Assembly (NCBI GenBank): GCA_027923505.1
Contig: BROI01000007.1
Span: 620,001-684,000 of the forward strand
DNA: 64,000 nucleotides
Origin: Mayamaea pseudoterrestris
Taxonomy: Eukaryota
Reading direction: 5' to 3'
Within the stretch, counting starts at the first letter, position 1. Every line of letters begins with the position of its first letter. Of this stretch, positions 1-64,000 are shown one piece after another. The notes beneath the pieces were generated by a model. The model saw nothing but the letters and a program-made list of their open reading frames with translations. It was not told where the DNA came from and did not search any database. Made by a program: the position numbers and the translations under genes.

Positions 1-345
1 CAATTCCCCATGCCCTGGCCACCCAACAACCCAATGAGTCAGGCAAAACATGTCCAGGGTGTGCCATTCACATGTGGATGGCCTGAAATGGTGCAAAACG
101 GACTGCCGGGAGGCCTACACCACGGAATGGTCTGCATGATGGGTGTGGCCAACACCCCAAAATATGGAATCATACCACTACAATGCCCCATGCCCTGGCC
201 ACCCAACAACCCAATGAGTCAGGCAAAACATGTCCAGGGTACGCCATGGACATGAGAATGGTCTGAAATGGTGCAAAACGGACTGCCCGGAGGCCTACAC
301 CATGGAATGGTCTGCAGGATGGGGGTGGCCAACACTCTAAATTAT
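1..345 (+). repeat. Tandem satellite, 180-bp variant of the 181-bp family (about 2 units, runs off the window start)
   Basis: CCCCATGCCCTGGCCACCCAACAACCCAATGAGTCAGGCAAAACATGTCCAGGGT recurs at a 180-bp spacing; homologous to but diverged from the 8599-10181 units. Confidence 0.9.
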
Positions 346-1526
346 GAGACTGGTGACAAGTTGTCACCAAATACATTGCCATCCCCTGAGACACCAGCCA
401 AGCCTACCATCTTGTAGCGCAGCCTGAATAATGATGTTGGCACCATTCTGGTGTAATTTGGGCACCTACAGGGCCTGCTGTAAGGGCGTTTGAATGTCAC
501 GGCATCTGCGGGCTGAGACTGGTGACAAGTTGTCACCAAATACATTGCCATCCCCTGAGACACCAGCCAGGCATATCATCTTGTAGCTCAGACTGAATAA
601 TGATGTTGGCACCATTCTGGTGTAATTTGAGCACCTACAGGGCCTGTGTTAGGAGAGTTTGAATGTCACGGCATCTGCAGGCTGAGACTGGTGACAAGTT
701 GTCACCAAATACATTGCCAACCCCTGAGACACAAGCCCAGATTACCATCTGGTAGCGCAGCCTGAATAAGGATGTTGGCTCCATTTGGGTGTATTTTGGG
801 CACCTACAGGGCTTGCTGTAGGGGCGTTTGAATGTCACGGCATCTGCAGGCTGAGACTGGTGACAAGTTGTCACAAAATACATTGCCATTCCCTGAGACA
901 CCAGCCAGGCATACCATCTTGTAGCGCAGCGGAATTATGATGTAGGCACCATTTTGGTGTAATTTGGTCAACTACAGGGCTTGTTGTAGGGGCGTTTGAA
1001 TGTCACAGCATCTGCGGGCTGAGACTGGTGACAAGTTGTCACCAAATACATTGCCATCCCCTGAGACACCAGCCAAGCATACCATCTTGTAGCGCAGCCT
1101 GAATAATGATGTTGGCACCATTCTGGTGTAATTTGGGCACCTACAGGGCCTGCTGTAGGGGCGTTTGAATGTCACGGCATCTGCGGGCTGAGACTGGTGA
1201 CAAGTTGTCACCAAATACATTGCCATCCCCTGAGACACCAGCCAAGCCTACCATCTTGTAGCGCAGCCTGAATAATGATGTTGGCACCATTCTGGTGTAT
1301 TTTGGGCACCTACAGGGCTTGCTGTAGGGGCGTTTGAATGTCACGGCATCTGCGGGCTGAGACTGGTGACAAGTTGTCACCAAATACATTGCCATCCCCT
1401 GAGACACCAGCCAGGCATATCATCTTGTAGCGCAGCCTGAATAATGATGTTGGCACCATTCTGGTGTAATTTGGGCACCTACAGGGCTTGCTGTAGGGGC
1501 GTTTGAATGTCACGGCATCTGCGGGC
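346..1526. repeat. 169-bp tandem satellite, 7 units (left arm)
   Basis: GAGACTGGTGACAAGTTGTCAC starts at 346, 515, 684, 853, 1021, 1190, 1359. Confidence 0.97.
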
Positions 1527-1529
1527 CAA

Positions 1530-1924
1530 TGACAAGTCGCAGAGCGGCGAAGTCAAGAGCCCGAACCCTAATTAGCTTGTGTCGAGTCCGCAGCTGTCGT
1601 ATGTGACATGTGAATGAAGAAAGTGCGCAACCGTCGTGTGGATGCGTTGTATGAATGGAACGACCAGTTACGACTGATGTAATGTGATTGAAAGAAACGG
1701 ATTGATCGGATGATCTTCCGAGTGGTCGATGTAGCGATGTAGCGATAAGCTCACAATATAGAACTACTAGTTTGCGACGAGAGTGCAGTCGTATTCGTGT
1801 AGTGGCGAGCGCAAGACTATTCGACGAGCCATCTCCATCAAGAGCTGTACAGACCGTGGCCAAGGACCCTGTATCGGAGCTTTTTGGAGGTAAGACGTTG
1901 ACTGCGAAATCGTCAACGGTGTTA
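1530..1924 (+). repeat. 5' LTR of element 1 (TGACA...TGTTA)
   Basis: Matches 7841-8235 at offset 6311; hairpin CGTTGAC/GTCAACG near the 3' end. Confidence 0.93.
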
Positions 1925-2021
1925 GATTAACATTTCAGTGCTTTGAGAGCGAGAACGAGCGAGGGAGCTATCGTGACACATTCGTCTGCAGCGAGTCCGA
2001 TTCCTCTGATCAACCTCCACC

Positions 2022-5000
2022 ATGACGACGATTGATGTAACGACCTACAAGCGTGCCGTCGGTAAAGTCTTCGATATTCCGTGGCTCGCAGCGTCCGCAG
2101 CTTGGGACCCAAACGACCCTACCGCAGTATGCTTCGAATCCGAGGAACTCACGACTGCGGAGGCGATGGCCGAGTTGTCGGAACAAGACGTGACGAACAT
2201 TAAGAACCAGTACCAGTGGTCGACGATACGAACAAGCCGATTGCGCAAGCTCATGAGTTGGATTCACGAGCAACGTCGGACGACTGCGCAATGGCAAGAC
2301 TTGGAGAAAGACCAGATTACGAGCCGAGACCTCCCAGTAGCGCCGGGGTCACCGACAGCAGGCAACCGCAGTTTCGGAGACTTTAGCGTTATCGGAGGCA
2401 ACGACACCACGACGAAGCGACACGACATCAAGCTGGATCTGAAGACCATGCTGGAGCTCAAGAACGACCGCAAGTTCTGCTCCTACTGGCGGGCCTTCAA
2501 GAACCGCATGCGAAGCGAGCGACTTGGCTATTTTTGGGACGACGAGTTCAAGGCACCAGCCGCACTCGACCCCGAATTCGCCGAGTATAAGTATCAGTGT
2601 TCGAAGCTTTTAGCGGCGCTCGAGTATACCTGCAAGACACCGCAGAGCAAGCTCATTGTCCGCAAGCACATCGACAGCGCGAATGCCTCAGCGTGCATTG
2701 CAGAGTTGGAGGCGACATTCCTCGATGGGATGGCGCGCAAGTTGGATCTACGTACGGCCGAAGACGAATGGCGCAATTACACCCTCGATGCGAGTTACGC
2801 CAAATCTCTCGTCAATTGGCTCATCCAGTGGTCCAGCAAGGAAGAGAACTACAATGACTACGCCGAGGAAACCGAGCTACTTACAGCAAGCACGAAGCGT
2901 CAGATTTTGGAACGCGCGGTTTTCCGCCATGCGGATATGGCAGCGGCGGTGAACATGGCGCTGATCGAAGAGTCCAAGACCGGCAACCCGATGGCGTACA
3001 CCCAGTTTTGGAACCTCCTGAACGACGTCGCACGTCAATCTGACAATCGTCGTGGCATCAAGGAGACCGAGAAGCGTCAGGCGAACCAATCTGAGCAGAC
3101 CAAGAAAGAGAAGGAGAAGACGAAGAAGGCAAGTGCGAACAATTCCCAGTCTACGCCAAGTAGCAGCAACAATCAGCAGTCCAATCAGGGGGGCGGTGGT
3201 CGCGGCGACTTGAGCACGGGACGAGGCGGCGGCGGCGGCCGCGGTCGGGGAGATACTCGTTCGTATGTTCGCAGCTATGCCGACACGAAGACGATCGAAA
3301 TTCCCAGCGACGTGAATGCGACGATACCACCAAACACGTGGCGACTCCTTACCCGCGATCAGCAACATGAAGTGTTTGAACGCCGTGGTACGAGTCGAGC
3401 GGCCAGTGCTGCAGGTGGTTCGACATCAGCAACACAGGCAGGCACCACGCAGACGACGAGTACAACACGCAACGCAAACGTCGCAGCCACTTCATCAGCG
3501 GCAACGACGGCGAGTGCGGCGACCGAGCGTGTGAACAACACCAGCCGTGGCTCAGCGATGCGAAGTTTCTTAGGTCCAGACCAGCCCACGACTACGACTC
3601 GGGGAGCGAATATCGCTCAGAGTCGCAAGTACAAAGTCGCGAGCATTGACTTGGATAAGCATTCAGCGTCGACTGTCGATCGCGGCGCGAGTGGCGGAGT
3701 ATGGGGAGCGGACGGCCGCATCCTTACCGAGGACAAGTTCCACAAGATTGAAGTCACTGGAGTCGGTGGTCTCAAACTTCCGGACCTGTCTACCGTCACA
3801 GCAGTCGCCAAGCTTAAGAGCACCAAGGGTTGGGTCGTCGGCGAGTTCCATAATTACGCATATTCTGGAACCGGCAAGACGATTCATTCGAGTATGCAGA
3901 TGGAAGCCTTCGGACTTCATGTCAACGACAAGCATTACAACTTTGGTGGCAAGTTACGAATCGAAACGCCAGACGGATACAAGTTTATGCTCGGGATGGA
4001 AAGTGGCATGGCGACCTTGCCAATGTTTCCAGTGTCGGCGCATGAGCTTCACACCTTACCTCGGGTCATGATGACCTTCGATGGGCCTTGGGATCCGAAT
4101 GAGTTTGACGTCGAGCCGACCGAGGACGACGACTATGACTCTTCGGATGACGATGACGACGAGGACGACGTACCGGACTTGTTGTCGCGCGACGAAGACG
4201 ACGAAGACAGTGACGACGAAGAGGGCTTCACGCGCGTGACACGCTCGCGTACGCGGAATCGCACCCATCGTCAGAGCAACGTGACTTATACGAATCTCGG
4301 ACACGACAATCAACCTGTTTACACCGAGAAGGAGCTGAATGTTTGTGCCGTCGTACAGAAGTACAATGCGGATCTCGTCTATCAGCCCTACAAGTCTATC
4401 CTGCCAAAGAAACCTGATATCGACGCATTGCTGCCGAACTTTGCATGGTACCCGGCGCAGACGATCAAGGATACTTTGCGCCACAGCACGCAGTTCAACA
4501 TGCACGAGCGCCGATACCCCCCACGAATGCATCGAAAGAGCCGATTCCTGAACGTCTACCGTCTAGATGATCGAGTGGCCCATGACACCATGTTCTTCGA
4601 CGAACCAGCCATGGATGATCATATCGACGGACATGCAGGGTGCACATGCGTGCAGCTATTCTATGGTTGTCGCAGTCAGATCATTGTCGTGTATCCCATG
4701 CGGACGAAAGGTGACGTACCGAAACGATTCCGTGATTTCATCCGCGAGTTTGGAGCTCCGTTGGAAGTCTTCTCGGATAATGCGAAAGAAGCGATGAGTG
4801 CCGAGTTTGACGAAGTAATGCGCGAGTTCATGATTCGCCGTCGTCATACATCGGAGCCGTACTACCAGAATCAAAATCCAGCCGAGCGCATCATCGGGCA
4901 CGTAAAGGAAAGTCATGAACGACTTATGGACCGAACGGGCACTCCGGCATGCTTCTGGCTACGCGCTTTACTCTTTCAGACCGAGATGTACCGTCATTTG

Positions 5001-7886
5001 TCGCATCCTGCCTTGGACGGCAAGTCTCCCATCGAGTTTATCACTGGGCAAGTCCCCGACGTGTCGAAGTATTTGCATTTTCGTTGGTTTGAAATTGTCA
5101 ACTACTTTGTCAAGGATGTCGAGGCCCCGGGTACCCGCCAGCGCGCGGCGTACTGGCTTGGTCCCAACACGACGTGCGGAGACGACCTGACGTACTTCAT
5201 CTGCGATTGCGAGACCCACGAGATCATGACGCGATCGGTTTGCTTACCCCGAAACGACCCAAAATTTTTGAACCTTCGCGTACCGGCACCTGCTTCCCCA
5301 GTCATGAAAGAAGGGGAGCCGCGTCTCTATACCGTACCTGGTCTAGGTGGCGAGATCCTTATGCCGGAAATGATCAAGAAGATTACCGACGCCGACAGCA
5401 GAGACGATGATTCTTTCATTCCTGACGAAGACGATACCCCTTTGGTCGAGACGGTGGAATACCCGGAAGACGACGATATGACCGACGGGGAGGAAGATCC
5501 GAATCCTGCCGATGACGACGACGACAAGCCGAAGAAGAAGAACATCAATCCGTGGCGCAAACTCCCGAAGTATGCACCCGATGAACTTATCGGCAAGTCG
5601 TTTCTCATGAAGACGGACGACGGGCAAGAAGTTCGAGCGACCGTCATGAGCAAGCTGAACAACCGCGACGCCCAGAACCATCAGAACATTAAAATGATGC
5701 TGAAGCTTGGTAACGGCGAAGCGGACGAAGTCATGTCGTATGTCGAGGTTTCCGATCTCTACGAGGCCGAAGTGAACCAAGACATGGCGAATCCTGAGCG
5801 TAAATGGTTCTTCAAGGAGATTCTAGACCATCAGGGTCCGCTGACGAGCAAGTCGAAGAACTGGAAGCACTCCAAGTGGAACGTCCTTGTACAATGGGAC
5901 GATGGATCCAAGACTTGGGAGCCTCTCAACGCGATGATCGAAAGCGACAAAGTATCAGTGGCAGCCTACGCGCAAAAGCATAATCTTCTCGACAAGGACG
6001 GATGGGCATCGTTGAATCGATGGGCCCGGAACGCCAAGAAGGTTGCGCGCAAGGTGGCGACCGCCCGAATGGAGCAGCAGAAGAACGGACCGCGCTACAA
6101 GTTTGGAGTCCAAGTACCCCGAGATTGGAAGGAAGCGCGGCGTTTGCAGGAAGCTGCAGGGCACACGAAGTGGACGGATGCGGAAGGCGTGGAGCTTGCG
6201 AACCTGGACGAGTACGAGACGTTTCAAGATCTTGGTCCGAGTTCCACCACAACACCACCAACTGGTTACCAAAAGATCCGAGTCCATTTTGTGTACGATG
6301 TCAAGCACGATTTGCGATACAAGGCACGTCTCGTTGCAGGCGGCCACATGACGAAAGACAACGACGATGCCTACTCCAGTGTTATCTCATTGAAGGCAAT
6401 GCGTCTAGCTCTCGTCATTGGAGAAGCGAACGGCAAGAAGTGCATGGTCGGTGACATTGGGAATGCTTATCTCGAAGCGTTCACCAAGGAGAAGGTATAC
6501 TTCGTTGGAGGCCCCGAGTTCGGGGAGCGCGAAGGACACATCCTGGTCATCGTCAAGGCTTTGTACGGATTGCGAACGAGCGGAGCACGATTTCACGAAC
6601 GCTTAGCCGACGCCCTACTTGCGGAAGGGTGGAAGCCGTCCTATTGCGATTCCGATCTGTGGATCAAGGACGCTGGCGACAGCTACGACTACCTCTGTGT
6701 ATGGGTCGACGATCTGTTGAATATTTCAGACGATCCAGCAGCGTTCTTCAAGATGCTAGAGGAGAAGTACAAGTTTAAGCTCAAAGGTGTTGGACATCCC
6801 GAGTATCATCTCGGCGGTGACTTTGGACGAGACCCTGACGGAACTCTTTACTGGTCGGCCAAGACCTACGTTGCGAAACTCTTGGCGCAGTACGAGCGTT
6901 TGTTTGAAGGTCCTCCGAAGAAGTACTCATCACCAATCGACAAAGACGATCATCCAGAACTTGACCAAAGCGAGCTACTGAACGACCAAGAGAAGAAGAT
7001 TTACCAGTCTCTAGTCGGAGCACTTCAGTGGGCGATTACTTTGGGACGATTTGACATTGCCGTTGCAGTTGTGAGTCTGTCGCGATTCCGTGTGGAGCCG
7101 CGCAAGGGACACCTGCAGCGGGTGAAGCGAGTCTGTGGATATTTGCGAGAGTTACCGGACGCAGCAATCCGTTTCCGTACGAAGTGGCCAGCCAACGAGG
7201 AGCACTTCGGCACCATGGAGGAACAAGATTGGGAGCGCAGCGTTTACGGGAAGGACGGAGTTGATGAGATGTTGGACGTCTACCCACCGCCAAAGGGTGT
7301 GACTGTACGAACATCAACTTTCGAGGATGCGTGTCTCATGCATTGCATGGTGACAGGCAAGTCATTGGAAGGAGTTTTGTCATTTGTCAACCAGACGCCT
7401 GTCGACTGGCATTGCAAACTCCAGGCTACAGTCGAGACTGCGACCTTCGGATCGGAATTCGGCGTAGCAAAGAGTGGAACGGATATCAGCATTTCTCTAC
7501 GCGCGTCGCTCATGGCTATGGGCGTACCATTGGAGAAGTCTGCCTGGATGTACGGAGACAACCAAGCAGTGATTACACAATCTACAATCCCGAGTTCGAC
7601 ATTGTCCAAGCGACACAATGCGTTGGCCTACCATCGTGTTCGTTGGGCAGTTGCTGCGGGGATTATCAAGTTTGTAAAGATTGACGGAAAGGAGAACATT
7701 GCGGACGTACTGACGAAGTACCTGCCGTACTGTGATGCGATGCCATTGCTCAAGCCAGTATTGTTTTGGCGCGGCGATACATCGTATGCGATTGTGAAGG
7801 ACAAGAATGCGGCTACGACGAGCAGCGTACCCGAGGGGAGTGACAAGTCGCAGAGCGGCGAAGTCAAGAGCCCGAACCCTAATTAG
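2022..7886 (+). CDS. Gag-Pol polyprotein (1954 aa) of element 1
   Basis: Protease-like VDRGASGG; integrase D (HDTMF), D (SDNAKE), E (NPAER); RT YKARLVAGG, KALYGL, WVDDLL; RNase H FEDA/GSEF/GDNQ/IADVLTK; stop lies inside the 3' LTR. Confidence 0.96.
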   Translation: MTTIDVTTYKRAVGKVFDIPWLAASAAWDPNDPTAVCFESEELTTAEAMAELSEQDVTNIKNQYQWSTIRTSRLRKLMSWIHEQRRTTAQWQDLEKDQITSRDLPVAPGSPTAGNRSFGDFSVIGGNDTTTKRHDIKLDLKTMLELKNDRKFCSYWRAFKNRMRSERLGYFWDDEFKAPAALDPEFAEYKYQCSKLLAALEYTCKTPQSKLIVRKHIDSANASACIAELEATFLDGMARKLDLRTAEDEWRNYTLDASYAKSLVNWLIQWSSKEENYNDYAEETELLTASTKRQILERAVFRHADMAAAVNMALIEESKTGNPMAYTQFWNLLNDVARQSDNRRGIKETEKRQANQSEQTKKEKEKTKKASANNSQSTPSSSNNQQSNQGGGGRGDLSTGRGGGGGRGRGDTRSYVRSYADTKTIEIPSDVNATIPPNTWRLLTRDQQHEVFERRGTSRAASAAGGSTSATQAGTTQTTSTTRNANVAATSSAATTASAATERVNNTSRGSAMRSFLGPDQPTTTTRGANIAQSRKYKVASIDLDKHSASTVDRGASGGVWGADGRILTEDKFHKIEVTGVGGLKLPDLSTVTAVAKLKSTKGWVVGEFHNYAYSGTGKTIHSSMQMEAFGLHVNDKHYNFGGKLRIETPDGYKFMLGMESGMATLPMFPVSAHELHTLPRVMMTFDGPWDPNEFDVEPTEDDDYDSSDDDDDEDDVPDLLSRDEDDEDSDDEEGFTRVTRSRTRNRTHRQSNVTYTNLGHDNQPVYTEKELNVCAVVQKYNADLVYQPYKSILPKKPDIDALLPNFAWYPAQTIKDTLRHSTQFNMHERRYPPRMHRKSRFLNVYRLDDRVAHDTMFFDEPAMDDHIDGHAGCTCVQLFYGCRSQIIVVYPMRTKGDVPKRFRDFIREFGAPLEVFSDNAKEAMSAEFDEVMREFMIRRRHTSEPYYQNQNPAERIIGHVKESHERLMDRTGTPACFWLRALLFQTEMYRHLSHPALDGKSPIEFITGQVPDVSKYLHFRWFEIVNYFVKDVEAPGTRQRAAYWLGPNTTCGDDLTYFICDCETHEIMTRSVCLPRNDPKFLNLRVPAPASPVMKEGEPRLYTVPGLGGEILMPEMIKKITDADSRDDDSFIPDEDDTPLVETVEYPEDDDMTDGEEDPNPADDDDDKPKKKNINPWRKLPKYAPDELIGKSFLMKTDDGQEVRATVMSKLNNRDAQNHQNIKMMLKLGNGEADEVMSYVEVSDLYEAEVNQDMANPERKWFFKEILDHQGPLTSKSKNWKHSKWNVLVQWDDGSKTWEPLNAMIESDKVSVAAYAQKHNLLDKDGWASLNRWARNAKKVARKVATARMEQQKNGPRYKFGVQVPRDWKEARRLQEAAGHTKWTDAEGVELANLDEYETFQDLGPSSTTTPPTGYQKIRVHFVYDVKHDLRYKARLVAGGHMTKDNDDAYSSVISLKAMRLALVIGEANGKKCMVGDIGNAYLEAFTKEKVYFVGGPEFGEREGHILVIVKALYGLRTSGARFHERLADALLAEGWKPSYCDSDLWIKDAGDSYDYLCVWVDDLLNISDDPAAFFKMLEEKYKFKLKGVGHPEYHLGGDFGRDPDGTLYWSAKTYVAKLLAQYERLFEGPPKKYSSPIDKDDHPELDQSELLNDQEKKIYQSLVGALQWAITLGRFDIAVAVVSLSRFRVEPRKGHLQRVKRVCGYLRELPDAAIRFRTKWPANEEHFGTMEEQDWERSVYGKDGVDEMLDVYPPPKGVTVRTSTFEDACLMHCMVTGKSLEGVLSFVNQTPVDWHCKLQATVETATFGSEFGVAKSGTDISISLRASLMAMGVPLEKSAWMYGDNQAVITQSTIPSSTLSKRHNALAYHRVRWAVAAGIIKFVKIDGKENIADVLTKYLPYCDAMPLLKPVLFWRGDTSYAIVKDKNAATTSSVPEGSDKSQSGEVKSPNPN

Positions 7887-8235
7887 CTTGTGTCGAGTCC
7901 GCAGCTGTCGTATGTGACATGTGAATGAAGAAAGTGCGCAACCGTCGTGTGGATGCGTTGTATGAATGGAACGACCAGTTACGACTGATGTAATGTGATT
8001 GAAAGAAACGGATTGATCGGATGATCTTCCGAGTGGTCGATGTAGCGATGTAGCGATAAGCTCACAATATAGAACTACTAGTTTGCGACGAGAGTGCAGT
8101 CGTATTCGTGTAGTGGCGAGCGCAAGACTATTCGACGAGCCATCTCCATCAAGAGCTGTACAGACCGTGGCCAAGGACCCTGTATCGGAGCTTTTTGGAG
8201 GTAAGACGTTGACTGCGAAATCGTCAACGGTGTTA
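7841..8235 (+). repeat. 3' LTR of element 1
   Basis: Direct repeat of 1530-1924, preceded by the polypurine tract. Confidence 0.93.
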
Positions 8236-8598
8236 GGCTGAGACTGGTGACAAGTTGTCACCAAATACATTGCCATCCCCTGAGACACCAGCCAAGCCTA
8301 CCATCTTGTAGCGCAGCCTGAATAATGATGTTGGCACCATTCTGGTGTAATTTGGGCACCTACAGGGCCTGCTGTAGGGGCGTTTGAATGTCATGGCATC
8401 TGCGGGCTGAGACTGGTGACAAGTTGTCACCAAATACATTGCCATCCCCTGAGACACCAGCCAAGCCTACCATCTTGTAGCGCAGCCTGAATAATGATGT
8501 TGGCACCATTCTGGTGTATTTTGGGCACCTACAGGGCTTGCTGTAGGGGCGTTTGAATGTCACGGCATCTGCGGGCTGAGACTGGTGACAAGTTGTCA
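8236..8598. repeat. 169-bp tandem satellite, about 2.1 units (right arm)
   Basis: Units at 8240, 8409, 8578; resumes in phase with the left arm. Confidence 0.96.
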
Positions 8599-10181
8599 TT
8601 GACCTGTCAAACGCCCCATGCCCTGGCCACCCAAATACCCAATGAGTCAGGCAAAACATGTCCAGGGTATGCCATTGACAGGTGCAGAGTCTCAAATGGT
8701 GCAAAAAGGACTGCCTGGAGGCTGACACCATGGGTACGGCCTCCACGGTGGGTATGGCCAACACCACAAGTTGTAGACTCTGACCTGTCATACGCCCCAT
8801 GCCCTGGCCCCCAAAATACCCAATGTGTCAGGCAAAACATGTCCAGGGTATGCCATTGACAGGTGCATAGCCTCAAATGGTGCAAAAAGGACTGCCTGGA
8901 GGCTGACACCATGGGTACGGCCTCCACGGTGGGTATGGCCAACACCACAAGTTGTCGATTCTGACCTGTCAAACGCCCCATGCCCTGGCCACCCAAATAC
9001 CCAATGAGTCAGGCAAAACATGTCCAGGGTATGCCATTGACAGGTGCAGAGTCTCAAATGGTGCAAAAGGGACTGCCTGGAGGCTGACACCATGGGTACG
9101 GCCTCCACGGTGGGTATGGCCAACACCACAAGTTGTATATTCTGACCTGTCAAACGCCCCATGCCCTGGCCACCAAAACACCCCTAATGTGTCAGGCAAA
9201 ACATGTCCAGGGTATGCCATTGACAGGTGCAGAGCCTCAAATGGTGCAAAAAGGACTGCCTGGAGGCTGACACCATGGGTACGGCCTCCACGGTGGGTAT
9301 GGCCAACACCACAAGTTGTCGATTCTGACCTGTCAAACGCCCCATGCCCTGGCCACCCAAATACCCAATGAGTCAGGCAAAACATGTCCAGGGTATGCCA
9401 TTGACAGGTGCAGAGTCTCAAATGGTGCAAACAGGACTGCCTGGAGGCTGACACCATGGGTACGGCCTCCACGGTGGGTATGGCCAACACCACAAGTTGT
9501 CGATTCTGACCTGTCAAACGCCCCATGCCCTGGCCACCCAAATACCCAATGAGTCAGGCAAAACATGTCCAGGGTATGCCATTGACAGGTGCAGAGTCTC
9601 AAATGGTGCAAAAAGGACTGCCTGGAGGCTGACACCATGGGTACGGCCTCCACGGTGGGTATGGCCAACACCACAAGTTGTCGATTCTGACCTGTCAAAC
9701 GCCCCATGCCCTGGCCACCCAAATACCCAATGAGTCAGGCAAAACATGTCCAGGGTATGCCATTGACAGGTGCATAGTCTCAAATGGTGCAAAAAGGACT
9801 GCCTGGAGGCTGACACCATGGGTACGGCCTCCACGGTGGGTATGGCCAACACCACAAGTTGTCGATTCTTACCTGTCAAACGCCCCATGCCCTGGCCACC
9901 CAAATACCCAATGAGTCAGGCAAAACATGTCCAGGGTATGCCATTGACAGGTGCAGAGTCTCAAATGGTGCAAAAAGGACTGCCTGGAGGCTGACACCAT
10001 GGGTACGGCCTCCACGGTGGGTATGGCCAACACCACAAGTTGTCGATTCTGACCTGTCAAACGCCCCATGCCCTGGCCACCCAAATACCCAATGAGTCAG
10101 GCAAAACATGTCCAGGGTATGCCATTGACAGGTGCAGAGTCTTAAATGGTGCAAAAAGGAATGCCTGGAGGCTGACACCAT
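8599..10181 (+). repeat. 181-bp tandem satellite, about 8.7 homogeneous units
   Basis: TGACCTGTCA (or a 1-nt variant) starts at 8600, 8781, 8962, 9143, 9326, 9507, 9688, 9869, 10050. Confidence 0.97.
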
Positions 10182-10197
10182 TGCAGTCTACCAAGGG

Positions 10198-10310
10198 ACC
10201 AGCTAGGCAGTCCATCTTGTAGCGCATCTAAAATAAGGATGTTAGCACCATTCTGGCTTGATTTAGGCATACACATGGCTCAAGGTATGGGCATATAAAA
10301 AATCACGTCA
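10198..10310. repeat. Degenerate partial 169-bp unit at the array edge
   Basis: CCATCTTGTAGCGCATCTAAAATAAGGATGTTAGCACCATTCTGG aligns to CCATCTTGTAGCGCAGCCTGAATAATGATGTTGGCACCATTCTGG. Confidence 0.8.
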
Positions 10311-10502
10311 TGAGCTAGTGTGTCGCTCCGGGACCCATAAAGTTTCTGTGCGGACATCTCATACCGTACTCGTACCGGTAGGTTAGATGAAACGTGCGCC
10401 GTCACGCGGAACAACGAAAGACTTCATCAAACGACATACTAGAACATCCACCGGTAGTCGAGTCAATTGAACAAGCACTGCTTGTAGAGAATTAAAAGTT
10501 TC

Positions 10503-11344
10503 ATGGCTTCCGATATGTGTGTCCGCCGACTGACGAAGGAATTGAAGGCGCTCAAGAAAGAGCCCCAGACAAACCCGAAAATTACAGTCGCTCCCAACGA
10601 AACAAACATTCTTGAAATGCACTATGTTATCGAAGGGACAACGGATACGCCCTACGATGGCGGTATCTACCTTGGAAAGCTCCTCTTTCCGAAAGAATAT
10701 CCGTTAAAGCCTCCGGTGAGTGGAACCTACGCAGCAGTCTGAGGCAGCTCGAGGCAATCGGAGCGTAAAATGACCAGTGAGTCGATTTGCGCATCATTGT
10801 CTTCTTTCTTACTCGCTCTCATCACAGGCAATTATCATGCTAACACCGAATGGGCGTTTCCATCCGAACCGGCGACTTTGTGTAGGTTATTATTTCGCAT
10901 CGCCTTTGCGTATCTTTTCCCTGTCGGTACGATCGCGGCTAACATTTTTCTTACATACTTTAGCTGTCTATGAGTAGCTTCCACGAGGAATCTTGGTGTC
11001 CGCTTTGGAGCACATCGACTGTCTTGACAGGAATGTATTCTTTCATGGTTGAAAGCACGTCGACCTTGGGCAGCATTGAAACTTCTGATCGCACGAAACG
11101 ACAATTGGCGACAGCAAGCTTGGAATGGAACGTCAAGAACGACCCAATGTTTTGCAAGCTTTTCCCTGAATATGTTGAGCGATACGAAGCCGAAGTCAAA
11201 GAGCGATTGGAGAATGGTGGTGCTGCATCGGGCAACATGATCGGCGCCTTTGGCCGGGAGCGCCTCAATAGTCCTTCTCTCGCCACAATACTTGCCGGCT
11301 TGCTTGCTCTCTTTTCGTTCGTAATGGCTTTTTTGTTTTTGTAA
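10503..11344 (+). CDS. UBC6: Tail-anchored E2 ubiquitin-conjugating enzyme (Ubc6/UBE2J); introns about 10716-10827 and 10882-10963
   Basis: Spliced YPLKPPAIIMLTPNGRF..RLCLSMSSFHEESW with catalytic Cys; C-terminal TM helix. Confidence 0.93.
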
Positions 11345-11532
11345 GGACGGTAACGGTTTTGACGGAAGAGATGAAGAATGCATGATGTAAATCCCTAGAA
11401 TATCGACGACCGACACTCGACACTTGCCCCCAAGGATCAAGTGATCAATGTGTAGCCAGATTAGTTTATAAAGCTTTATCTAGTGATGGAATGGAAGCTA
11501 CTCGTTGTTCCAACCAATCGGGCGCTATAGCG

Positions 11533-11985
11533 TCACATGGACGACGCTTCTTCCGAAGAACCTGCTGCTTTGAGACATATCGTTACTCCAGTCATTACCA
11601 ACGACGCCCCAAAAAGTGCTCGGCCTGGTCTATTGACGCGCTCTCCAAGGTAGATGCTAGTAGCCATTGCAAAAACTAGTGCAAGAGCATTGCAGGCAGG
11701 GACAGCTAGCGAAAGATTCGTCCTCGAAAGAATGAAATAGAAGACTAATGAACCAAGCTGATTACACAGATAGGGCAGCAGCACTCTTAGTCGGCGAAAG
11801 TCAACAAGGGACAAGAACAGTCTTCGAACGACGCTGTCATTTGCTTTGCCTGCTGATTGCATCGTTACTGCCTTCAAAGAAGCATCTGCGTTTGCGAACA
11901 AGGACCCTCGCCGCAAAAGTGGATTGGTGCATCCCCAAAGAGTTCCCACTAGGACAATGGCACAAGCATCAACGACGTTCACCAT
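11533..11985 (-). CDS. TMEM234-family small membrane protein
   Basis: LVGTLWGCTNPLLRRGS, PYLCNQLGS, LSLAVPACNAL motifs; start taken at first ATG. Confidence 0.85.
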   Translation of the reverse strand: MVNVVDACAIVLVGTLWGCTNPLLRRGSLFANADASLKAVTMQSAGKANDSVVRRLFLSLVDFRRLRVLLPYLCNQLGSLVFYFILSRTNLSLAVPACNALALVFAMATSIYLGERVNRPGRALFGASLVMTGVTICLKAAGSSEEASSM

Positions 11986-12313
11986 GCTGAGCACCACATA
12001 CACCCTTTTGCTTAATAAATATCATGCACTAATGTACGTGTGACACCTGCGACTGTCATTTAGTAATGTAAGCCAACTTGCGCCATGGTGATCAACAACA
12101 ACATGCGGAATAATGAACTGGCGCGGCAAGAAAATACAGTACGACTCAAAAACGGGGAAAATGTCTTTTCATAACCGTGACTTGTTTTCGTTCTCGCTCG
12201 CTTTGATGACCATTCACGTCTGCCATTCTGCCGCAGTCGTATCGATCACAAAGAGCTTGCGGTGCAGCACATTTCTTATAGTTTCAGCAAACAAATACAG
12301 ACATTCACGACCC

Positions 12314-12962
12314 ATGTTATCAGTTTGCCATCAACAGAGATTGGGCCGCACAATCATCGCCAGAGTTGTGCATCCAGCGCTGAGTAGAGTAAACGCTAGC
12401 AGAAGCTACCACGAGAAGATTGTGGAGCACTACGAGAATCCGCGCAATGTGGGATCACTTGATAAGTCTGATTTGAGCGTGGGAACGGTACGTACTTGCT
12501 TCGTTATATAGCTGGTGGATTACGGCGAGACGTTTGCAATTAGGATGTCGTCTTGCTGCATGTATTGTCTCGTTGTCATGTTTTCATGTTTCATGTTTCT
12601 GCGGCAAACTCAAACTCTGTCTTGCCGTTTTATATATTTAGGGCCTTGTTGGCGCTCCTGCTTGTGGTGACGTTATGAAGCTCCAGATAAAGGTAGGAGC
12701 TGATGGCACAATAATCGAGTCTAAGTTTAAGACGTTTGGATGCGGCTCTGCCATTGCCAGCAGCTCAGTGGCCACAGAATGGGTAAAGGGGAAGACCGTT
12801 GATGATGTATTGGGCATAAAGAATAGTGACATTGCAGCGCATCTCAAATTGCCACCGGTGAAGCTTCATTGCAGCATGTTGGCGGAGGATGCCATCAAGG
12901 CTGCCGTCAAGGATTGGAAGAAGAAGCAGGCAGGAGTTGCTTCCGCCAAGCATGCTGCGTAA
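12314..12962 (+). CDS. ISCU: Mitochondrial Fe-S scaffold IscU/Isu1; intron about 12488-12641
   Basis: YHEKIVEHYENPRNVGSL, GAPACGDVM, FKTFGCGSAIASSS, LPPVKLHCSMLAEDAI. Confidence 0.96.
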
Positions 12963-13195
12963 TTTCTGGATGTAAATGCAAATTGTACTATTTCACAAGC
13001 TTAGCGAGGTGCGGGTATTGAAAGTTGAAAGGTCTTGTTGCGGAGGATACGATACGTTCACGACTTTTTGAGGGACGTTTGGCTTGAGCAATTGAGAGGA
13101 ACGAATTTGAAATGCAAGAACATAGAATTGAAAGTCACATTATGGTATATAATACTTGTTTACAAAAGTAAGATATAGATGACGAAAGCACACAT

Positions 13196-13714
13196 TTATA
13201 TAGCTCTGGCAGCCTTGAGCAAACGATCCAGTTCGCCGCGCTCGTCGAGCTTGAGAACACCGCCCATTGGTCCATCATTACACCCTCCGACAAACTCCTT
13301 GTTGATCCAAATTGCGGGTACTGATGTTCGTCCAATTATCTCACCGAGTTCGGCGCGAATTGCTTTTCCTTGGGCATCAATGTCGAGCTCAATTACCTTG
13401 TACTTGGTTTGCTTGGCATCGAGGCATGCCTTGGCCTTTATGCAATAGGGACACGTCGTAAAGCTCATCATTAAAACTGGGTTTCCGTCAATAAGGTTTT
13501 CAATGCGTTTACGGATGGCTTTTGCGTCGTAATCTCCAGCAAGGCTTTTCACGAGCGCCTTCTTTCCGTCGTTGAAGAATTGGAATAAATGGCAACGAAT
13601 TGTCGCCCTTTGCAGTGCTGGAGTTGGCGGCACAAACGACTCAGATAGCTGCAGTAGCGCAAGGGCAACCAACATCCCCAAGCATGGAATGAAACACCGT
13701 GTGATAGCCACCAT
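13196..13714 (-). CDS. CPYC glutaredoxin, probably plastid-targeted
   Basis: TTCPYC, TSVP, FVGGCND; signal peptide ending SES-F. Confidence 0.92.
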   Translation of the reverse strand: MVAITRCFIPCLGMLVALALLQLSESFVPPTPALQRATIRCHLFQFFNDGKKALVKSLAGDYDAKAIRKRIENLIDGNPVLMMSFTTCPYCIKAKACLDAKQTKYKVIELDIDAQGKAIRAELGEIIGRTSVPAIWINKEFVGGCNDGPMGGVLKLDERGELDRLLKAARAI

Positions 13715-15055
13715 GGTCAAAAATTTATGGTGGCGCAGTTACATCGAGTGAATCTGACGGGATCATAAAACAATTGTTGGCTGACGTACGTAGCGAATGG
13801 AAGCGTCGTAGCGGTTTTAGAAGCTCACCGGTACTCACAAAGATCGGACCATTCACCATCGCGCGCACAGATCAGTCGACGACGACAACATACAGTACAT
13901 CATCGAGCCTGTTCAGAAATCATCCATCGGACGAAGCGCAACCATTTTTTTCTGTCCGAGTTCACAGTCTTAGAGTGTGCGTTGCTTTGTTGAGCCGAGC
14001 TCCCCATATAAAGAGTTCAAACTCCTCTGCATTACCGGTCCACACGAGACAGTGTCTATTCATCGCCAAGCGCTGGAACGCTGAAACCCGATATAGAAGT
14101 GCCTCCATTACACAGTATTTAATATCTTTGTGCTACTCTGTGTCCCCGTTGCTTACGTGCACTAACGAAGAAAGGAACACACTTACTCTATTCACCAGAG
14201 GGCAGCAGGCGCGACAAGAAGCGGCGCTGGTGCCATCCTTGCATTATCGTTTTCACACTGATAGTTCAACTCTTGGAGGCTTCTTCATATGATAAATGAC
14301 ACTGGAAGATCGACAAAAGTCCATCAAGGGCATCATCGACGGTGTCGTCGAACTTGAACGTGCTTGCGACAACAAGACTGGAGACTCGCTTGCTGCTTGC
14401 TGGGAACCCCGCCGACATTAATTACTACCGATGCTCAGTGCTCAGAGAAAAAACGAGACAATTGCTGCAATGTCGTCAATGGAATTTGCCTCCTGTCAGT
14501 GTCTGAAATTTTGTTGGCTGGTCTGCAAACTGCCATGTTGACATAGCAAGACGAAATCACTTTGCATTCACAGTCAACCACGACTTTCAAATGGAAAATG
14601 CAGTTGGAGCTGGTTTCGCGGCATTAACAAGGATGTTGGCAATTGCGACGAAACGCTAGCTCTGGTCCACACAAGTGCAGCCTGGGCATAAGTGGTCCAC
14701 TCTTAGTCTTTAGCAACATAAATCAGTTCCACCCTCGCGAAGTAATTCTCATGCCACTGCAAATTATCGATGACGTTGACGAGTCCAAAGACTTGTATGA
14801 ACGTTATAGCGTACTTGAAAGTATTCCACGGTTTACGGGACGCAAACTCATTCAAAAGACCATGTTGACGCTTGTGAGGACGTTGTTGGACGCGACTTTG
14901 TTCAAACACGCAATGAACAGCGTGCGTCGTAGCGTCGACAATGAGCGACAACAAGTTCTTTTACTGTTACTGACGAACACTGATATTGACTATAGACTAT
15001 GTTTACATAAGCAAAGCTATAAACAAGTTTTACGACGCCCCTTGGCATCGTGATC

Positions 15056-17205
15056 TTAATCACACATACTTTTATCCGACGGCATTCCAATCGGTAGCCG
15101 CGTGGGCGGAATAATTATAGCAGCCTTGGACATCTTTTCGCCACGGTACTCCTCGACTTGCGTCAACTTGACTTCCAGAAAGTTCTCAAATTCCGTCATC
15201 AGCTCACATGCCGATTCAATCTCCTTCACTGCAGCGTTCTTCTTTTGAATACTTTCGTCAGTGTGTTTCTGTCGAAGTGCCTCCAACAAAGCCAATTCGC
15301 GCTCCATGACCGCCACTTGCTCTTCCACGCCCATGGGATCGCGGCGTGCTTCCACTTTCAAAGACAACGCGTCTGTCTCGCGCTCACGGACTTCTAATCG
15401 CTTCTGGTGCGCTTTTTGCTCCGAGTTTAATGACTCCTTTGACTTGGCAATCTTGTCTAAAAGAATTTGCTGAATTGACAAGACATCATCCTTAGCACTG
15501 ACAGTCTCAGCAAGTCGATCTAAAGCGTCCTGGATCTCTCCTCGCACAGCTACCGCCTTGGTGTCGACATGCAGTACTGCGTCTATAATTGCACGCTGCA
15601 AGTCGTCTTTGCAAGTGACACCAAAAGCACGTTTAGGATCCGCATCGAGGAAATAATCTTCATTGAGAGCAAATGTATACAGACGGAAAGCTTCAGTAAA
15701 GTCGTCAGAGCTCCGAACGTCACGAAGTTTGCAGTTGAGCTTGTTCATTATTGCTGCGCTTACAAGGGCTTGCTTGTTAAGCACATCTTCGTGTTCGAGC
15801 AATTCCTTCTCTCGTTCGATTTTGACTGCTTGTTGGGAATGTAGGGCATCCATGGCGCCTTTGCTCTCGGCCTCAAGCATGGCCAGATCACTTGGAGAAA
15901 GTTTTTGCGTTTTTATAGCATGCTTCAAGTCGTCAATGTGACCAGCCATTCGCAGAAGCTTGTCGTTGGCATCGCACAGCTCATTGGCGAGATCTTGCTT
16001 CTTTTGCTGCAAAGACTTTTTGTGATCGTCCATCTTCCTATTCAAGTCTTGGAACTGTTCAAGGTCAACCAAGTAATCGTCGCGTTTCTGTTGCCATTCG
16101 GGAAGGCTAATGACGGACGAATAGAAGGTGAGATTTAACGATGTCTCTTAAAACTCAAAGATACGACAATCCAGTAGGCAACTCACTTTCCGGCATCCTG
16201 TCGAAGCATGTTGGTCCGCTCAATGATAGTGGCATTTAAATCTTCCACTCGTTCCACTTCATTCTCCAGCAACTTATCGTCCTCATCGAATCGCTTTTGG
16301 AGCGCCAGCTCGAGCTCATTGATTCGTGCTGAATCGCCTTGCATGAATGACTGATACGACAAAAGCAAGTATTGGTAGAAAGCCTTGACAGTGTTGGTTT
16401 CCAACTCATCCAGTGACTCGAAAGGCTTGTCGCCAAAAAGGTAGTCGTCTGCTTCGTCAGATCGGAGAATTGTCAAGTGTTCCGCCAGCCAGCAGAGGGC
16501 TGCCAAGAGCGTTGGCCACGTATGCGGAGACCCAGCAGCGGCCAATGATGTTTTGGAAATAGTAAAGGGGTATCCGAGGCATTTAAATTGGAGACAAACT
16601 TCGTCTTCAAATTTCATGTTAGAATCGACTTGAAAGTTCGGGTCAGTCAAACGAAGCATGAAGGTAAGAATCTGATTAAATTCTCTGCTGGAAGGCTGTC
16701 CAAGACTGCGGTGAGTCACTGCATGAGGATAGTTAGTTTCCTTTAGAAAGGTCATGAGCGTCTTCGAGGCTTTGAGTTGGAATGTTTTCTCAGTGATTGG
16801 CCGAGGATCAGTCGGAAACTTGGCGACGCTCGGGCCAATCGATTGGCGCCGCGCAATGGCAGCTCCTCCCATGCTGCGACGACTCGATGCGGCCGTCGGT
16901 GCCAAGACTCCCGGCGATGAGAGCACTCGAGAGTCGGAAGACGTAGGAAGGGTTCCCCCAGCACGTGGAGTCGAAGGGACTGGCGGAGCAAGTTTTTTAG
17001 CCGACGGCGGAGCGTTTTCTCGCCCACCAACGCGAGGGATCATGGACTTTCGTCCAGTAGGAGGTCGAATCGGCTTGACTCCGCTAGCTGCGATCGCTGC
17101 TTTTCCTGAACGTTCAGCTGACATGCTGCGACGGTTCGTCCGCGCAATAGAGGCTGAATCACCTCCAAGCGTCATGCGACGTGATTGAGGAGGTCTTGGC
17201 GGCAT
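15056..17205 (-). CDS. NDC80: Kinetochore protein Ndc80/Hec1; intron about 16108-16186
   Basis: Basic N-tail, DPRP..., LGYPFTISKTSLAAAGSPHTWPTLLAALCWL CH domain, long coiled coil in exon 2. Confidence 0.93.
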
Positions 17206-17455
17206 TGAAGCTGGTTCACTTTTCCGAAGCTATGAAAGGGTATAAATAGTCTTTATTTCTGCTAAACCGCGTCTGATTGACGAGTGACTACCATATATTA
17301 TTTGCCATGGTGGATCGGATAATCCAACAATGCAACGACATTTTCAATGTATCGGATCGCGACTCACAACGGAGAGTTCAAGTTTGAAAGATATTGTCGT
17401 GACGTCACTGCACCTTTGTGTGGCCCGATGGAACTTCGGCCCTCATTCTGTGACC

Positions 17456-18570
17456 ATGGCAGTCTCTTTGTTCGGGCTACTCTGTGCATTCAAGCTACTT
17501 TCCACCAACTACCATCAGTGCTCGGCGTTCTCGCCACGAAGTATTAACAACAGGCGAGGCGTTGTAGCCAACCCCTTAGCAACCACTACTGTGACGACCA
17601 TGTGTGCCACAGAATTGTCCCACGACTTGCTCGATCACGTATTAGAAGTTGCCATTCAGGCCTCCAAAAAGGCTGGCGATCTTATTCTTGGAAATGCAGG
17701 AGGTGCAGTGGTCACCAAGTCCAAGGCTAACAGTCGAGATTTATTGACGCTTATCGATCCTATGTGCGAAGCCATCATCAAAGAAACAGTATTAAATGCC
17801 TTCCCAGATCACGATTTTCTCGGCGAGGAAGATGTCATGCCAGGCAAGCACGCCAGTGCTGCAGCAATAGAAGCCAAGTTAGGACTCGCGGTGTCCGACT
17901 GGCTTTGGGTCGTGGATCCCATCGACGGAACGTCTAACTTTGTCCACGGCATGCCGCTATGCATGCCGTCCGTTGCTGCCTGCTACAACGGCGAGGTGGT
18001 TTGCGCCGTCATTTACGACTGTCATCGTGACGAACTATTTACGGCTGTCAAGGGACAAGGGGCATTTATGAACGGAATCGCAATACATGTCGGACAGCAG
18101 TCGACGGTGGGCGAGGCTATTGTTGCCATGGGATCGCCACCCGCCGAGGAATCTATGAAAATGAGTATAAAGGGTGTTACTGCGCTCATGCCCAAAGTAC
18201 GAACCATTCGAATGTTAGGCAGTGCTGCTCTCATGCTTGCGTGGGTCGCGAATGGCAGATTGACATGCTATTGGGAGTATGATTTGAGGTAAGCGACGCG
18301 AGCGAATGAGTGGCTTGGTGCGACTGTGCGACTGAGCCTACAACTATTCATCTGACATTGATTAAAATTAGTGTAACTCACTGTTATGGCACCAAATTAT
18401 CCAGCTGCTGGGACATTGCTGCTGGGGCACTTCTCGTCAAAGAAGCTGGCGGCCGTTGTACAGACCTTGCTGGAGCAGACTTCGACCTCCGAACGAGGAA
18501 GATGTGTGCCAGCAATGGAAACGTACACGATGAGATAATAGACACGCTCAATGAAGCTGGCGTACAATAA
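17456..18570 (+). CDS. Inositol monophosphatase family protein, probably plastid; intron 18289-18404
   Basis: [46 protein letters not shown] presequence. Confidence 0.93.
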
Positions 18571-18688
18571 TATAACAAAACAAGTGCACATCTACGAGCG
18601 CGATTTCTATTAAAGCGATACACGAGTGTAAAAACGTAGAGTGGCGCTTTAACACTACCGGTAAGAAAGCCGCGTCATGCCGCGATAT

Positions 18689-19717
18689 TCACGCATCTTC
18701 ATCGTTAGTATCGCAATCCGACGAAAACCCATCAGTGTCGTCGACTTCGACAATTTCCTGCAAAGCGCTTGATTCAACGGATTGCGTCCCAACCGAATCG
18801 TTGGTAACTTCATTCTCGTCCGATGATGGCTCAAGCTGTCGCATCGCTGGATTCTTGAAAGGTCGCTCAAGATTTCTTCCCAATACATAAACCTGGAAAA
18901 GTGGACTGTAGATGAGATTGGATACACTCGTGATTGTTTGGATGAGCAGTGGCTGAACTTGATTCATTTTGAAATGCAGAAACCACACAAACAGCATATT
19001 GAAGAGAAGACCACTTTGCATGCTTTTAGCTTGCTTCAAGTCGTACTCCATCACTGTCAATTCTGAGGATAGCAGCGAAGACGCCAGATTTTTCATCATT
19101 CCACTATGATCGCCGAGTTGCGAGTTAAGAACTGCATTGAAAGGTGACGACATGATCAAAAGAGATCGGTTATTATCTGTTTTTGCTTTCATTCGAACCA
19201 AGAGAACAAAGCTTTGCAAGGCAATCAGATAGGCGACGAAAGAAATTCTGGCAATGCGCACGGTCGTTGGGTGAAACAAATCGACATATTTTGCAAGCAG
19301 CATGACACCAAGACTTGCTCCAAGACTGATCATTGGCGATGGGATCAGCGACTCGTCGTACTTATCAATACCAAGCTTACGCTGTGATCCAGAAGTCTCG
19401 TCTGCCAGATTCGCATGTTCGTCATCGTCAGTTTCGGAAACTTCTGCTTCGCTGTCATATTCGTCTTCTTCTTGGTCATACTCATCATCGTCGTCTTGGC
19501 CCATGGACCCGCCTCTCACATTGATAAGCGTTCTATATTCCGATGCCGCTTCGGTTACTGTTCCCCAAAATTTCCTTGAGAGCGTTCTAGGTGCTGCTTT
19601 CGACGAGCGTGGAGTTCTTTGTAGGATACGATGGTCCGACGCCGAAGCGTTTCCGAGCACAAATATGCCAAGTAGCCCAAGGAGCATCATCGTCATGTTT
19701 CTCAATTGAATACGCAT
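18689..19717 (-). CDS. PHO88/SND3-family membrane protein with signal peptide and acidic linker
   Basis: TVMEYD, FLHFKM..QPLLIQ, PLFQVYVLG..LERPF. Confidence 0.8.
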   Translation of the reverse strand: MRIQLRNMTMMLLGLLGIFVLGNASASDHRILQRTPRSSKAAPRTLSRKFWGTVTEAASEYRTLINVRGGSMGQDDDDEYDQEEDEYDSEAEVSETDDDEHANLADETSGSQRKLGIDKYDESLIPSPMISLGASLGVMLLAKYVDLFHPTTVRIARISFVAYLIALQSFVLLVRMKAKTDNNRSLLIMSSPFNAVLNSQLGDHSGMMKNLASSLLSSELTVMEYDLKQAKSMQSGLLFNMLFVWFLHFKMNQVQPLLIQTITSVSNLIYSPLFQVYVLGRNLERPFKNPAMRQLEPSSDENEVTNDSVGTQSVESSALQEIVEVDDTDGFSSDCDTNDEDA

Positions 19718-20093
19718 GAATCTGACTGTCCTTTGTGTAATACTGCAATGGTTGCGAGTTGTTATTTAGCCTACAAGTGGCAACATGAATGATGCAAGAA
19801 TCGACAGTGAAAATAATTTGGTCGGTGGGGAGATGGGGGCACATTCCAAAATTGAGTAACGGTTCGACACCAGCTACGGGGAGCTTTGGTCGTACATGAT
19901 GTATATATTAACTGTAAAAGTCAACATTTTTGCAAGTGCCATTTTTTAGCTCCGTAACAATAGGCATACTACTCTACTACACAGAGTACGTATAATAATG
20001 TATCAGGAGCTTTGCTTCGCTATACCCACTGACTACCGTATATTTGGAGCATTTGGTCGCGTGATTTACCGTCTTGAGTGAACGTCACATGTG

Positions 20094-21929
20094 TTAAAGG
20101 TGTTTGTCAGACGACTTAAAGTAGGGTTCAGCACTCGTCTGTACTTTGTTCTTGACTTTAAGGCCACCTTGTGCAGCAGCCCAGGCTGCCGCTTCTGACA
20201 GGTACTGGCAAAACACTGTACACAAGTAGTTCACGCTGCGGCAATTGGCATCCTGTGCAGATTTCGTTGCAATCCTTACCGCTTCGATCGCCGACTCCAA
20301 GTGACACAACACTTCATACATCAACGTTGCTTCAGTGGTGCGGCCATACTCTTTGCCTGGCACCTTGGCGCTGGAGATTGGCGGCCACTGCAACAAGGCA
20401 ACATCAAAGGACGATAGAGCAAGAAGGAGAAGCGCTTGGGCTCGTACGTAGTCGTCCGCAAAATCATAGTTAATCTTGTTGCGCAAAATGTCAATGGCGA
20501 CAGTCGAGGCCACGAGACAGAACCACGACAAACTCTTAGCATCGGACGCGCGATTCAAGATTTTGTCCCGGTTGTCAAGGATTGGCCGGGTGTTCAAGAC
20601 GTGGGTGCGCCACTCGGGAATATTAAGAACGCACTCAAACGCTTTGGCAAGCAGATGAACCTTCAGCAAGCCGGTGGAGACTGGTGTGAGCTCGATCATC
20701 GCTGACCAAGTGAGATACCCCTGTGCATCCGGATAATTCGTGTTGGGCACCTGTCCAACGATTGTCATGTTTCGAAATACTGCCTCGGCAGTCGTCTTGG
20801 TCCAACTGTCATAAGCTGCTCCATCCAATTCCTTCATTCCACTCGTCAGGGTCAAGAGAATGTTGTGGATGTGTTCGACTGAGTCAAGTATCAACTCATC
20901 TAATGACAATCGCAAAAAAGTTGTCGTGATCATCGTTGCAATGGCTGGATCGAGACTTATCTTTCCATCACGCGAAAGTCCTTTGTCCCAGAGTGATAGC
21001 AAATGCTCGAGTCCACTAACATTGCATATAAAGTCAACGCTTAGCTTACCATTCTCTTTCTCGTCGAAAGGTAATGTGTTTTGAATGAGATCGATCCACA
21101 CGGTGAGGCAATCGAGCAATGCCGTCCATGACTTGAACCAGCAAGTTTGTGGAAGCAGTCCATTTTGAATAATTTCTGTCAGTGCTTGTTTTGACGCTTC
21201 GGCAAGTTGATTTTCTGGAAGTAGACTAAGCGCCGAACAAAAAAGCCACGAACAGACACTTTCCAAGCCCGCCCTGCTGTCGTCGGTCGCCTGGACGACC
21301 TCGGCGAGTCGACCGACTTGCAAGAACTTAATGAGACACCCCTCGCCTTCAGCAAGTACATCATCCAATCGGCGCAGCCATGTCATTTCTTTTCGCGTTA
21401 AACCATCAATATCCATGCTGGTCTCCTGCTGCACATGTTGGTTGATTATTTGCTGTAGTGCGGCAATCGCCTCGTCCGTTGTCTGAAATGACTTGAAATT
21501 GTCATTCGTCGCTCGCGCCGGATCATATTGAATCATCGTTCGTTTCCCGTATCGCTCATGTTGACATGTCTGAATGGCTTCTATGCGTGCCTTGAGCTCG
21601 TCATCCGGCAAGGCATTGTCGGTGTATAGTCCATAAAGGCCTTCGAGTTCTCTATTTACAGCTTTAGTGTTTGATTGAGCAACTTCTGAGACCATATCCG
21701 TCAACGGATCATCGTTCATATCTTTGTATGCTCCCTGGTCGGTGAGCCGTGATCGTTGCAAGAAGCGCTCATTGTTTTCGGCGATGCACAAATCTAGAAA
21801 GGTGTCTTCGTCTTCGAGTTGTTTCTTTTCCCCTGGCGTTCGCAAGGGAGTCTTATTGTAGTTCATGTCTTCCAATGAGCTTTCGTCGCTTTCCAAATCA
21901 GTCATGGTGACAGAATAGGTACTGTACAT
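20094..21929 (-). CDS. Hypothetical helical protein (start uncertain)
   Basis: Open frame longer than 600 codons, no motif recognised. Confidence 0.7.
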   Translation of the reverse strand: MYSTYSVTMTDLESDESSLEDMNYNKTPLRTPGEKKQLEDEDTFLDLCIAENNERFLQRSRLTDQGAYKDMNDDPLTDMVSEVAQSNTKAVNRELEGLYGLYTDNALPDDELKARIEAIQTCQHERYGKRTMIQYDPARATNDNFKSFQTTDEAIAALQQIINQHVQQETSMDIDGLTRKEMTWLRRLDDVLAEGEGCLIKFLQVGRLAEVVQATDDSRAGLESVCSWLFCSALSLLPENQLAEASKQALTEIIQNGLLPQTCWFKSWTALLDCLTVWIDLIQNTLPFDEKENGKLSVDFICNVSGLEHLLSLWDKGLSRDGKISLDPAIATMITTTFLRLSLDELILDSVEHIHNILLTLTSGMKELDGAAYDSWTKTTAEAVFRNMTIVGQVPNTNYPDAQGYLTWSAMIELTPVSTGLLKVHLLAKAFECVLNIPEWRTHVLNTRPILDNRDKILNRASDAKSLSWFCLVASTVAIDILRNKINYDFADDYVRAQALLLLALSSFDVALLQWPPISSAKVPGKEYGRTTEATLMYEVLCHLESAIEAVRIATKSAQDANCRSVNYLCTVFCQYLSEAAAWAAAQGGLKVKNKVQTSAEPYFKSSDKHL

Positions 21930-22175
21930 TCGAGGTGGAAAGTTGGCAGTGTGTGAGCCTGTGCGCCTGTGCGCCTGTGATGAGCGCTTGGCGCACAGAC
22001 CGGGCCAATGCGATCTACGTGGCAATGACGTCATATTCGTCCAATTAAAGTCTTCATCTGGTTTTTGTGGCGCGCCACCATGAATCTTGCCGCGCTTCGT
22101 TTCGAACATATTTTTCGACCGAAGCCTTCTCTCGCAATTCTCTCACAACATTGTTACATTTTCCATATAAGAGCA

Positions 22176-23849
22176 ATGCCCTTTCATCACTATCTTCCTG
22201 CTGGGATCTGTATTACAAGAGCGCTTGGCCGACGATACATTTGTCAATCGACATGGTCCTCTTCCTCGCAACTTCGGAGCGTTTCAACGACGACTCGCGA
22301 TGCCACAGTCCAGAAACAATTACAATCGTCGTCCGAATCGACACAGCCAAGGAGTCTTCGAGTCTTGGCGCAGGAAGCGGATCGATTGACGCGCATGGCG
22401 TCCGACTACCGATCACCCGTTTTGAACGAATCTCCACAGAAGCGCCACTCGGACGTTATCATATCCGACTATGCAAGAGCACTGCAGACTGCTAATGAGT
22501 TGTTGAAACTATTGCATTCAACTCACGATAGTCCTGGTAGCGATGATGCGATGGATGGCATTGGAAGCGATGAATCTGCTGCTGGATATATGACGAGCTT
22601 GCATCGATCCTTGCTGACAGTTATTTCTTGGTGCACTCGGATAGTTTTAAGAGTTGAGCTGAAAAATGGGGAAAGTACTACTATCAACGCATTGTCTCCA
22701 CAAGCAGTTGGCGCGACTGCTGGTGACGATGAAGTCAACCTTGACCTCCTGTTTTTGACGGCGATGCAACTGGCTCGCCGCGCTCATCAACTACACCTGC
22801 CGCTCCACCTTCCTTTGTACGAACAACTTGTCAGGGCCGCCGCCATAGTCTCTTACAGGGATGATCTGGTGGAGCAAACTTTGGAAATCAACTCATGGAT
22901 TGACGGCACTTCCTTGAACGCGACGGTGGATGCGTCCTTGTTTGCACATGCCATCTGCGCTTTGGTGAAAACTCACGATTTTCCCCAAATCGTCACTTTG
23001 ATGAATGGCATGCAATACATTTACGATATTAAATACTTGCCGTATGATTTGACAAGTAACTTGTTGCAGCAATTACGAACGATTGCGCAGCAACAACACG
23101 TTAATCTAACAGCGGAAAGTGAGAATACGCCGCGAAACAAACGAGACGCAAGGCGACATGCAACTCGAGCAATGAAACAACGCACTGCATTGACCTTGGA
23201 ACGAAACATGACTCAACTACTATCGCTTCTGGAGCCGTCGGTCAATTTTTACTTGCATCAACAGTCGAACAATCTAAAAAAGTCGTTGCGGCTGGACATG
23301 AAGGATTTGCTGAGTGAAATGGAGTCATCGCACCAGCAAAAGGATGAGATGGCCACTTCTTTGGAAGACTCGCTGGATTTGGATGAGCACATTGATACTC
23401 TAAATGATAATGATGGATCGACTGGCAGAGCTGCTTCGGTCGGGGATGCCATTTCAGTAGTAGATTGCGCGGATCGAATTGCACGACGTCGATTATCGGA
23501 GCTTTTGAAGACGAAGAGTTTCGAGACTAAAGCAGTCCGTATTGGCTCTCGCAGTGACTGCGATAGCGATGAGAGTGTGGATGTGGGGGAAAGTCGAGAC
23601 TACTTATACATGCGGGAGTTTGGTGAATCTTCGCACGATGTCCCAGATGTAACAGCACAATTTACCAAGCTCAATTTTGGCCGTCCAATTTTATTCAGTG
23701 CTGTATACGAGCATATGTTATTGCAGAGCGAGTTTGACGAAATGGAACAAGACTTTCTTGATTCGTTCATGATGGACAATACCGACTCTGGGTCTGATTT
23801 CGATGATGATGATGATGATGACGACGACGACGACGACGACGAATTCTAA
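22176..23849 (+). CDS. Hypothetical protein with poly-Asp C-terminus (start uncertain)
   Basis: Long ORF, Ser/Arg-rich N-terminus, (GAT)n(GAC)n tract near the end. Confidence 0.7.
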   Translation: MPFHHYLPAGICITRALGRRYICQSTWSSSSQLRSVSTTTRDATVQKQLQSSSESTQPRSLRVLAQEADRLTRMASDYRSPVLNESPQKRHSDVIISDYARALQTANELLKLLHSTHDSPGSDDAMDGIGSDESAAGYMTSLHRSLLTVISWCTRIVLRVELKNGESTTINALSPQAVGATAGDDEVNLDLLFLTAMQLARRAHQLHLPLHLPLYEQLVRAAAIVSYRDDLVEQTLEINSWIDGTSLNATVDASLFAHAICALVKTHDFPQIVTLMNGMQYIYDIKYLPYDLTSNLLQQLRTIAQQQHVNLTAESENTPRNKRDARRHATRAMKQRTALTLERNMTQLLSLLEPSVNFYLHQQSNNLKKSLRLDMKDLLSEMESSHQQKDEMATSLEDSLDLDEHIDTLNDNDGSTGRAASVGDAISVVDCADRIARRRLSELLKTKSFETKAVRIGSRSDCDSDESVDVGESRDYLYMREFGESSHDVPDVTAQFTKLNFGRPILFSAVYEHMLLQSEFDEMEQDFLDSFMMDNTDSGSDFDDDDDDDDDDDDDEF

Positions 23850-24137
23850 TCACAATTACGCTTTCTTCTACTGTAATGCTATGCACGCATTGCGAAGTAT
23901 ATTTCCTCCCTTGCTAACTGTAAGTACAGTATTTCTCAGTTTTTGCGCCGATATTATGTTGCATTGTCCAATACCTGTGCGACTAGCAAACGACGGACGG
24001 AGTTGCATCTGCCGCGCCAATGATGTGGGTGCGTCAGCCGCCACGGGTCGCAAATCGGTTGCTTTGATCTGTCTGCACAGTTCAACTTCCTGTACTTGCT
24101 TCGTTTGATAAAGCTGACTAACATTTATAAGTCTATC

Positions 24138-25386
24138 ATGTCTTCAGCTAATCAGAATCTCAAGCTTGTAAGTGCATAGTAAATGCGTATTGACACGCGT
24201 CGTCGCGGAAGGCGTTTATGGAATGTTTGTTACTACGAAACATTCTTCGACAGCAGTCAACGGCCAACGGATCGACATCAATGTATATATGATACTTGTA
24301 TTATTATTTGTGTGCGTATCGTCATCTCATGTCCGTGTTTGTTGGTGGCAACAACGCCCTTCCTCCTTCAGCTCCTCTTGGTGGGCGCCTGGTATGCGGG
24401 CAACACGTTCTACAACATTTACAACAAGAAGGCGGCCAACATGCTTCATGCACATTGGTTTCTTGCCGCTGCTCAGTTAGTGGTTGGTATCGTCTGGTCA
24501 CTCGTCATGTGGGTCACTGGAGTGCGCAAGGCTCCGCGTTTGACGGCGCAGGACATTGCCTCGTGCATTCCCATCGGGCTTTTTGCGGCTTTGGCACATG
24601 CTGGGTCCGTCCTGGCGTCGGCTGTCGGTGCCGTCAGTTTTGCACAAATTGTCAAGGCATGTGAGCCTGTATTTGCTGCGGTTGTTGGAGTTCTTATTCC
24701 ACCTGCCGATATCAAGCCGATGCTTGCATACCTCATGTTGCTGCCCATTGTCGGAGGTGTCGGCCTCGCATGTATCAAGGAAGGCAAGGGAGTAGACATC
24801 AACTACACTGCTTTTGCATATGCTTCTATGGCGAACGTTGCGGCTGCTTTAAAGGGAAAGCTTGGAGGATCTGTCACCAAGGCACTCAAGGGTGACAAAA
24901 ATAAGAACATGGATGCCGCCAATGTAAGCAAATAATGATGTTCCTAGTCTAATGATGGTCCTTTCGCCCATCAATCCTCCTAACAAACGGCCCACACAGG
25001 TGTATGCTGTCATGAATATCATTTCCTTTATATGCACGGTCCCCATGGTCATCATCACGGAAATGTCAACTTTGCCGGCCGAGTGGAACGCTGCCGTCGC
25101 AAAGCATGGGACTTATGCGCTTGTCTACAACATTGTGCTTAGTGGCTTTTGCTTCTACATCTACAACGAGTTTGCCTTTGCTTTCACTGCACAGGTTGGC
25201 GCTGTCACTTCGTCTGTATTAAATACAGCCAAACGCGTCATTATCATTGTTGTTTCGGCCGTTGTTTTCAATGAAGCCATGGAACGAAACACTGTCCTTG
25301 GATCGGCTATCGCCATTGTTGGAACATTTGCTTACTCGCTCGCTTCCAAGGCATCAACAGCGGCACCAAAGAAGAAGACAGCCTAA
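24138..25386 (+). CDS. TPT: Triose-phosphate/phosphate translocator without presequence; introns 24168-24371 and 24924-24999
   Basis: Spliced MSSANQNLKL-LLLVGAWYAGNTFYNIYNKK, VSFAQIVKACEPVF, VLNTAKRVIII. Confidence 0.92.
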
Positions 25387-26500
25387 TCGCAGTTGCCAGT
25401 AAGTAGCTTGCTATGTGTTAGAGTTTACTAGCAACATGTCAAAACCAGACACTCTGGAACAGCTTGCTAGATAAACTTAGCTTACTGTCTAATGCCGCGA
25501 TGACGGTATTGTAAGACTTCCGTCACTATCAACCACAGTTGAGTTGGCAATCTATTTGTGTAAGAGAAGGGAGTTGATGCAGACTAAGTGACCACTGGGC
25601 AACATATTGCTTGGAAAATCTGTGCTGCGAATAGCCGACATGACGCCTCTTCCAAGGGTTGAATACGACCATATCATGCACTGCTCTATGCGGGTTCAAG
25701 AGTTATCAAACTTCTTGTTCGTAAGGTTTGATATGGTTTAGGCGTACAGTACCGTAGTATCGATGCTCGAAAGCTACTTGTACCGGTAGTCATGGCTGTA
25801 AACGTGCTAGCCAATCTAGCAAAGGCGATCCGGTACAGCATTTTGACTAGCGGTATTCGTCTGACCGCCAAGAAACACCATTATTGGACTACAAAGAAGT
25901 CGTCAATTTTAAAGTAACGTAACGATTGCTGACTACTGCTCGATCATGGTTCATGGTTTGTTGCTTATTCTTTGGGTTGATATGAAAAATGCTCTGAATC
26001 TTACCCCCGTCAGAGTGCGTGATTTAATTTAGCTTGAATGATAATATATCCAATGTCCAGGATAACAGAATAACGAGCTCCATCACGCCAATTGAAAGGA
26101 TAGCATGTTGTGGTCGGAGACGACTGACGAATATGAATTATGAATGCTCGCTGCGAACTTTTCTCCCCATCATGATCGGTTTCGACGTTCGGAAGGGTTC
26201 GGTGTTGTCGTAGGCGACAAAGCGTTTGATGGATGGACTACAATGAACGGCATGTACCGGAAGATACGAGACCTGCATTGAATGTTTCGTCGGTACAAAT
26301 GTGTGACTGGAGCCTGTGCTGACTGTGTGACGGACGGCACGAATCGCCAAACAAACATATGAAAACGTCATTATGTCGCACGATCAATAAACTTACCGCG
26401 TTACTAACTTTCACCGCGAACCTACGAAAGCCAAGGACAACGTGACTCTGCTTAGTGCCCTCTTGCATCGTTTGATCTGTCTTTGGCTCAGTCGTTCACC

Positions 26501-26991
26501 ATGAGTGCCGTTGTAGTAAAGACGCGTAAATTTAAGAAGAATCCTCTGCTCTCGCGAAAGCAGGTACGCTTCTTTTTCGACGAATGGAACTGCTGATATT
26601 CGCGAGAATGATTATCTCACTTCTTCCTTGCGCGTTTCTTCTGCAGTTCATTGTTGATATCATTCATCCTGGACGCCCTAATGTTCCCAAGACTGAGCTG
26701 CAAGATGTCGTCGGAGGCATGTACAAGGCTGATCCTAAATTGACTGTTCTCTTTGGCTTCCGAACCAAATTTGGTGGTGGCCGCAGCACTGGCTTTTGCT
26801 TGATCTATGATTCGGAGGACGCCATGCGGAAGTTCGAGCCCAAGCATAGACTAATTCGCAAGGGAGTTTTGGAGAAGAAGGAGTACTCCAGAAAAGCAAT
26901 GAAGGAGGCAAAGAACAAAGGCAAGAAGATTCGTGGTACTGGCGCAAGCATTGCCAAGCACAAGGCCAAGCGCGCTGCTGGCGATGATTAA
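26501..26991 (+). CDS. RPS24: 40S ribosomal protein S24 (eS24); intron 26564-26646
   Basis: KTRKFKKNPLLSRKQ|FIVDIIHPGR, FGFRTKFGGGRSTGFCLIYD, KFEPKHRL. Confidence 0.97.
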
Positions 26992-27086
26992 ACTACCATT
27001 CCTTCGCACACTGGATATAATAGTAGATATTCCTATTGCTTTGTTGAGTGTAGTTCTTTGGTATATATACTATGGTGCGGCAGGCA

Positions 27087-28079
27087 TTATGCTAACTTTG
27101 CTAGCAACGATAACAGTTGCTCCCATAGTTCCAATTCAATAGCTGCATGAGTGTGCAATGCTTCGTCACAATCCATGCTGCGTAAAGCATGAATGCGGTC
27201 CACTCCAAGCGCAGCCAGATCATTATTTCGCCGTTTATCAACAAAAATTAGATCGCGTTCTATCAACTGCAGCATCAACGATAATGACAACTCTCGGGTA
27301 TCCGGCGACACAAACGTTGCCATGTATTCAGCTTCCACAAGCGCAAGGACAGATGCAAATCGACTCGTTCGCTGACTATCAGACTCGTCGGAAGTCAATA
27401 ATGCCGACAGAAAGAACATGGCACGCTTCTGCACGACTGGACTTCCTCCTTTGCGTAATGCCGACTCGAACAAAGGAACCGACTGCTCCAGCTTGCAAAA
27501 TACTGTCTCTGCGAGGTTGTTCTGGCGGACAATGGCCGACATGGCCTGTATCAAGCGTGCCTGAAAAGCGTCCTCCTGGTCATTGGTGAAGAACAAGTCA
27601 CTCAGAGTTTTCAAAGCTCCAGCCTCCAACATTTCCTTTTGCACTGGCGGGTTGTGCTGAGCCATTGTTGCGATAATTCCACAGCATTCGGCCCGTGTCG
27701 ATACAGGGACTTTAGGTTCTTGAATGCATCCCAGCAAGAATGCAACGCCCTTGAGTGCCGCGAATGCTCGAGCGTAATCAATCTGCTCTACAATCTCACG
27801 CAGCTCGAGCAACAACATTTCGAGGCCTTCTTCCTGTTCTTCCGTTATGTCAGCCCCGTCTATCTCCCTTCACTTTTCCATTCGTTGTGCTACCAATTGG
27901 AGAATCTCTTTCATGCGTTGATTCTCGTCAATGATGCCTTCTCGCATGACCTTGTCGAGAAATTCTCGGTCTTCCTGTGCCATGGGCGACAGATCGGTCG
28001 GTCTCGTTCCGTCGGAATACGTGAGTGACCATTTCAAGAGACCAAGCCAAGCCCAAGGGTTTGCAGTAGATGAAGTCAT
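27087..28079 (-). CDS. HSPBP1: Hsp70 nucleotide-exchange factor Fes1/HspBP1 interrupted by an in-frame TGA at 27870-27872
   Basis: WLGLLKWSL..SDGT, DREFLDKVM, IVEQIDYA, AQHNPPVQ; both ORFs share one frame. Confidence 0.85.
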
Positions 28080-28492
28080 GTTTGCACGCTATTGACAGCA
28101 CATAAGCTAGAGCAGAAGTGGTCTGGAGGTACTGTATGTAGTGAAGGTGAAGAGCAAAAAAGGTGCCGGTTGGGTCCATCCAGCGAGCGCGTGACGCTTG
28201 GCGTGTGACGAGGAAGTCGCTTGCGATGCGACACTCCAATCCGACCGACTGACTCACAACGAGCACGTCCTCTCGCCATCGTAGTAATATATTATCACCA
28301 TGGCATGATAATCGCCATGGCTGTTGACCAAGTACAGTACTTCCACGAAGCTCACCTTACTTGTAAAGCAAGTCAGTGAGAAGCTGCTAACGAGACGGCA
28401 TTCGATAGAGGCCAATTGGTGGCTGACGACTACTTCCGTTTCTGTATTCCGCACCTTCCCCATAGACCATTTAATTCTTCATTACAACCCCC

Positions 28493-29587
28493 ATGCGCCG
28501 AGTCTACTCTTGCATGGTGCTTCTTACTTCATTCTCTTTCAGTCGCGCTTTTCACTCGTCGTCTCCGTATTACTGGCATTACCTTAGGCGAACCTTTCGT
28601 GGCACGCCCATAATCGGAATGAATACCTTGGTTAGTGGAGACGGTCCAGCAGATCCCATCGAAATGACGGACGATGAGCGCTATCTCTTTGACTTGAATG
28701 GATATCTTGTGGTGCGCAATGTCTTCGCGCCGGAGCAGGTCCAACAAGCCAATGCTGCTATTGACAGGCATTCGCATGAGTTTGTTGAGCGAACCGACGG
28801 TGCACTTCGCAACGCGGTGGCTGGAACAAACTTTTATGGGACTGGACCTGGACGAAAGGATTTGGGCAAAGTGTTAGAATGGGGATCAGACTCGCAAGTG
28901 TTCAAGGAAGTCTTGGCGCATGCGCGACTCGTCCCAATGTTTCACGGCATTTTGGGCAAGGGCTATAGGATGGACCATCTTCCCTTTATTATTGCACAGG
29001 ACAAGGGCGCGGAAGGCTTTCAACTGCATGGAGGAACGATTGATTGCGTGTCGGGCGAGTACAATCCGCACTTGGCGTACGCGTGTCATCAAGGCACCAT
29101 TCGCACTGCCTTGCTTGGCTGCAGCCTCATTTTAACAGACCACAATCGAGATGACGGCGGGTTTTGCATCGTCCCGGGGAGTCACAAATCAAACTTTAAG
29201 ATGCCCAAGGGAATGGGGGATGGAGAACAGTATGCCGAGTTTATTCGTCAGCCAGTGACCAAGGCTGGGGATGTGGTACTTTTTAGTGAAGGAACGATTC
29301 ATGGGGCGTTGCCTTGGCAGCGCGACCAACAGCGCCGCGTCTGCCTGTACAGATTCAGCCCCGCTACGAATGCATATGGAAGATCTTACTTTGGTCATGA
29401 AGGTGGGGCTTGGCCAGTTGCTATATACGACGATTTGACTGACGCCCAGCGTGCCGTTTTAGAGCCGCCATATGCCAACAGGCTGGATAGACCAAACATC
29501 AACGCGGACAACTCCATTACTATCACGACGAGAGACGAGAGGAAAAAGCAGCACGACAAGGAGGTCTTTGGGACAAAATATTTTTAA
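28493..29587 (+). CDS. PhyH-family (phytanoyl-CoA dioxygenase-like) 2OG-Fe(II) oxygenase
   Basis: FDLNGYLVVRNV, LHGG, IVPGSHK, KAGDVVLFSEGTIHGALPW. Confidence 0.88.
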   Translation: MRRVYSCMVLLTSFSFSRAFHSSSPYYWHYLRRTFRGTPIIGMNTLVSGDGPADPIEMTDDERYLFDLNGYLVVRNVFAPEQVQQANAAIDRHSHEFVERTDGALRNAVAGTNFYGTGPGRKDLGKVLEWGSDSQVFKEVLAHARLVPMFHGILGKGYRMDHLPFIIAQDKGAEGFQLHGGTIDCVSGEYNPHLAYACHQGTIRTALLGCSLILTDHNRDDGGFCIVPGSHKSNFKMPKGMGDGEQYAEFIRQPVTKAGDVVLFSEGTIHGALPWQRDQQRRVCLYRFSPATNAYGRSYFGHEGGAWPVAIYDDLTDAQRAVLEPPYANRLDRPNINADNSITITTRDERKKQHDKEVFGTKYF

Positions 29588-29618
29588 GTTGATGCGTAAC
29601 AAACCATTAAACATAACG

Positions 29619-32600
29619 CTAAAGATTAAACACCATATCTTCGCTTTGTAGTAAGCACTTGAGCAAAGGGTACTCGGAGTCATTTTCCAGATCAGTCGCC
29701 GATGGCATCTCCCACTCAAGTGCAGCAACCAATGCGCGGTGAGCGTCGGAGAAGGCCCGCTGGACTTGCAGGTATCGAAATGCGTTACGACCAACATTAT
29801 TGCTTTCGTTCAATGGATCTTCCACCCACAGTGGATCAAAGTTATACGAGACTCTGTGCTCAAAGTTGCTGCCAGTATTATTCGTCAGCGCGCCATCTTG
29901 GAGGTACATGTGAGGTGATGGAGACTGTCGTGACAATCCATGATGAAGCTGGTGGGGCCTTGCCATCATTAAGGGCCCATGACCAACAGCCTCAGCATTT
30001 CCTTTATCGCTGAAGCTATTTCTTCGGTAAAACTGAGTGTTTGCGGCAGGATGACTAATGTAGGTAGGTGTTTGCCATGACGGGGGCGTCGGAGTAGGAA
30101 CCGATGGTATAGTTCTGGGTTGCAAGCGAGATGACGAGTAACTTGGACGCGCAAAGTACTCCCGTCGTCGAATGCTAAGTCCTGTCGTCCGAGGATCAAA
30201 GAAATTGCCAAAAAAGTCCAGAAAGGATATCAAAAGGGCCCCAACGTCGACAAAGACCGAAGGTTGTTCCTGGAGGAATCGCGCAACCATTAAGAACAAG
30301 CAGTACGATGACAAACCACCAGTATACGCCGTCAAAAGGCTCTTGGTCAACAAAAATTGCTTCAGTACAAGCACCAGAGCTTGAATTGTTGGTAGTTCCT
30401 TTATAATCTGAGTCACCAATTCGACAGCCTCAAGGCCATGATGCCCGGGTGCATCAAATGTTATATCTAGCTGAAGTGCTCTGCCTTTCGCCTCTTTCGT
30501 AGAAACTTTAATCACAGGAACTAATGTGCGCTCTATCAACTTTATCGAGCGAGGGTCGATCCAAGGCTCGGCCTTTAACTTTCGGTATAAAATTTTCTGT
30601 GAGCTTTCGTTGATGGCGTTGCGGCCTTCCAATACACCAGGCGCCACAGCAACATCATTTTTGTGCACCGCTGGCAAACAGATGATGAAGTCAACGTCTG
30701 ATGATGGCAAACAAACGCCAGTTACATGACTCCCATACAGTTTTACTTGTGCTCGCGGCCACAACGTGTTGACTAATCGCATCATGCGTTCAACAGCATT
30801 TTGGCGTAACTGACTCTGCTTGCGAAGCTGCGCATGTGTAGCGTCGACAAACTGCCAGATATCTAAAGCCAGTCGCGATTGCATTCCATTTCGACGTAAT
30901 GGTTCATTGTATTCCCTTGTTTGATTAACAGATGAAGGAAAATGAAACTGCGTAGATTGTAGTGCCGCACTCGTTTGGTCTATAGACCAATCTGATTCCG
31001 TCATGCCAAATCCATGACGTCTCAAGGCTACAGACTCTTCACTCGCCATCGACTCGTGCTCTGCTCGAAATCCTGCATCACTCATTGCAGCCAGCGTTCT
31101 AGCTCTAGTTGATATGAAACCATGAGCCACCGACTCTGGGTCGAATACAGGCTCAGCAAGATTCGGTTGGAATGGACCGCCTGAAACACTGGCTGCTGGT
31201 GTTGACGACACCCTCTGTGTCGCAAGCAAATTAGTTAACTTTGCGACTTCTGCTTCAAGGGTTAAACACATGTCCCGATACGCATTGCGCTCTTCTCGCA
31301 ATCGCGTCGTTTCATCAGATTCATGATGAGTCGGTGCTGATGTGATGGTAGTCGTTTCATCTTTTGTCGTCGTGTTATTATCGCCATCGTCAATGCTTGT
31401 GTCAGGGCGATCCAGCCAATGGTCCATGTCAACTCCAGCTTCAAGTGTTTCGCTCCTGGCGCACAAATCTCTTGCTTCGCGTGAATTGTCAAAGTTAACA
31501 TGGCTTGGAGGTCTAGGCGATGTTGTCGACCCTGCAGTGGTGGTACACATTCCGGGCATCAAAGAGCGACTTGAAAGGCGGTAGCGATAAGTAGGTACGC
31601 CCCCGGATGGTACTCCTGCCTTGTGGACAAGAGGAATGGTCTCTCTGATGTCATGGTCGTCTCGCGCTTTCATTACAGCATCTTTCACCATCACAAAGCG
31701 ATAGCTTGAGAGGGCATCAGCCGGCCTGCGTTGTCGCTGAATATCATGATCGTCTCTTGATTTTATTGGCCGAGTAATACCAGAGCGGTAACTAACACTG
31801 CGCGATACCTTGACAGCCACTGTCTCGCCCATTGACGCAGTAGCGACCGCTAGAGTTCGGACATCGTCACGCGACCTAGTAGCATGCAAAGGTCGCATAT
31901 TAGTTGCCGTGACAACTGCTGGCGTTTCCGCACCAGTTGAGGAAGATAGTGACCGAGATAAATGCGGCTTTGAAGGCACAATTATGTCCACAGCCTTGCC
32001 CGATTTATCCACTCGACTACCCTTACCAGACTCCTCTCCCACTTTAAGTGAAAGACCATCTAACCTTGCTTTCGTCAAAGGCTCAAAACTCTGTTTCTCG
32101 GCTTGCGTTAGCTGCGGCTCAAATCCAACAAAGTCAAGAGTTGGAACTCGTATCCTGGAATTAGACGCAACTTGGTCAAGACTCGGAAAAAGCTCTGTAA
32201 AAATACTCTGCTCTCGAGATGCAAAGCCTTGAACACGTCCCCAATCGTCGAGTGCCGCATCACTTACGTCCCAGACCATACCACTGGCGTTCACAACAGC
32301 AGCGGGATTTTCGTGAGAGAGCTTTCGAATTGGAGAGGCACCTAGTATTCCGGACGTTGGTGTCGTTGCCAAAAACTGCTGCTCCGTCGCAACCATTGGC
32401 TGATTAGTCGGCAGCAGCACGGAATGTTGTGATAAGGCAACACCTGTCACCGGAACCATGGTATCGTCAACTAAAAGGTCGAACTTCTTTAAGAGGGGCG
32501 CAGTAGAATGTTCGCAGCGAGGGCTCGAGGTAGAATTATCAGGTAGACCGACCTTTCGACAAGCATTTTCGACTATCTCCTCAACAATAGAGAGAACAAA

Positions 32601-33553
32601 TATAGTGTTACGATGACGCTCGCGTGACGACGTCTTATTATCTGGAAAGGAGAGCTCCTGCTGCAACGAGTCAGCATCGTCATGGTCATTTTCCATAAGA
32701 ACTGACAAACTTTTCGTCATCTTACTGCTGCTCACACCTCCCACACTTTTACTCTTTCGATGACAATTCTTTTTTCGGCATTTCTTTTTGTGCCCATTCT
32801 GATTAAAGTCAACTTTAGACATTGAATCCTGTTCAAGCTCAGCAAGCAGTGACTCGGCCACAAGCGATGTGAGGAGCTCATGAACGTTTCTAGATATCGA
32901 CCGTTTCAGTTCCACCATGTGAGCATCAGCCATGTCTTCTAAGGTCAGTTCGTGTAAATTTTTCAAGCATCGTCGGGCACACGGGCGTGAAGTACTTCTA
33001 CAAATGCCATTACGTGGGCAAATTTCCAAGAGCCGCCATAAAAAGCTATCAATAATCCTCGACGTTTTTACTTCAACCAGCACATTTTCCTTCAATGCTG
33101 CCCCGACAACTCGATATATGACCAACCAGACAGTGTCTTCGGTCATGTGATTGAAAGCAGAAAAGACTTCACCGTGTGTGTTTATTGGTTTAGTGCCCCA
33201 GAACGCTTTCCATAGAGAAAATTCAAAGCGACATGCCAAGTATTTGCTCAAAGAGAACCAGTTCTCTGTTGGCTGCAGCCATGTGGTATTTGTTGTCGGT
33301 GAGTCGGACGCAAATTTACCTCGCGATGCAACCTTTAACATTCTGAAAACGAGGCGTTTCTTTGTAATGCCAGTTTCTGTGTTGCAGCCGAGGCAGAGCT
33401 GGTCCGTGTTGTACGAGCAGCTGTATCGTCCATTCCTCAATATATGAACCACAGTACCTGCTTGTAAGGCAGTGTCCATTTCGATTTGCTCTCGCGTGCA
33501 CCCCATAGTCAATCGTTGATGGCAGCGCCCCGATGCCTCGCCTTCGAAATTTC
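29619..33553 (-). CDS. Non-canonical poly(A) polymerase/nucleotidyltransferase (TRF4/TENT4-like), frame runs into LTR, probably 5'-truncated
   Basis: LYGSHVTGVCLPSSDVDF, VPVIK, LDITF, YTGGLSSY, VEDPLNESNNVGRN. Confidence 0.88.
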
Positions 33554-33750
33554 TGTTGAGCATGGATGAGAACCCAAACCGAAGCGGCAGCGGTGACGTC
33601 ACGAAGACGGTCAGTAGGCGTGGTAGCGGCGGCGACCGAAGAGGGTGGGAGCGTCTTCGGAGAAAATAAGTAAAGTGGTTTTATTGACTCTGTTCTGCTT
33701 AATCATTAGTGTCGCTTCAAGGGCGCGCAAGATATATTCTAGATCCAACA
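33554..33750 (+). repeat. 5' LTR of element 2 (197 bp)
   Basis: First 60 and last about 92 nt identical to the 3' LTR; central block differs. Confidence 0.93.
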
Positions 33751-33777
33751 TTTTCTCCAAGAAGCGAGTGAAAAGAC

Positions 33778-36700
33778 ATGTCTTCGACGAGCAATACTCC
33801 GACGACAGGAGCGGCGTCGAGCGGTGGAGGTGCACCTCCCGCTCCGCCAGCAAGCGAAGGAAACCGACGCAACCGTCATTATCGTCGTGGGAATCGTGCT
33901 GGGAATCGTTCCGGGAATCAAGGCAATGGTAACAGACTCAACGGACCGAGTCGTGCGCCGAGTGGAAATTTCCAAGGAAGCGAGCCGACGCTCGCTGGAT
34001 TCATCTACGACTATAACGGTTCGCGCGATCCCGATGGATTCATCCGTACGACGAACGAGATCATCACTTTCGTCGGGCGCTCCTACAAGAAATATACCAA
34101 GGAGCTGCTCAAGGGCATGCGCAACGTGGAACTGGAGATTCCTGACGAGCCTGCACGTCCAACGAAGGATGCCGACACGACGGACTCGGACTGGTCCATA
34201 ATGCTCGAGGAATACAAGGCCGACAAGAAAGAGCATGTCGAGCGCGTGCGTGTATACTCCGACTTCCTCGCTGGTCTCTACGCCGTGTTGCATGGACAAT
34301 GCACGGAGCGTATGAAGGATCGTGTCAAGTCGCACGCCAAGTTCCGAGACGCCGAGGAGGACACGGACGGAATTAAGTTGCTGGCGATTATCAAGGAGAT
34401 CTCGCATACGTACGAAGGGCGCTGCAAACTTGTGGATCAAGTCGTGGACATTCAAGCTGAGTTGTTCGGACGTACTCAAGGAGCGCGCGAAAGCCTGCAG
34501 AAATATTACGAAAGCATGGTCACGCTGGCAGACGTGGCGAAGGCGGTTGGCGTCACGATGCACAACGAGATTGTGGCGTTGAACATTGCCAAGGATGACA
34601 ATCGTAACAAGGCGAACAAGGAGGATATCAAGGCCGCCGAAGAGCTCGAGCTTGCGATGCTTTTCGTGCGTGGCGCAACGGGCGAATACGCTGGGTATTG
34701 CAAGCACTTGCGCAACTGCTACCTCGACGGGCACGACAACTTCCCGTTGACGATCCACGATGCATACAACATCATGCAGCGTCGTGAGCATGCGGATGGA
34801 GAAGCCACGTTGCCAACGAACGAGGGCGTGGCGTTTCACACGACTGGTACAGCGCGTGACCCTCCCAGATGCTGGACCTGTCAACAGGTTGGTCATGTGC
34901 AGCGAGACTGTCCTACGAGAACGGAGTCTACGGAGAGTGCGCCGGCTGCAGAGGCTAGTGGGGCGCAGCACTTCACGCTGGGTAGCGAGGAAGAAAGCGA
35001 TGACGACGATGAGGTCGGATACATGTTCGCGCAGCCGCCGAAGGTGAACATCTCGAAGAAGGCTGTGCTCTTGGACAATCAGTCGACAGTGGATCTGTTC
35101 TGCAACGCCAAGATGCTGACGAACATTCGCCCGGTGCCAACGTGGATGGTGATCAAGTGCAACGCTGGTACAGTAAGGACGAACATGATGGGCGACCTGG
35201 AGGGCTATGGTCCGGTGTGGTGGTATCCGCAGGGACTGGCGAACATTTTGAGTTTGGCGCAAGTCCGCAAGAAGTTTACCGTGGAGTATCTCATGCACGG
35301 CGTGGATCGTCCAATGTTCGTTGTGGAGAAGCCGGATGGTAAGCAGCGAGAGTTTGTCGAGACTGACTCTGGGCTGTATGTTTGCGAGAGCTTTTCGAAG
35401 GGCAAGCGCAGCGATGTCAAGGATGGAGTGGCGATGTTGACTACGGTAGACGATAACCGTACTAACTACACCAATGATGACTATTTACGCGCTGTTAGAG
35501 CTAGGGAACTGCAAATCAAAATTGGACGGCCAAGCCTCAAGGATTACCTGCGCATCGTTACTAGCAATCAGTTGCCGAACTGTCCTGTGACGAAGGCCGA
35601 CATCCTGGCTGCTGAGCACATCTTTGGACCAGATGTTGGCTCGTTAAAAGGAAAGACGACGCGTCGCGCGTCGCATCTGGTGAAGCCTGCGATTGTTGAG
35701 CAGCTTCCACCGGCTATCATGAGTCGCTATCGAGACGTTACTCTTTGTGCTGACATCATGTATATCAACAAAGTCCCTATGTTGGTGACGTTCTCCCGCA
35801 GCATTCGTTTTGCTACGGTTGAGGTGATTCAAAACCGTACGCTTCCGGTTATGTTGAAGGCAATCGAGTCTGTGTTGAAGATTTACGCACGCGGTGGGTT
35901 CCGTGTCGTCGCGGCTCTGATGGATGGGGAGTTCGCTCCAATGCTTGGCGCGTTGGCTGATCTCGGAGTGGCGCTCAATGCGACATCTGAGGATGAACAC
36001 GTTGGCGAAATTGAACGTTTTATCCGTGTCGTGAAAGAACGGGTGCGCGCGACATACAACACGTTGCCATTTAAGCACGTGCCGGCACGCTTGGTTATCG
36101 AAATGACGAAGTCTGCCGTGTTTTGGTTGAATGCGTTTCCGAACGAGCGTGGCATTTCGAAGGATCTCAGTCCACGCACTATTGTGACTGGTCAGACAGT
36201 TGACTTTAATCGGCATTGCAAGTATGAATTTGGTCAGTATGTGCAAACGCATGAGTCGCACAGCAATGACATGCAGGCGCGCACGATCGGTGCGCTGGCT
36301 CTGCGCCCGACTGGTAATGTGCAGGGTGGGTTTTATTTCCTCAGTTTGTCTTCGGGCAAAGTTCTGAATCGTGGGCACGCTACGCCTTTGCCCATGCCTG
36401 ATGATGTCATTGAGCGCGTGCATCGTCTCGCTCGTCAACAGAAGGCCAATCCGGGCATCGTGTTCATGGACCGCCACCGTGTTGCGGAGGCTGCTGAGCC
36501 AGTCATGTGGCACGAAGATGACGCCGAGGATGATGATGACTCTGATTATGATGACGACGCTTCTCGCGGTGACGACGACTCTGCCGGCGGAAGCGAAGGA
36601 GTGAATGCGACCGATGACGACGACGACGACGACGATGGTGCTGACGGCGCAATCGAAGGAGTGCCGAACGACGAGGATGGTGAGGCCATTGACGGCGAAC

Positions 36701-38624
36701 TTGACGACGCGCCAGCCGTGGATGATGGCGAAATTGAAGGAGTGCCCGATGAAGGCGAAATTGAAGGAGTGCCAGCTGCTGCAGACGAAGAGGATTTCGA
36801 TGCGCGCTATGGCCCACGCACTGGTCGGTATGGCCTGCGTGCGCGCAAACCTCGCTCGTTCGCTCATTTGTTCACGCTCGACGCTGCAGAGGAAGTGTCG
36901 GAGCCACTCGTCACGGCACAGATGAATATGCGACAAGGTTTAAAGGCTTTTGGCGATGCTGGAGTGGAGGCAGTGCGCAAGGAAATGCAGCAGCTACACG
37001 ACAGGCACGTCATGAAGGCAGTCCCCAATGCACTCTGACTCCGCAGCAGCGCAAGGACGCTCTGGCGTATTTGATGTTTCTCAAGCGCAAGAGATGCGGG
37101 ACTGTGAAGGGACGCGGATGCGCGGATGGACGCAAGCAACGAGCATACACTGCAAAGGAAGACGCAGCATCTCCAACGATAGCGACAGAGGCCATCTTTC
37201 TGACAGCTATCATTGACGCTATGGAAGGGCGCGAGGTTGCTGTGGTTGATGTACCGGGTGCTTTCATGCAAGCGGAAATGGATGAGTTGGTGCACGTTCG
37301 TTTCACTGGGAAGATGGTGGAGCTACTGTTGGAAATTGATCGCGAGATGTACGAGCCTTGCGTCACAATGGAGAATGGCGAGAAAGTCATGTATGTTGAA
37401 TTACTCATGGCGCTTTATGGTACGCTTCGAGCAGCGCGACTATTCTGGGAGAAGTTGTCCGCAAAATTGCTTGAGTGGGGCTTCGAGAAGAACCCGTACG
37501 ATCCGTGTGTGTGCAACAAGATTGTCAATGGGAAGCAAATCACCGTGGGATGGCACGTGGACGATTTGAAGATTTCGCACGTCGACGTGAGCGTAGTGGA
37601 TGAGTTCATCGCGCAGATGGATGAGGAGTTTGGCAAGGAGACTCCAATGAATAAGTCACGCGGAAAAGTGCACGACTACCTCGGCATGGTATTGGACTAT
37701 ACTAAGCCTGGAGAAGTAGCAATCAACATGGTTGACTATGTGAAGAACATCCTGCATCATGCGCCAGACGACATGGATGGAACGGCAGCTACTCCGGCAG
37801 CCAGTCACTTGTTTCAGATATCGGAAAATCCTGTCATGTTGAGCGAAGCGAAGAAGCAGATTTTTGTGACGATTGTGATGCAGTGTCTGTATCTGAGTCA
37901 GCGAGCGCGACCGGATATTCGCACAGCGATTTCTTTCTTGAGCACGAGGCTGCAGCAGCCTGACGAAGACGACTATAAGAAGGCTGCAAGAGTGATTAAA
38001 TATTTACGCGGAAGCGTGGACATGGTGTTGACGCTGAAGGCGGACCAGTCCGGGATAGTCCAGTGGTGGGTGGATGCGTCGTACGCGGTGCACCCAGACA
38101 TGAAGGGTCACACTGGTGGAACAATGACACTTGGCCAAGGATCAGTGTACAGTACGTCGGCTAAACAGAAGTTGGTAACAAGAAGCTCGACGGAGAGCGA
38201 AGTTGTGGGAGTTCATGATGTGCTACCGCAGTTGCTGTGGACAGGATATTTTCTGAAGGCGCAAGGTTTCGGGGTCAAAGACACGAAATTGTATCAAGAC
38301 AATATGAGTTCAATGCTGTTGGAAAAGAATGGCAGAAGCTCAAGTACAAAGCGCACGCGACACATGAATGTTCGGTACTTCTTTGTGAAAGATCGCGTGG
38401 CAGCTGGTGAAGTCAACATTGAGCATTGTCCGACCGGAGACATGGTCGCGGATTTCTTCACGAAACCATTGCAGGGAGCCCAGTTTGGCAAGCTCCGCAA
38501 CCTGGTTATGAATCTGGCCTCGAGCAGTAAGTACTACTCGGCCCAAAGGAGTGTGTTGAGCATGGATGAGAACCCAAACCGAAGCGGCAGCGGTGACGTC
38601 ACGAAGACGGTCACATTTAAGTAA
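33778..38624 (+). pseudogene. Gag-Pol of element 2 with a -1 frameshift near 37031
   Basis: CCHC knuckle CWTCQQVGHVQRDC, LLDNQST protease, ADIMY/MDGEF/EIER integrase, WHVDDLK RT, WVDASYA RNase H. Confidence 0.9.
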
Positions 38625-38764
38625 GCGCGGTAAGCGGCAACCGAAGGAGTGGATCGAGGACGATCACTTCTTGGAGAAAATAAGTAAAGTGGTTTTATTG
38701 ACTCTGTTCTGCTTAATCATTAGTGTCGCTTCAAGGGCGCGCAAGATATATTCTAGATCCAACA
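38554..38764 (+). repeat. 3' LTR of element 2 (211 bp)
   Basis: Direct repeat of the 5' LTR; carries the pol stop codon. Confidence 0.93.
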
Positions 38765-40210
38765 CTCTACCTCAGCGAAGAGTCTGGCTGGGGCGATGCA
38801 CCACATCCCATGGCAATCAGTACCGAAACAAAGGATGAAATTACCAACGAGTCAAGTGGTCGCGGCTTGCTAGCGCGTCGAGACATTAACGAGGGCGACG
38901 AGCTTCTCCGCATTCCAATGAACATGTGCTTGACAAAAAAGGCTGCGCGAAAGGCGCTCGGCAAGGATGCACTTGATGAAGGTATTAATGAATACTTGGC
39001 CATTGCTTGTCACTTGATTCACGAAAAATTCGTTGAGGGCAAGGCATCCACGTGGAAGGCCTATCTTGACATTTTGCCCGACGTGCAGGAAGTGAACCCG
39101 ACCTTTACCTGGAGCGACGAGGACTTGTCATTCTTGGAAGGCTCGCCTGTTGTGGCCGCCACCAAGTCTCTGCAGCTAAAGCTTCGGAGGGAATACGATG
39201 CACTACTTGGAGGAGAGACTGGCCTGATTGCCAAGTTTCCGGATCGATTTCCTGCCGACCGTTTTACATACGAGAATTGGGTTTGGGCATTTACCATGTT
39301 GTTCAGTAGAGCTATTCGTCTCCGAAACCTTCGGCAGGGAGAGACTCTTGCAATGGTTCCATATGTGGACCTCATTAATCATTCTCCCTTTTCACAAGCC
39401 TACGTGGACGCACGCGAAACTGGTGACTGGCTCTTCAAAACCGGCGAAGAGGAAGTCATTCTCTACGCGGATAGAAGGTATCGACGCATGGAACAAGTCT
39501 ACATTTCGTATGGACCAAAATCGAACGCAGATTTGCTTCTACTTTACGGATTTGCAGTGGAGCGCAACCCGTTCAACTCGGTCGACGTGACCGTCTCAAT
39601 TGCACCTCGAACGGCGTCCTTTGTCGCGGAACTCAACGACGATAGCATTCCCATTGACCCGTTGGCGGAACAAAAGATGGCCTTCCTTGAGCAAGTCGGT
39701 CGAGAAGAGACGGTCGACTTTCCTTGCTATGCTGATCGATACCCGACGGAGCTGCTCGAATATTTACGATTGATGCAAATGACACCGGAGGATACGCGCG
39801 GAAAGGACTTGTCAGAGTTTGACTATAGTCGAACCATTTCCCCCGCGAATGAAGCAGCAGTACTAAACTCGGTCATTACCGCCATTAAGCGACAGCTGAG
39901 CAAGTACCCGCAGTCAGAGGATGATGACGCAGCCATTATCAAGGACAAGGGTCTCTTTCGTTTATTGTCGTACAATCAGAGAATGGCAGTGCGCCACCGC
40001 CGAAACGAAAAGCGATTACTGAAACGAACCATTGCTGCATTGGAGCGCCAACTCAAGCAGCAGGGACTTGATGATGAGGATCTTGCACGCGCCGATGGAA
40101 GTACGCTGGGCAAGGTATTGCCTGGCGATCAGCGTAAGTTTGGAACAAAGCAAAAGACGGCACTGGAAGATCGGCTAGAGAAGCTGGGCCTGCCAGTTGA
40201 TATTCGATAA
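38765..40210 (+). CDS. SET-domain Rubisco-LSMT-family lysine methyltransferase, N-terminus apparently replaced by LTR
   Basis: GRGLLARRDI, FSRA, MVPYVDLINHS, QVYISYGPKSNADLLLLYGF; frame is open back into the LTR; first in-frame ATG at 38810. Confidence 0.9.
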   Translation, partial: LYLSEESGWGDAPHPMAISTETKDEITNESSGRGLLARRDINEGDELLRIPMNMCLTKKAARKALGKDALDEGINEYLAIACHLIHEKFVEGKASTWKAYLDILPDVQEVNPTFTWSDEDLSFLEGSPVVAATKSLQLKLRREYDALLGGETGLIAKFPDRFPADRFTYENWVWAFTMLFSRAIRLRNLRQGETLAMVPYVDLINHSPFSQAYVDARETGDWLFKTGEEEVILYADRRYRRMEQVYISYGPKSNADLLLLYGFAVERNPFNSVDVTVSIAPRTASFVAELNDDSIPIDPLAEQKMAFLEQVGREETVDFPCYADRYPTELLEYLRLMQMTPEDTRGKDLSEFDYSRTISPANEAAVLNSVITAIKRQLSKYPQSEDDDAAIIKDKGLFRLLSYNQRMAVRHRRNEKRLLKRTIAALERQLKQQGLDDEDLARADGSTLGKVLPGDQRKFGTKQKTALEDRLEKLGLPVDIR

Positions 40211-40498
40211 AGTAAACGGTTTAGATGGTACTCAGGATCACACTATCAACTCGCCCTATGTAGCTACCAGAAATAAATTGGTCGCAAGGGAGTATCCGAA
40301 ACGTCAAAACCCCTGCGACATTTTGTGACACCTCGCTGATTGCGTTGATGCGACAATGGCCAAGAGCTTCCCATCGGCAAGCATTCACTCACCTTTACTA
40401 CGCCAAGCACCTTCAGCAAAAAATCAAGCATCTTTGATCGTCGGCAGTAAAAATTGTTGTTTAGCTTGAGAAGGAGATTCTACTATAGACTAAAGATC

Positions 40499-42091
40499 AT
40501 GATTCAGCAGCAGGCAGCTGGCCGTCGCTGTCACTTCGCCTTCTTGCTCATGTCGTGGCTTCTTGCAAATCCAAGCTCGGCCTTTTCACCTATATGCTCG
40601 TCATTGTCAAGTCAACGGATGCATTCTCGATACATGGTAGGAGACGTTGGGACGGACATTATTGATTCATCCGACCAGCCTGCTCGCACCAATGGTGCAG
40701 ACGACTCACCTTCACTGTCATTACTCTCAATCGACATGAACAATGATCCGACACTGAGCCCCAACTACCATCGCAAACGTCGCATGGCAGTTGCAGCGAC
40801 CGGGCTAGTTGGACAGGCTGCTCAAATTTATTCTCGCTATTTGAGTCGTCTATGGAAGGAAACAAACATTGAAGCTCGCACGCAGTCGAGTCAAAAGAAG
40901 ATTGCCACTAGCATTCGACAACTCAATCAACTGCTCACGAATCAAGAAAAGAAGTTGAATCTATCATCGACGACTGCAGCAGATGCTGCAAAGGATGCCA
41001 TTCTCATTGCTCGCAAGGTGCAGGGAGCTTGTCAAGACTACTTGGACTACGAATCGCTGACGCAGCTGCAAGCAGACGTACTGGTACCATTGACAGCACC
41101 TGCGCCTGCATCCATTCCACTGCCCGTGAAAGCCAAGACACGCCGATCCATTGGCTTTGGTGCACTCATGGGCCTGGCTGTCGCAGGCATGGTGTTCAGT
41201 GGCAATTACGTTTTCACTGGCATTTTTACGCTCATGGCCGTTCTTGGACAGCTCGAGTATTACCGCATGGTCATGAACACTGGTGTCTTGCCGGCTCGAC
41301 GCATCAGTATACTTGGATCGGCTAGCATGTTCATCACAGCACTGGTGGCGCCATCGCTGCACGAGGTTTGTTTGCCCCTGTTTGGTTTGTATACCATGAT
41401 TTGGTTCCTCACCATGCGACGGACCGTGAGCACCATTCCAGAGATTGCAACCACATTCTCCGGCATGTTTTACCTTGGCTACGTTCCAAGCTTTTGGGTG
41501 CGCATTCGACAAACGGGCAGTCAATTGCCGCTGCAGCCAAGTCTTGCTCCGTGGGCAGCGCCGTACGTGACGGCCATGACGAGCAAGATTCAGTCGTTTA
41601 TTCCAGCTTTCGTCTTGCCAGCCATTCACTTGCCAATTACGAGTGGAGCAATCTTTATCTTTTGGACATGGCTTTGCATTGCTTTTTCTGATGTTGGTGC
41701 GTATTTCGCGGGTGTCAGCTTTGGCAAAACCAAGCTCGGTCAAATATCACCGGCTGCCGGTGAAGCCTCGCCCAACAAGACGGTGGAAGGCGTCCTGGGC
41801 GGCTGCTTTGTCAGTGGAATGCTTGGAATACTCGGTGCCTGGGCGCAGCGGTGGCCGCACTTTGTCGTAACGGGTGCAGCGCACGGTGTCATGCTTGCCT
41901 TGTGCGGTTTGATTGGCGACTTAACAGCGTCCATGCTCAAGCGCGATGCTGGACTAAAAGACTTTGGAGACTTGTTGCCGGAACATGGAGGCATTATGGA
42001 TCGAGTCGATAGCTACATTTGGACGGCACCGTACAGCTGGTGGGTCATATCGTTTGCACTGCCAGCTCTGAGGCGGTATGTAGGTGCTTGA
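40499..42091 (+). CDS. Phosphatidate cytidylyltransferase (CDP-DAG synthase), probably plastid-targeted
   Basis: SDVGAYFAG, SPNKTVEG, GDLTASMLKRDAGLKDFGDLLPEHGGIMDRVDS; SSA-F presequence. Confidence 0.94.
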   Translation: MIQQQAAGRRCHFAFLLMSWLLANPSSAFSPICSSLSSQRMHSRYMVGDVGTDIIDSSDQPARTNGADDSPSLSLLSIDMNNDPTLSPNYHRKRRMAVAATGLVGQAAQIYSRYLSRLWKETNIEARTQSSQKKIATSIRQLNQLLTNQEKKLNLSSTTAADAAKDAILIARKVQGACQDYLDYESLTQLQADVLVPLTAPAPASIPLPVKAKTRRSIGFGALMGLAVAGMVFSGNYVFTGIFTLMAVLGQLEYYRMVMNTGVLPARRISILGSASMFITALVAPSLHEVCLPLFGLYTMIWFLTMRRTVSTIPEIATTFSGMFYLGYVPSFWVRIRQTGSQLPLQPSLAPWAAPYVTAMTSKIQSFIPAFVLPAIHLPITSGAIFIFWTWLCIAFSDVGAYFAGVSFGKTKLGQISPAAGEASPNKTVEGVLGGCFVSGMLGILGAWAQRWPHFVVTGAAHGVMLALCGLIGDLTASMLKRDAGLKDFGDLLPEHGGIMDRVDSYIWTAPYSWWVISFALPALRRYVGA

Positions 42092-42092
42092 G

Positions 42093-42116
42093 TGAATGAA
42101 TGAATGAATGAATGAA
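42093..42116. repeat. (TGAA)6 microsatellite
   Basis: Directly visible just after the stop codon. Confidence 0.9.
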
Positions 42117-42447
42117 TTGCCGACAGCGTTCCTCAGCAGCCAGCCGGCCTTTAGAAATAACATTCTATAGATGCTAACATATAGTTTATATACGCCACTC
42201 TCATATTCATAGTAAATGTATGCCTTTTCATGTACTTAACTGGTCTTTACTCGTCAGCCAATGTAGGCGAAGCTCAATTGATGGTAGCTCGCAAGGCGCG
42301 CTGGCGCGCCATTTTCGAAACGCAGAAACGAAGACTTCTCCGTGTTCTGTTGCTGCATTGTAAGCAATAGGTGAACGTAAGAATGACAAGGATGTACTGC
42401 CGACAACGACTTTGACTAGAGAAGAAGACAATCGTTATAACAAACCA

Positions 42448-43098
42448 ATGGTGTTTTGTTTTGGAGGTGGCTCGCAAGAAAATGGAACGCCAGCAGACGG
42501 CACGTACGGTTCTGCGACTTCGTTCCAGCAGCAGCAGCCAGAACCCAGTGCACCAGAGTTACCATTACAACTACCAACGTGCTCCTCTCGATGTTACGAT
42601 TTTTCAATCGCCTGCTCTCCGGACCTGGCGCCAATGCCTTGGGCATGCATCAATTTTGTTTGCCTCTTGTGGAGCACATTGCTCATTTTTGCCATTTACC
42701 AAACCGAAGGTCCATTGGAACGAGTCTTTGGAACGCAACTGTACCTTTCCTGGAACTTGGTGACTACCATTATCTGGTGCTTTGAGATTGGTCTCATTGT
42801 CACGTATCGAAAAACCAAGTCGACCTATATCAACTGGTTGGAGCTCGTCGCTGCCGTTTACTTTTTCCAAGACTCAATCACACTCATGCAACTTGTTTTT
42901 TCCATGGAACCAGACGATGACATTCAAGGAGAAGTACTGGATGCAGTCATTAATGCATTTGCATATCTTTATCAGTTTGTTGATTCGCTCTACTTGTATT
43001 CGCAACGCGCTCGGCGAGAACGAAATGAGCCGGTGGAGTACTTGTCGGATGCGCTCATGCGCACGCATCAAAACAATAACGCTGAAGACTTTTACTAG
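42448..43098 (+). CDS. Hypothetical multi-pass membrane protein
   Basis: About 215-aa ORF with several hydrophobic segments. Confidence 0.6.
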   Translation: MVFCFGGGSQENGTPADGTYGSATSFQQQQPEPSAPELPLQLPTCSSRCYDFSIACSPDLAPMPWACINFVCLLWSTLLIFAIYQTEGPLERVFGTQLYLSWNLVTTIIWCFEIGLIVTYRKTKSTYINWLELVAAVYFFQDSITLMQLVFSMEPDDDIQGEVLDAVINAFAYLYQFVDSLYLYSQRARRERNEPVEYLSDALMRTHQNNNAEDFY

Positions 43099-43310
43099 CC
43101 AGACTTGGGGAACATGCCCGGGATGATGTTAACGAATAGCAGACACCCGCGCCTGCTGTGAATCATTTGCGAGCGAGCAACAAGCGGACCAGCGTTATGA
43201 TTGCGCTTCGCCGCCGACCGGCCATACGCTACGCATGCCCTTGTGCACAAGCATTACCATTAGAAGCGTTGTGGCTACGTTATAAGAACTGGCATTAACA
43301 CACCCTTAAA

Positions 43311-46300
43311 TTAGTACGATCGGCCCCATAGAACCCAGCACGTCGCCTCTAGGCCGCTGGCAATGCACTTGGTGCCAGCTGGCAGCTCGGGCTGCTTGAA
43401 TGGGATACACAGCGTCTTGGCCGCCACACTTGTAGCAGTCTTTTCATCCTCGACTTCTTCGCCGCGAGCCTTTAGACTTTCCTCGCGACTTGTCTTTTTG
43501 ACCCATTCCTCCCATTCCTCGTGTTCGCCTCCACACCAAGGCGTCAACACGAGATTGTTCTTTTCAAGGTTTGGAACGAAATCCTTCCATTCCGTAATTT
43601 GCACGACGTGGTCGTCGCGAGCAGCCTTGGCCTTTTCAAACATTTTCGACTGAATGTCGTCCAGCATTGCCTTGACATGCGCACCAAGACCATCCACGGA
43701 AACGTCATCCTTGGAACCATCATGGCGTACGCAAATGCGCACCATCTTTTGTTCAATGTCGCGTGGACCGACTTCAATACGAAGTGGAACTCCCTTTTGC
43801 TCCCAGTGATTGTACTTCCAGCCTGGGTTGTAAATGGTGCGATCGTCAAACTTGACACGAATGCCGCTCGACTTTAGCTCCTGCAAAACAGTCTCGCAAT
43901 ACGGTTTGGCGTCTTCGTAGGTTAGCTTCTTGCTAATAATGGGGACGATCACAACCTGAAGTGGAGCAATACGTGGAGGAAGGACAAGTCCTTGGTCGTC
44001 GCCGTGTACCATGACCATGACACCAATGGTTCGAGTGGTCAGACCCCAGGATGTTTGCCACGCGATTTGAGATTGACCAGCCTCGTCTTGGAAGCGAATG
44101 TCAAACATTTTTCCAAAGTTCTGACCGAGGTTGTGAGAGGTGGCACCCTGGATCGCTCGTCCTGATCCCGCAATGTACGCTTCGACAGTCGTAGTTCTAA
44201 AGCCGCCGGCAAACTTTTCCTTTTCCGTCTTGTATCCAGGAACGACTGGAACTGCCAATAGCTCCTCGTACACACGGCGGTACAATTCTAGCGCCTGCAT
44301 GACCGTTTCGTCTGCTTCTTCAAACGTTGAGTGAGCAGTATGACCTTCCTGCCAAAGAAACTCACGCGTTCGGAGAAATGGCGTCGGATACTTGAATTCC
44401 CAGCGAACAACGTTGCTCCACTGATTGATCTTGAGCGGCAAGTCTCGATGACTCTTGATCCAATCACTATAGGCTGGATACATGATTGTCTCGGAGGTTG
44501 GTCGAACCGCAATAGGCTTGGCGAGGTCGCCCTCGCCGCTCTTCGTCACCCACGCCACTTCTGGCGCGAAACCTTCCACATGATCCTTCTCCTTCTCTAG
44601 TCTGTCCTTGGATACAAACATGGGAAAGTACGCATTCTCAACGTCCATTGCTTCAATCTTTTCGTTGAACCAATTCTGAATGAGCTCCCACATTTTGTAC
44701 GACCATGGACGCAAAATATAGCAGCCGGATATGTCGTAGTAGCTGATCATTTCCGACAAGACAATGACATCGCTGTACCACATTGGGAAATTCTCTTCCT
44801 TCTTCCATTGCAACGCAAGCAGAGTGTCGCCCTTTTTGGTAGACTTTTTGTTTTCGGTATTCTTCTCCTTTTTTGGCTGCGCCTGCTGCGGTTCCTTGGG
44901 AGCCTCCTTGCTCGCCGGCGGACGATTGGCGGGAAGCTTTCCTCCTTCAACAGCCTCGGTAAACTCAAGGATTGTCGGTTTGACACCAGCCTTGTCTAAA
45001 AACTCGAGCAGGGCTGTTGGAGTCATTTGCACAGACATGTCGTTGCGCAGCGGATGCGAGTGGATGTACTCCTTGTCGAGCAACGACTTGTCCAAAACGA
45101 GCGTAATGGGGTCTTTTTCATCTTGCTCCGCGACTCCCATGCACAAGGGTCCAACGCAGCCCGGCTTGGCCTTTAACTGCTGCAGCAAGGACGCTTCATC
45201 CGCCAAGCGCAAGTTGGTCTTGCCCGGCAAGTTGAGCATTTTGCCAAGCTCCTTGGTCTGCACGACGCTGGTTGGACTGACAGTAATGAGAAAGCTGCCA
45301 TGTTTCTTGTCACGCAGAAACAGATTTTTGGTATGTGAATGCAATGGCGAAGCTAGTGGAACCTTGGAGACGAGCTCGTCGGCCGTCATGCACAGTGCGT
45401 GCGTGTAGGTTGTGTGCGGAATCTCGTGCTGCTTGAGTAGCTGCAAGACGAAATTCTGGTCGTCTGTTTCAAAAGCAGCGTCTGCTGCAGCTGGAGCACT
45501 TGCAGCTTGAGTCTTTGGTTCGGACGAAGCGACGACTGCTGTTGGAGCTTTTACAGGAGCGGGAGCAGCTTTCGTTTCTACGTTAGCTACTGGCGCCGAC
45601 GTCGCCTTTTCAGCTTGCTGCACTGGTTTCGCTCGCTCCGCCTTTACCAATGGACTCGCTTCTCCTTCCTTTAATTCGTTGATAGCTTTTGCCAAGAATG
45701 CATCCTTTGATACCGCCTGTAGCTGATGCAAGACTGTCATGCACAGTCGATGCACCTGCTGCGGAACAGCGAGACTTTTTTCGAGCGCAAAACTGGCAAT
45801 GGCCACCACCACGCAAACGTCCGCAACCGTTGCGTACGTTCCCGTCAAGTAGGTGCCGTCGTTTTCGAATAAAAACGTTTCGACTGATTGAATGAAGTCC
45901 TTCCAATGATGTTCAAGTCGGACTGTTGTATATTAATGAAAATGCGCGAGAGCGTGAGCACATTTTCATGGTCTATCTCGTACCTACAAGAGTAACCCTA
46001 TGCTGCAACTATACGTACCATCCAATGCAGCTCCTCCTTTATTACTATTGCTGCGCAGCAAGTGCAAGACGGACAAGTCGACAGACTCCAACCAACTTTC
46101 CACCATATGTTGCTCCACCTGATTGCTACTTGCCTGAGGCGGCCACAGAATGAGCAAGGAGGAAACAATGCTGACACCCACTTGTTCAATCACTTGGCCG
46201 CTGAAGGGATGCCGGCTAGTGGCAACAAGTGACGTCTTGTCGGATGCTTTTAACTCTAGTGCTTGCTCGGACAAACCTTGGGCGGCAGCCGTGAGCTCGA

Positions 46301-46358
46301 GCAAGCGCTTGTCAATCTCGCTCGCGTAGGTTGCCGCATATGTAGTAGTTGTCGACAT
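43311..46358 (-). CDS. ProRS: Cytosolic prolyl-tRNA synthetase with N-terminal GST-like and YbaK/ProXp editing domains; intron about 45924-46018
   Basis: KNLFLRDKK and HPLRND (YbaK), VRPTSETIMYP, FLRTREFLWQEGH, QGATSHNLGQNF, C-terminal WGRSY. Confidence 0.95.
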
Positions 46359-47137
46359 GAAGATGAATGATTCAGCTAATAAAAACAAGTACTCTAGCAA
46401 TGAGAGTTTTGATGGCTTTATGGACGTCTCGTTGGACAAAGCAAATCGCGTCGTCTCGTTGAAGAAAGCAAAGAGTGAGGTGCTTGTCGAATGACTTTTT
46501 GTGTGTCGGTGCGGTACTCACTTACCGCTCGTACTAAAAATGCGCGACGAGCTGCAATCGATTGTCATCACCATCATCCAGAGCAAAGGAAGACTCCATC
46601 TTGTAGGTACGACAACGATATTGAAAATGATGTTATGGAAGTGTAGGATTCGAGCAATGGAAGCGGCTGAGACGAGACTTTAGAGGAGAACTTGATCGTG
46701 CGGCAAAGGCGGCAAATTCGACCATGAAGGCGACGCGACGCGACGACGAATCGCCCTCGTCCTCATCGGCGAGAGTGCAACCATCGAGCTGTAAAGAAAG
46801 GACAAAGGAAGGCCAGTCTTGCAAGACTATGGTCTGGATTACGATTCAGGTTTCTGAATTTTGCTTCTTGCGGTCTCGCAATCGCGCCCGGTTCTCCTTG
46901 TAGTTTCCGAGACGCATCCTTGCTAGGCTTTGCATAGCAAAGGATCTTTCGAACTGATCACGAACCGGACTATCAATGATTCTGATGGATGGAACAATAT
47001 ATTTCTTCATTGGCGCATTTGTTCGTTGCATGCCCGGATATTGATTGCTTTAAATTGCAGCGGAAAATTTACTCATATTTCTTATCGTTCATTCTATTCA
47101 CAGATCTATACTCTATTAACAACCCAACTAACGAATC

Positions 47138-47398
47138 ATGCAGAACGAAGAAGGAGAAAACGTCGATCTATACATTCCCCGCAAATGCTCATGGACCAAT
47201 CGCTTGGTGGCGGCCAAGGACCACGCCAGTGTGCAAATTAATGTCGCCAACGTTGATCCAACCACGGGGCTCGCCACGGGAGACTCGACGGCCTACTGCT
47301 TGGCGGGATACATTCGCTTCAAGAGTGAGGCAGACATGGCCATGACATCGCTCGTGCAAAAAAAGGATGCGGAACTGTTTGGATTAGCGCAAGAGTAA
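47138..47398 (+). CDS. RPS21: 40S ribosomal protein S21 (eS21)
   Basis: MQNEEGENVDLYIPRKCSWTNRL..KDHASVQIN. Confidence 0.97.
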   Translation: MQNEEGENVDLYIPRKCSWTNRLVAAKDHASVQINVANVDPTTGLATGDSTAYCLAGYIRFKSEADMAMTSLVQKKDAELFGLAQE

Positions 47399-47698
47399 AA
47401 AATAGTAATTTGCAAACGTTACAATACTTGTGCTTGATTTCATTAAAGCAGTGCAGTACCGGTCTCGCTCTATAGACGATACTTGCTTAACAAACATGGT
47501 CTGTCGTGGCTACTTATTCCTGTTGGCAGTCTGGGCAAGACTTTGCTGTCATTGCTGCCGCATTCTCGGCAATTCCGACAAAGCGCGTAGTGGAGATCGT
47601 AAAGTGCTAAAGCAGCAGGCTTACTTGTATAATGCAGCTCCATTGTATGTATATCACGTATTGGCTAATGCCGCAGCATCGCCCTGGGTAGGCTTTAG

Positions 47699-50424
47699 TC
47701 AGCTCTCCATAGCCTCCGTCGACGGAGACGCTTCAACGTCGACTGCGCGGACTTCAGGATCCAATCCGCAGTTCCTGCAAGATCTCCGATTGCGCAGACC
47801 CGTCGCTGCTTTCGAATCTATTGGTTCAGTGGCGCATTCCGTCTGCTTTCCTTCATCGTTATCAGATGTCTTTGGGGTATTCGACTCGCATTCGTTTGAA
47901 AAACTGTCGTCGTCGAGCTTTTCAACTTGGGATCGCGTGAAAATGCGATTGACCATCCTGACGCTTGCGCGGCGGTGAGTCTCGTCGGTCGTAAGGAATT
48001 TTGGAAGAAAGTAAATGATCAAAGTAACGAGCGTGTCAATGCTGAAAATGATGCTTTGGCACAAGGTCAAGACGGATTCGTCAATCTCATTCGGCATGAA
48101 CACCAAGAGAATGATGCGCAGAATGATAAAGACGAAATGTGAGTATATCATAATCGCCAAGGTTTGCGACTCGTTAAAATCTTGGCGAACATGGCGCGAT
48201 TGAAAAGCTAAAACGGATGCGCATCCAAGCAGCAAGGAATTCCAAGCCAAGGTCACAATTATCCAATAAGTCTGATTCGATGAACAAAAGTGATGTTGTA
48301 TAACCACAAAATTGGTATCCGTCGGATTGCTTGGTGCGAGCTCATAGGCAGCGTGTTTTTGAGGAGGGTCAACGATAGTCCACGCAAGCAAAAAGATCAC
48401 GGCGCAAATGCCGAAGAAACCCACTGCCCCAATCAAAACCCTGCGAGGTACGGTTACCTGTGGCGTTGCTAAGGCACCGTCAGCCTGTATTAGCCGATTG
48501 ATTGTTGAAATCTTTAAGCACAATGGGATCAAGAAAATCGTGTAGCCGATGAGCACGAACCACACAGCTGTCGTGCAAGATCTGTTTGATGGCGGGACAG
48601 CGAGCGCAGTTGCTCCAAAACTGACCAATAGCAGACCAAACAGCGTCAGCATGAGAAACTCGACTTGCGCAAATATCATGACCAACCGCTTGCGGCGACA
48701 ATAGACCGTCAATAGTGAAATTAAGGTTGCTACAACAGCGAGGATGGATAAGCCGAAGGCGACACATTGCAGTGTTCCCCAGTCAGGGTCTTTTTGTATG
48801 CTTCTAGGAAATTTCGTCTGTGGAATAAGCTTTCGCGCATACTCGATATTGTCGACTACCCATTGGCATACGCCTTCACGAGCATCTCTGGCGTTAAACC
48901 AGTAGCTGAAAATCTCGCCGAGTTGTGTACTACTCAATTGAAAACCTTTCACTGCATCATACGCTGGACTTTGCAATGGATTGGGAATAAGTGGATTGTA
49001 AATCATGTTGAAGAAACCAGTGGAGGTTATCGTCAGTAGCGGTTTGGCAGCCTCGTCACAGGCGCCTGAAGCATTGCCAACCCTCGTCTTTATATTGCTT
49101 GAACACTGATCTTCCTGCAGCACTCTGTTCTGCATGCATTCCTGCGTAGGCGGAGGGAGATTAACTTTCAAAAATTCTGCGTCTGTTCCAAGATATGTTT
49201 GGTAGAGTGTGGAAGGATACCACCACATCATCATCACATCAGACTTTGTGTGATTTGCAGCAGTCCAAACTTCCATCATTTCCTCGTACGTGTACTTTCC
49301 TGATCTCGCGTCGGGCCCGTTACTTTGCAAAGCCATCCCAAGGTGATAAGCATTTTGGTCCAAGTAGGAGGTCCAAGTACACGGGTAGCTGTTGATCGTT
49401 CAAGAATTATGTTAGCAAACGCTTTGCGAGAACAACGTCTTCGACTCTATTGACCGCATGCACTTACTCGACGACATGACCTGTACAATTGTCAGGCCAC
49501 TTTTTGCAGTCGTTCTCCTCCGTCCTTCGAAAGAAGCCCGTATAAAGATCGTCGACGTAGTATCGATCAAATTCCTTGTCGTTTTGGGGAGGTCGCGCAG
49601 CCACCTCATCGGCAACTTGACAGCTCGAGTTTGACGCCTCCGCGCAATACTCTCTCCACGTCGCTGGTCGTAGAAATCTATCGGCAAGCTTTTGGCGATT
49701 ATTCTCTCCCTGTGATCCCCATGTAGCTCAATAAAGTTGGATCGCGCTCGCCCGTAAACTTTGGGACGAACAAAGCCTCCTGTCCCAACACACCTAGCGA
49801 CAATGGGGGCTTTGCGGAACCATTTTTGAGCAAGACCGCAGCTTCACTGGCATGCCAGACTTCGGAAACGACGTGAGCGCATGGTGTGTAGTTCTGAGGA
49901 TCTTTTCTAGCCTCGCGGCAATCTGTGATACTAGCTGCCGTGGTCATGGCAGGCAAAAAGTCAGAGTCGCCGAACTGAATTGAACTTTGTGCATTGTAAA
50001 AGTCATTTTTGGCGCCATACACTCCAGACTCTGTCGTCGTCGGAACATTGAGTAGCTCACTGAGTACAATCTGCAGTATCCATGTTTCAAAAATGGCTGA
50101 TTCCCAATCGTTGGAAAAGAGGCGGACTTCTGAGTACTCAATGTCGGCAATCCGGCAAAGCCCTTCTTCGGCAGCAGTAGGTCCATCTTCACTGTTGCAG
50201 ACGCGAATTTTGTCAGATGCTCCATGTCGATACAAGCACCCTTGCTCGTACGCGTTGGTGCTGCAGAGGCCAGCCGGAAATCGGCATGTGCTGTAGGCGT
50301 CAACTTGCGTCTTGCAGTCCTTGTCCGTCTCGCAGGGTACCGCTGCCATTGACTGGACAGAAGCTGTCATGGGAGATCCTGCTGCAAGAGCAAAGTAGCA
50401 GGACAGCAGAATAATGCTCATCAT
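47699..50424 (-). CDS. Class C (GABA-B-like) 7TM receptor with Cys-rich ectodomain; frameshift near 49709, intron 49389-49467
   Basis: Signal peptide, seven hydrophobic helices, WTIVDPP, LAFQSRHVRQDFNESQ, IYFLPKF. Confidence 0.8.
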
Positions 50425-50869
50425 CCTAATGGCTGAAAATGAATTATGATACGGATTGAAAGGAAGTAGGTGCGAGCAAGTGGGTGTTCTTCGCTCTTGT
50501 GGTTTGGCTACACCTCCAATTCTTCGTGCATCAATTAATTTGCAGATTCAACTATAAGCCACTATGTTTTATACACAAAGCTATAAGGTCCAGGCGTTGA
50601 TCGTGCTTGATTTATGTTAAAAGACTGGCAATGTGTTAGCTTGTTTAATGAGCGGCGCGCCACATCAAAATGTCTTTCATGATGTTGCGACGCAAAAATG
50701 TGACTTTTCACGATTCGTTTAGCTCGCATATCGTTGTGCAGCAGGGTATCGGTACTTCCATTTTCAAGTAAGGTAACGTAGGCTATACAACACCATGTAT
50801 CTATCAAAACGACTTTATTATAACATCATCAAAACATTAAACCAAATTGGGGCAGTCAAGCAATTCCTT

Positions 50870-51475
50870 TCAAGCAATCCGAACAGGCGCTGCTGGCCCA
50901 TCGCACGATTGAAGCTGCCTTTGCCGTTGTTCCTCCTCCTTCCATGCCAACTGCTTCTTGCTCCGTTCCAAAAGCAACCCTTCTTTTTGAGCCTGACAGC
51001 AAAGCTCGCCAAGTTGCATCTTCTTCTGCAAAGCACCCGCGAGCATGTTTATCTTGTGCGACCGCCGGAGCTGCATGTAGTTGGAGTGCGCCTGCCGATA
51101 CAGCAAGGCAAGATAGGTACTGACGGAGTGCCATGCATCCAGAAAGACTGTCAACGTAGCAGTCGTCACCATGGTGCAGCGCATGTACTCCTGCGAGCTT
51201 TTCATGACGGAAACGTGCTGCCCGTTTCGAAGCGAACTTGACAGTTGATTGAGAGAGGCTTGTGAAAGACCTTCACTGGCCAAGTAGCTGAGAACACTTT
51301 GTATGGATGCTTCCATTTGAAAAAGAGCTTTTCTAGTTGCGACATAGTAGTCTATTCGATGCTGATCGGTGCTGCTTCGGTCGTTCTCGTCACGTGGTTG
51401 CTGTTCGGTTTTGCAGTGAAATAAGTGAGTAACGTGAATGGCGCAAGGCAAAATGCTGCAGGCAACTACAAGCAC
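50870..51475 (-). CDS. Hypothetical coiled-coil protein (5' exon structure uncertain)
   Basis: About 200-codon open frame; possible upstream exon with GTAAGT donor near 51610. Confidence 0.45.
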   Translation of the reverse strand: MLVVACSILPCAIHVTHLFHCKTEQQPRDENDRSSTDQHRIDYYVATRKALFQMEASIQSVLSYLASEGLSQASLNQLSSSLRNGQHVSVMKSSQEYMRCTMVTTATLTVFLDAWHSVSTYLALLYRQAHSNYMQLRRSHKINMLAGALQKKMQLGELCCQAQKEGLLLERSKKQLAWKEEEQRQRQLQSCDGPAAPVRIA

Positions 51476-52083
51476 AATATCACCCTTGCAATGTCAATTT
51501 GAGCTTTTTACAACACTCATTACTGTATCTGTTGTACTGGTAGACAGTGAACTTGGTGCACCTCTCGTGCCGAGTTCCGCAGTCGATTTGAACTGCTATG
51601 CAAGCACTTACTTCGAGGCTACCCGTCGAGTTCGACGGAGACAGTTGCTCCACCATCGTATAAGGTTTGTGATGATAATTGACAACAAGGCTCCTGCCAA
51701 AGAGTCGTAATAGGCAGCGGGATGCTGAGAGAACGAGCCGCGTTGACGGAAGGCGGAAGTGAGTGGAAGAAACGACGCGCAAAATTTGAAACTCCGTACG
51801 GGAGGCACAATGACCCAATCCGGTACTAACTATATTGCCCTAAATGACCAAGAAACAATTACTATCAGGCAAGATGTAGACTGTGAATTCGTTGACATTT
51901 GCCACACGAAGCGCGCCGCTTTGACGGAAACGGATCGTCAGCACGAGCAACAACCATCACCATGGCAACCGCAACGCTGGTGGTGCGTCCATGTGCTATC
52001 ATTCTACCGGTCGCCGAAAACGTATGCCTTAAGGAGCACTTTTTCAAGCTTTTACATACGTAATTAACGAACAATCGTTGAAT

Positions 52084-52740
52084 ATGCGGCGTATCTCGTT
52101 CCTACTTCCTTTGATGTCATGCTCTGCCACCTTTGCGTTTTCCATAATATCGGAGAGCCGTGGAAGCAATGTGCAACGTGCTACACTTCAAGAGGCAAAG
52201 ACGCGACGCTCGTTCTTCGGAACCATTCCAGCCGCACTGGGCTTCCTTTCCGTTGCTGCTGCAACTACGAATGCACCCGCAAATGCAGCTCCGCCAATAG
52301 CAATCATTGCCGAAGAGCTTGGCTACTTTCCTGTGCAGAACAAGAAAGGAGAGGTTGTCTATGTTTCACAGCGAGTATCTCGCGAGTCATCAAAGCAAGC
52401 CATTGAACTGGCCAAGAAATTGTCGGAGCAAGGTGTCTACATGGCCGGCACATATTGGTGTCCTCATACGAGTCGGCAAAAGGAGCTGTTTGGAAGGGAG
52501 GCTTGGTCAATGATCAAATACGTCGAGTGCAGCCCAAAAGGATATGGAGCAGACCCAAAGTTTTGCGTTGCGCAAAACGTGGATGGCTACCCGACTTGGG
52601 TCTTTCCAGGCGGCAAGCAGGTCGGCGGCGAACGTCCATTGTCAGTACTGGCCAATGAAATTGGCTTCCAAGGATTTCGTGAGGAGCTTGAAAAGAACCT
52701 TCCGCCTGCAATGGGATCACAGGGTTGTTTGAGGAGTTAA
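52084..52740 (+). CDS. Stand-alone thioredoxin-like protein resembling the Trx domain of VKOR/LTO1, probably thylakoid lumen
   Basis: YWCPHTSRQKELFG, YVEC, GYPTW; signal peptide, TRRSFF twin-Arg and PANA site. Confidence 0.8.
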   Translation: MRRISFLLPLMSCSATFAFSIISESRGSNVQRATLQEAKTRRSFFGTIPAALGFLSVAAATTNAPANAAPPIAIIAEELGYFPVQNKKGEVVYVSQRVSRESSKQAIELAKKLSEQGVYMAGTYWCPHTSRQKELFGREAWSMIKYVECSPKGYGADPKFCVAQNVDGYPTWVFPGGKQVGGERPLSVLANEIGFQGFREELEKNLPPAMGSQGCLRS

Positions 52741-54586
52741 GTTAAATGTCGAAGATTACTTGCGCGTCAACTTGGACGAGCCCAGCTGGCCCTATTCCGC
52801 ACTCATGCTTGCGAGCGATCTGTTGCGTGTCTGTGCCCCACGAAACGGGCTATACGCGCTTGAAAAGTCGTTTATTTAGTTAAGTGTCATAAACCATGTA
52901 TTGCCTATTAGCAAGTTAGTGAAACGAGGCTTCGTTTACGACCTCCATCCCGTCGAATTTCGGAAGCACGGCCATGAGCACGGCCATACGTAGAACCTAG
53001 TACACTTCCTACACAGTCGGCGCCAACGGCTCATTCATCGGCAGTCGGCACACAAAATCATTCAAGGCGCACCATCACCATGGCGCTCATTCAACCTCTT
53101 ATTTTATCACAAACACCTTCCAACCATACCTTATATGCTAACAATACACACATGGCCATTATATAAGCTTTCTGTGAGGTTGCGACATCAGTTAGCTCCC
53201 GTGAGTGTTGCTGGAAGGGTAGCGATGCTTGAGGATGCTGCTCGACTGTCGTTGCTGCGCTGGTCCTAAAGGCATCCTTCAAGGCTACCATTTGCCAGCG
53301 CAATTCGGGAGGACACGCTTTAAAGCATAGCGAACCAATTGCAGCCTTGTAATGGTGTCCGCATGACCGCCTGGGAAGTCTTATATTGTCATTTGGTGAA
53401 GGCCAGTGACGACGAGACGACGACAAGCCTCTTGGTTGGCGCCGACTAAAGTGCATTCATAATAGACGCACGGACGTACAACCATGCTGCATGCATGGAG
53501 AGTACATGTTCGCACTTTGGCAGCTTTTTTTGCTGGGAGCAGAAGTAATTGGGCCGGTTTTGTCGGTGGTGCTTGGGGTTGGTCGACAAGCACAATCCAC
53601 CGGCACCTCCTTCCACCCGTCAATCACGAGCAATCATTGACAGCAACAAAGACAATGCCATCAAAATGACGCAAAGCACTCATTCAACAATCTGTTAAGT
53701 CAATATTGCGATGCGAGACTATGTTTGCATTCAATAGAGGAGACACCAGTGGAGGTGCTGGCTGCCGCTTGTTCAGCGCTTGCTCGCCACCCATCACCCA
53801 CGCCAAGGGACCAGTGGATGCGATTACTATGTGCCATCATCATTGAGGGACGCGAGATGCTGCATGTGTATAAGCTATAAGTCGGTTGCAACTTGTTTGG
53901 ACTACAAGAAAGGAGATTGAAGAGCTTCAAAAGGCAAGCAGCGGCGCGTGGCGCCAGGCACAACAGTCTGGCTGGCAACTTGCGGCGAATGGATCTCGAC
54001 TTAGCATACCTCTTTAGGATCTTGTATCTTATTAGCAAAACTATATACTCTGATCTTTGTTATTGTCACTAAATGGATCTTTACATGTCAATTGGTTATA
54101 GCATTGCGCTACAAAGGCTCCTTGCAGTATTACCGGTGGTTTACAGCCTGTATAACCTGAAACACACAAAAAAGGTTTAATATCATTAACACAACAACAA
54201 ACAGGGCCAGATAGCATGTACAATAATATAAACAAGAAATAGTACCGATTGTAGCTTATTTCAAGGTTTGATCCCGGAGGAAACGAAGTTTTTGATCCAC
54301 TGACCGTGCTTCCGAAATTCGACGGGATGGAGCTCGTACATACTTTTGATTTGGAACAACAGTAAGTACCGGTACGATCAAGAACGCGAGCCGAGCTCCA
54401 ACGGCTCCAATGCGACATCTTCAAATTCGACGCGGCGCCGCCTTCGCACCGTCGCAGTCGTTGCCTCGTTGCAAACGACTTGACAAGGACCCGAAACAAA
54501 GCAAACGAAACAAACTGCCTTGGTCCGATTAAAACGACAACATACTCTTCAAGCTCAAGTTGCTGCGACAGCCGAGATAGCTGCAA

Positions 54587-56236
54587 TGACGAACCCGATG
54601 GCTTTCAACACAATCCGTCCCAACGGCGACATGTGCAGCACAGCATTGACAGTGAGTCCCTCCATTCTGCAGGCGCATGCCGCTGCTATCACCGCGTACG
54701 ACCCTGCACTAACTGCGACCAAAGTTTACATCAAGTCTTCGCCGAGCCGATTTTTGCTGCTTCCAAGGGACGTGAACGCGCCGGCAAATGATGTTGCATT
54801 CACACCAATGCATTCGCATCCGCATGGACGAAACAATGTGTCACCGACCACCTCCACTGCCAAGACACTGTTAGCATTCAGTGGACGAGCTAAAGTTCCG
54901 CATAGTCCATATTATTGCGACGGGAAAAAGACGTCGCCCATCAAACAAAATCGACTGCCTGATGGGTTGATTTTCCCATTCATCCAACAAAACCAGCAGC
55001 AGCTATCGTGCGCGTCACCTACGACACATGGTGATTCTAGCAAAACACGCATTGATGCAAGCAATAGCAAACTATTGTTTCCGGTTACTAACAGTCGCAA
55101 GTTACGTCGCAGCACTCGACCGAGTCGTTTCGGCGCGAGCGACAGTGACAATGATGCAGCAGCGTATCCCAACAAACTACGCCGCCTTGGTGAGCCGCTA
55201 GATAATAAGGTCGCGGAGAAGGCATGGCGCAGCTTGCGATCCGTTCGCCAAACTCGATCGAAGTCTCTAGCAATTCTAAATTCAAAATGTCCCGTCGATA
55301 AAGAACACATGACAAAGCAACTCGCAGCGACTGCGCTTGTCCCAGATGAGCCGCTGCACCCAGCGACAGCCATGAAGATCAAGACAGCGCTCCCAGAGTC
55401 TCCTTTGATCAAGGCCCTTTGCGCAATGAAACATGCCGCTTCGGCTGATGCTTGTGCCATGGAGGCAAGAACAAAGATATTGTGCGCGTCGGATCAAGCC
55501 AATGTGCGCCTACCATTCAAGCGAGCAGACGTCAAAAAGGCCTCTCTACCAGCTGTCAAAGTAGCATCGCCCACGTCCAAAACAATCGTAGAGGTCGTCA
55601 AGTATGTGTTGGCGCTTGGGGACAACCATGACCTTTACAAGAAATATGTGGTGCATGCCACGACAACTCATGTGACCGCCGCGGCGAACAGGCGAATCGT
55701 CAAGCCATCACGCAAGGGTGAGATCCCAGAAGGTTTTAGCTGGATGGACTACCCTCCTCTTGAGAATCTCCTACATTGTCAAATGACGCGATTCTATAGC
55801 ATTCAATCTGACAACGCCCGGACAACAAAGCAAATCCAATTCAATCAGGCCTTGACTGCCAATGTTCGTAAGGTGGCCGCAAAACATGGTTGGACGCTTC
55901 AAACTATGTCTGATGAAGATCTACGAAATCGCATCCGGTGCTACTATAAGGTACGTGGCGGTTCTTTTGTTTTGTCAGTCTGCTTGTTCCTCGCATCACG
56001 AGCATCATGGCGCTTGTTTCCGATTTGGAAACCATTCTGACCTCTTCATCTCGCTCCATGTCTAGACCCAAAAACAAAACACGAAGAAGCGACTTGAAAC
56101 ATTGCTTGCCCATGCCGATGGTGGAGCGCAAACCAATGCGCAGCAACGATTGCTCAATTTATGGTACGATTTCTCCAAGACGGAAAGTCAATGCGCGGAG
56201 CTCTTGCTCAAAGAGTTTGCTGCCATGTCGACATAG
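54587..56236 (+). CDS. Hypothetical protein with C-terminal folded domain (FSW..YP.LE...RIRCYYK); intron 55951-56065
   Basis: Long ORF; GTACGT donor and CTAG acceptor give an in-frame exon 2 TQKQNTKKRL. Confidence 0.72.
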
Positions 56237-56943
56237 TTGAAAGTACTGTTTGTGTATGTGGTTGGCTGGTTCGCGTATTTGTTCATTTGCCGATAGATGC
56301 TTTTGTGTGACGACTACGGAGTATCAAATCGACTATCGAATTTGTTTGCTTGGAAGATGAGTATAAGACAAATCCATTTGTCAAGAGATGAACCGATTTT
56401 ATCTGCTATCACGTAGGAGTAGCATAAACATTTTAAGCGATGATGCCGCTTATGCGTCTGTCGACGGTAGGCACAAGCTACTTAGGACTTCAGGTGCTTC
56501 AGCAATCAGCAACAATGGCTTCATCGGAAATCTACGTTCACCTAGCTAGTCTGCGTATCATACTCTCACTGAAAAGACCGACTGACGATACATTAAACTT
56601 TATGTGCGACTTACTCGTTATCACCGACAGCCGACGGATCTTGTGACGAACCAATCCTCATGGTCGTTCTTTTCTGGAGTCCTATGAAAAAGCAGCGTGA
56701 CAGGCCCAATGCGTTTCTCGGTCATTTTCGGAACTTTGTACTTACTGTCCCTGTGTGCCTTCGCTAGCACGATCAACAACCAGTCACGCGAAGACCGCGA
56801 TATGACCCTTTTTCGAAAGTTCACCCAACGCCTGATCTTCTCGCGCACTCGAGGTGCTCAATCTTGGTGGCGAAACCAGCGACATCAAGCCGCTCCAACT
56901 ATAGTTGACCTTCACTGTTTCATCAGACAGGAAAATAGTGAGC

Positions 56944-58996
56944 ATGCTTCCAAGTTGGCTGTCTCCCTTGCTTTTGGTGGCAGCAGCAACTCCAACGGTC
57001 CTTTCACTTGCACCGATCCGTCATGACACATTAACTCCGGATCAATTGGCCAAGGTGCAAAACGATCAGCGACAATTGAACGAAACACTCAGTTTTCGAC
57101 CCAGATTCCTTCCACCAGAGCATTGTCGCAACTTGTCGGCCGAAGAATGCAAAAAGATTGATTTACAGCGCGGTCTACAAGACTTGGAGGCGACTGGTAA
57201 CCCAAGCATCGGCACCTTTCGCGTTCTGGTCTTGCTCGTTTACTTTCCGGAAAACGACCCAAGCATTTTGCCTTCCAAAGACTACTTTGATACCCTTTTC
57301 AATGGAGAAGGCGTTAGTGACGTGAATCCTGTTGGAAGCATCAAGGAATACTTACTCTACAATTCACTCGGACAGTATCAAGTCACCTTTGACGTACAAG
57401 ACTGGGCGCCGACAGACAAAGCGGCAAGCTCCTTTACTACTGGAACGGACCAAAATACGGGTCAGCAGGTTCAGTCGGGTCGATGGAGTACGAACTTGCC
57501 GCTGCAGGGCGTATTTTCACCCGTATTGACAAGCATGGAGACTGCAGGCTTTGACTTTAGCCCATACGACTCGGATGGTGACTCCAAGTTTGACCATTTG
57601 CATATCATTCACTCTGGATATCCAGCGGAGAATGGTGCACAGGAGTGTACGCCGCCGGCGGAAAACATGATTTGGTCGCAAGGTAGTCCTTCCTCGCCAC
57701 CAGGTGGATATGCGACGGAAAGTGGAATAACAGTGGGCGGCTACACGATCAGCAGCGCCTGGACGTTTGATGTTTGCCAAAACACACCAACCACCATGGC
57801 AGTGGCCACACACGAGTATATTCATGGCTTTGATGTCAAGGATGTTTATGACACGGACTACACGGAAAGTGTGATCGGGACGGGCGGTTTGGGTGCGTTT
57901 GATACCATGGCGTTCGCGTACGGATGGAACGCTGACGGTGCTCGACCAACCATGTTGAGTCCATTTTCTAAAATGGAATGCAACTGGTTGACGCCATTGG
58001 TCATTAGCGAGGATGGTTTATACGCGATTCAACCGGCCGAGTTGTCCGGACAGGTACGTTGCCACTCGTTGCTCGCCAGCCTCGTGCGTGGTCTATCTCA
58101 CAGATCGCAATCTTGTTGACCCATCAGATTTACGTCATCACTGATCCGTTTCCGGATAAGGAATATTTAATAATCGAAATGCGGTATGGTATCAAGTGGG
58201 ACGAAGACATGACTGGGCACGGCATTGTTATTTACCATGTGGACAATCTTGCTGGTGACGACAATCTCATCCAAAGTACCCGAGGGTATCCAGGGCATCC
58301 GAATTGGCCGGCTGAGCACTACCGCGTCTCTGTTCTCCAAGCGGATGGCAACTATGATATCGAACAAATGGTCAATACTGGTGACGAGACGGATTTCTGG
58401 GTAATTGGTAGTTCTGTAAGTATACACACAAACGCGTGAGTTGCGGAAGCTACCAATTGTTTCGAGTCGACGTCTCACATCAATGTTGCAAAAAAAATCT
58501 ACAGCTCGGCCCAGGCCCTGATACTTGGCCCAATACGGATTCTTACCAAGGGGGCATACAAACGCAGACTGGCATTACCATTACGGTAACATCACGGACT
58601 TCGTACATTATGCAATTTGAAGTTTCTGGTATCAGCTCGAGTCGACGTCTCTCGGATACCTCGACGGCATCCGGGTCGGATAAGCTTACATTGCAGGGGT
58701 ATATACCATACGGCAGTGCCACTCTTGCTACGGAGGAACAAATGCAAGAATTTAAAAGTCCGCGTCCCACCGCTGAGGACCTCTATCGCATGTATCAGAA
58801 TGAAGGCCCAGCTATTCCTTTCGATCTTGAAAGGGATTACTTGAAAAACAATGTGCGAGGAAGTTCAAATGCGAACGATGCCGGCAGCAGTAACACTGGT
58901 GGCAGCAATGCAGGGGCATCGGGTGCCTCATCACCACTAACCGTGTTGGCAGCGACAGTGTTTGGGCTTTTATCAATGACCCTCGCCGGTTGGTAG
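56944..58996 (+). CDS. Secreted M6-family (immune inhibitor A-like) zinc metalloprotease; introns 58054-58127 and 58416-58504
   Basis: Signal peptide, VLLVYF, IIHSGYPAE, ATHEYIHGF..DVYD, LSPFSK..WL, IYHVD, hydrophobic C-tail. Confidence 0.88.
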
Positions 58997-59216
58997 CGAC
59001 CGGTTAATAATAGAGTAATGCATATTAGTATATTTAGCAATTAATAATGAAGAAGAAAATCCCAGATGCGCTGCGAACGTAAACTTGCTGGGAGCGTGGG
59101 TGAAGCGATCAATCTTTGCAGGCCTCTGAGTTGGAAACCTGTGCAAAAACAAACTGCGCGAGACACGTTTTGAACTACCGGTAGATCAACCTCCACTTGA
59201 GAAACGTTACAATTCT

Positions 59217-60848
59217 TCAATCGTAGTCAATCACGTCATCAATGCTAATCAAATTGCTGCTTTCTTCTCCTCGCCTGTCGTCATCCACTGCCGTGGCCAT
59301 TTCATCAACAGCGTCAGTTCCCAATACTCCCCAATCCTGCGGCGGCAGTGGAAGGACTGGATCGCACGAACGATCCAACAGGTAGTACGCCTGCTGCAAC
59401 AGATTGAGTGCGCGCTCGAAATCTTCGCGTGAGCAACGACCCGTCATCAACCCAGCTGGCCTGACAACGTCCAAGCAGCGACCAAGCGACATTAACGCTC
59501 CCTCGAGCACAACGTCTAGTGTTGCATCCTGTGGCCGCATGGCTTTTCGAATGCTTTGCAATGTCGGCTCCGTCTGATACAAGCCCTCCATGTCGGCCAA
59601 AATGCTGTTGCGGACAGCCACTAGCACCTTGTAATTGTCGGCTTGAAAGAACTCGCGATCGTTAATGACTCCACGCAGATTCGACAAGACAGGAACCAAG
59701 TCTTGGGCACTTTTGTATGTCTTTCCTGCTAACGCACGAACCGGATCGTTAAAGTTCGTGGACGTGACCGTGTAGAAGAATGACCAGCTTGTAGTCGTTG
59801 ATGAGCCGGCGAGCTGGGTGAGGGCGCGAAGAGCACTTTGGTTGGGCGACCGCACATGAATATCATTCAGCTGACAAAGCTGATACTCGGAGGAAAAGAA
59901 GGAAAAGTGAATGGACAGCTTTTTGCGAAAGTTCTTGGCAGACTCTTGATCGATGTCAACTCGTGTTTCCTCGTTCACCATGGCTTCAATCCACTGCGGC
60001 TTGCAATGTGTTTGTATATACTGAACGACTTCTTGTAGCGCCTTTTGGTCAATGGAGTGATGCTCGAGACGAATTTCGGTTCGTCGTAGTTGCAGTCCGA
60101 CCGACTTGCACAAGTGTCGAAAGTAGAGGTAGCTTCCATCCGCGTCCGCCACCAAGTTCTTTCCACCGTCGTCGCCACTCCTTGGTCCGACAAAGACAAT
60201 GAGATCGGGCTCATAGTCTTCCTCCACCATTCTCTTGACGAGACATTGTATGCGAGCAGCACCTTCTATGGATATACAATCGTCTGACAGTGCCTTGGCA
60301 AGCAAAACGGCAACATCGCGCTTGTGCGAGGTGTTTGGCCTGGGCGTTTTCAGGTTGTGCTTCTGGACAGACCTTAAGGAGTCGCCAGGTCGTCGAAAGA
60401 CTTCAAATTTTGAAATGCGGGCTAGCTCTCGATCAAGCTCGGCCATTAACTGTCGAACTGTTTTGAGTTTCGGTTTCGTCGAATCCAAACCTTCATTCGT
60501 TTTGGATGCAATGTAGGCGCGGGTTGCTGCTTGCTTTAGGCGCTTGACAACACTTTCCTTGTTACTGATAGTTGCAGTTGCCGTCGCAGATGTTTCATTG
60601 TTACGTTTTCGAGGAATCTGCTTCTTCTTTAAATCCGAGGATGACGTTGCTAATTGTATTGTTTTCAAATGATGATGTCGTCGAGTTGTTAAATCCAATC
60701 GACTCGGCGAAAAGGAATCAATGAAGAGAGTCAAACAGCTTGATATAATTACTATATGGACTAGGCGCCAAGTTATGCATGATTTTGAAAGATTTATCGA
60801 TAAAGAAAAGGTTGTCATGGCGGATTTTGACGGTGATTTGAAACTCAT
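59217..60848 (-). CDS. Hypothetical protein, possibly degenerate DUF218/YdcF-like fold
   Basis: 543-aa ORF; VAVLLAKAL..ARI..LIVFVG..FFSSEYQL loosely follows the DUF218 pattern. Confidence 0.6.
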   Translation of the reverse strand: MSFKSPSKSAMTTFSLSINLSKSCITWRLVHIVIISSCLTLFIDSFSPSRLDLTTRRHHHLKTIQLATSSSDLKKKQIPRKRNNETSATATATISNKESVVKRLKQAATRAYIASKTNEGLDSTKPKLKTVRQLMAELDRELARISKFEVFRRPGDSLRSVQKHNLKTPRPNTSHKRDVAVLLAKALSDDCISIEGAARIQCLVKRMVEEDYEPDLIVFVGPRSGDDGGKNLVADADGSYLYFRHLCKSVGLQLRRTEIRLEHHSIDQKALQEVVQYIQTHCKPQWIEAMVNEETRVDIDQESAKNFRKKLSIHFSFFSSEYQLCQLNDIHVRSPNQSALRALTQLAGSSTTTSWSFFYTVTSTNFNDPVRALAGKTYKSAQDLVPVLSNLRGVINDREFFQADNYKVLVAVRNSILADMEGLYQTEPTLQSIRKAMRPQDATLDVVLEGALMSLGRCLDVVRPAGLMTGRCSREDFERALNLLQQAYYLLDRSCDPVLPLPPQDWGVLGTDAVDEMATAVDDDRRGEESSNLISIDDVIDYD

Positions 60849-61091
60849 CGTCCATGGTCGACAAGCCCGTCAATTACTCCTCCGCGTCTCATTTGTCATG
60901 TCAAGCAACCGTTCGCCATCATCTTGAGAACGCCAAAAATAGCCAATCAGTGGCGTCCAATTTCATTGCAATTCGGGGTCGTCCCTGACCCCCGGAATGC
61001 TTTTTGGATTCCACTTCAACGAGCCCGCCATGGAATTTTCTTGTCCATTCGCATGAAGCTTTTTCATCATTGACTACCGACTACATCATAC

Positions 61092-61658
61092 ATGAACATG
61101 CATTCACAACGAATAGTATTCAGTTTGATAATACTAGCTGCAGCAGCAACGGAGGCACTGCAGCTGCGACCAGTGGCTTCCAAATTCGAATCGACAAGAT
61201 GTCTCTTTGCAACGAACCGTCGGCTGCATCCACAAATCACTTTGCCACAACAACCACTGCGCATGTCGACGGAGGATGTTTCGCCCGACAATGATGTTCA
61301 ACCACTGGCATTACCAGAGAACAGTGAAACGAGCGTTATCAGTAACGACGACGACATTGCGCTGGATGAAACAAGGCAAGCTAGAACGAGCAATTCACAG
61401 GGAGCTCCATCGGGCGGCGTGGCGCGAACGTTGCTGCTTGCCGCGCCACTCTTTTTCAAGTTTGTCATTGTCCTATGCATCAAGTTTTTAACCGATTTGG
61501 TGGTATTTCCGCTTCTATTCTTGTATCGCATGGCGCGGCTGGTCAAGCGAAAAATATTGAAAGCAGTCTTTCCGAATGACGACAAGGCAAAGAATGGATT
61601 GAATGGTCGCGTCAATGGAGCGACTGGCTCTAGCAGTGAGAGCAACACATCACCTTGA
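61092..61658 (+). CDS. Hypothetical presequence-bearing membrane protein
   Basis: Signal peptide, transit-like stretch, hydrophobic hairpin. Confidence 0.65.
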   Translation: MNMHSQRIVFSLIILAAAATEALQLRPVASKFESTRCLFATNRRLHPQITLPQQPLRMSTEDVSPDNDVQPLALPENSETSVISNDDDIALDETRQARTSNSQGAPSGGVARTLLLAAPLFFKFVIVLCIKFLTDLVVFPLLFLYRMARLVKRKILKAVFPNDDKAKNGLNGRVNGATGSSSESNTSP

Positions 61659-62010
61659 AGCTGTGGCTGGTGTGTGCTGCTGGAAGACGAGCCGAGAGTG
61701 CCATGCCATCATGCCATTCCATACGTTGAGCACCCTGCCACCGAACCAGTTTCAGTGGGTGCCTTGTTCTTATACGCCAGTATTTGGTTCATCTGAGCGT
61801 GTTTGTCTCAGGAGAGTCGGAGTCATTATAATTGGAGATTCATAAGTCCTTTTTAATACGTGAAATATAGTAAATTGCGTGCAATGCCCAGCTGTTAGCT
61901 CTATGATTAGCTATGTATGTTATTGGTCTGCCTCATTGCCCAACTCCATCCACCGTTGACCGGCTGTACACACACTCAACTTTTGTCTCGCGCTAGTACG
62001 CATGTTGTAA

Positions 62011-63423
62011 TCATATTGTAGGTGGATATGATACGTGAAGCAGCAGACTCGTCGCAGCCAAGGCGCCACCAAACCATTGTGTCGCCGTCACCTTTTTGGA
62101 GCGCTTCACTCCATCACTTGCGTCCGCAGCAGCCACTGGCATATAGTTTTGCAGCAAGCCAGATAGAAACATGCCGAATATCAGCGAGAATCCCTTTTGG
62201 ACTGCACCGGCATACTTGGTGACCAAGCCGACCAATAAACCGCCCGCGGCATTGGTCAAGAGAGGGATCCACGTTTGCTTGGTCCATCCGGTCCACATGG
62301 ATGATGGAGCTGATGCTGGTGTCGCTGCAGTCATGTTGTCGCTACTACCAATGGTTTTGCTGGTCTCGCTCTTGTTCGTATTTGTTCCTTGTCGAAGCTG
62401 TTGAAAAACCTTTGTTACACTCATAATGACAATGGAGCAGGTGGCCAGCTCCATGTTGAAAATCATGGCGTTGCGAGAATGGACCTGCAGACTCTTTTGC
62501 GCCAAGGCTCCGGCCAGCCCCGAGGTGGTGCTGGCGACAAGGACTGGAACGACTCCCGTCCAAAAGGAATCCTCCGAAAGCGAGTCGGCTGAAGTTGGCG
62601 ACTCTGTTTTCGATTTTTTGGAAACTGCTGACACTAGCTTTCCCAGTGAGCCTTCCATGATGAGTGCAGCCAGAACAAGTAGAAAGAGCGCCACCATTTG
62701 CTGAGGCGACTGCTTTTGTCCAAGCAAAAAGTAGCAAAAAATGGCTGCACTCAGCGTTTTCGTTTGATTGAGGACATTGTACGTTATCGGAGACAAGTGC
62801 TGATAGGCCATGAGACTGCAAATGTTCTGTACAAGATACAGCATGGAAGGTATTCCTGCCGCTTGGAGTGCACTGACAATCGTCCAGCCTTGGGCTGCAG
62901 TCGCCAAGCTTCGGTTCAGCAAAATGAGCGACATGAGAATACGAATAACATCCTGCATGAGCACGTAGGTTCCTCGCTGAATGGACTTGCTGGCAAACGA
63001 TTTCGTCAACACAGGTTGGAAGGCAAACTGAAGGCAAAGGAGAATCATGCTGATGCCTCCGATCTGATTCGTCGATGCTGCAATGGCATTCGTTGCAAAA
63101 AGTGTTGTTGCGACTTGTTTCTTGGTCTTGAGAGTACCTACAGAAACAAGACTATTTCTCTTACAACGATCAACACCCACAATATCATACGCTGGCCGTA
63201 TTTGAGATGTTCTTGACGCCGAAAGTGATGTATGAATAGGTCTGGTCGAGAATGATGTCGTTGTAGGGAGCAGAATGGCGAAAAGGATCAGCATCGACAT
63301 GACTCGTCTCGCCCTTGTCGCCTGGCGATGTGCCGCAGTAACCATTGGACCACTGGTTCCTACAAGTAGTATACTCGTCGGCGACGGGCTGTCAACTATG
63401 TGACCATGTTGAAATCGGATCAT
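62011..63423 (-). CDS. Nucleotide-sugar transporter (SLC35A family); start uncertain
   Basis: PSMLYLVQN, YNVLNQTKTLSAA, GGLLVGLVTKYAGAVQKGF. Confidence 0.9.
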   Translation of the reverse strand: MIRFQHGHIVDSPSPTSILLVGTSGPMVTAAHRQATRARRVMSMLILFAILLPTTTSFSTRPIHTSLSASRTSQIRPAYDIVGVDRCKRNSLVSVGTLKTKKQVATTLFATNAIAASTNQIGGISMILLCLQFAFQPVLTKSFASKSIQRGTYVLMQDVIRILMSLILLNRSLATAAQGWTIVSALQAAGIPSMLYLVQNICSLMAYQHLSPITYNVLNQTKTLSAAIFCYFLLGQKQSPQQMVALFLLVLAALIMEGSLGKLVSAVSKKSKTESPTSADSLSEDSFWTGVVPVLVASTTSGLAGALAQKSLQVHSRNAMIFNMELATCSIVIMSVTKVFQQLRQGTNTNKSETSKTIGSSDNMTAATPASAPSSMWTGWTKQTWIPLLTNAAGGLLVGLVTKYAGAVQKGFSLIFGMFLSGLLQNYMPVAAADASDGVKRSKKVTATQWFGGALAATSLLLHVSYPPTI

Positions 63424-63759
63424 GGCGATGATGGATCTTCGATCTTCGGCATCATCCGTTTTCTACTACTGTCGCAGCGTTGTTCGATTCGTCGAAATCG
63501 AACCACTCATGCGGTCGGCTGGTCGACTGCTACCGGTAGTCATGCACAAAGACAATGATGTATTGCGAGGTATAGACTCAATATTTTTGAAATAATAAGC
63601 ACGGGTTGCTATGAGTCAAACCATGCTGCTTTCGCAAGTGATGCAATCCAGCTCCAGTCTCCATTCCACATGCCTGCTGCCTGCTGTCGCAGCATATGAG
63701 CTAACAAACCTAAAGAAGCAACGATTCAACTCTTGAAACCCTCTTACTATATGATTTAA

Positions 63760-63984
63760 CTATTGCTTGCTTTCATATTGCTCCGGCGTCCATGTCTTCA
63801 TTGTCAGAGCATGAATTTGTGGCATGAGATCTTTGAGGCAATCATTGACCATGCGGTGCCTCTTGATGAGGGAAACTCCCTCAAACTTTGAACTGACGAC
63901 AACGAGCTCAATTTTGGCGCCGGAGCAATGGTCGTCGGTAAAGTCGACGACTTCAGTGTGCGTCGCTTCCAAGTCGACGTTGCA
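63760..63984 (-). CDS. BolA-family protein, last exon (5' end outside window)
   Basis: VVVSSKFEGVSLIKRHRMVN, IHALTMKTWTPEQY. Confidence 0.92.
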   Translation of the reverse strand, partial: CNVDLEATHTEVVDFTDDHCSGAKIELVVVSSKFEGVSLIKRHRMVNDCLKDLMPQIHALTMKTWTPEQYESKQ

Positions 63985-64000
63985 CTGGAATGAAATTGAA

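Follow-up and report, generated by a model that had tools for sequence, protein, structure and literature searches.

An intact Ty1/copia retrotransposon in satellite DNA of the diatom Mayamaea pseudoterrestris encodes an integrase followed by two small domains, a barrel that resembles Tudor and SH3 folds and a divergent, predicted chromodomain, and the families that carry this module have part of their insertions in a 169-bp satellite, where those of family A mostly share a short segment of the monomer. A distant copia family that lacks the module has no such insertions. Our preferred reading is that insertion is steered into chromatin that is silent and phased, and that the module is its likely though unproven guide. 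The fuller reading, that this is a CoDi-I/CoDi-A-type Ty1/copia element whose module docks integration on silent phased repeat chromatin, is in our judgement possible, at slightly less than even confidence. The enrichment and phase evidence is correlative and depends on one control family.

The element and its satellite surroundings

The window, that is, the whole stretch of 64,000 nucleotides that was analysed (assembly GCA_027923505.1, contig BROI01000007.1, positions 620,001 to 684,000), contains the following features, given by their positions in the window.

345 to 1526, no strand: 169-bp satellite, 7 copies, left flank of the element, with the junction at monomer position 168
1530 to 8235, forward strand: LTR element of family A, Ty1/copia, intact and young
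1530 to 1924, forward strand: 5' LTR, 395 bp, with TG...TA ends, identical to the 3' LTR
2022 to 7886, forward strand: single, open gag-pol reading frame of 1954 amino acids in copia order, with the integrase upstream of the reverse transcriptase (RT)
4716 to 4850, forward strand: segment of the integrase catalytic core, from a Pfam rve match (E 0.064, under the curated cut-off)
5562 to 5774, forward strand: Tudor/SH3-like small beta-barrel (amino acids 1181 to 1251), linked to the chromodomain by a helix
5802 to 5993, forward strand: predicted chromo-fold domain (amino acids 1261 to 1324), made up of three strands, an extra loop that follows strand 1, and C-terminal helices
6258 to 6893, forward strand: copia-type reverse transcriptase, RVT_2 (amino acids 1413 to 1624, E 8.7e-21)
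7841 to 8235, forward strand: 3' LTR, with a purine tract upstream at 7831 to 7840
8236 to 8598, no strand: 169-bp satellite, 2.1 copies, right flank of the element, with the junction at monomer position 167
8588 to 10181, no strand: 181-bp satellite array, 8.8 copies
33554 to 38764, forward strand: element 2, a distant, module-less copia family used as the control; its RT shares 22-26% identity with those of families A, C and D

The LTRs, the integrase that precedes the RT and the copia-type RT identify the element as Ty1/copia; the RVT_2 RT and the upstream position of the integrase rule out a chromovirus (Ty3/gypsy). The D-D-E motifs of the integrase were picked out by eye in the translated reading frame. 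The placement of the element in satellite DNA, made earlier from the letters of the window, holds, with the 169-bp satellite on both sides, and a related 180-bp repeat occupies positions 1-346. The 5-bp flanks of the element are unequal, so that it has no intact target-site duplication. Element 2, said in the same sequence-only reading to be without the module, indeed lacks both barrels, the Tudor/SH3-like one and the chromo one. Three further module-bearing families, B, C and D, are related to family A (RT 52-73% identical across the four).

Fold of the integrase C-terminal module

The sequence-only reading proposed a chromodomain-like motif at 5802 to 5936. This peptide is in frame (K1261 to M1305), lies between the integrase core and the RT, and adopts a chromo fold by structure matching; the domain is larger than proposed, with helices that reach about position 5993, and the second barrel lies upstream of it. 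A Pfam search with the window protein gave no Chromo match, a match appears in 2 of 91 relatives (E 0.05), and sequence searches of the PDB found no chromodomain; the NKG2D matches in these searches were due to chance. The language-model neighbours of the domain are Chromo clusters at 0.81, which we use as a lead only.

The AlphaFold model of the chromo part alone has a pLDDT of 84.8, and the model that includes the barrel (amino acids 1181-1345), built from an alignment of 91 relatives, reaches 91.7. When the chromo part alone was compared to known structures with VIA-align, ranks 1-36 of the best 50 were chromo or chromoshadow proteins (Z 4.0-7.0), with GEN1, New1, eEF3 and ZMET2 counted as presumable chromodomain carriers, and the first unrelated row had a Z of 3.9. 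Among the matches are Chp1 (Z 6.4, rmsd 2.7, 52 residues aligned) and dHP1 (Z 6.2, rmsd 2.3, 50 residues aligned). No single Z for the chromo part is 8 or higher, so the case for the chromo fold rests on the uniform ranking. Foldseek with the same part returned mainly chromodomains with weak E-values, none of them down to 0.001. The model displays the hallmark of the chromodomain superfamily, a sheet of three strands that packs against a C-terminal helix. We regard a chromo fold as almost certain.

The first half of the two-domain model matches Tudor/SH3-like barrels and the second half, chromo and chromoshadow domains. Residues 2-71 of the model align with the ERCC6L2 Tudor domain (VIA-align Z 6.2, rmsd 2.5, 58 residues aligned), and the barrel also matches the Tudors of SMN, BAHCC1 and SETDB1 as well as SH3-like folds, at a Z of about 5. 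The barrel and the chromodomain are conserved together in all four module-bearing families (HMM matches in families A-D).

The aromatic cage that binds methyl-lysine in HP1 has two of its three residues here. The first (HP1 Y24) corresponds to W1262, aromatic in 86% of the 91 relatives and placed from the dHP1 aligned ranges, which start 6:22 and 80:22 and lead to residue 24 provided that no gap falls within the first three positions. The second (HP1 W45) is W1292, invariant in 91 of 91 relatives and placed by the chromo-box motif given, like the HP1 labels, in the available text of PMC3350952. The position of the third (HP1 Y48), located by the +3 spacing from W1292 and not by atom coordinates, is G1295, with Gly in 84% of the relatives and an aromatic residue in 0%; an aromatic of the inserted loop (W1281, W1286) may substitute for it. 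Several positions of the domain are conserved in more than 90% of the relatives. The domain has a predicted chromo fold but, by its sequence, is no classical methyl-lysine reader.

Satellite enrichment and insertion phase

A 16-base satellite motif has 8,816 matches, which at one per 169-bp unit correspond to about 4.9% of the 30.6-Mb genome. For family A, the surroundings of every exact match to an LTR start (74) or end (71) were taken, and its insertions proved non-random with respect to satellite, as predicted: 10 of 34 3' flanks lie directly in the 169-bp satellite, or 9 of 32 by the strict count, given that the 34 include 2 shared LTRs and 1 of the 10 flanks is weak (hence 9-10 of 32). 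The corresponding counts are 8 of 45 for family B and 0 of 31 for the element-2 family (Fisher p against the latter, 0.002 for A and 0.018 for B); among all exact 3'-LTR matches, 9 of 54 lie in the satellite for B and 0 of 39 for element 2. Family C, sampled from 39 of the 41 matches listed (130 candidates) with flanks of 101 bp only, is weakly enriched among these matches (5/38, p 0.036; 4/37, p 0.10, if two near-identical junctions are taken as one event). When outer junctions in any satellite or in five known elements are counted, as junctions rather than events and including tandem and self-nested copies, the figures are 55/80 for A, 29/61 for B, 18/30 for D (for which 30 of 43 LTR matches were sampled) and 0/46 for element 2. 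Of the family A junctions, about two thirds are elsewhere than in the 169-bp satellite.

All copies in the comparison are young, with LTRs mostly 96-100% identical. At a threefold base rate, which allows for a third of the genome tolerating insertions and for purging from genes, the enrichment persists in family A (p 0.035) but is lost in B (p 0.33), and element 2 is depleted (p 0.008), so the control may itself partly avoid repeats; this single control family may favour unique DNA for reasons of its own. Because the four families with the module are related, the domain and the lineage are confounded.

Within the satellite, phase was scored as the start of the target duplication, in a unit numbering that starts at window position 1020, with one family-D and one family-B junction omitted for their truncated LTR ends. 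In family A, 21 of 28 junctions, from 13 of 18 loci and in both orientations, fall at positions 155-2, that is, in 17 of the 169 positions. Among the loci with matching duplications on both sides, 5 of 6 are in this stretch, at 155, 164, 166, 167 and 168, again in both orientations, and when the distinct position-orientation classes of the whole family are counted, 10 of 16 are (scan p 1e-4). The stretch defined by family A also holds 5 of 11 classes of families B and D (p 0.003), or 5 of 15 when family C is added (p 0.013). None of the 4 family C sites among the matches listed is in 155-2; they are at 59, 63, 68 and 99, which contradicts a strict linker-only rule and leads us to reject one universal phase for all module families. 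A target matrix derived from 54-131 other junctions, a small training set, has low information and does not favour 155-2, leaving an explanation of the phase by local target sequence unsupported. We likewise discounted an 8-bp resemblance of the LTR start to the satellite palindrome, as family B shares the stretch and its LTR starts differently. Four of the 10 family A satellite loci with both ends seen are without matching duplications, and several junction flanks pair across contigs; this pairing could reflect recombination, as in the CoDi recombinants of Phaeodactylum tricornutum, or assembly joins.

The satellite itself bears traces of CpG loss. All 4 of its CpGs are decayed, at 47% and 30% inside 155-2 and at 26% and 11% elsewhere, against a background of 1.8% (336 monomers), counts that are non-independent because the monomers share ancestry and were sampled beside insertions. 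From this decay (11-47% compared to 1.8%), we infer that the satellite is methylated. According to PMC9998398, TE regions of P. tricornutum combine CG methylation with H3K9me2/3 and H3K27me3, and by analogy the satellite probably carries repressive marks; the same source ties DNMT5 to linker methylation in other algae. A palindrome at positions 8-24 of the unit belongs to the segments that vary least (0-5%).

Mechanism, alternatives and relation to known elements

We propose that the integrase ends in a two-part module, the Tudor/SH3-like barrel and then the divergent chromodomain, which would hold the integration complex to repeat chromatin that is silent and CG-methylated. Contact would probably be made with the surfaces of nucleosomes or of DNA, and not by a complete methyl-lysine cage of three residues. 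A phasing of nucleosomes to the 169-bp unit would then expose one short stretch to strand transfer. In the simplest version, the exposed stretch would be the linker: a nucleosome core takes up 147 bp, and 169 minus 147 leaves 22 bp, approximately the width of the cluster. Beside this linker reading, we set the location of the most-decayed CpGs inside 155-2 and the association of DNMT5 with linkers. An alternative register would be two symmetric nucleosomal sites as in Ty1, which would fit the gap of about 67 bp between the family A stretch and the family C cluster, and a third option would be a protein bound at the conserved palindrome. The literature listing yielded no diatom nucleosome-spacing data. 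Taken as a whole, with the tandem module docking on satellite-phased nucleosomes in a fixed register that is specific to each family (linker or one nucleosome face), this scheme is tentative.

Its parts differ in strength. That the bias arises at insertion, and not solely via later selection, is highly probable; that the module is the main determinant of the bias is probable; and, granting this role, we lean towards a module that reads chromatin and does not act via a satellite-bound protein. The suggestion of the sequence-only reading, a copia lineage that uses a chromodomain-like reader to target satellite chromatin, is thus supported in part: it holds for the fold and the satellite bias, and is hypothetical for the chromodomain as the cause of the bias and as the reader of a methyl-histone mark, given the Gly at the third cage position, the relatedness of the families, the single control and the large share of family A junctions away from the 169-bp satellite.

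Steering might instead reside in another part of the integrase or of the element, with the module binding cDNA ends, stabilising the intasome or being inherited baggage. A K/R change at the C-terminus accounts for the different targets of Tal1 and Evade (PMC11735389), neither of which encodes a chromodomain, brown algal ECR-like elements are described in bioRxiv 2025.12.07.692804 as keeping the chromodomain without a preference for centromeres, and families A-D share the module yet are unlike in enrichment and phase. Nevertheless, we consider this unlikely: the module is strongly conserved, both at W1292 and at the other highly conserved positions, and all four families that have it have satellite junctions whereas the module-less family has none. 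A rather unlikely alternative is that the domain is a chromoshadow-like adaptor that binds a host protein on the palindrome at 8-24, so that insertion occurs beside that protein. Chromoshadow domains are level with chromodomains in the VIA-align ranking (ranks 2, 3, 8 and 12), and in the two-domain model one helix precedes the strands and two follow them, as described for shadow domains in PMC3350952; the palindrome is well conserved, and the 155-2 stretch lies 12-28 bp from its centre on one side, with sites 28, 28, 40 and 41 at the mirror distance. A symmetric site, however, predicts two equal peaks and 15 versus 4 classes are seen, the many insertions in other transposons and unrelated satellites go unexplained, and the first cage aromatic, absent from shadow domains, is kept.

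Finally, there might be no steering at all, with copies surviving where they are harmless and with satellite amplification, element recombination and assembly joins multiplying a few insertions. The genome is gene-dense, recombinant elements have been described in P. tricornutum (PMC2806351), and the loci without matching duplications and the flanks paired across contigs would fit. Element-2 copies of equal youth, however, have none of their junctions in repeats, selection is unable to pick a phase inside a neutral repeat, and the intact duplications at five positions, the presence of both orientations and the stretch common to B and D point to separate events, which makes this explanation quite improbable.

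The domain itself is already known, being in print for CoDi-A/CoDi-I elements, as the sequence-only reading had suspected. The accessible text of Llorens et al. 2009 (PMC2774666) assigns a putative C-terminal chromodomain to CoDi-A integrases, and that of Ustyantsev et al. 2017 (PMC5348765), where CoDi-A is CoDi-I, repeats the assignment and suggests heterochromatin targeting. By description, these diatom Ty1/copia elements, whose integrase has a putative chromodomain at its C-terminal end, resemble the window element, and the relatives of its module cluster with Fragilaria crotonensis proteins; these relatives and the gene content suggest a diatom host. As far as the available text of both reports goes, they give sequence similarity only; the fold, the upstream barrel and the insertion data are added here. 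Term searches of PMC3601003, PMC8147415 and bioRxiv 2026.09.17.752431 returned nothing on the domain, and no satellite enrichment or phased insertion of CoDi elements was found in a literature search that covers a minority of subscription journals.

Outside diatoms, the closest parallels are partial. Ty3/gypsy chromoviruses (MAGGY in group I, plant elements in group II) also have a chromo fold behind the integrase and an association with heterochromatin, whereas the window element has copia gene order and RT, and a Tudor/SH3-like barrel before its chromodomain. It keeps cage aromatics 1 and 2 but not 3; group I has all three, and in group II the first is missing and, as a rule, the third as well (PMC3350952). 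Tal1 (ALE4), a centrophilic Ty1/copia element of Arabidopsis, likewise integrates into tandem-repeat arrays through chromatin, but it follows CENH3 (PMC11735389) and is without a chromodomain. The bias of family A is partial, and a single contig has its copies and the satellite islands in several places; a centrophilic element would be expected in one cluster per chromosome that coincides with CENH3, and a centromere role would be conjectural here. As Tal1 and the brown algal ECR-like elements show, a chromodomain is neither required for targeting nor proof of it. Yeast Ty1, also a copia element, resembles family A in that it integrates at set distances from positioned nucleosomes, but a Pol III subunit serves as its tether and each nucleosome offers it two sites (PMC7459421), compared to one main site per 169-bp unit in family A.

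The chromodomain of CoDi-A has been a sequence-level guess since 2009, and this genome provides a natural test, in which the module families are enriched in repeats and inserted in phase with a satellite, unlike a module-less family of the same age. If the proposal is correct, chromodomain-guided integration would have evolved separately in copia elements, with an unlike reader design, as a counterpart of chromovirus targeting. It would also help to explain the build-up of silent repeat islands in compact diatom genomes, and satellite chromatin could be mapped from the places where the elements have inserted.

Satellite surroundings and a shared palindrome core

The satellite island in which the family-A copia element of the window resides extends upstream of the window, starting at about 612,800 of the same contig, and also contains an element of family B, another of the module-bearing families (G000 C7:606212-619800; L112, L113). 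The 3' end of this family-B element lies in the satellite at position 161, and its 5' end lies within a copy of element 2, the copia element that lacks the module. Further tandem repeats, with units of 45, 162, 172, 181 and 371 bp, also host module-bearing elements (L017, L021, L162, L174, L188, L244, L288).

The 169-bp satellite unit carries a near-perfect 17-base palindrome (window 1027-1043, unit positions 8-24) that ranks among its least variable stretches, and the 9-base core of this palindrome is found again in the 181-bp unit (window 9311-9319). All four CpGs of the 181-bp unit are located within about 30 bp of the shared core, as are two of the three insertions in this unit that were mapped by hand. 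The palindrome core is a possible protein site common to the two units.

Termini and internal organization of the elements

The LTRs of families A and B have non-canonical ends, TG...TA (window 1530-1924) and TT...AA (L112:2212-2524), respectively; those of families C and D and of element 2 end in TG...CA. Directly after the 5' LTR, families A, B and C have an identical stretch of 8 bases. These same three families also include elements joined head to tail, their two LTRs lying 0-4 bases apart (L018, L011/L012, L156, L313). The proteins P0022 and P0023 possess the chromo part of the module and lack the upstream barrel; in P0026, the whole module is matched twice.

Element 2 is flanked by a divergent gene pair, one gene on each side, and has no matching target duplication. 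Its LTRs, of unequal length, are 88% identical, with the differences confined to one central patch, and its coding part consists of two overlapping ORFs:

33554-33750, LTR (197 bp)
33772-37038, ORF
36765-38624, ORF
38554-38764, LTR (211 bp)

Target duplications and flank pairing

Comparison of the flanks at element junctions showed that matching target duplications are absent from many elements. The sites concerned are:

Window, 1525-1529 and 8236-8240
G000 C23, 520105
G000 C39, 3101/9778
G000 C27, 272754
G000 C29, 124111
G000 C41, 34686

Left and right flanks match across contigs, C39 with C27, C41 with C29, and C23 with the right flank of the window element. Together, the missing duplications and this pairing suggest exchange between elements located on different chromosomes, or else assembly joins.

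Follow-up and report, generated by a model that had tools for sequence, protein, structure and literature searches.

Family-specific LTR/PBS complementarity points to probable self-priming in a Ty1/copia retrotransposon with diatom-like relatives

Here, we describe a Ty1/copia-type retrotransposon that appears to prime its own reverse transcription. Next to its 5′ LTR lies a putative primer-binding site (PBS) whose reverse complement is present in the element's own LTR, and this complementarity recurs, through different sequences, in related elements from metagenomes. Self-priming of the kind known from Tf1, which an earlier note on this DNA had proposed, is probably the best explanation of the match. 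The interpretation is supported by covariation of LTR and PBS in the relatives, by a conserved CA, and by the abrupt end of pairing at that CA. The element apparently belongs to a Ty1/copia clade whose hosts are diatoms and other marine protists. To our knowledge, self-priming has been proven only in gypsy-type elements of fission yeast and predicted for a few other groups.

RESULTS

A copia-type element in a 64-kb window

The element measures 5.2 kb and lies inside the window, by which we mean the whole 64-kb stretch of DNA analyzed here (Table 1). Of its two gag-pol open reading frames (ORFs), the first encodes a zf-CCHC zinc knuckle (amino acids 364 to 379), and the second matches Pfam RVT_2, the copia-type reverse transcriptase (RT; E = 3.8e-17). 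RVT_2 is present in the full-length relatives L010 and L043 as well. RT-RNase H is the last domain, the ORF stop falls inside the 3′ LTR, and there is no space for an integrase downstream. This order of domains fits Ty1/copia. Membership of the Tf1/sushi clade was considered and rejected, because the RT is RVT_2 and RT-RNase H comes last, in place of the order PR-RT-RH-INT.

Table 1. Features of the element, in window coordinates.
Feature	Position	Strand	Remarks
5′ LTR	33554..33750	+	197 nt, TGTTG..CAACA
Variant of primer segment, GTCTTCGGAGAAAA, in 5′ LTR	33653..33666	+	direct reading
PBS (putative)	33751..33764	+	14 nt abutting the 5′ LTR end; exact reverse complement of 38667-38680
gag-pol coding region	33778..38624	+	ORFs 33778-37038 and 37071-38624
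Purine-rich tract AAAGGAGTG	38545..38553	+	immediately 5′ of the 3′ LTR
3′ LTR	38554..38764	+	211 nt, TGTTG..CAACA
Hairpin-forming palindrome	38646..38670	+	at the predicted U3/R border
Initiator-like TCA	38664..38666	+	A is the predicted transcription start, or the base preceding it
Self-primer segment (predicted)	38667..38681	+	14 nt pair with the PBS

Protease and integrase would be expected at window positions 34900-36480 (polyprotein amino acids about 375-900). The 700 amino acids between the zinc knuckle and the RT gave no sequence match in Pfam, NCBIfam or PDB, and neither did the same stretch in L010 and L043. In the nearest ESM Atlas clusters, 10-24% of members carry rve or gag_pre-integrs, which is a weak lead; the region of amino acids about 375-900 looks like a very divergent integrase. 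Between this presumed integrase and the RT, at 36500-36800, lies an acidic repetitive stretch, in which direct repeats of 20-33 nt encode D/E-rich units (e.g., DGEIEGVP).

At the start of the 3′ LTR, a junction reading ..AGGAGTG/TGTTG is common to the relatives L003, L004, L028, L033, L038, L048, and L054. Long ORFs flank the element on both sides and reach into the LTR ends, namely 29619-33602 on the minus strand (1327 amino acids) and 38723-40210 on the plus strand (495 amino acids). These are presumably host genes.

Among named proteins, the closest relative comes from the diatom Nitzschia (63%); unnamed metagenomic proteins go as high as 80%, and the nearest ESM Atlas clusters are labeled Bacillariophyta. 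Among viral contigs, no relative was found.

The PBS is complementary to the LTR

The earlier note had claimed an exact 15-nt reverse complement between 33750-33764 and 38667-38681, with the latter segment placed one base past an initiator-like A, and had found the TGG of a tRNA-type PBS to be absent. All of this stands. A repeat search returned arms of 18 nt at 94% (33750-33767 and 38664-38681), 15 nt of which are exact, and direct reading agrees; a TCA lies immediately 5′ of the LTR segment; and no TGG is present directly after the 5′ LTR. Since A33750 is the last base of the LTR, the PBS proper has 14 nt, and T38681 offers an extra pairing with that last LTR base.

The exact 14-mer occurs only twice in the window, at 33751-33764 (+) and 38667-38680 (-). 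With two mismatches allowed, there is one further site, against about 0.55 chance matches expected at two or fewer mismatches. By our own arithmetic, a 14-mer at the LTR edge would have its complement anywhere in a 211-nt LTR by chance with a probability of about 7e-7. No tRNA gene was found in the window or in 20 related loci. An Rfam search gave two weak snoRNA-like matches, both far under the gathering score, and none in LTR or PBS.

The complementarity is widespread among relatives

We gathered 78 metagenomic loci with an RT-RNase H alignment, in which the RT is 47-70% identical; pol was used to fetch them because gag alone gave only one homologue. These loci and the window stretch (79 sequences, 381,938 nt) were scanned for perfect inverted repeats of at least 12 nt with a gap of 30-300 nt. 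The scan returned 56 such repeats, in comparison with 3-10 (mean 4.95) in each of 20 block-wise dinucleotide shuffles. Fifty-four of the 56 lie at a ..CA/PBS junction, in 45 loci, and one additional repeat, in L026, lies at an LTR end reading CAACT. With one 12-nt repeat in the pol region of L018 and one truncated duplicate in L022 removed from the set, 47 junction instances in 46 loci are left. A perfect inverted repeat of 12-17 nt is present in 46 of the 78 related loci; as the loci are mutually related, these counts are of non-independent events.

The layout of the repeat is highly regular. In 47 of 47 instances the right arm begins precisely at the LTR end. The left arm is found ~100 nt farther upstream within that LTR, at a median distance of 104 nt from the LTR end (range 38-192). 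The PBS is 14 nt long in 31 instances, 15 nt in 13, 12 nt in 2, and 16 nt in 1. CAACA forms the LTR end in 44 of the 47, and none of the 47 PBSs starts with TGG. We rejected a tRNA-type PBS on this ground, for the relatives as for the window, where TGG is likewise missing after the LTR.

Further loci add to this picture. In L043, the 5′ PBS matches the 3′ LTR at 14 of 14 positions, which is the same layout as in the window. A relaxed scan of the remaining loci added L058, with 13 of 14 positions matched at the proper junction and one mismatch. L080, a contig from a genome collection, has a 15-nt match, and L067, a decayed copy, has 10 nt of the match left. None of the remaining 29 of the 78 loci has both partners without complementarity: one partner is missing or no call is possible. 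Seventeen of these 29 are too short at both sides. In L003, L004, L010, L038, L054, L055, and L076, the 3′ LTR is followed by unrelated flank and the 5′ end is off the contig; L015 has a PBS and an LTR cut 46 nt before its end; and for L028, L033, and L048 no call was made. Every assessable relative retains the complementarity, via different sequences, as the proposal of self-priming had required of related elements.

In L072 (3899-3915), also among these 29 loci, the 3′ LTR end is followed by seven bases identical to the PBS start of the close relative L070 and then by unrelated sequence. L072 may be a truncated or rearranged copy.

Many contigs of relatives are circularly permuted or consist of units repeated head to tail, with just one LTR from unit to unit, which leads straight into the PBS and gag. 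Ends that are identical over 77-141 nt occur in L005, L007-L009, L013, L014, L017, L022, L031, L046, L050, L053, and L080, and tandems in L002, L035, L069, and L078. The single LTR may reflect two LTRs collapsed by the assembler, or the contigs may represent real tandem arrays or one-LTR circles. Most junctions reported here were read from contigs in which two LTRs are collapsed in assembly. Some relatives are found in bins of bacterial metagenome-assembled genomes (MAGs), namely L080 (a Gloeobacterales MAG) and the protein P0013 (labeled Comamonadaceae). Both look like cases of eukaryotic sequence contaminating the bins.

LTR and PBS covary

The 47 instances contain 38 distinct PBS sequences, which differ on average at 6.8 of every 12 nt and vary at all 14 positions. 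We find that the complement of the PBS core is present in the element's own LTR in 38 of 38 cases, and in the LTR of a locus with a different PBS in 0 of 1406 pairs. The covariation check proposed in the earlier note, run here on sister families, comes out clearly in favor of the proposal.

Compensated changes are also seen between close relatives. Among near-identical elements, L074 and one unit of L078 differ from L077 and the other L078 unit at two arm positions, both of which are compensated in the PBS, and further compensated changes separate L035 from L036 and L006 from L007. The pair in L016 differs from that of the window at one position, which is changed on both sides.

The arms are paired in the minimum-free-energy structures of 43 of 44 distinct leaders, and internal hairpins are visible between the primer segment and the PBS in the single-sequence folds. 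When 39 leaders were aligned with MAFFT, their PBS ends fell into register and their 5′ ends did not, and anchored scripts were therefore used in place of the alignment. The R-U5 regions of L034, L037, L038, L045, L050, and L055 share an internal hairpin, in which GGTTGGGG is followed by a loop and a CTCCACC-like strand. This hairpin could correspond to the U5-IR stem found in Tf1 and in retroviruses.

Pairing ends at an initiator-like CA

The inner border of the complementarity coincides with the LTR end, which is by definition the starting point of minus-strand synthesis. At the outer border, an initiator-like CA is found in 44 of the 47 instances, most of which read CTCA. In 34 instances, CA stands just 5′ of the left arm; in 10, the arm itself begins with an A that follows a C; neither applies in 3. 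Beyond the arm, complementarity is absent at the first position (0 of 41) and at chance level at the following six (9-14 of 41). Because the PBS would be a copy of the primer and would lengthen with a longer primer, such a sharp outer border suggests that the RNA begins there. The CTCA at the arm border would fit a Pol II initiator, and the border pattern is consistent with a transcript 5′ end at about 38666/38667. One detail counts against a simple self-priming reading: the A of the CA lies outside the complementarity in 34 of the 47 instances. Either transcription would start at the next base, or a capped first base would remain uncopied into the PBS.

A hairpin at 38646-38670 spans the predicted start, and its 3′ strand closes with TCA and the first 4 nt of the primer segment. 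L002, L006, L034, L037, L044, L050, L069, L074, and others have a similar palindrome in the 40 nt that lead up to the left arm. These start-spanning hairpins end in CTCA and the first 2-4 nt of the primer segment. Of 39 distinct contexts, 13 give a z score under -2; the mean z is -1.74.

At the position directly after the PBS (33765 in the window, and its counterpart at the relatives' junctions), 22 of 41 distinct contexts have a C, compared with a background of 19% C in the next 10 nt. The binomial P value of about 5e-7 is a rough guide only, since the sequences are related. As a speculation, this C may relate to copying of the cap. There were no poly(A)-tailed contigs, whose tails could have marked transcript ends, among L001-L078.

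The window copy is probably a composite

In the window copy, the two LTRs show no difference in the first 60 nt or in the last 92 nt. Their cores differ strongly (33614-33658, 45 nt, versus 38614-38672, 59 nt), and the divergent part takes in the first six bases of the primer segment. The matching segment is found only in the 3′ LTR of this copy. In its place, the 5′ LTR has GTCTTCGGAGAAAA, a variant that pairs with the PBS over only 8-9 contiguous nt, at its 3′ end, and has neither a preceding TCA nor the hairpin half. This counts against self-priming, as the 5′ LTR would be the source of the RNA 5′ end. The TG..CA ends are present, and a 5-bp target-site duplication is absent (ATTTC at 33549-33553 versus CTCTA at 38765-38769). 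A fresh insertion ought to have identical LTRs, and the matching segment is confined to one of them; the window copy therefore probably arose by recombination of two copies, or is a chimera made in assembly.

Near 37022, within a C run (37010-37030), pol is divided by a frameshift of 1 nt. The contigs of all four public runs (X2, X5, X4, and X6) have one additional C behind 37022, which gives a single gag-pol frame of 1615 codons. As all four runs have this C, the frameshift is private to the window's assembly or copy, and is likely an assembly error or a private mutation.

The contigs of X2 and X5, which come from one study, proceed from a 3′-LTR-type segment through R-U5 to the PBS and gag, with a joint from 38672 to 33659. 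Run X2 may be the source of the window DNA. Contigs of X6 run on into other sequence at both LTR boundaries, with loose ends at 38553 on the near side and at 38765/38766 on the far side, which suggests further insertions. Among the listed contigs, those from X2, X5, and X4 reach neither 33554-33658 nor the flanks, and X6 alone covers the flanks; stretches left uncovered in this mapping carry no weight as proof.

DISCUSSION

A model of self-priming

We propose that transcription would start at the CA just 5′ of the complementary LTR segment (38666/38667, LTR-equivalent). The RNA would then fold back across about 85-105 nt of R-U5, so that its first 14-16 nt could pair with the PBS abutting the LTR. 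The duplex would be cut at the 3′ end of the paired segment, presumably by the element's own RNase H, and the short 5′ fragment would be extended into U5 as the minus-strand primer. Later, the plus strand would copy the primer, so that the PBS would be rewritten from the primer in every cycle. Plus-strand copying of the primer into the PBS is established for the tRNA primers of retroviruses. Such rewriting would keep the match perfect.

A more far-reaching version of this model holds that self-priming arose independently in an entire clade of diatom Ty1/copia elements and is obligatory there, with the capped 5′-terminal 15-16 nt as the primer. We regard this version as doubtful. If the primer were capped, a C after the PBS would be expected, with the RT adding or needing a C opposite the cap guanosine. 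The start-site hairpin, which would be present only in the 3′ copy of R, could then stop that copy of the primer from competing.

Alternative explanations

The inverted repeat might instead be a stem in the RNA leader with some other role, such as packaging, dimerization, translation control, or help in strand transfer, while the real primer is something else. The arms would then pair in predicted folds just as they do, as any stem would, and fungal GalEa copia elements provide a precedent, with a conserved hairpin described at the PBS position (PMC5445492). The self-primer itself is, moreover, a prediction from sequence. Against this reading, the right arm starts at the last LTR base in 47 of 47 instances, which is where minus-strand synthesis must begin. 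A purely structural stem should also tolerate G-U pairs and mismatches, whereas the arms are perfectly Watson-Crick paired and of nearly constant length across 46 loci; this argument is limited by the scan, which detects perfect repeats only, and its relaxed form added a single 13/14 case (L058). In addition, there is no alternative PBS candidate, with a TGG start in 0 of 47. We therefore consider a leader stem of this kind improbable.

Slightly less probable still is priming in trans, by a short RNA from transcripts of other copies or of solo LTRs, or by the 5′ end of a co-packaged second RNA. For the window copy, with its matching segment in the 3′ LTR only, the primer would indeed have to come from another copy, and the loose ends in the X6 contigs suggest that further insertions exist. 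In the 46 loci of the scan, the matching segment lies ~100 nt upstream of the PBS in the same LTR, and since it is directly upstream, a fold-back in cis is possible and simplest there. On sequence alone, priming in cis and in trans are indistinguishable. By far the least credible explanation is that the match arose by chance, or that a host tRNA or tRNA half pairs with the PBS, whose match to the LTR would then be incidental. Matching of 38 of 38 PBSs by their own LTR and 0 of 1406 by others, 56 repeats observed against a shuffle mean of 4.95, and the lack of TGG at the start of any PBS (0 of 47) all speak against it. Self-priming thus remains our preferred reading of the complementarity.

Implications

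Self-priming would make a retrotransposon independent of host tRNAs, and would evade silencing by tRNA fragments that is aimed at tRNA-primed elements. A marine copia clade with a self-primer of 14-16 nt would offer a second, independent system for testing the rule. The complementarity also provides a simple rule for annotating LTR/PBS borders in diatom genomes, and, being family-specific, the pair of arm and PBS is a built-in lineage marker. PMC2806351 surveyed two diatom genomes, in which LTR retrotransposons were the most abundant kind of transposable element, and also describes their activation by stress in Phaeodactylum tricornutum. Given this abundance and stress activation, their mode of replication bears on the evolution of diatom genomes.

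Comparison with known systems

Diatom Ty1/copia elements have been described as CoDi elements (Maumus et al. 2009, PMC2806351). The element resembles them, as they are characterized there, in its apparent diatom host, its length of ~5.2 kb, its short LTRs with TG..CA ends, and its relatives in ocean metagenomes. The main text of that paper contains no PBS analysis: the words "tRNA" and "priming" occur 0 times, and "PBS" denotes a buffer only. In the literature on self-priming in connection with diatoms, Pseudoviridae, or copia and algae, we found no description for diatom elements.

Elements of the copia, Ty5, and Osser types are primed by half of tRNA-Met, with a PBS that lacks the TGG of the tRNA 3′ end, according to the account in PMC6317226. 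They share with the element a copia-type identity and a PBS without TGG. A half-tRNA-Met PBS is similar across families, because it is set by a conserved tRNA, whereas the PBS described here varies by family and tracks the element's own LTR. The 38 PBS sequences, each matched by its own LTR only, argue strongly against priming by a tRNA or half-tRNA.

The fungal GalEa copia elements likewise have no tRNA-type PBS, and carry a Conserved Hairpin Site at the PBS position (PMC5445492). In that account, the site forms a palindrome locally, with the last LTR base as part of it, and no complementary LTR segment was found. The PBS partner of the present element, in contrast, lies ~100 nt upstream in the LTR.

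A similar arrangement is known from Tf1 and Tf2 of Schizosaccharomyces pombe and Tj1 of S. japonicus. Passages of PMC7175516 and PMC4600332 describe for these elements a PBS complementary to the 5′ end of their own RNA and, for Tf1, a primer cut out by RNase H. They resemble the present element in having, next to the 5′ LTR, a PBS complementary to their own sequence, and no tRNA-type PBS. Tf1/sushi elements are gypsy-type chromoviruses, whereas the present element has a copia-type RT (RVT_2) and RT-RNase H as its last domain. The complementarity is 14-16 nt in this element and its relatives, compared with 11 nt as given for Tf1. Self-priming of Tf1 was proven by experiment, whereas for the present element it is proposed from comparison of sequences.

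Within Ty1/copia, a self-primed PBS has been predicted for the plant TAR lineage (PMC6317226), and self-priming was proposed for the plant elements Houba and Osr-1 (Capy 2005, as cited in PMC6317226). The premise of the earlier note, that the mechanism is known from gypsy-type elements only, is outdated in light of these predictions for Houba, Osr-1, and TAR. The TAR elements are like the one described here in being Ty1/copia with a PBS predicted to be self-primed. They differ in their hosts, which are green plants, while the relatives of the window element are diatom-like (Nitzschia, 63%; Bacillariophyta clusters). Self-priming is thus not new for the copia superfamily, the prediction for plant TAR elements in PMC6317226 being earlier. 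What we present appears to be a large and diverse new lineage that would use this known mechanism, and for which the comparative evidence is strong.
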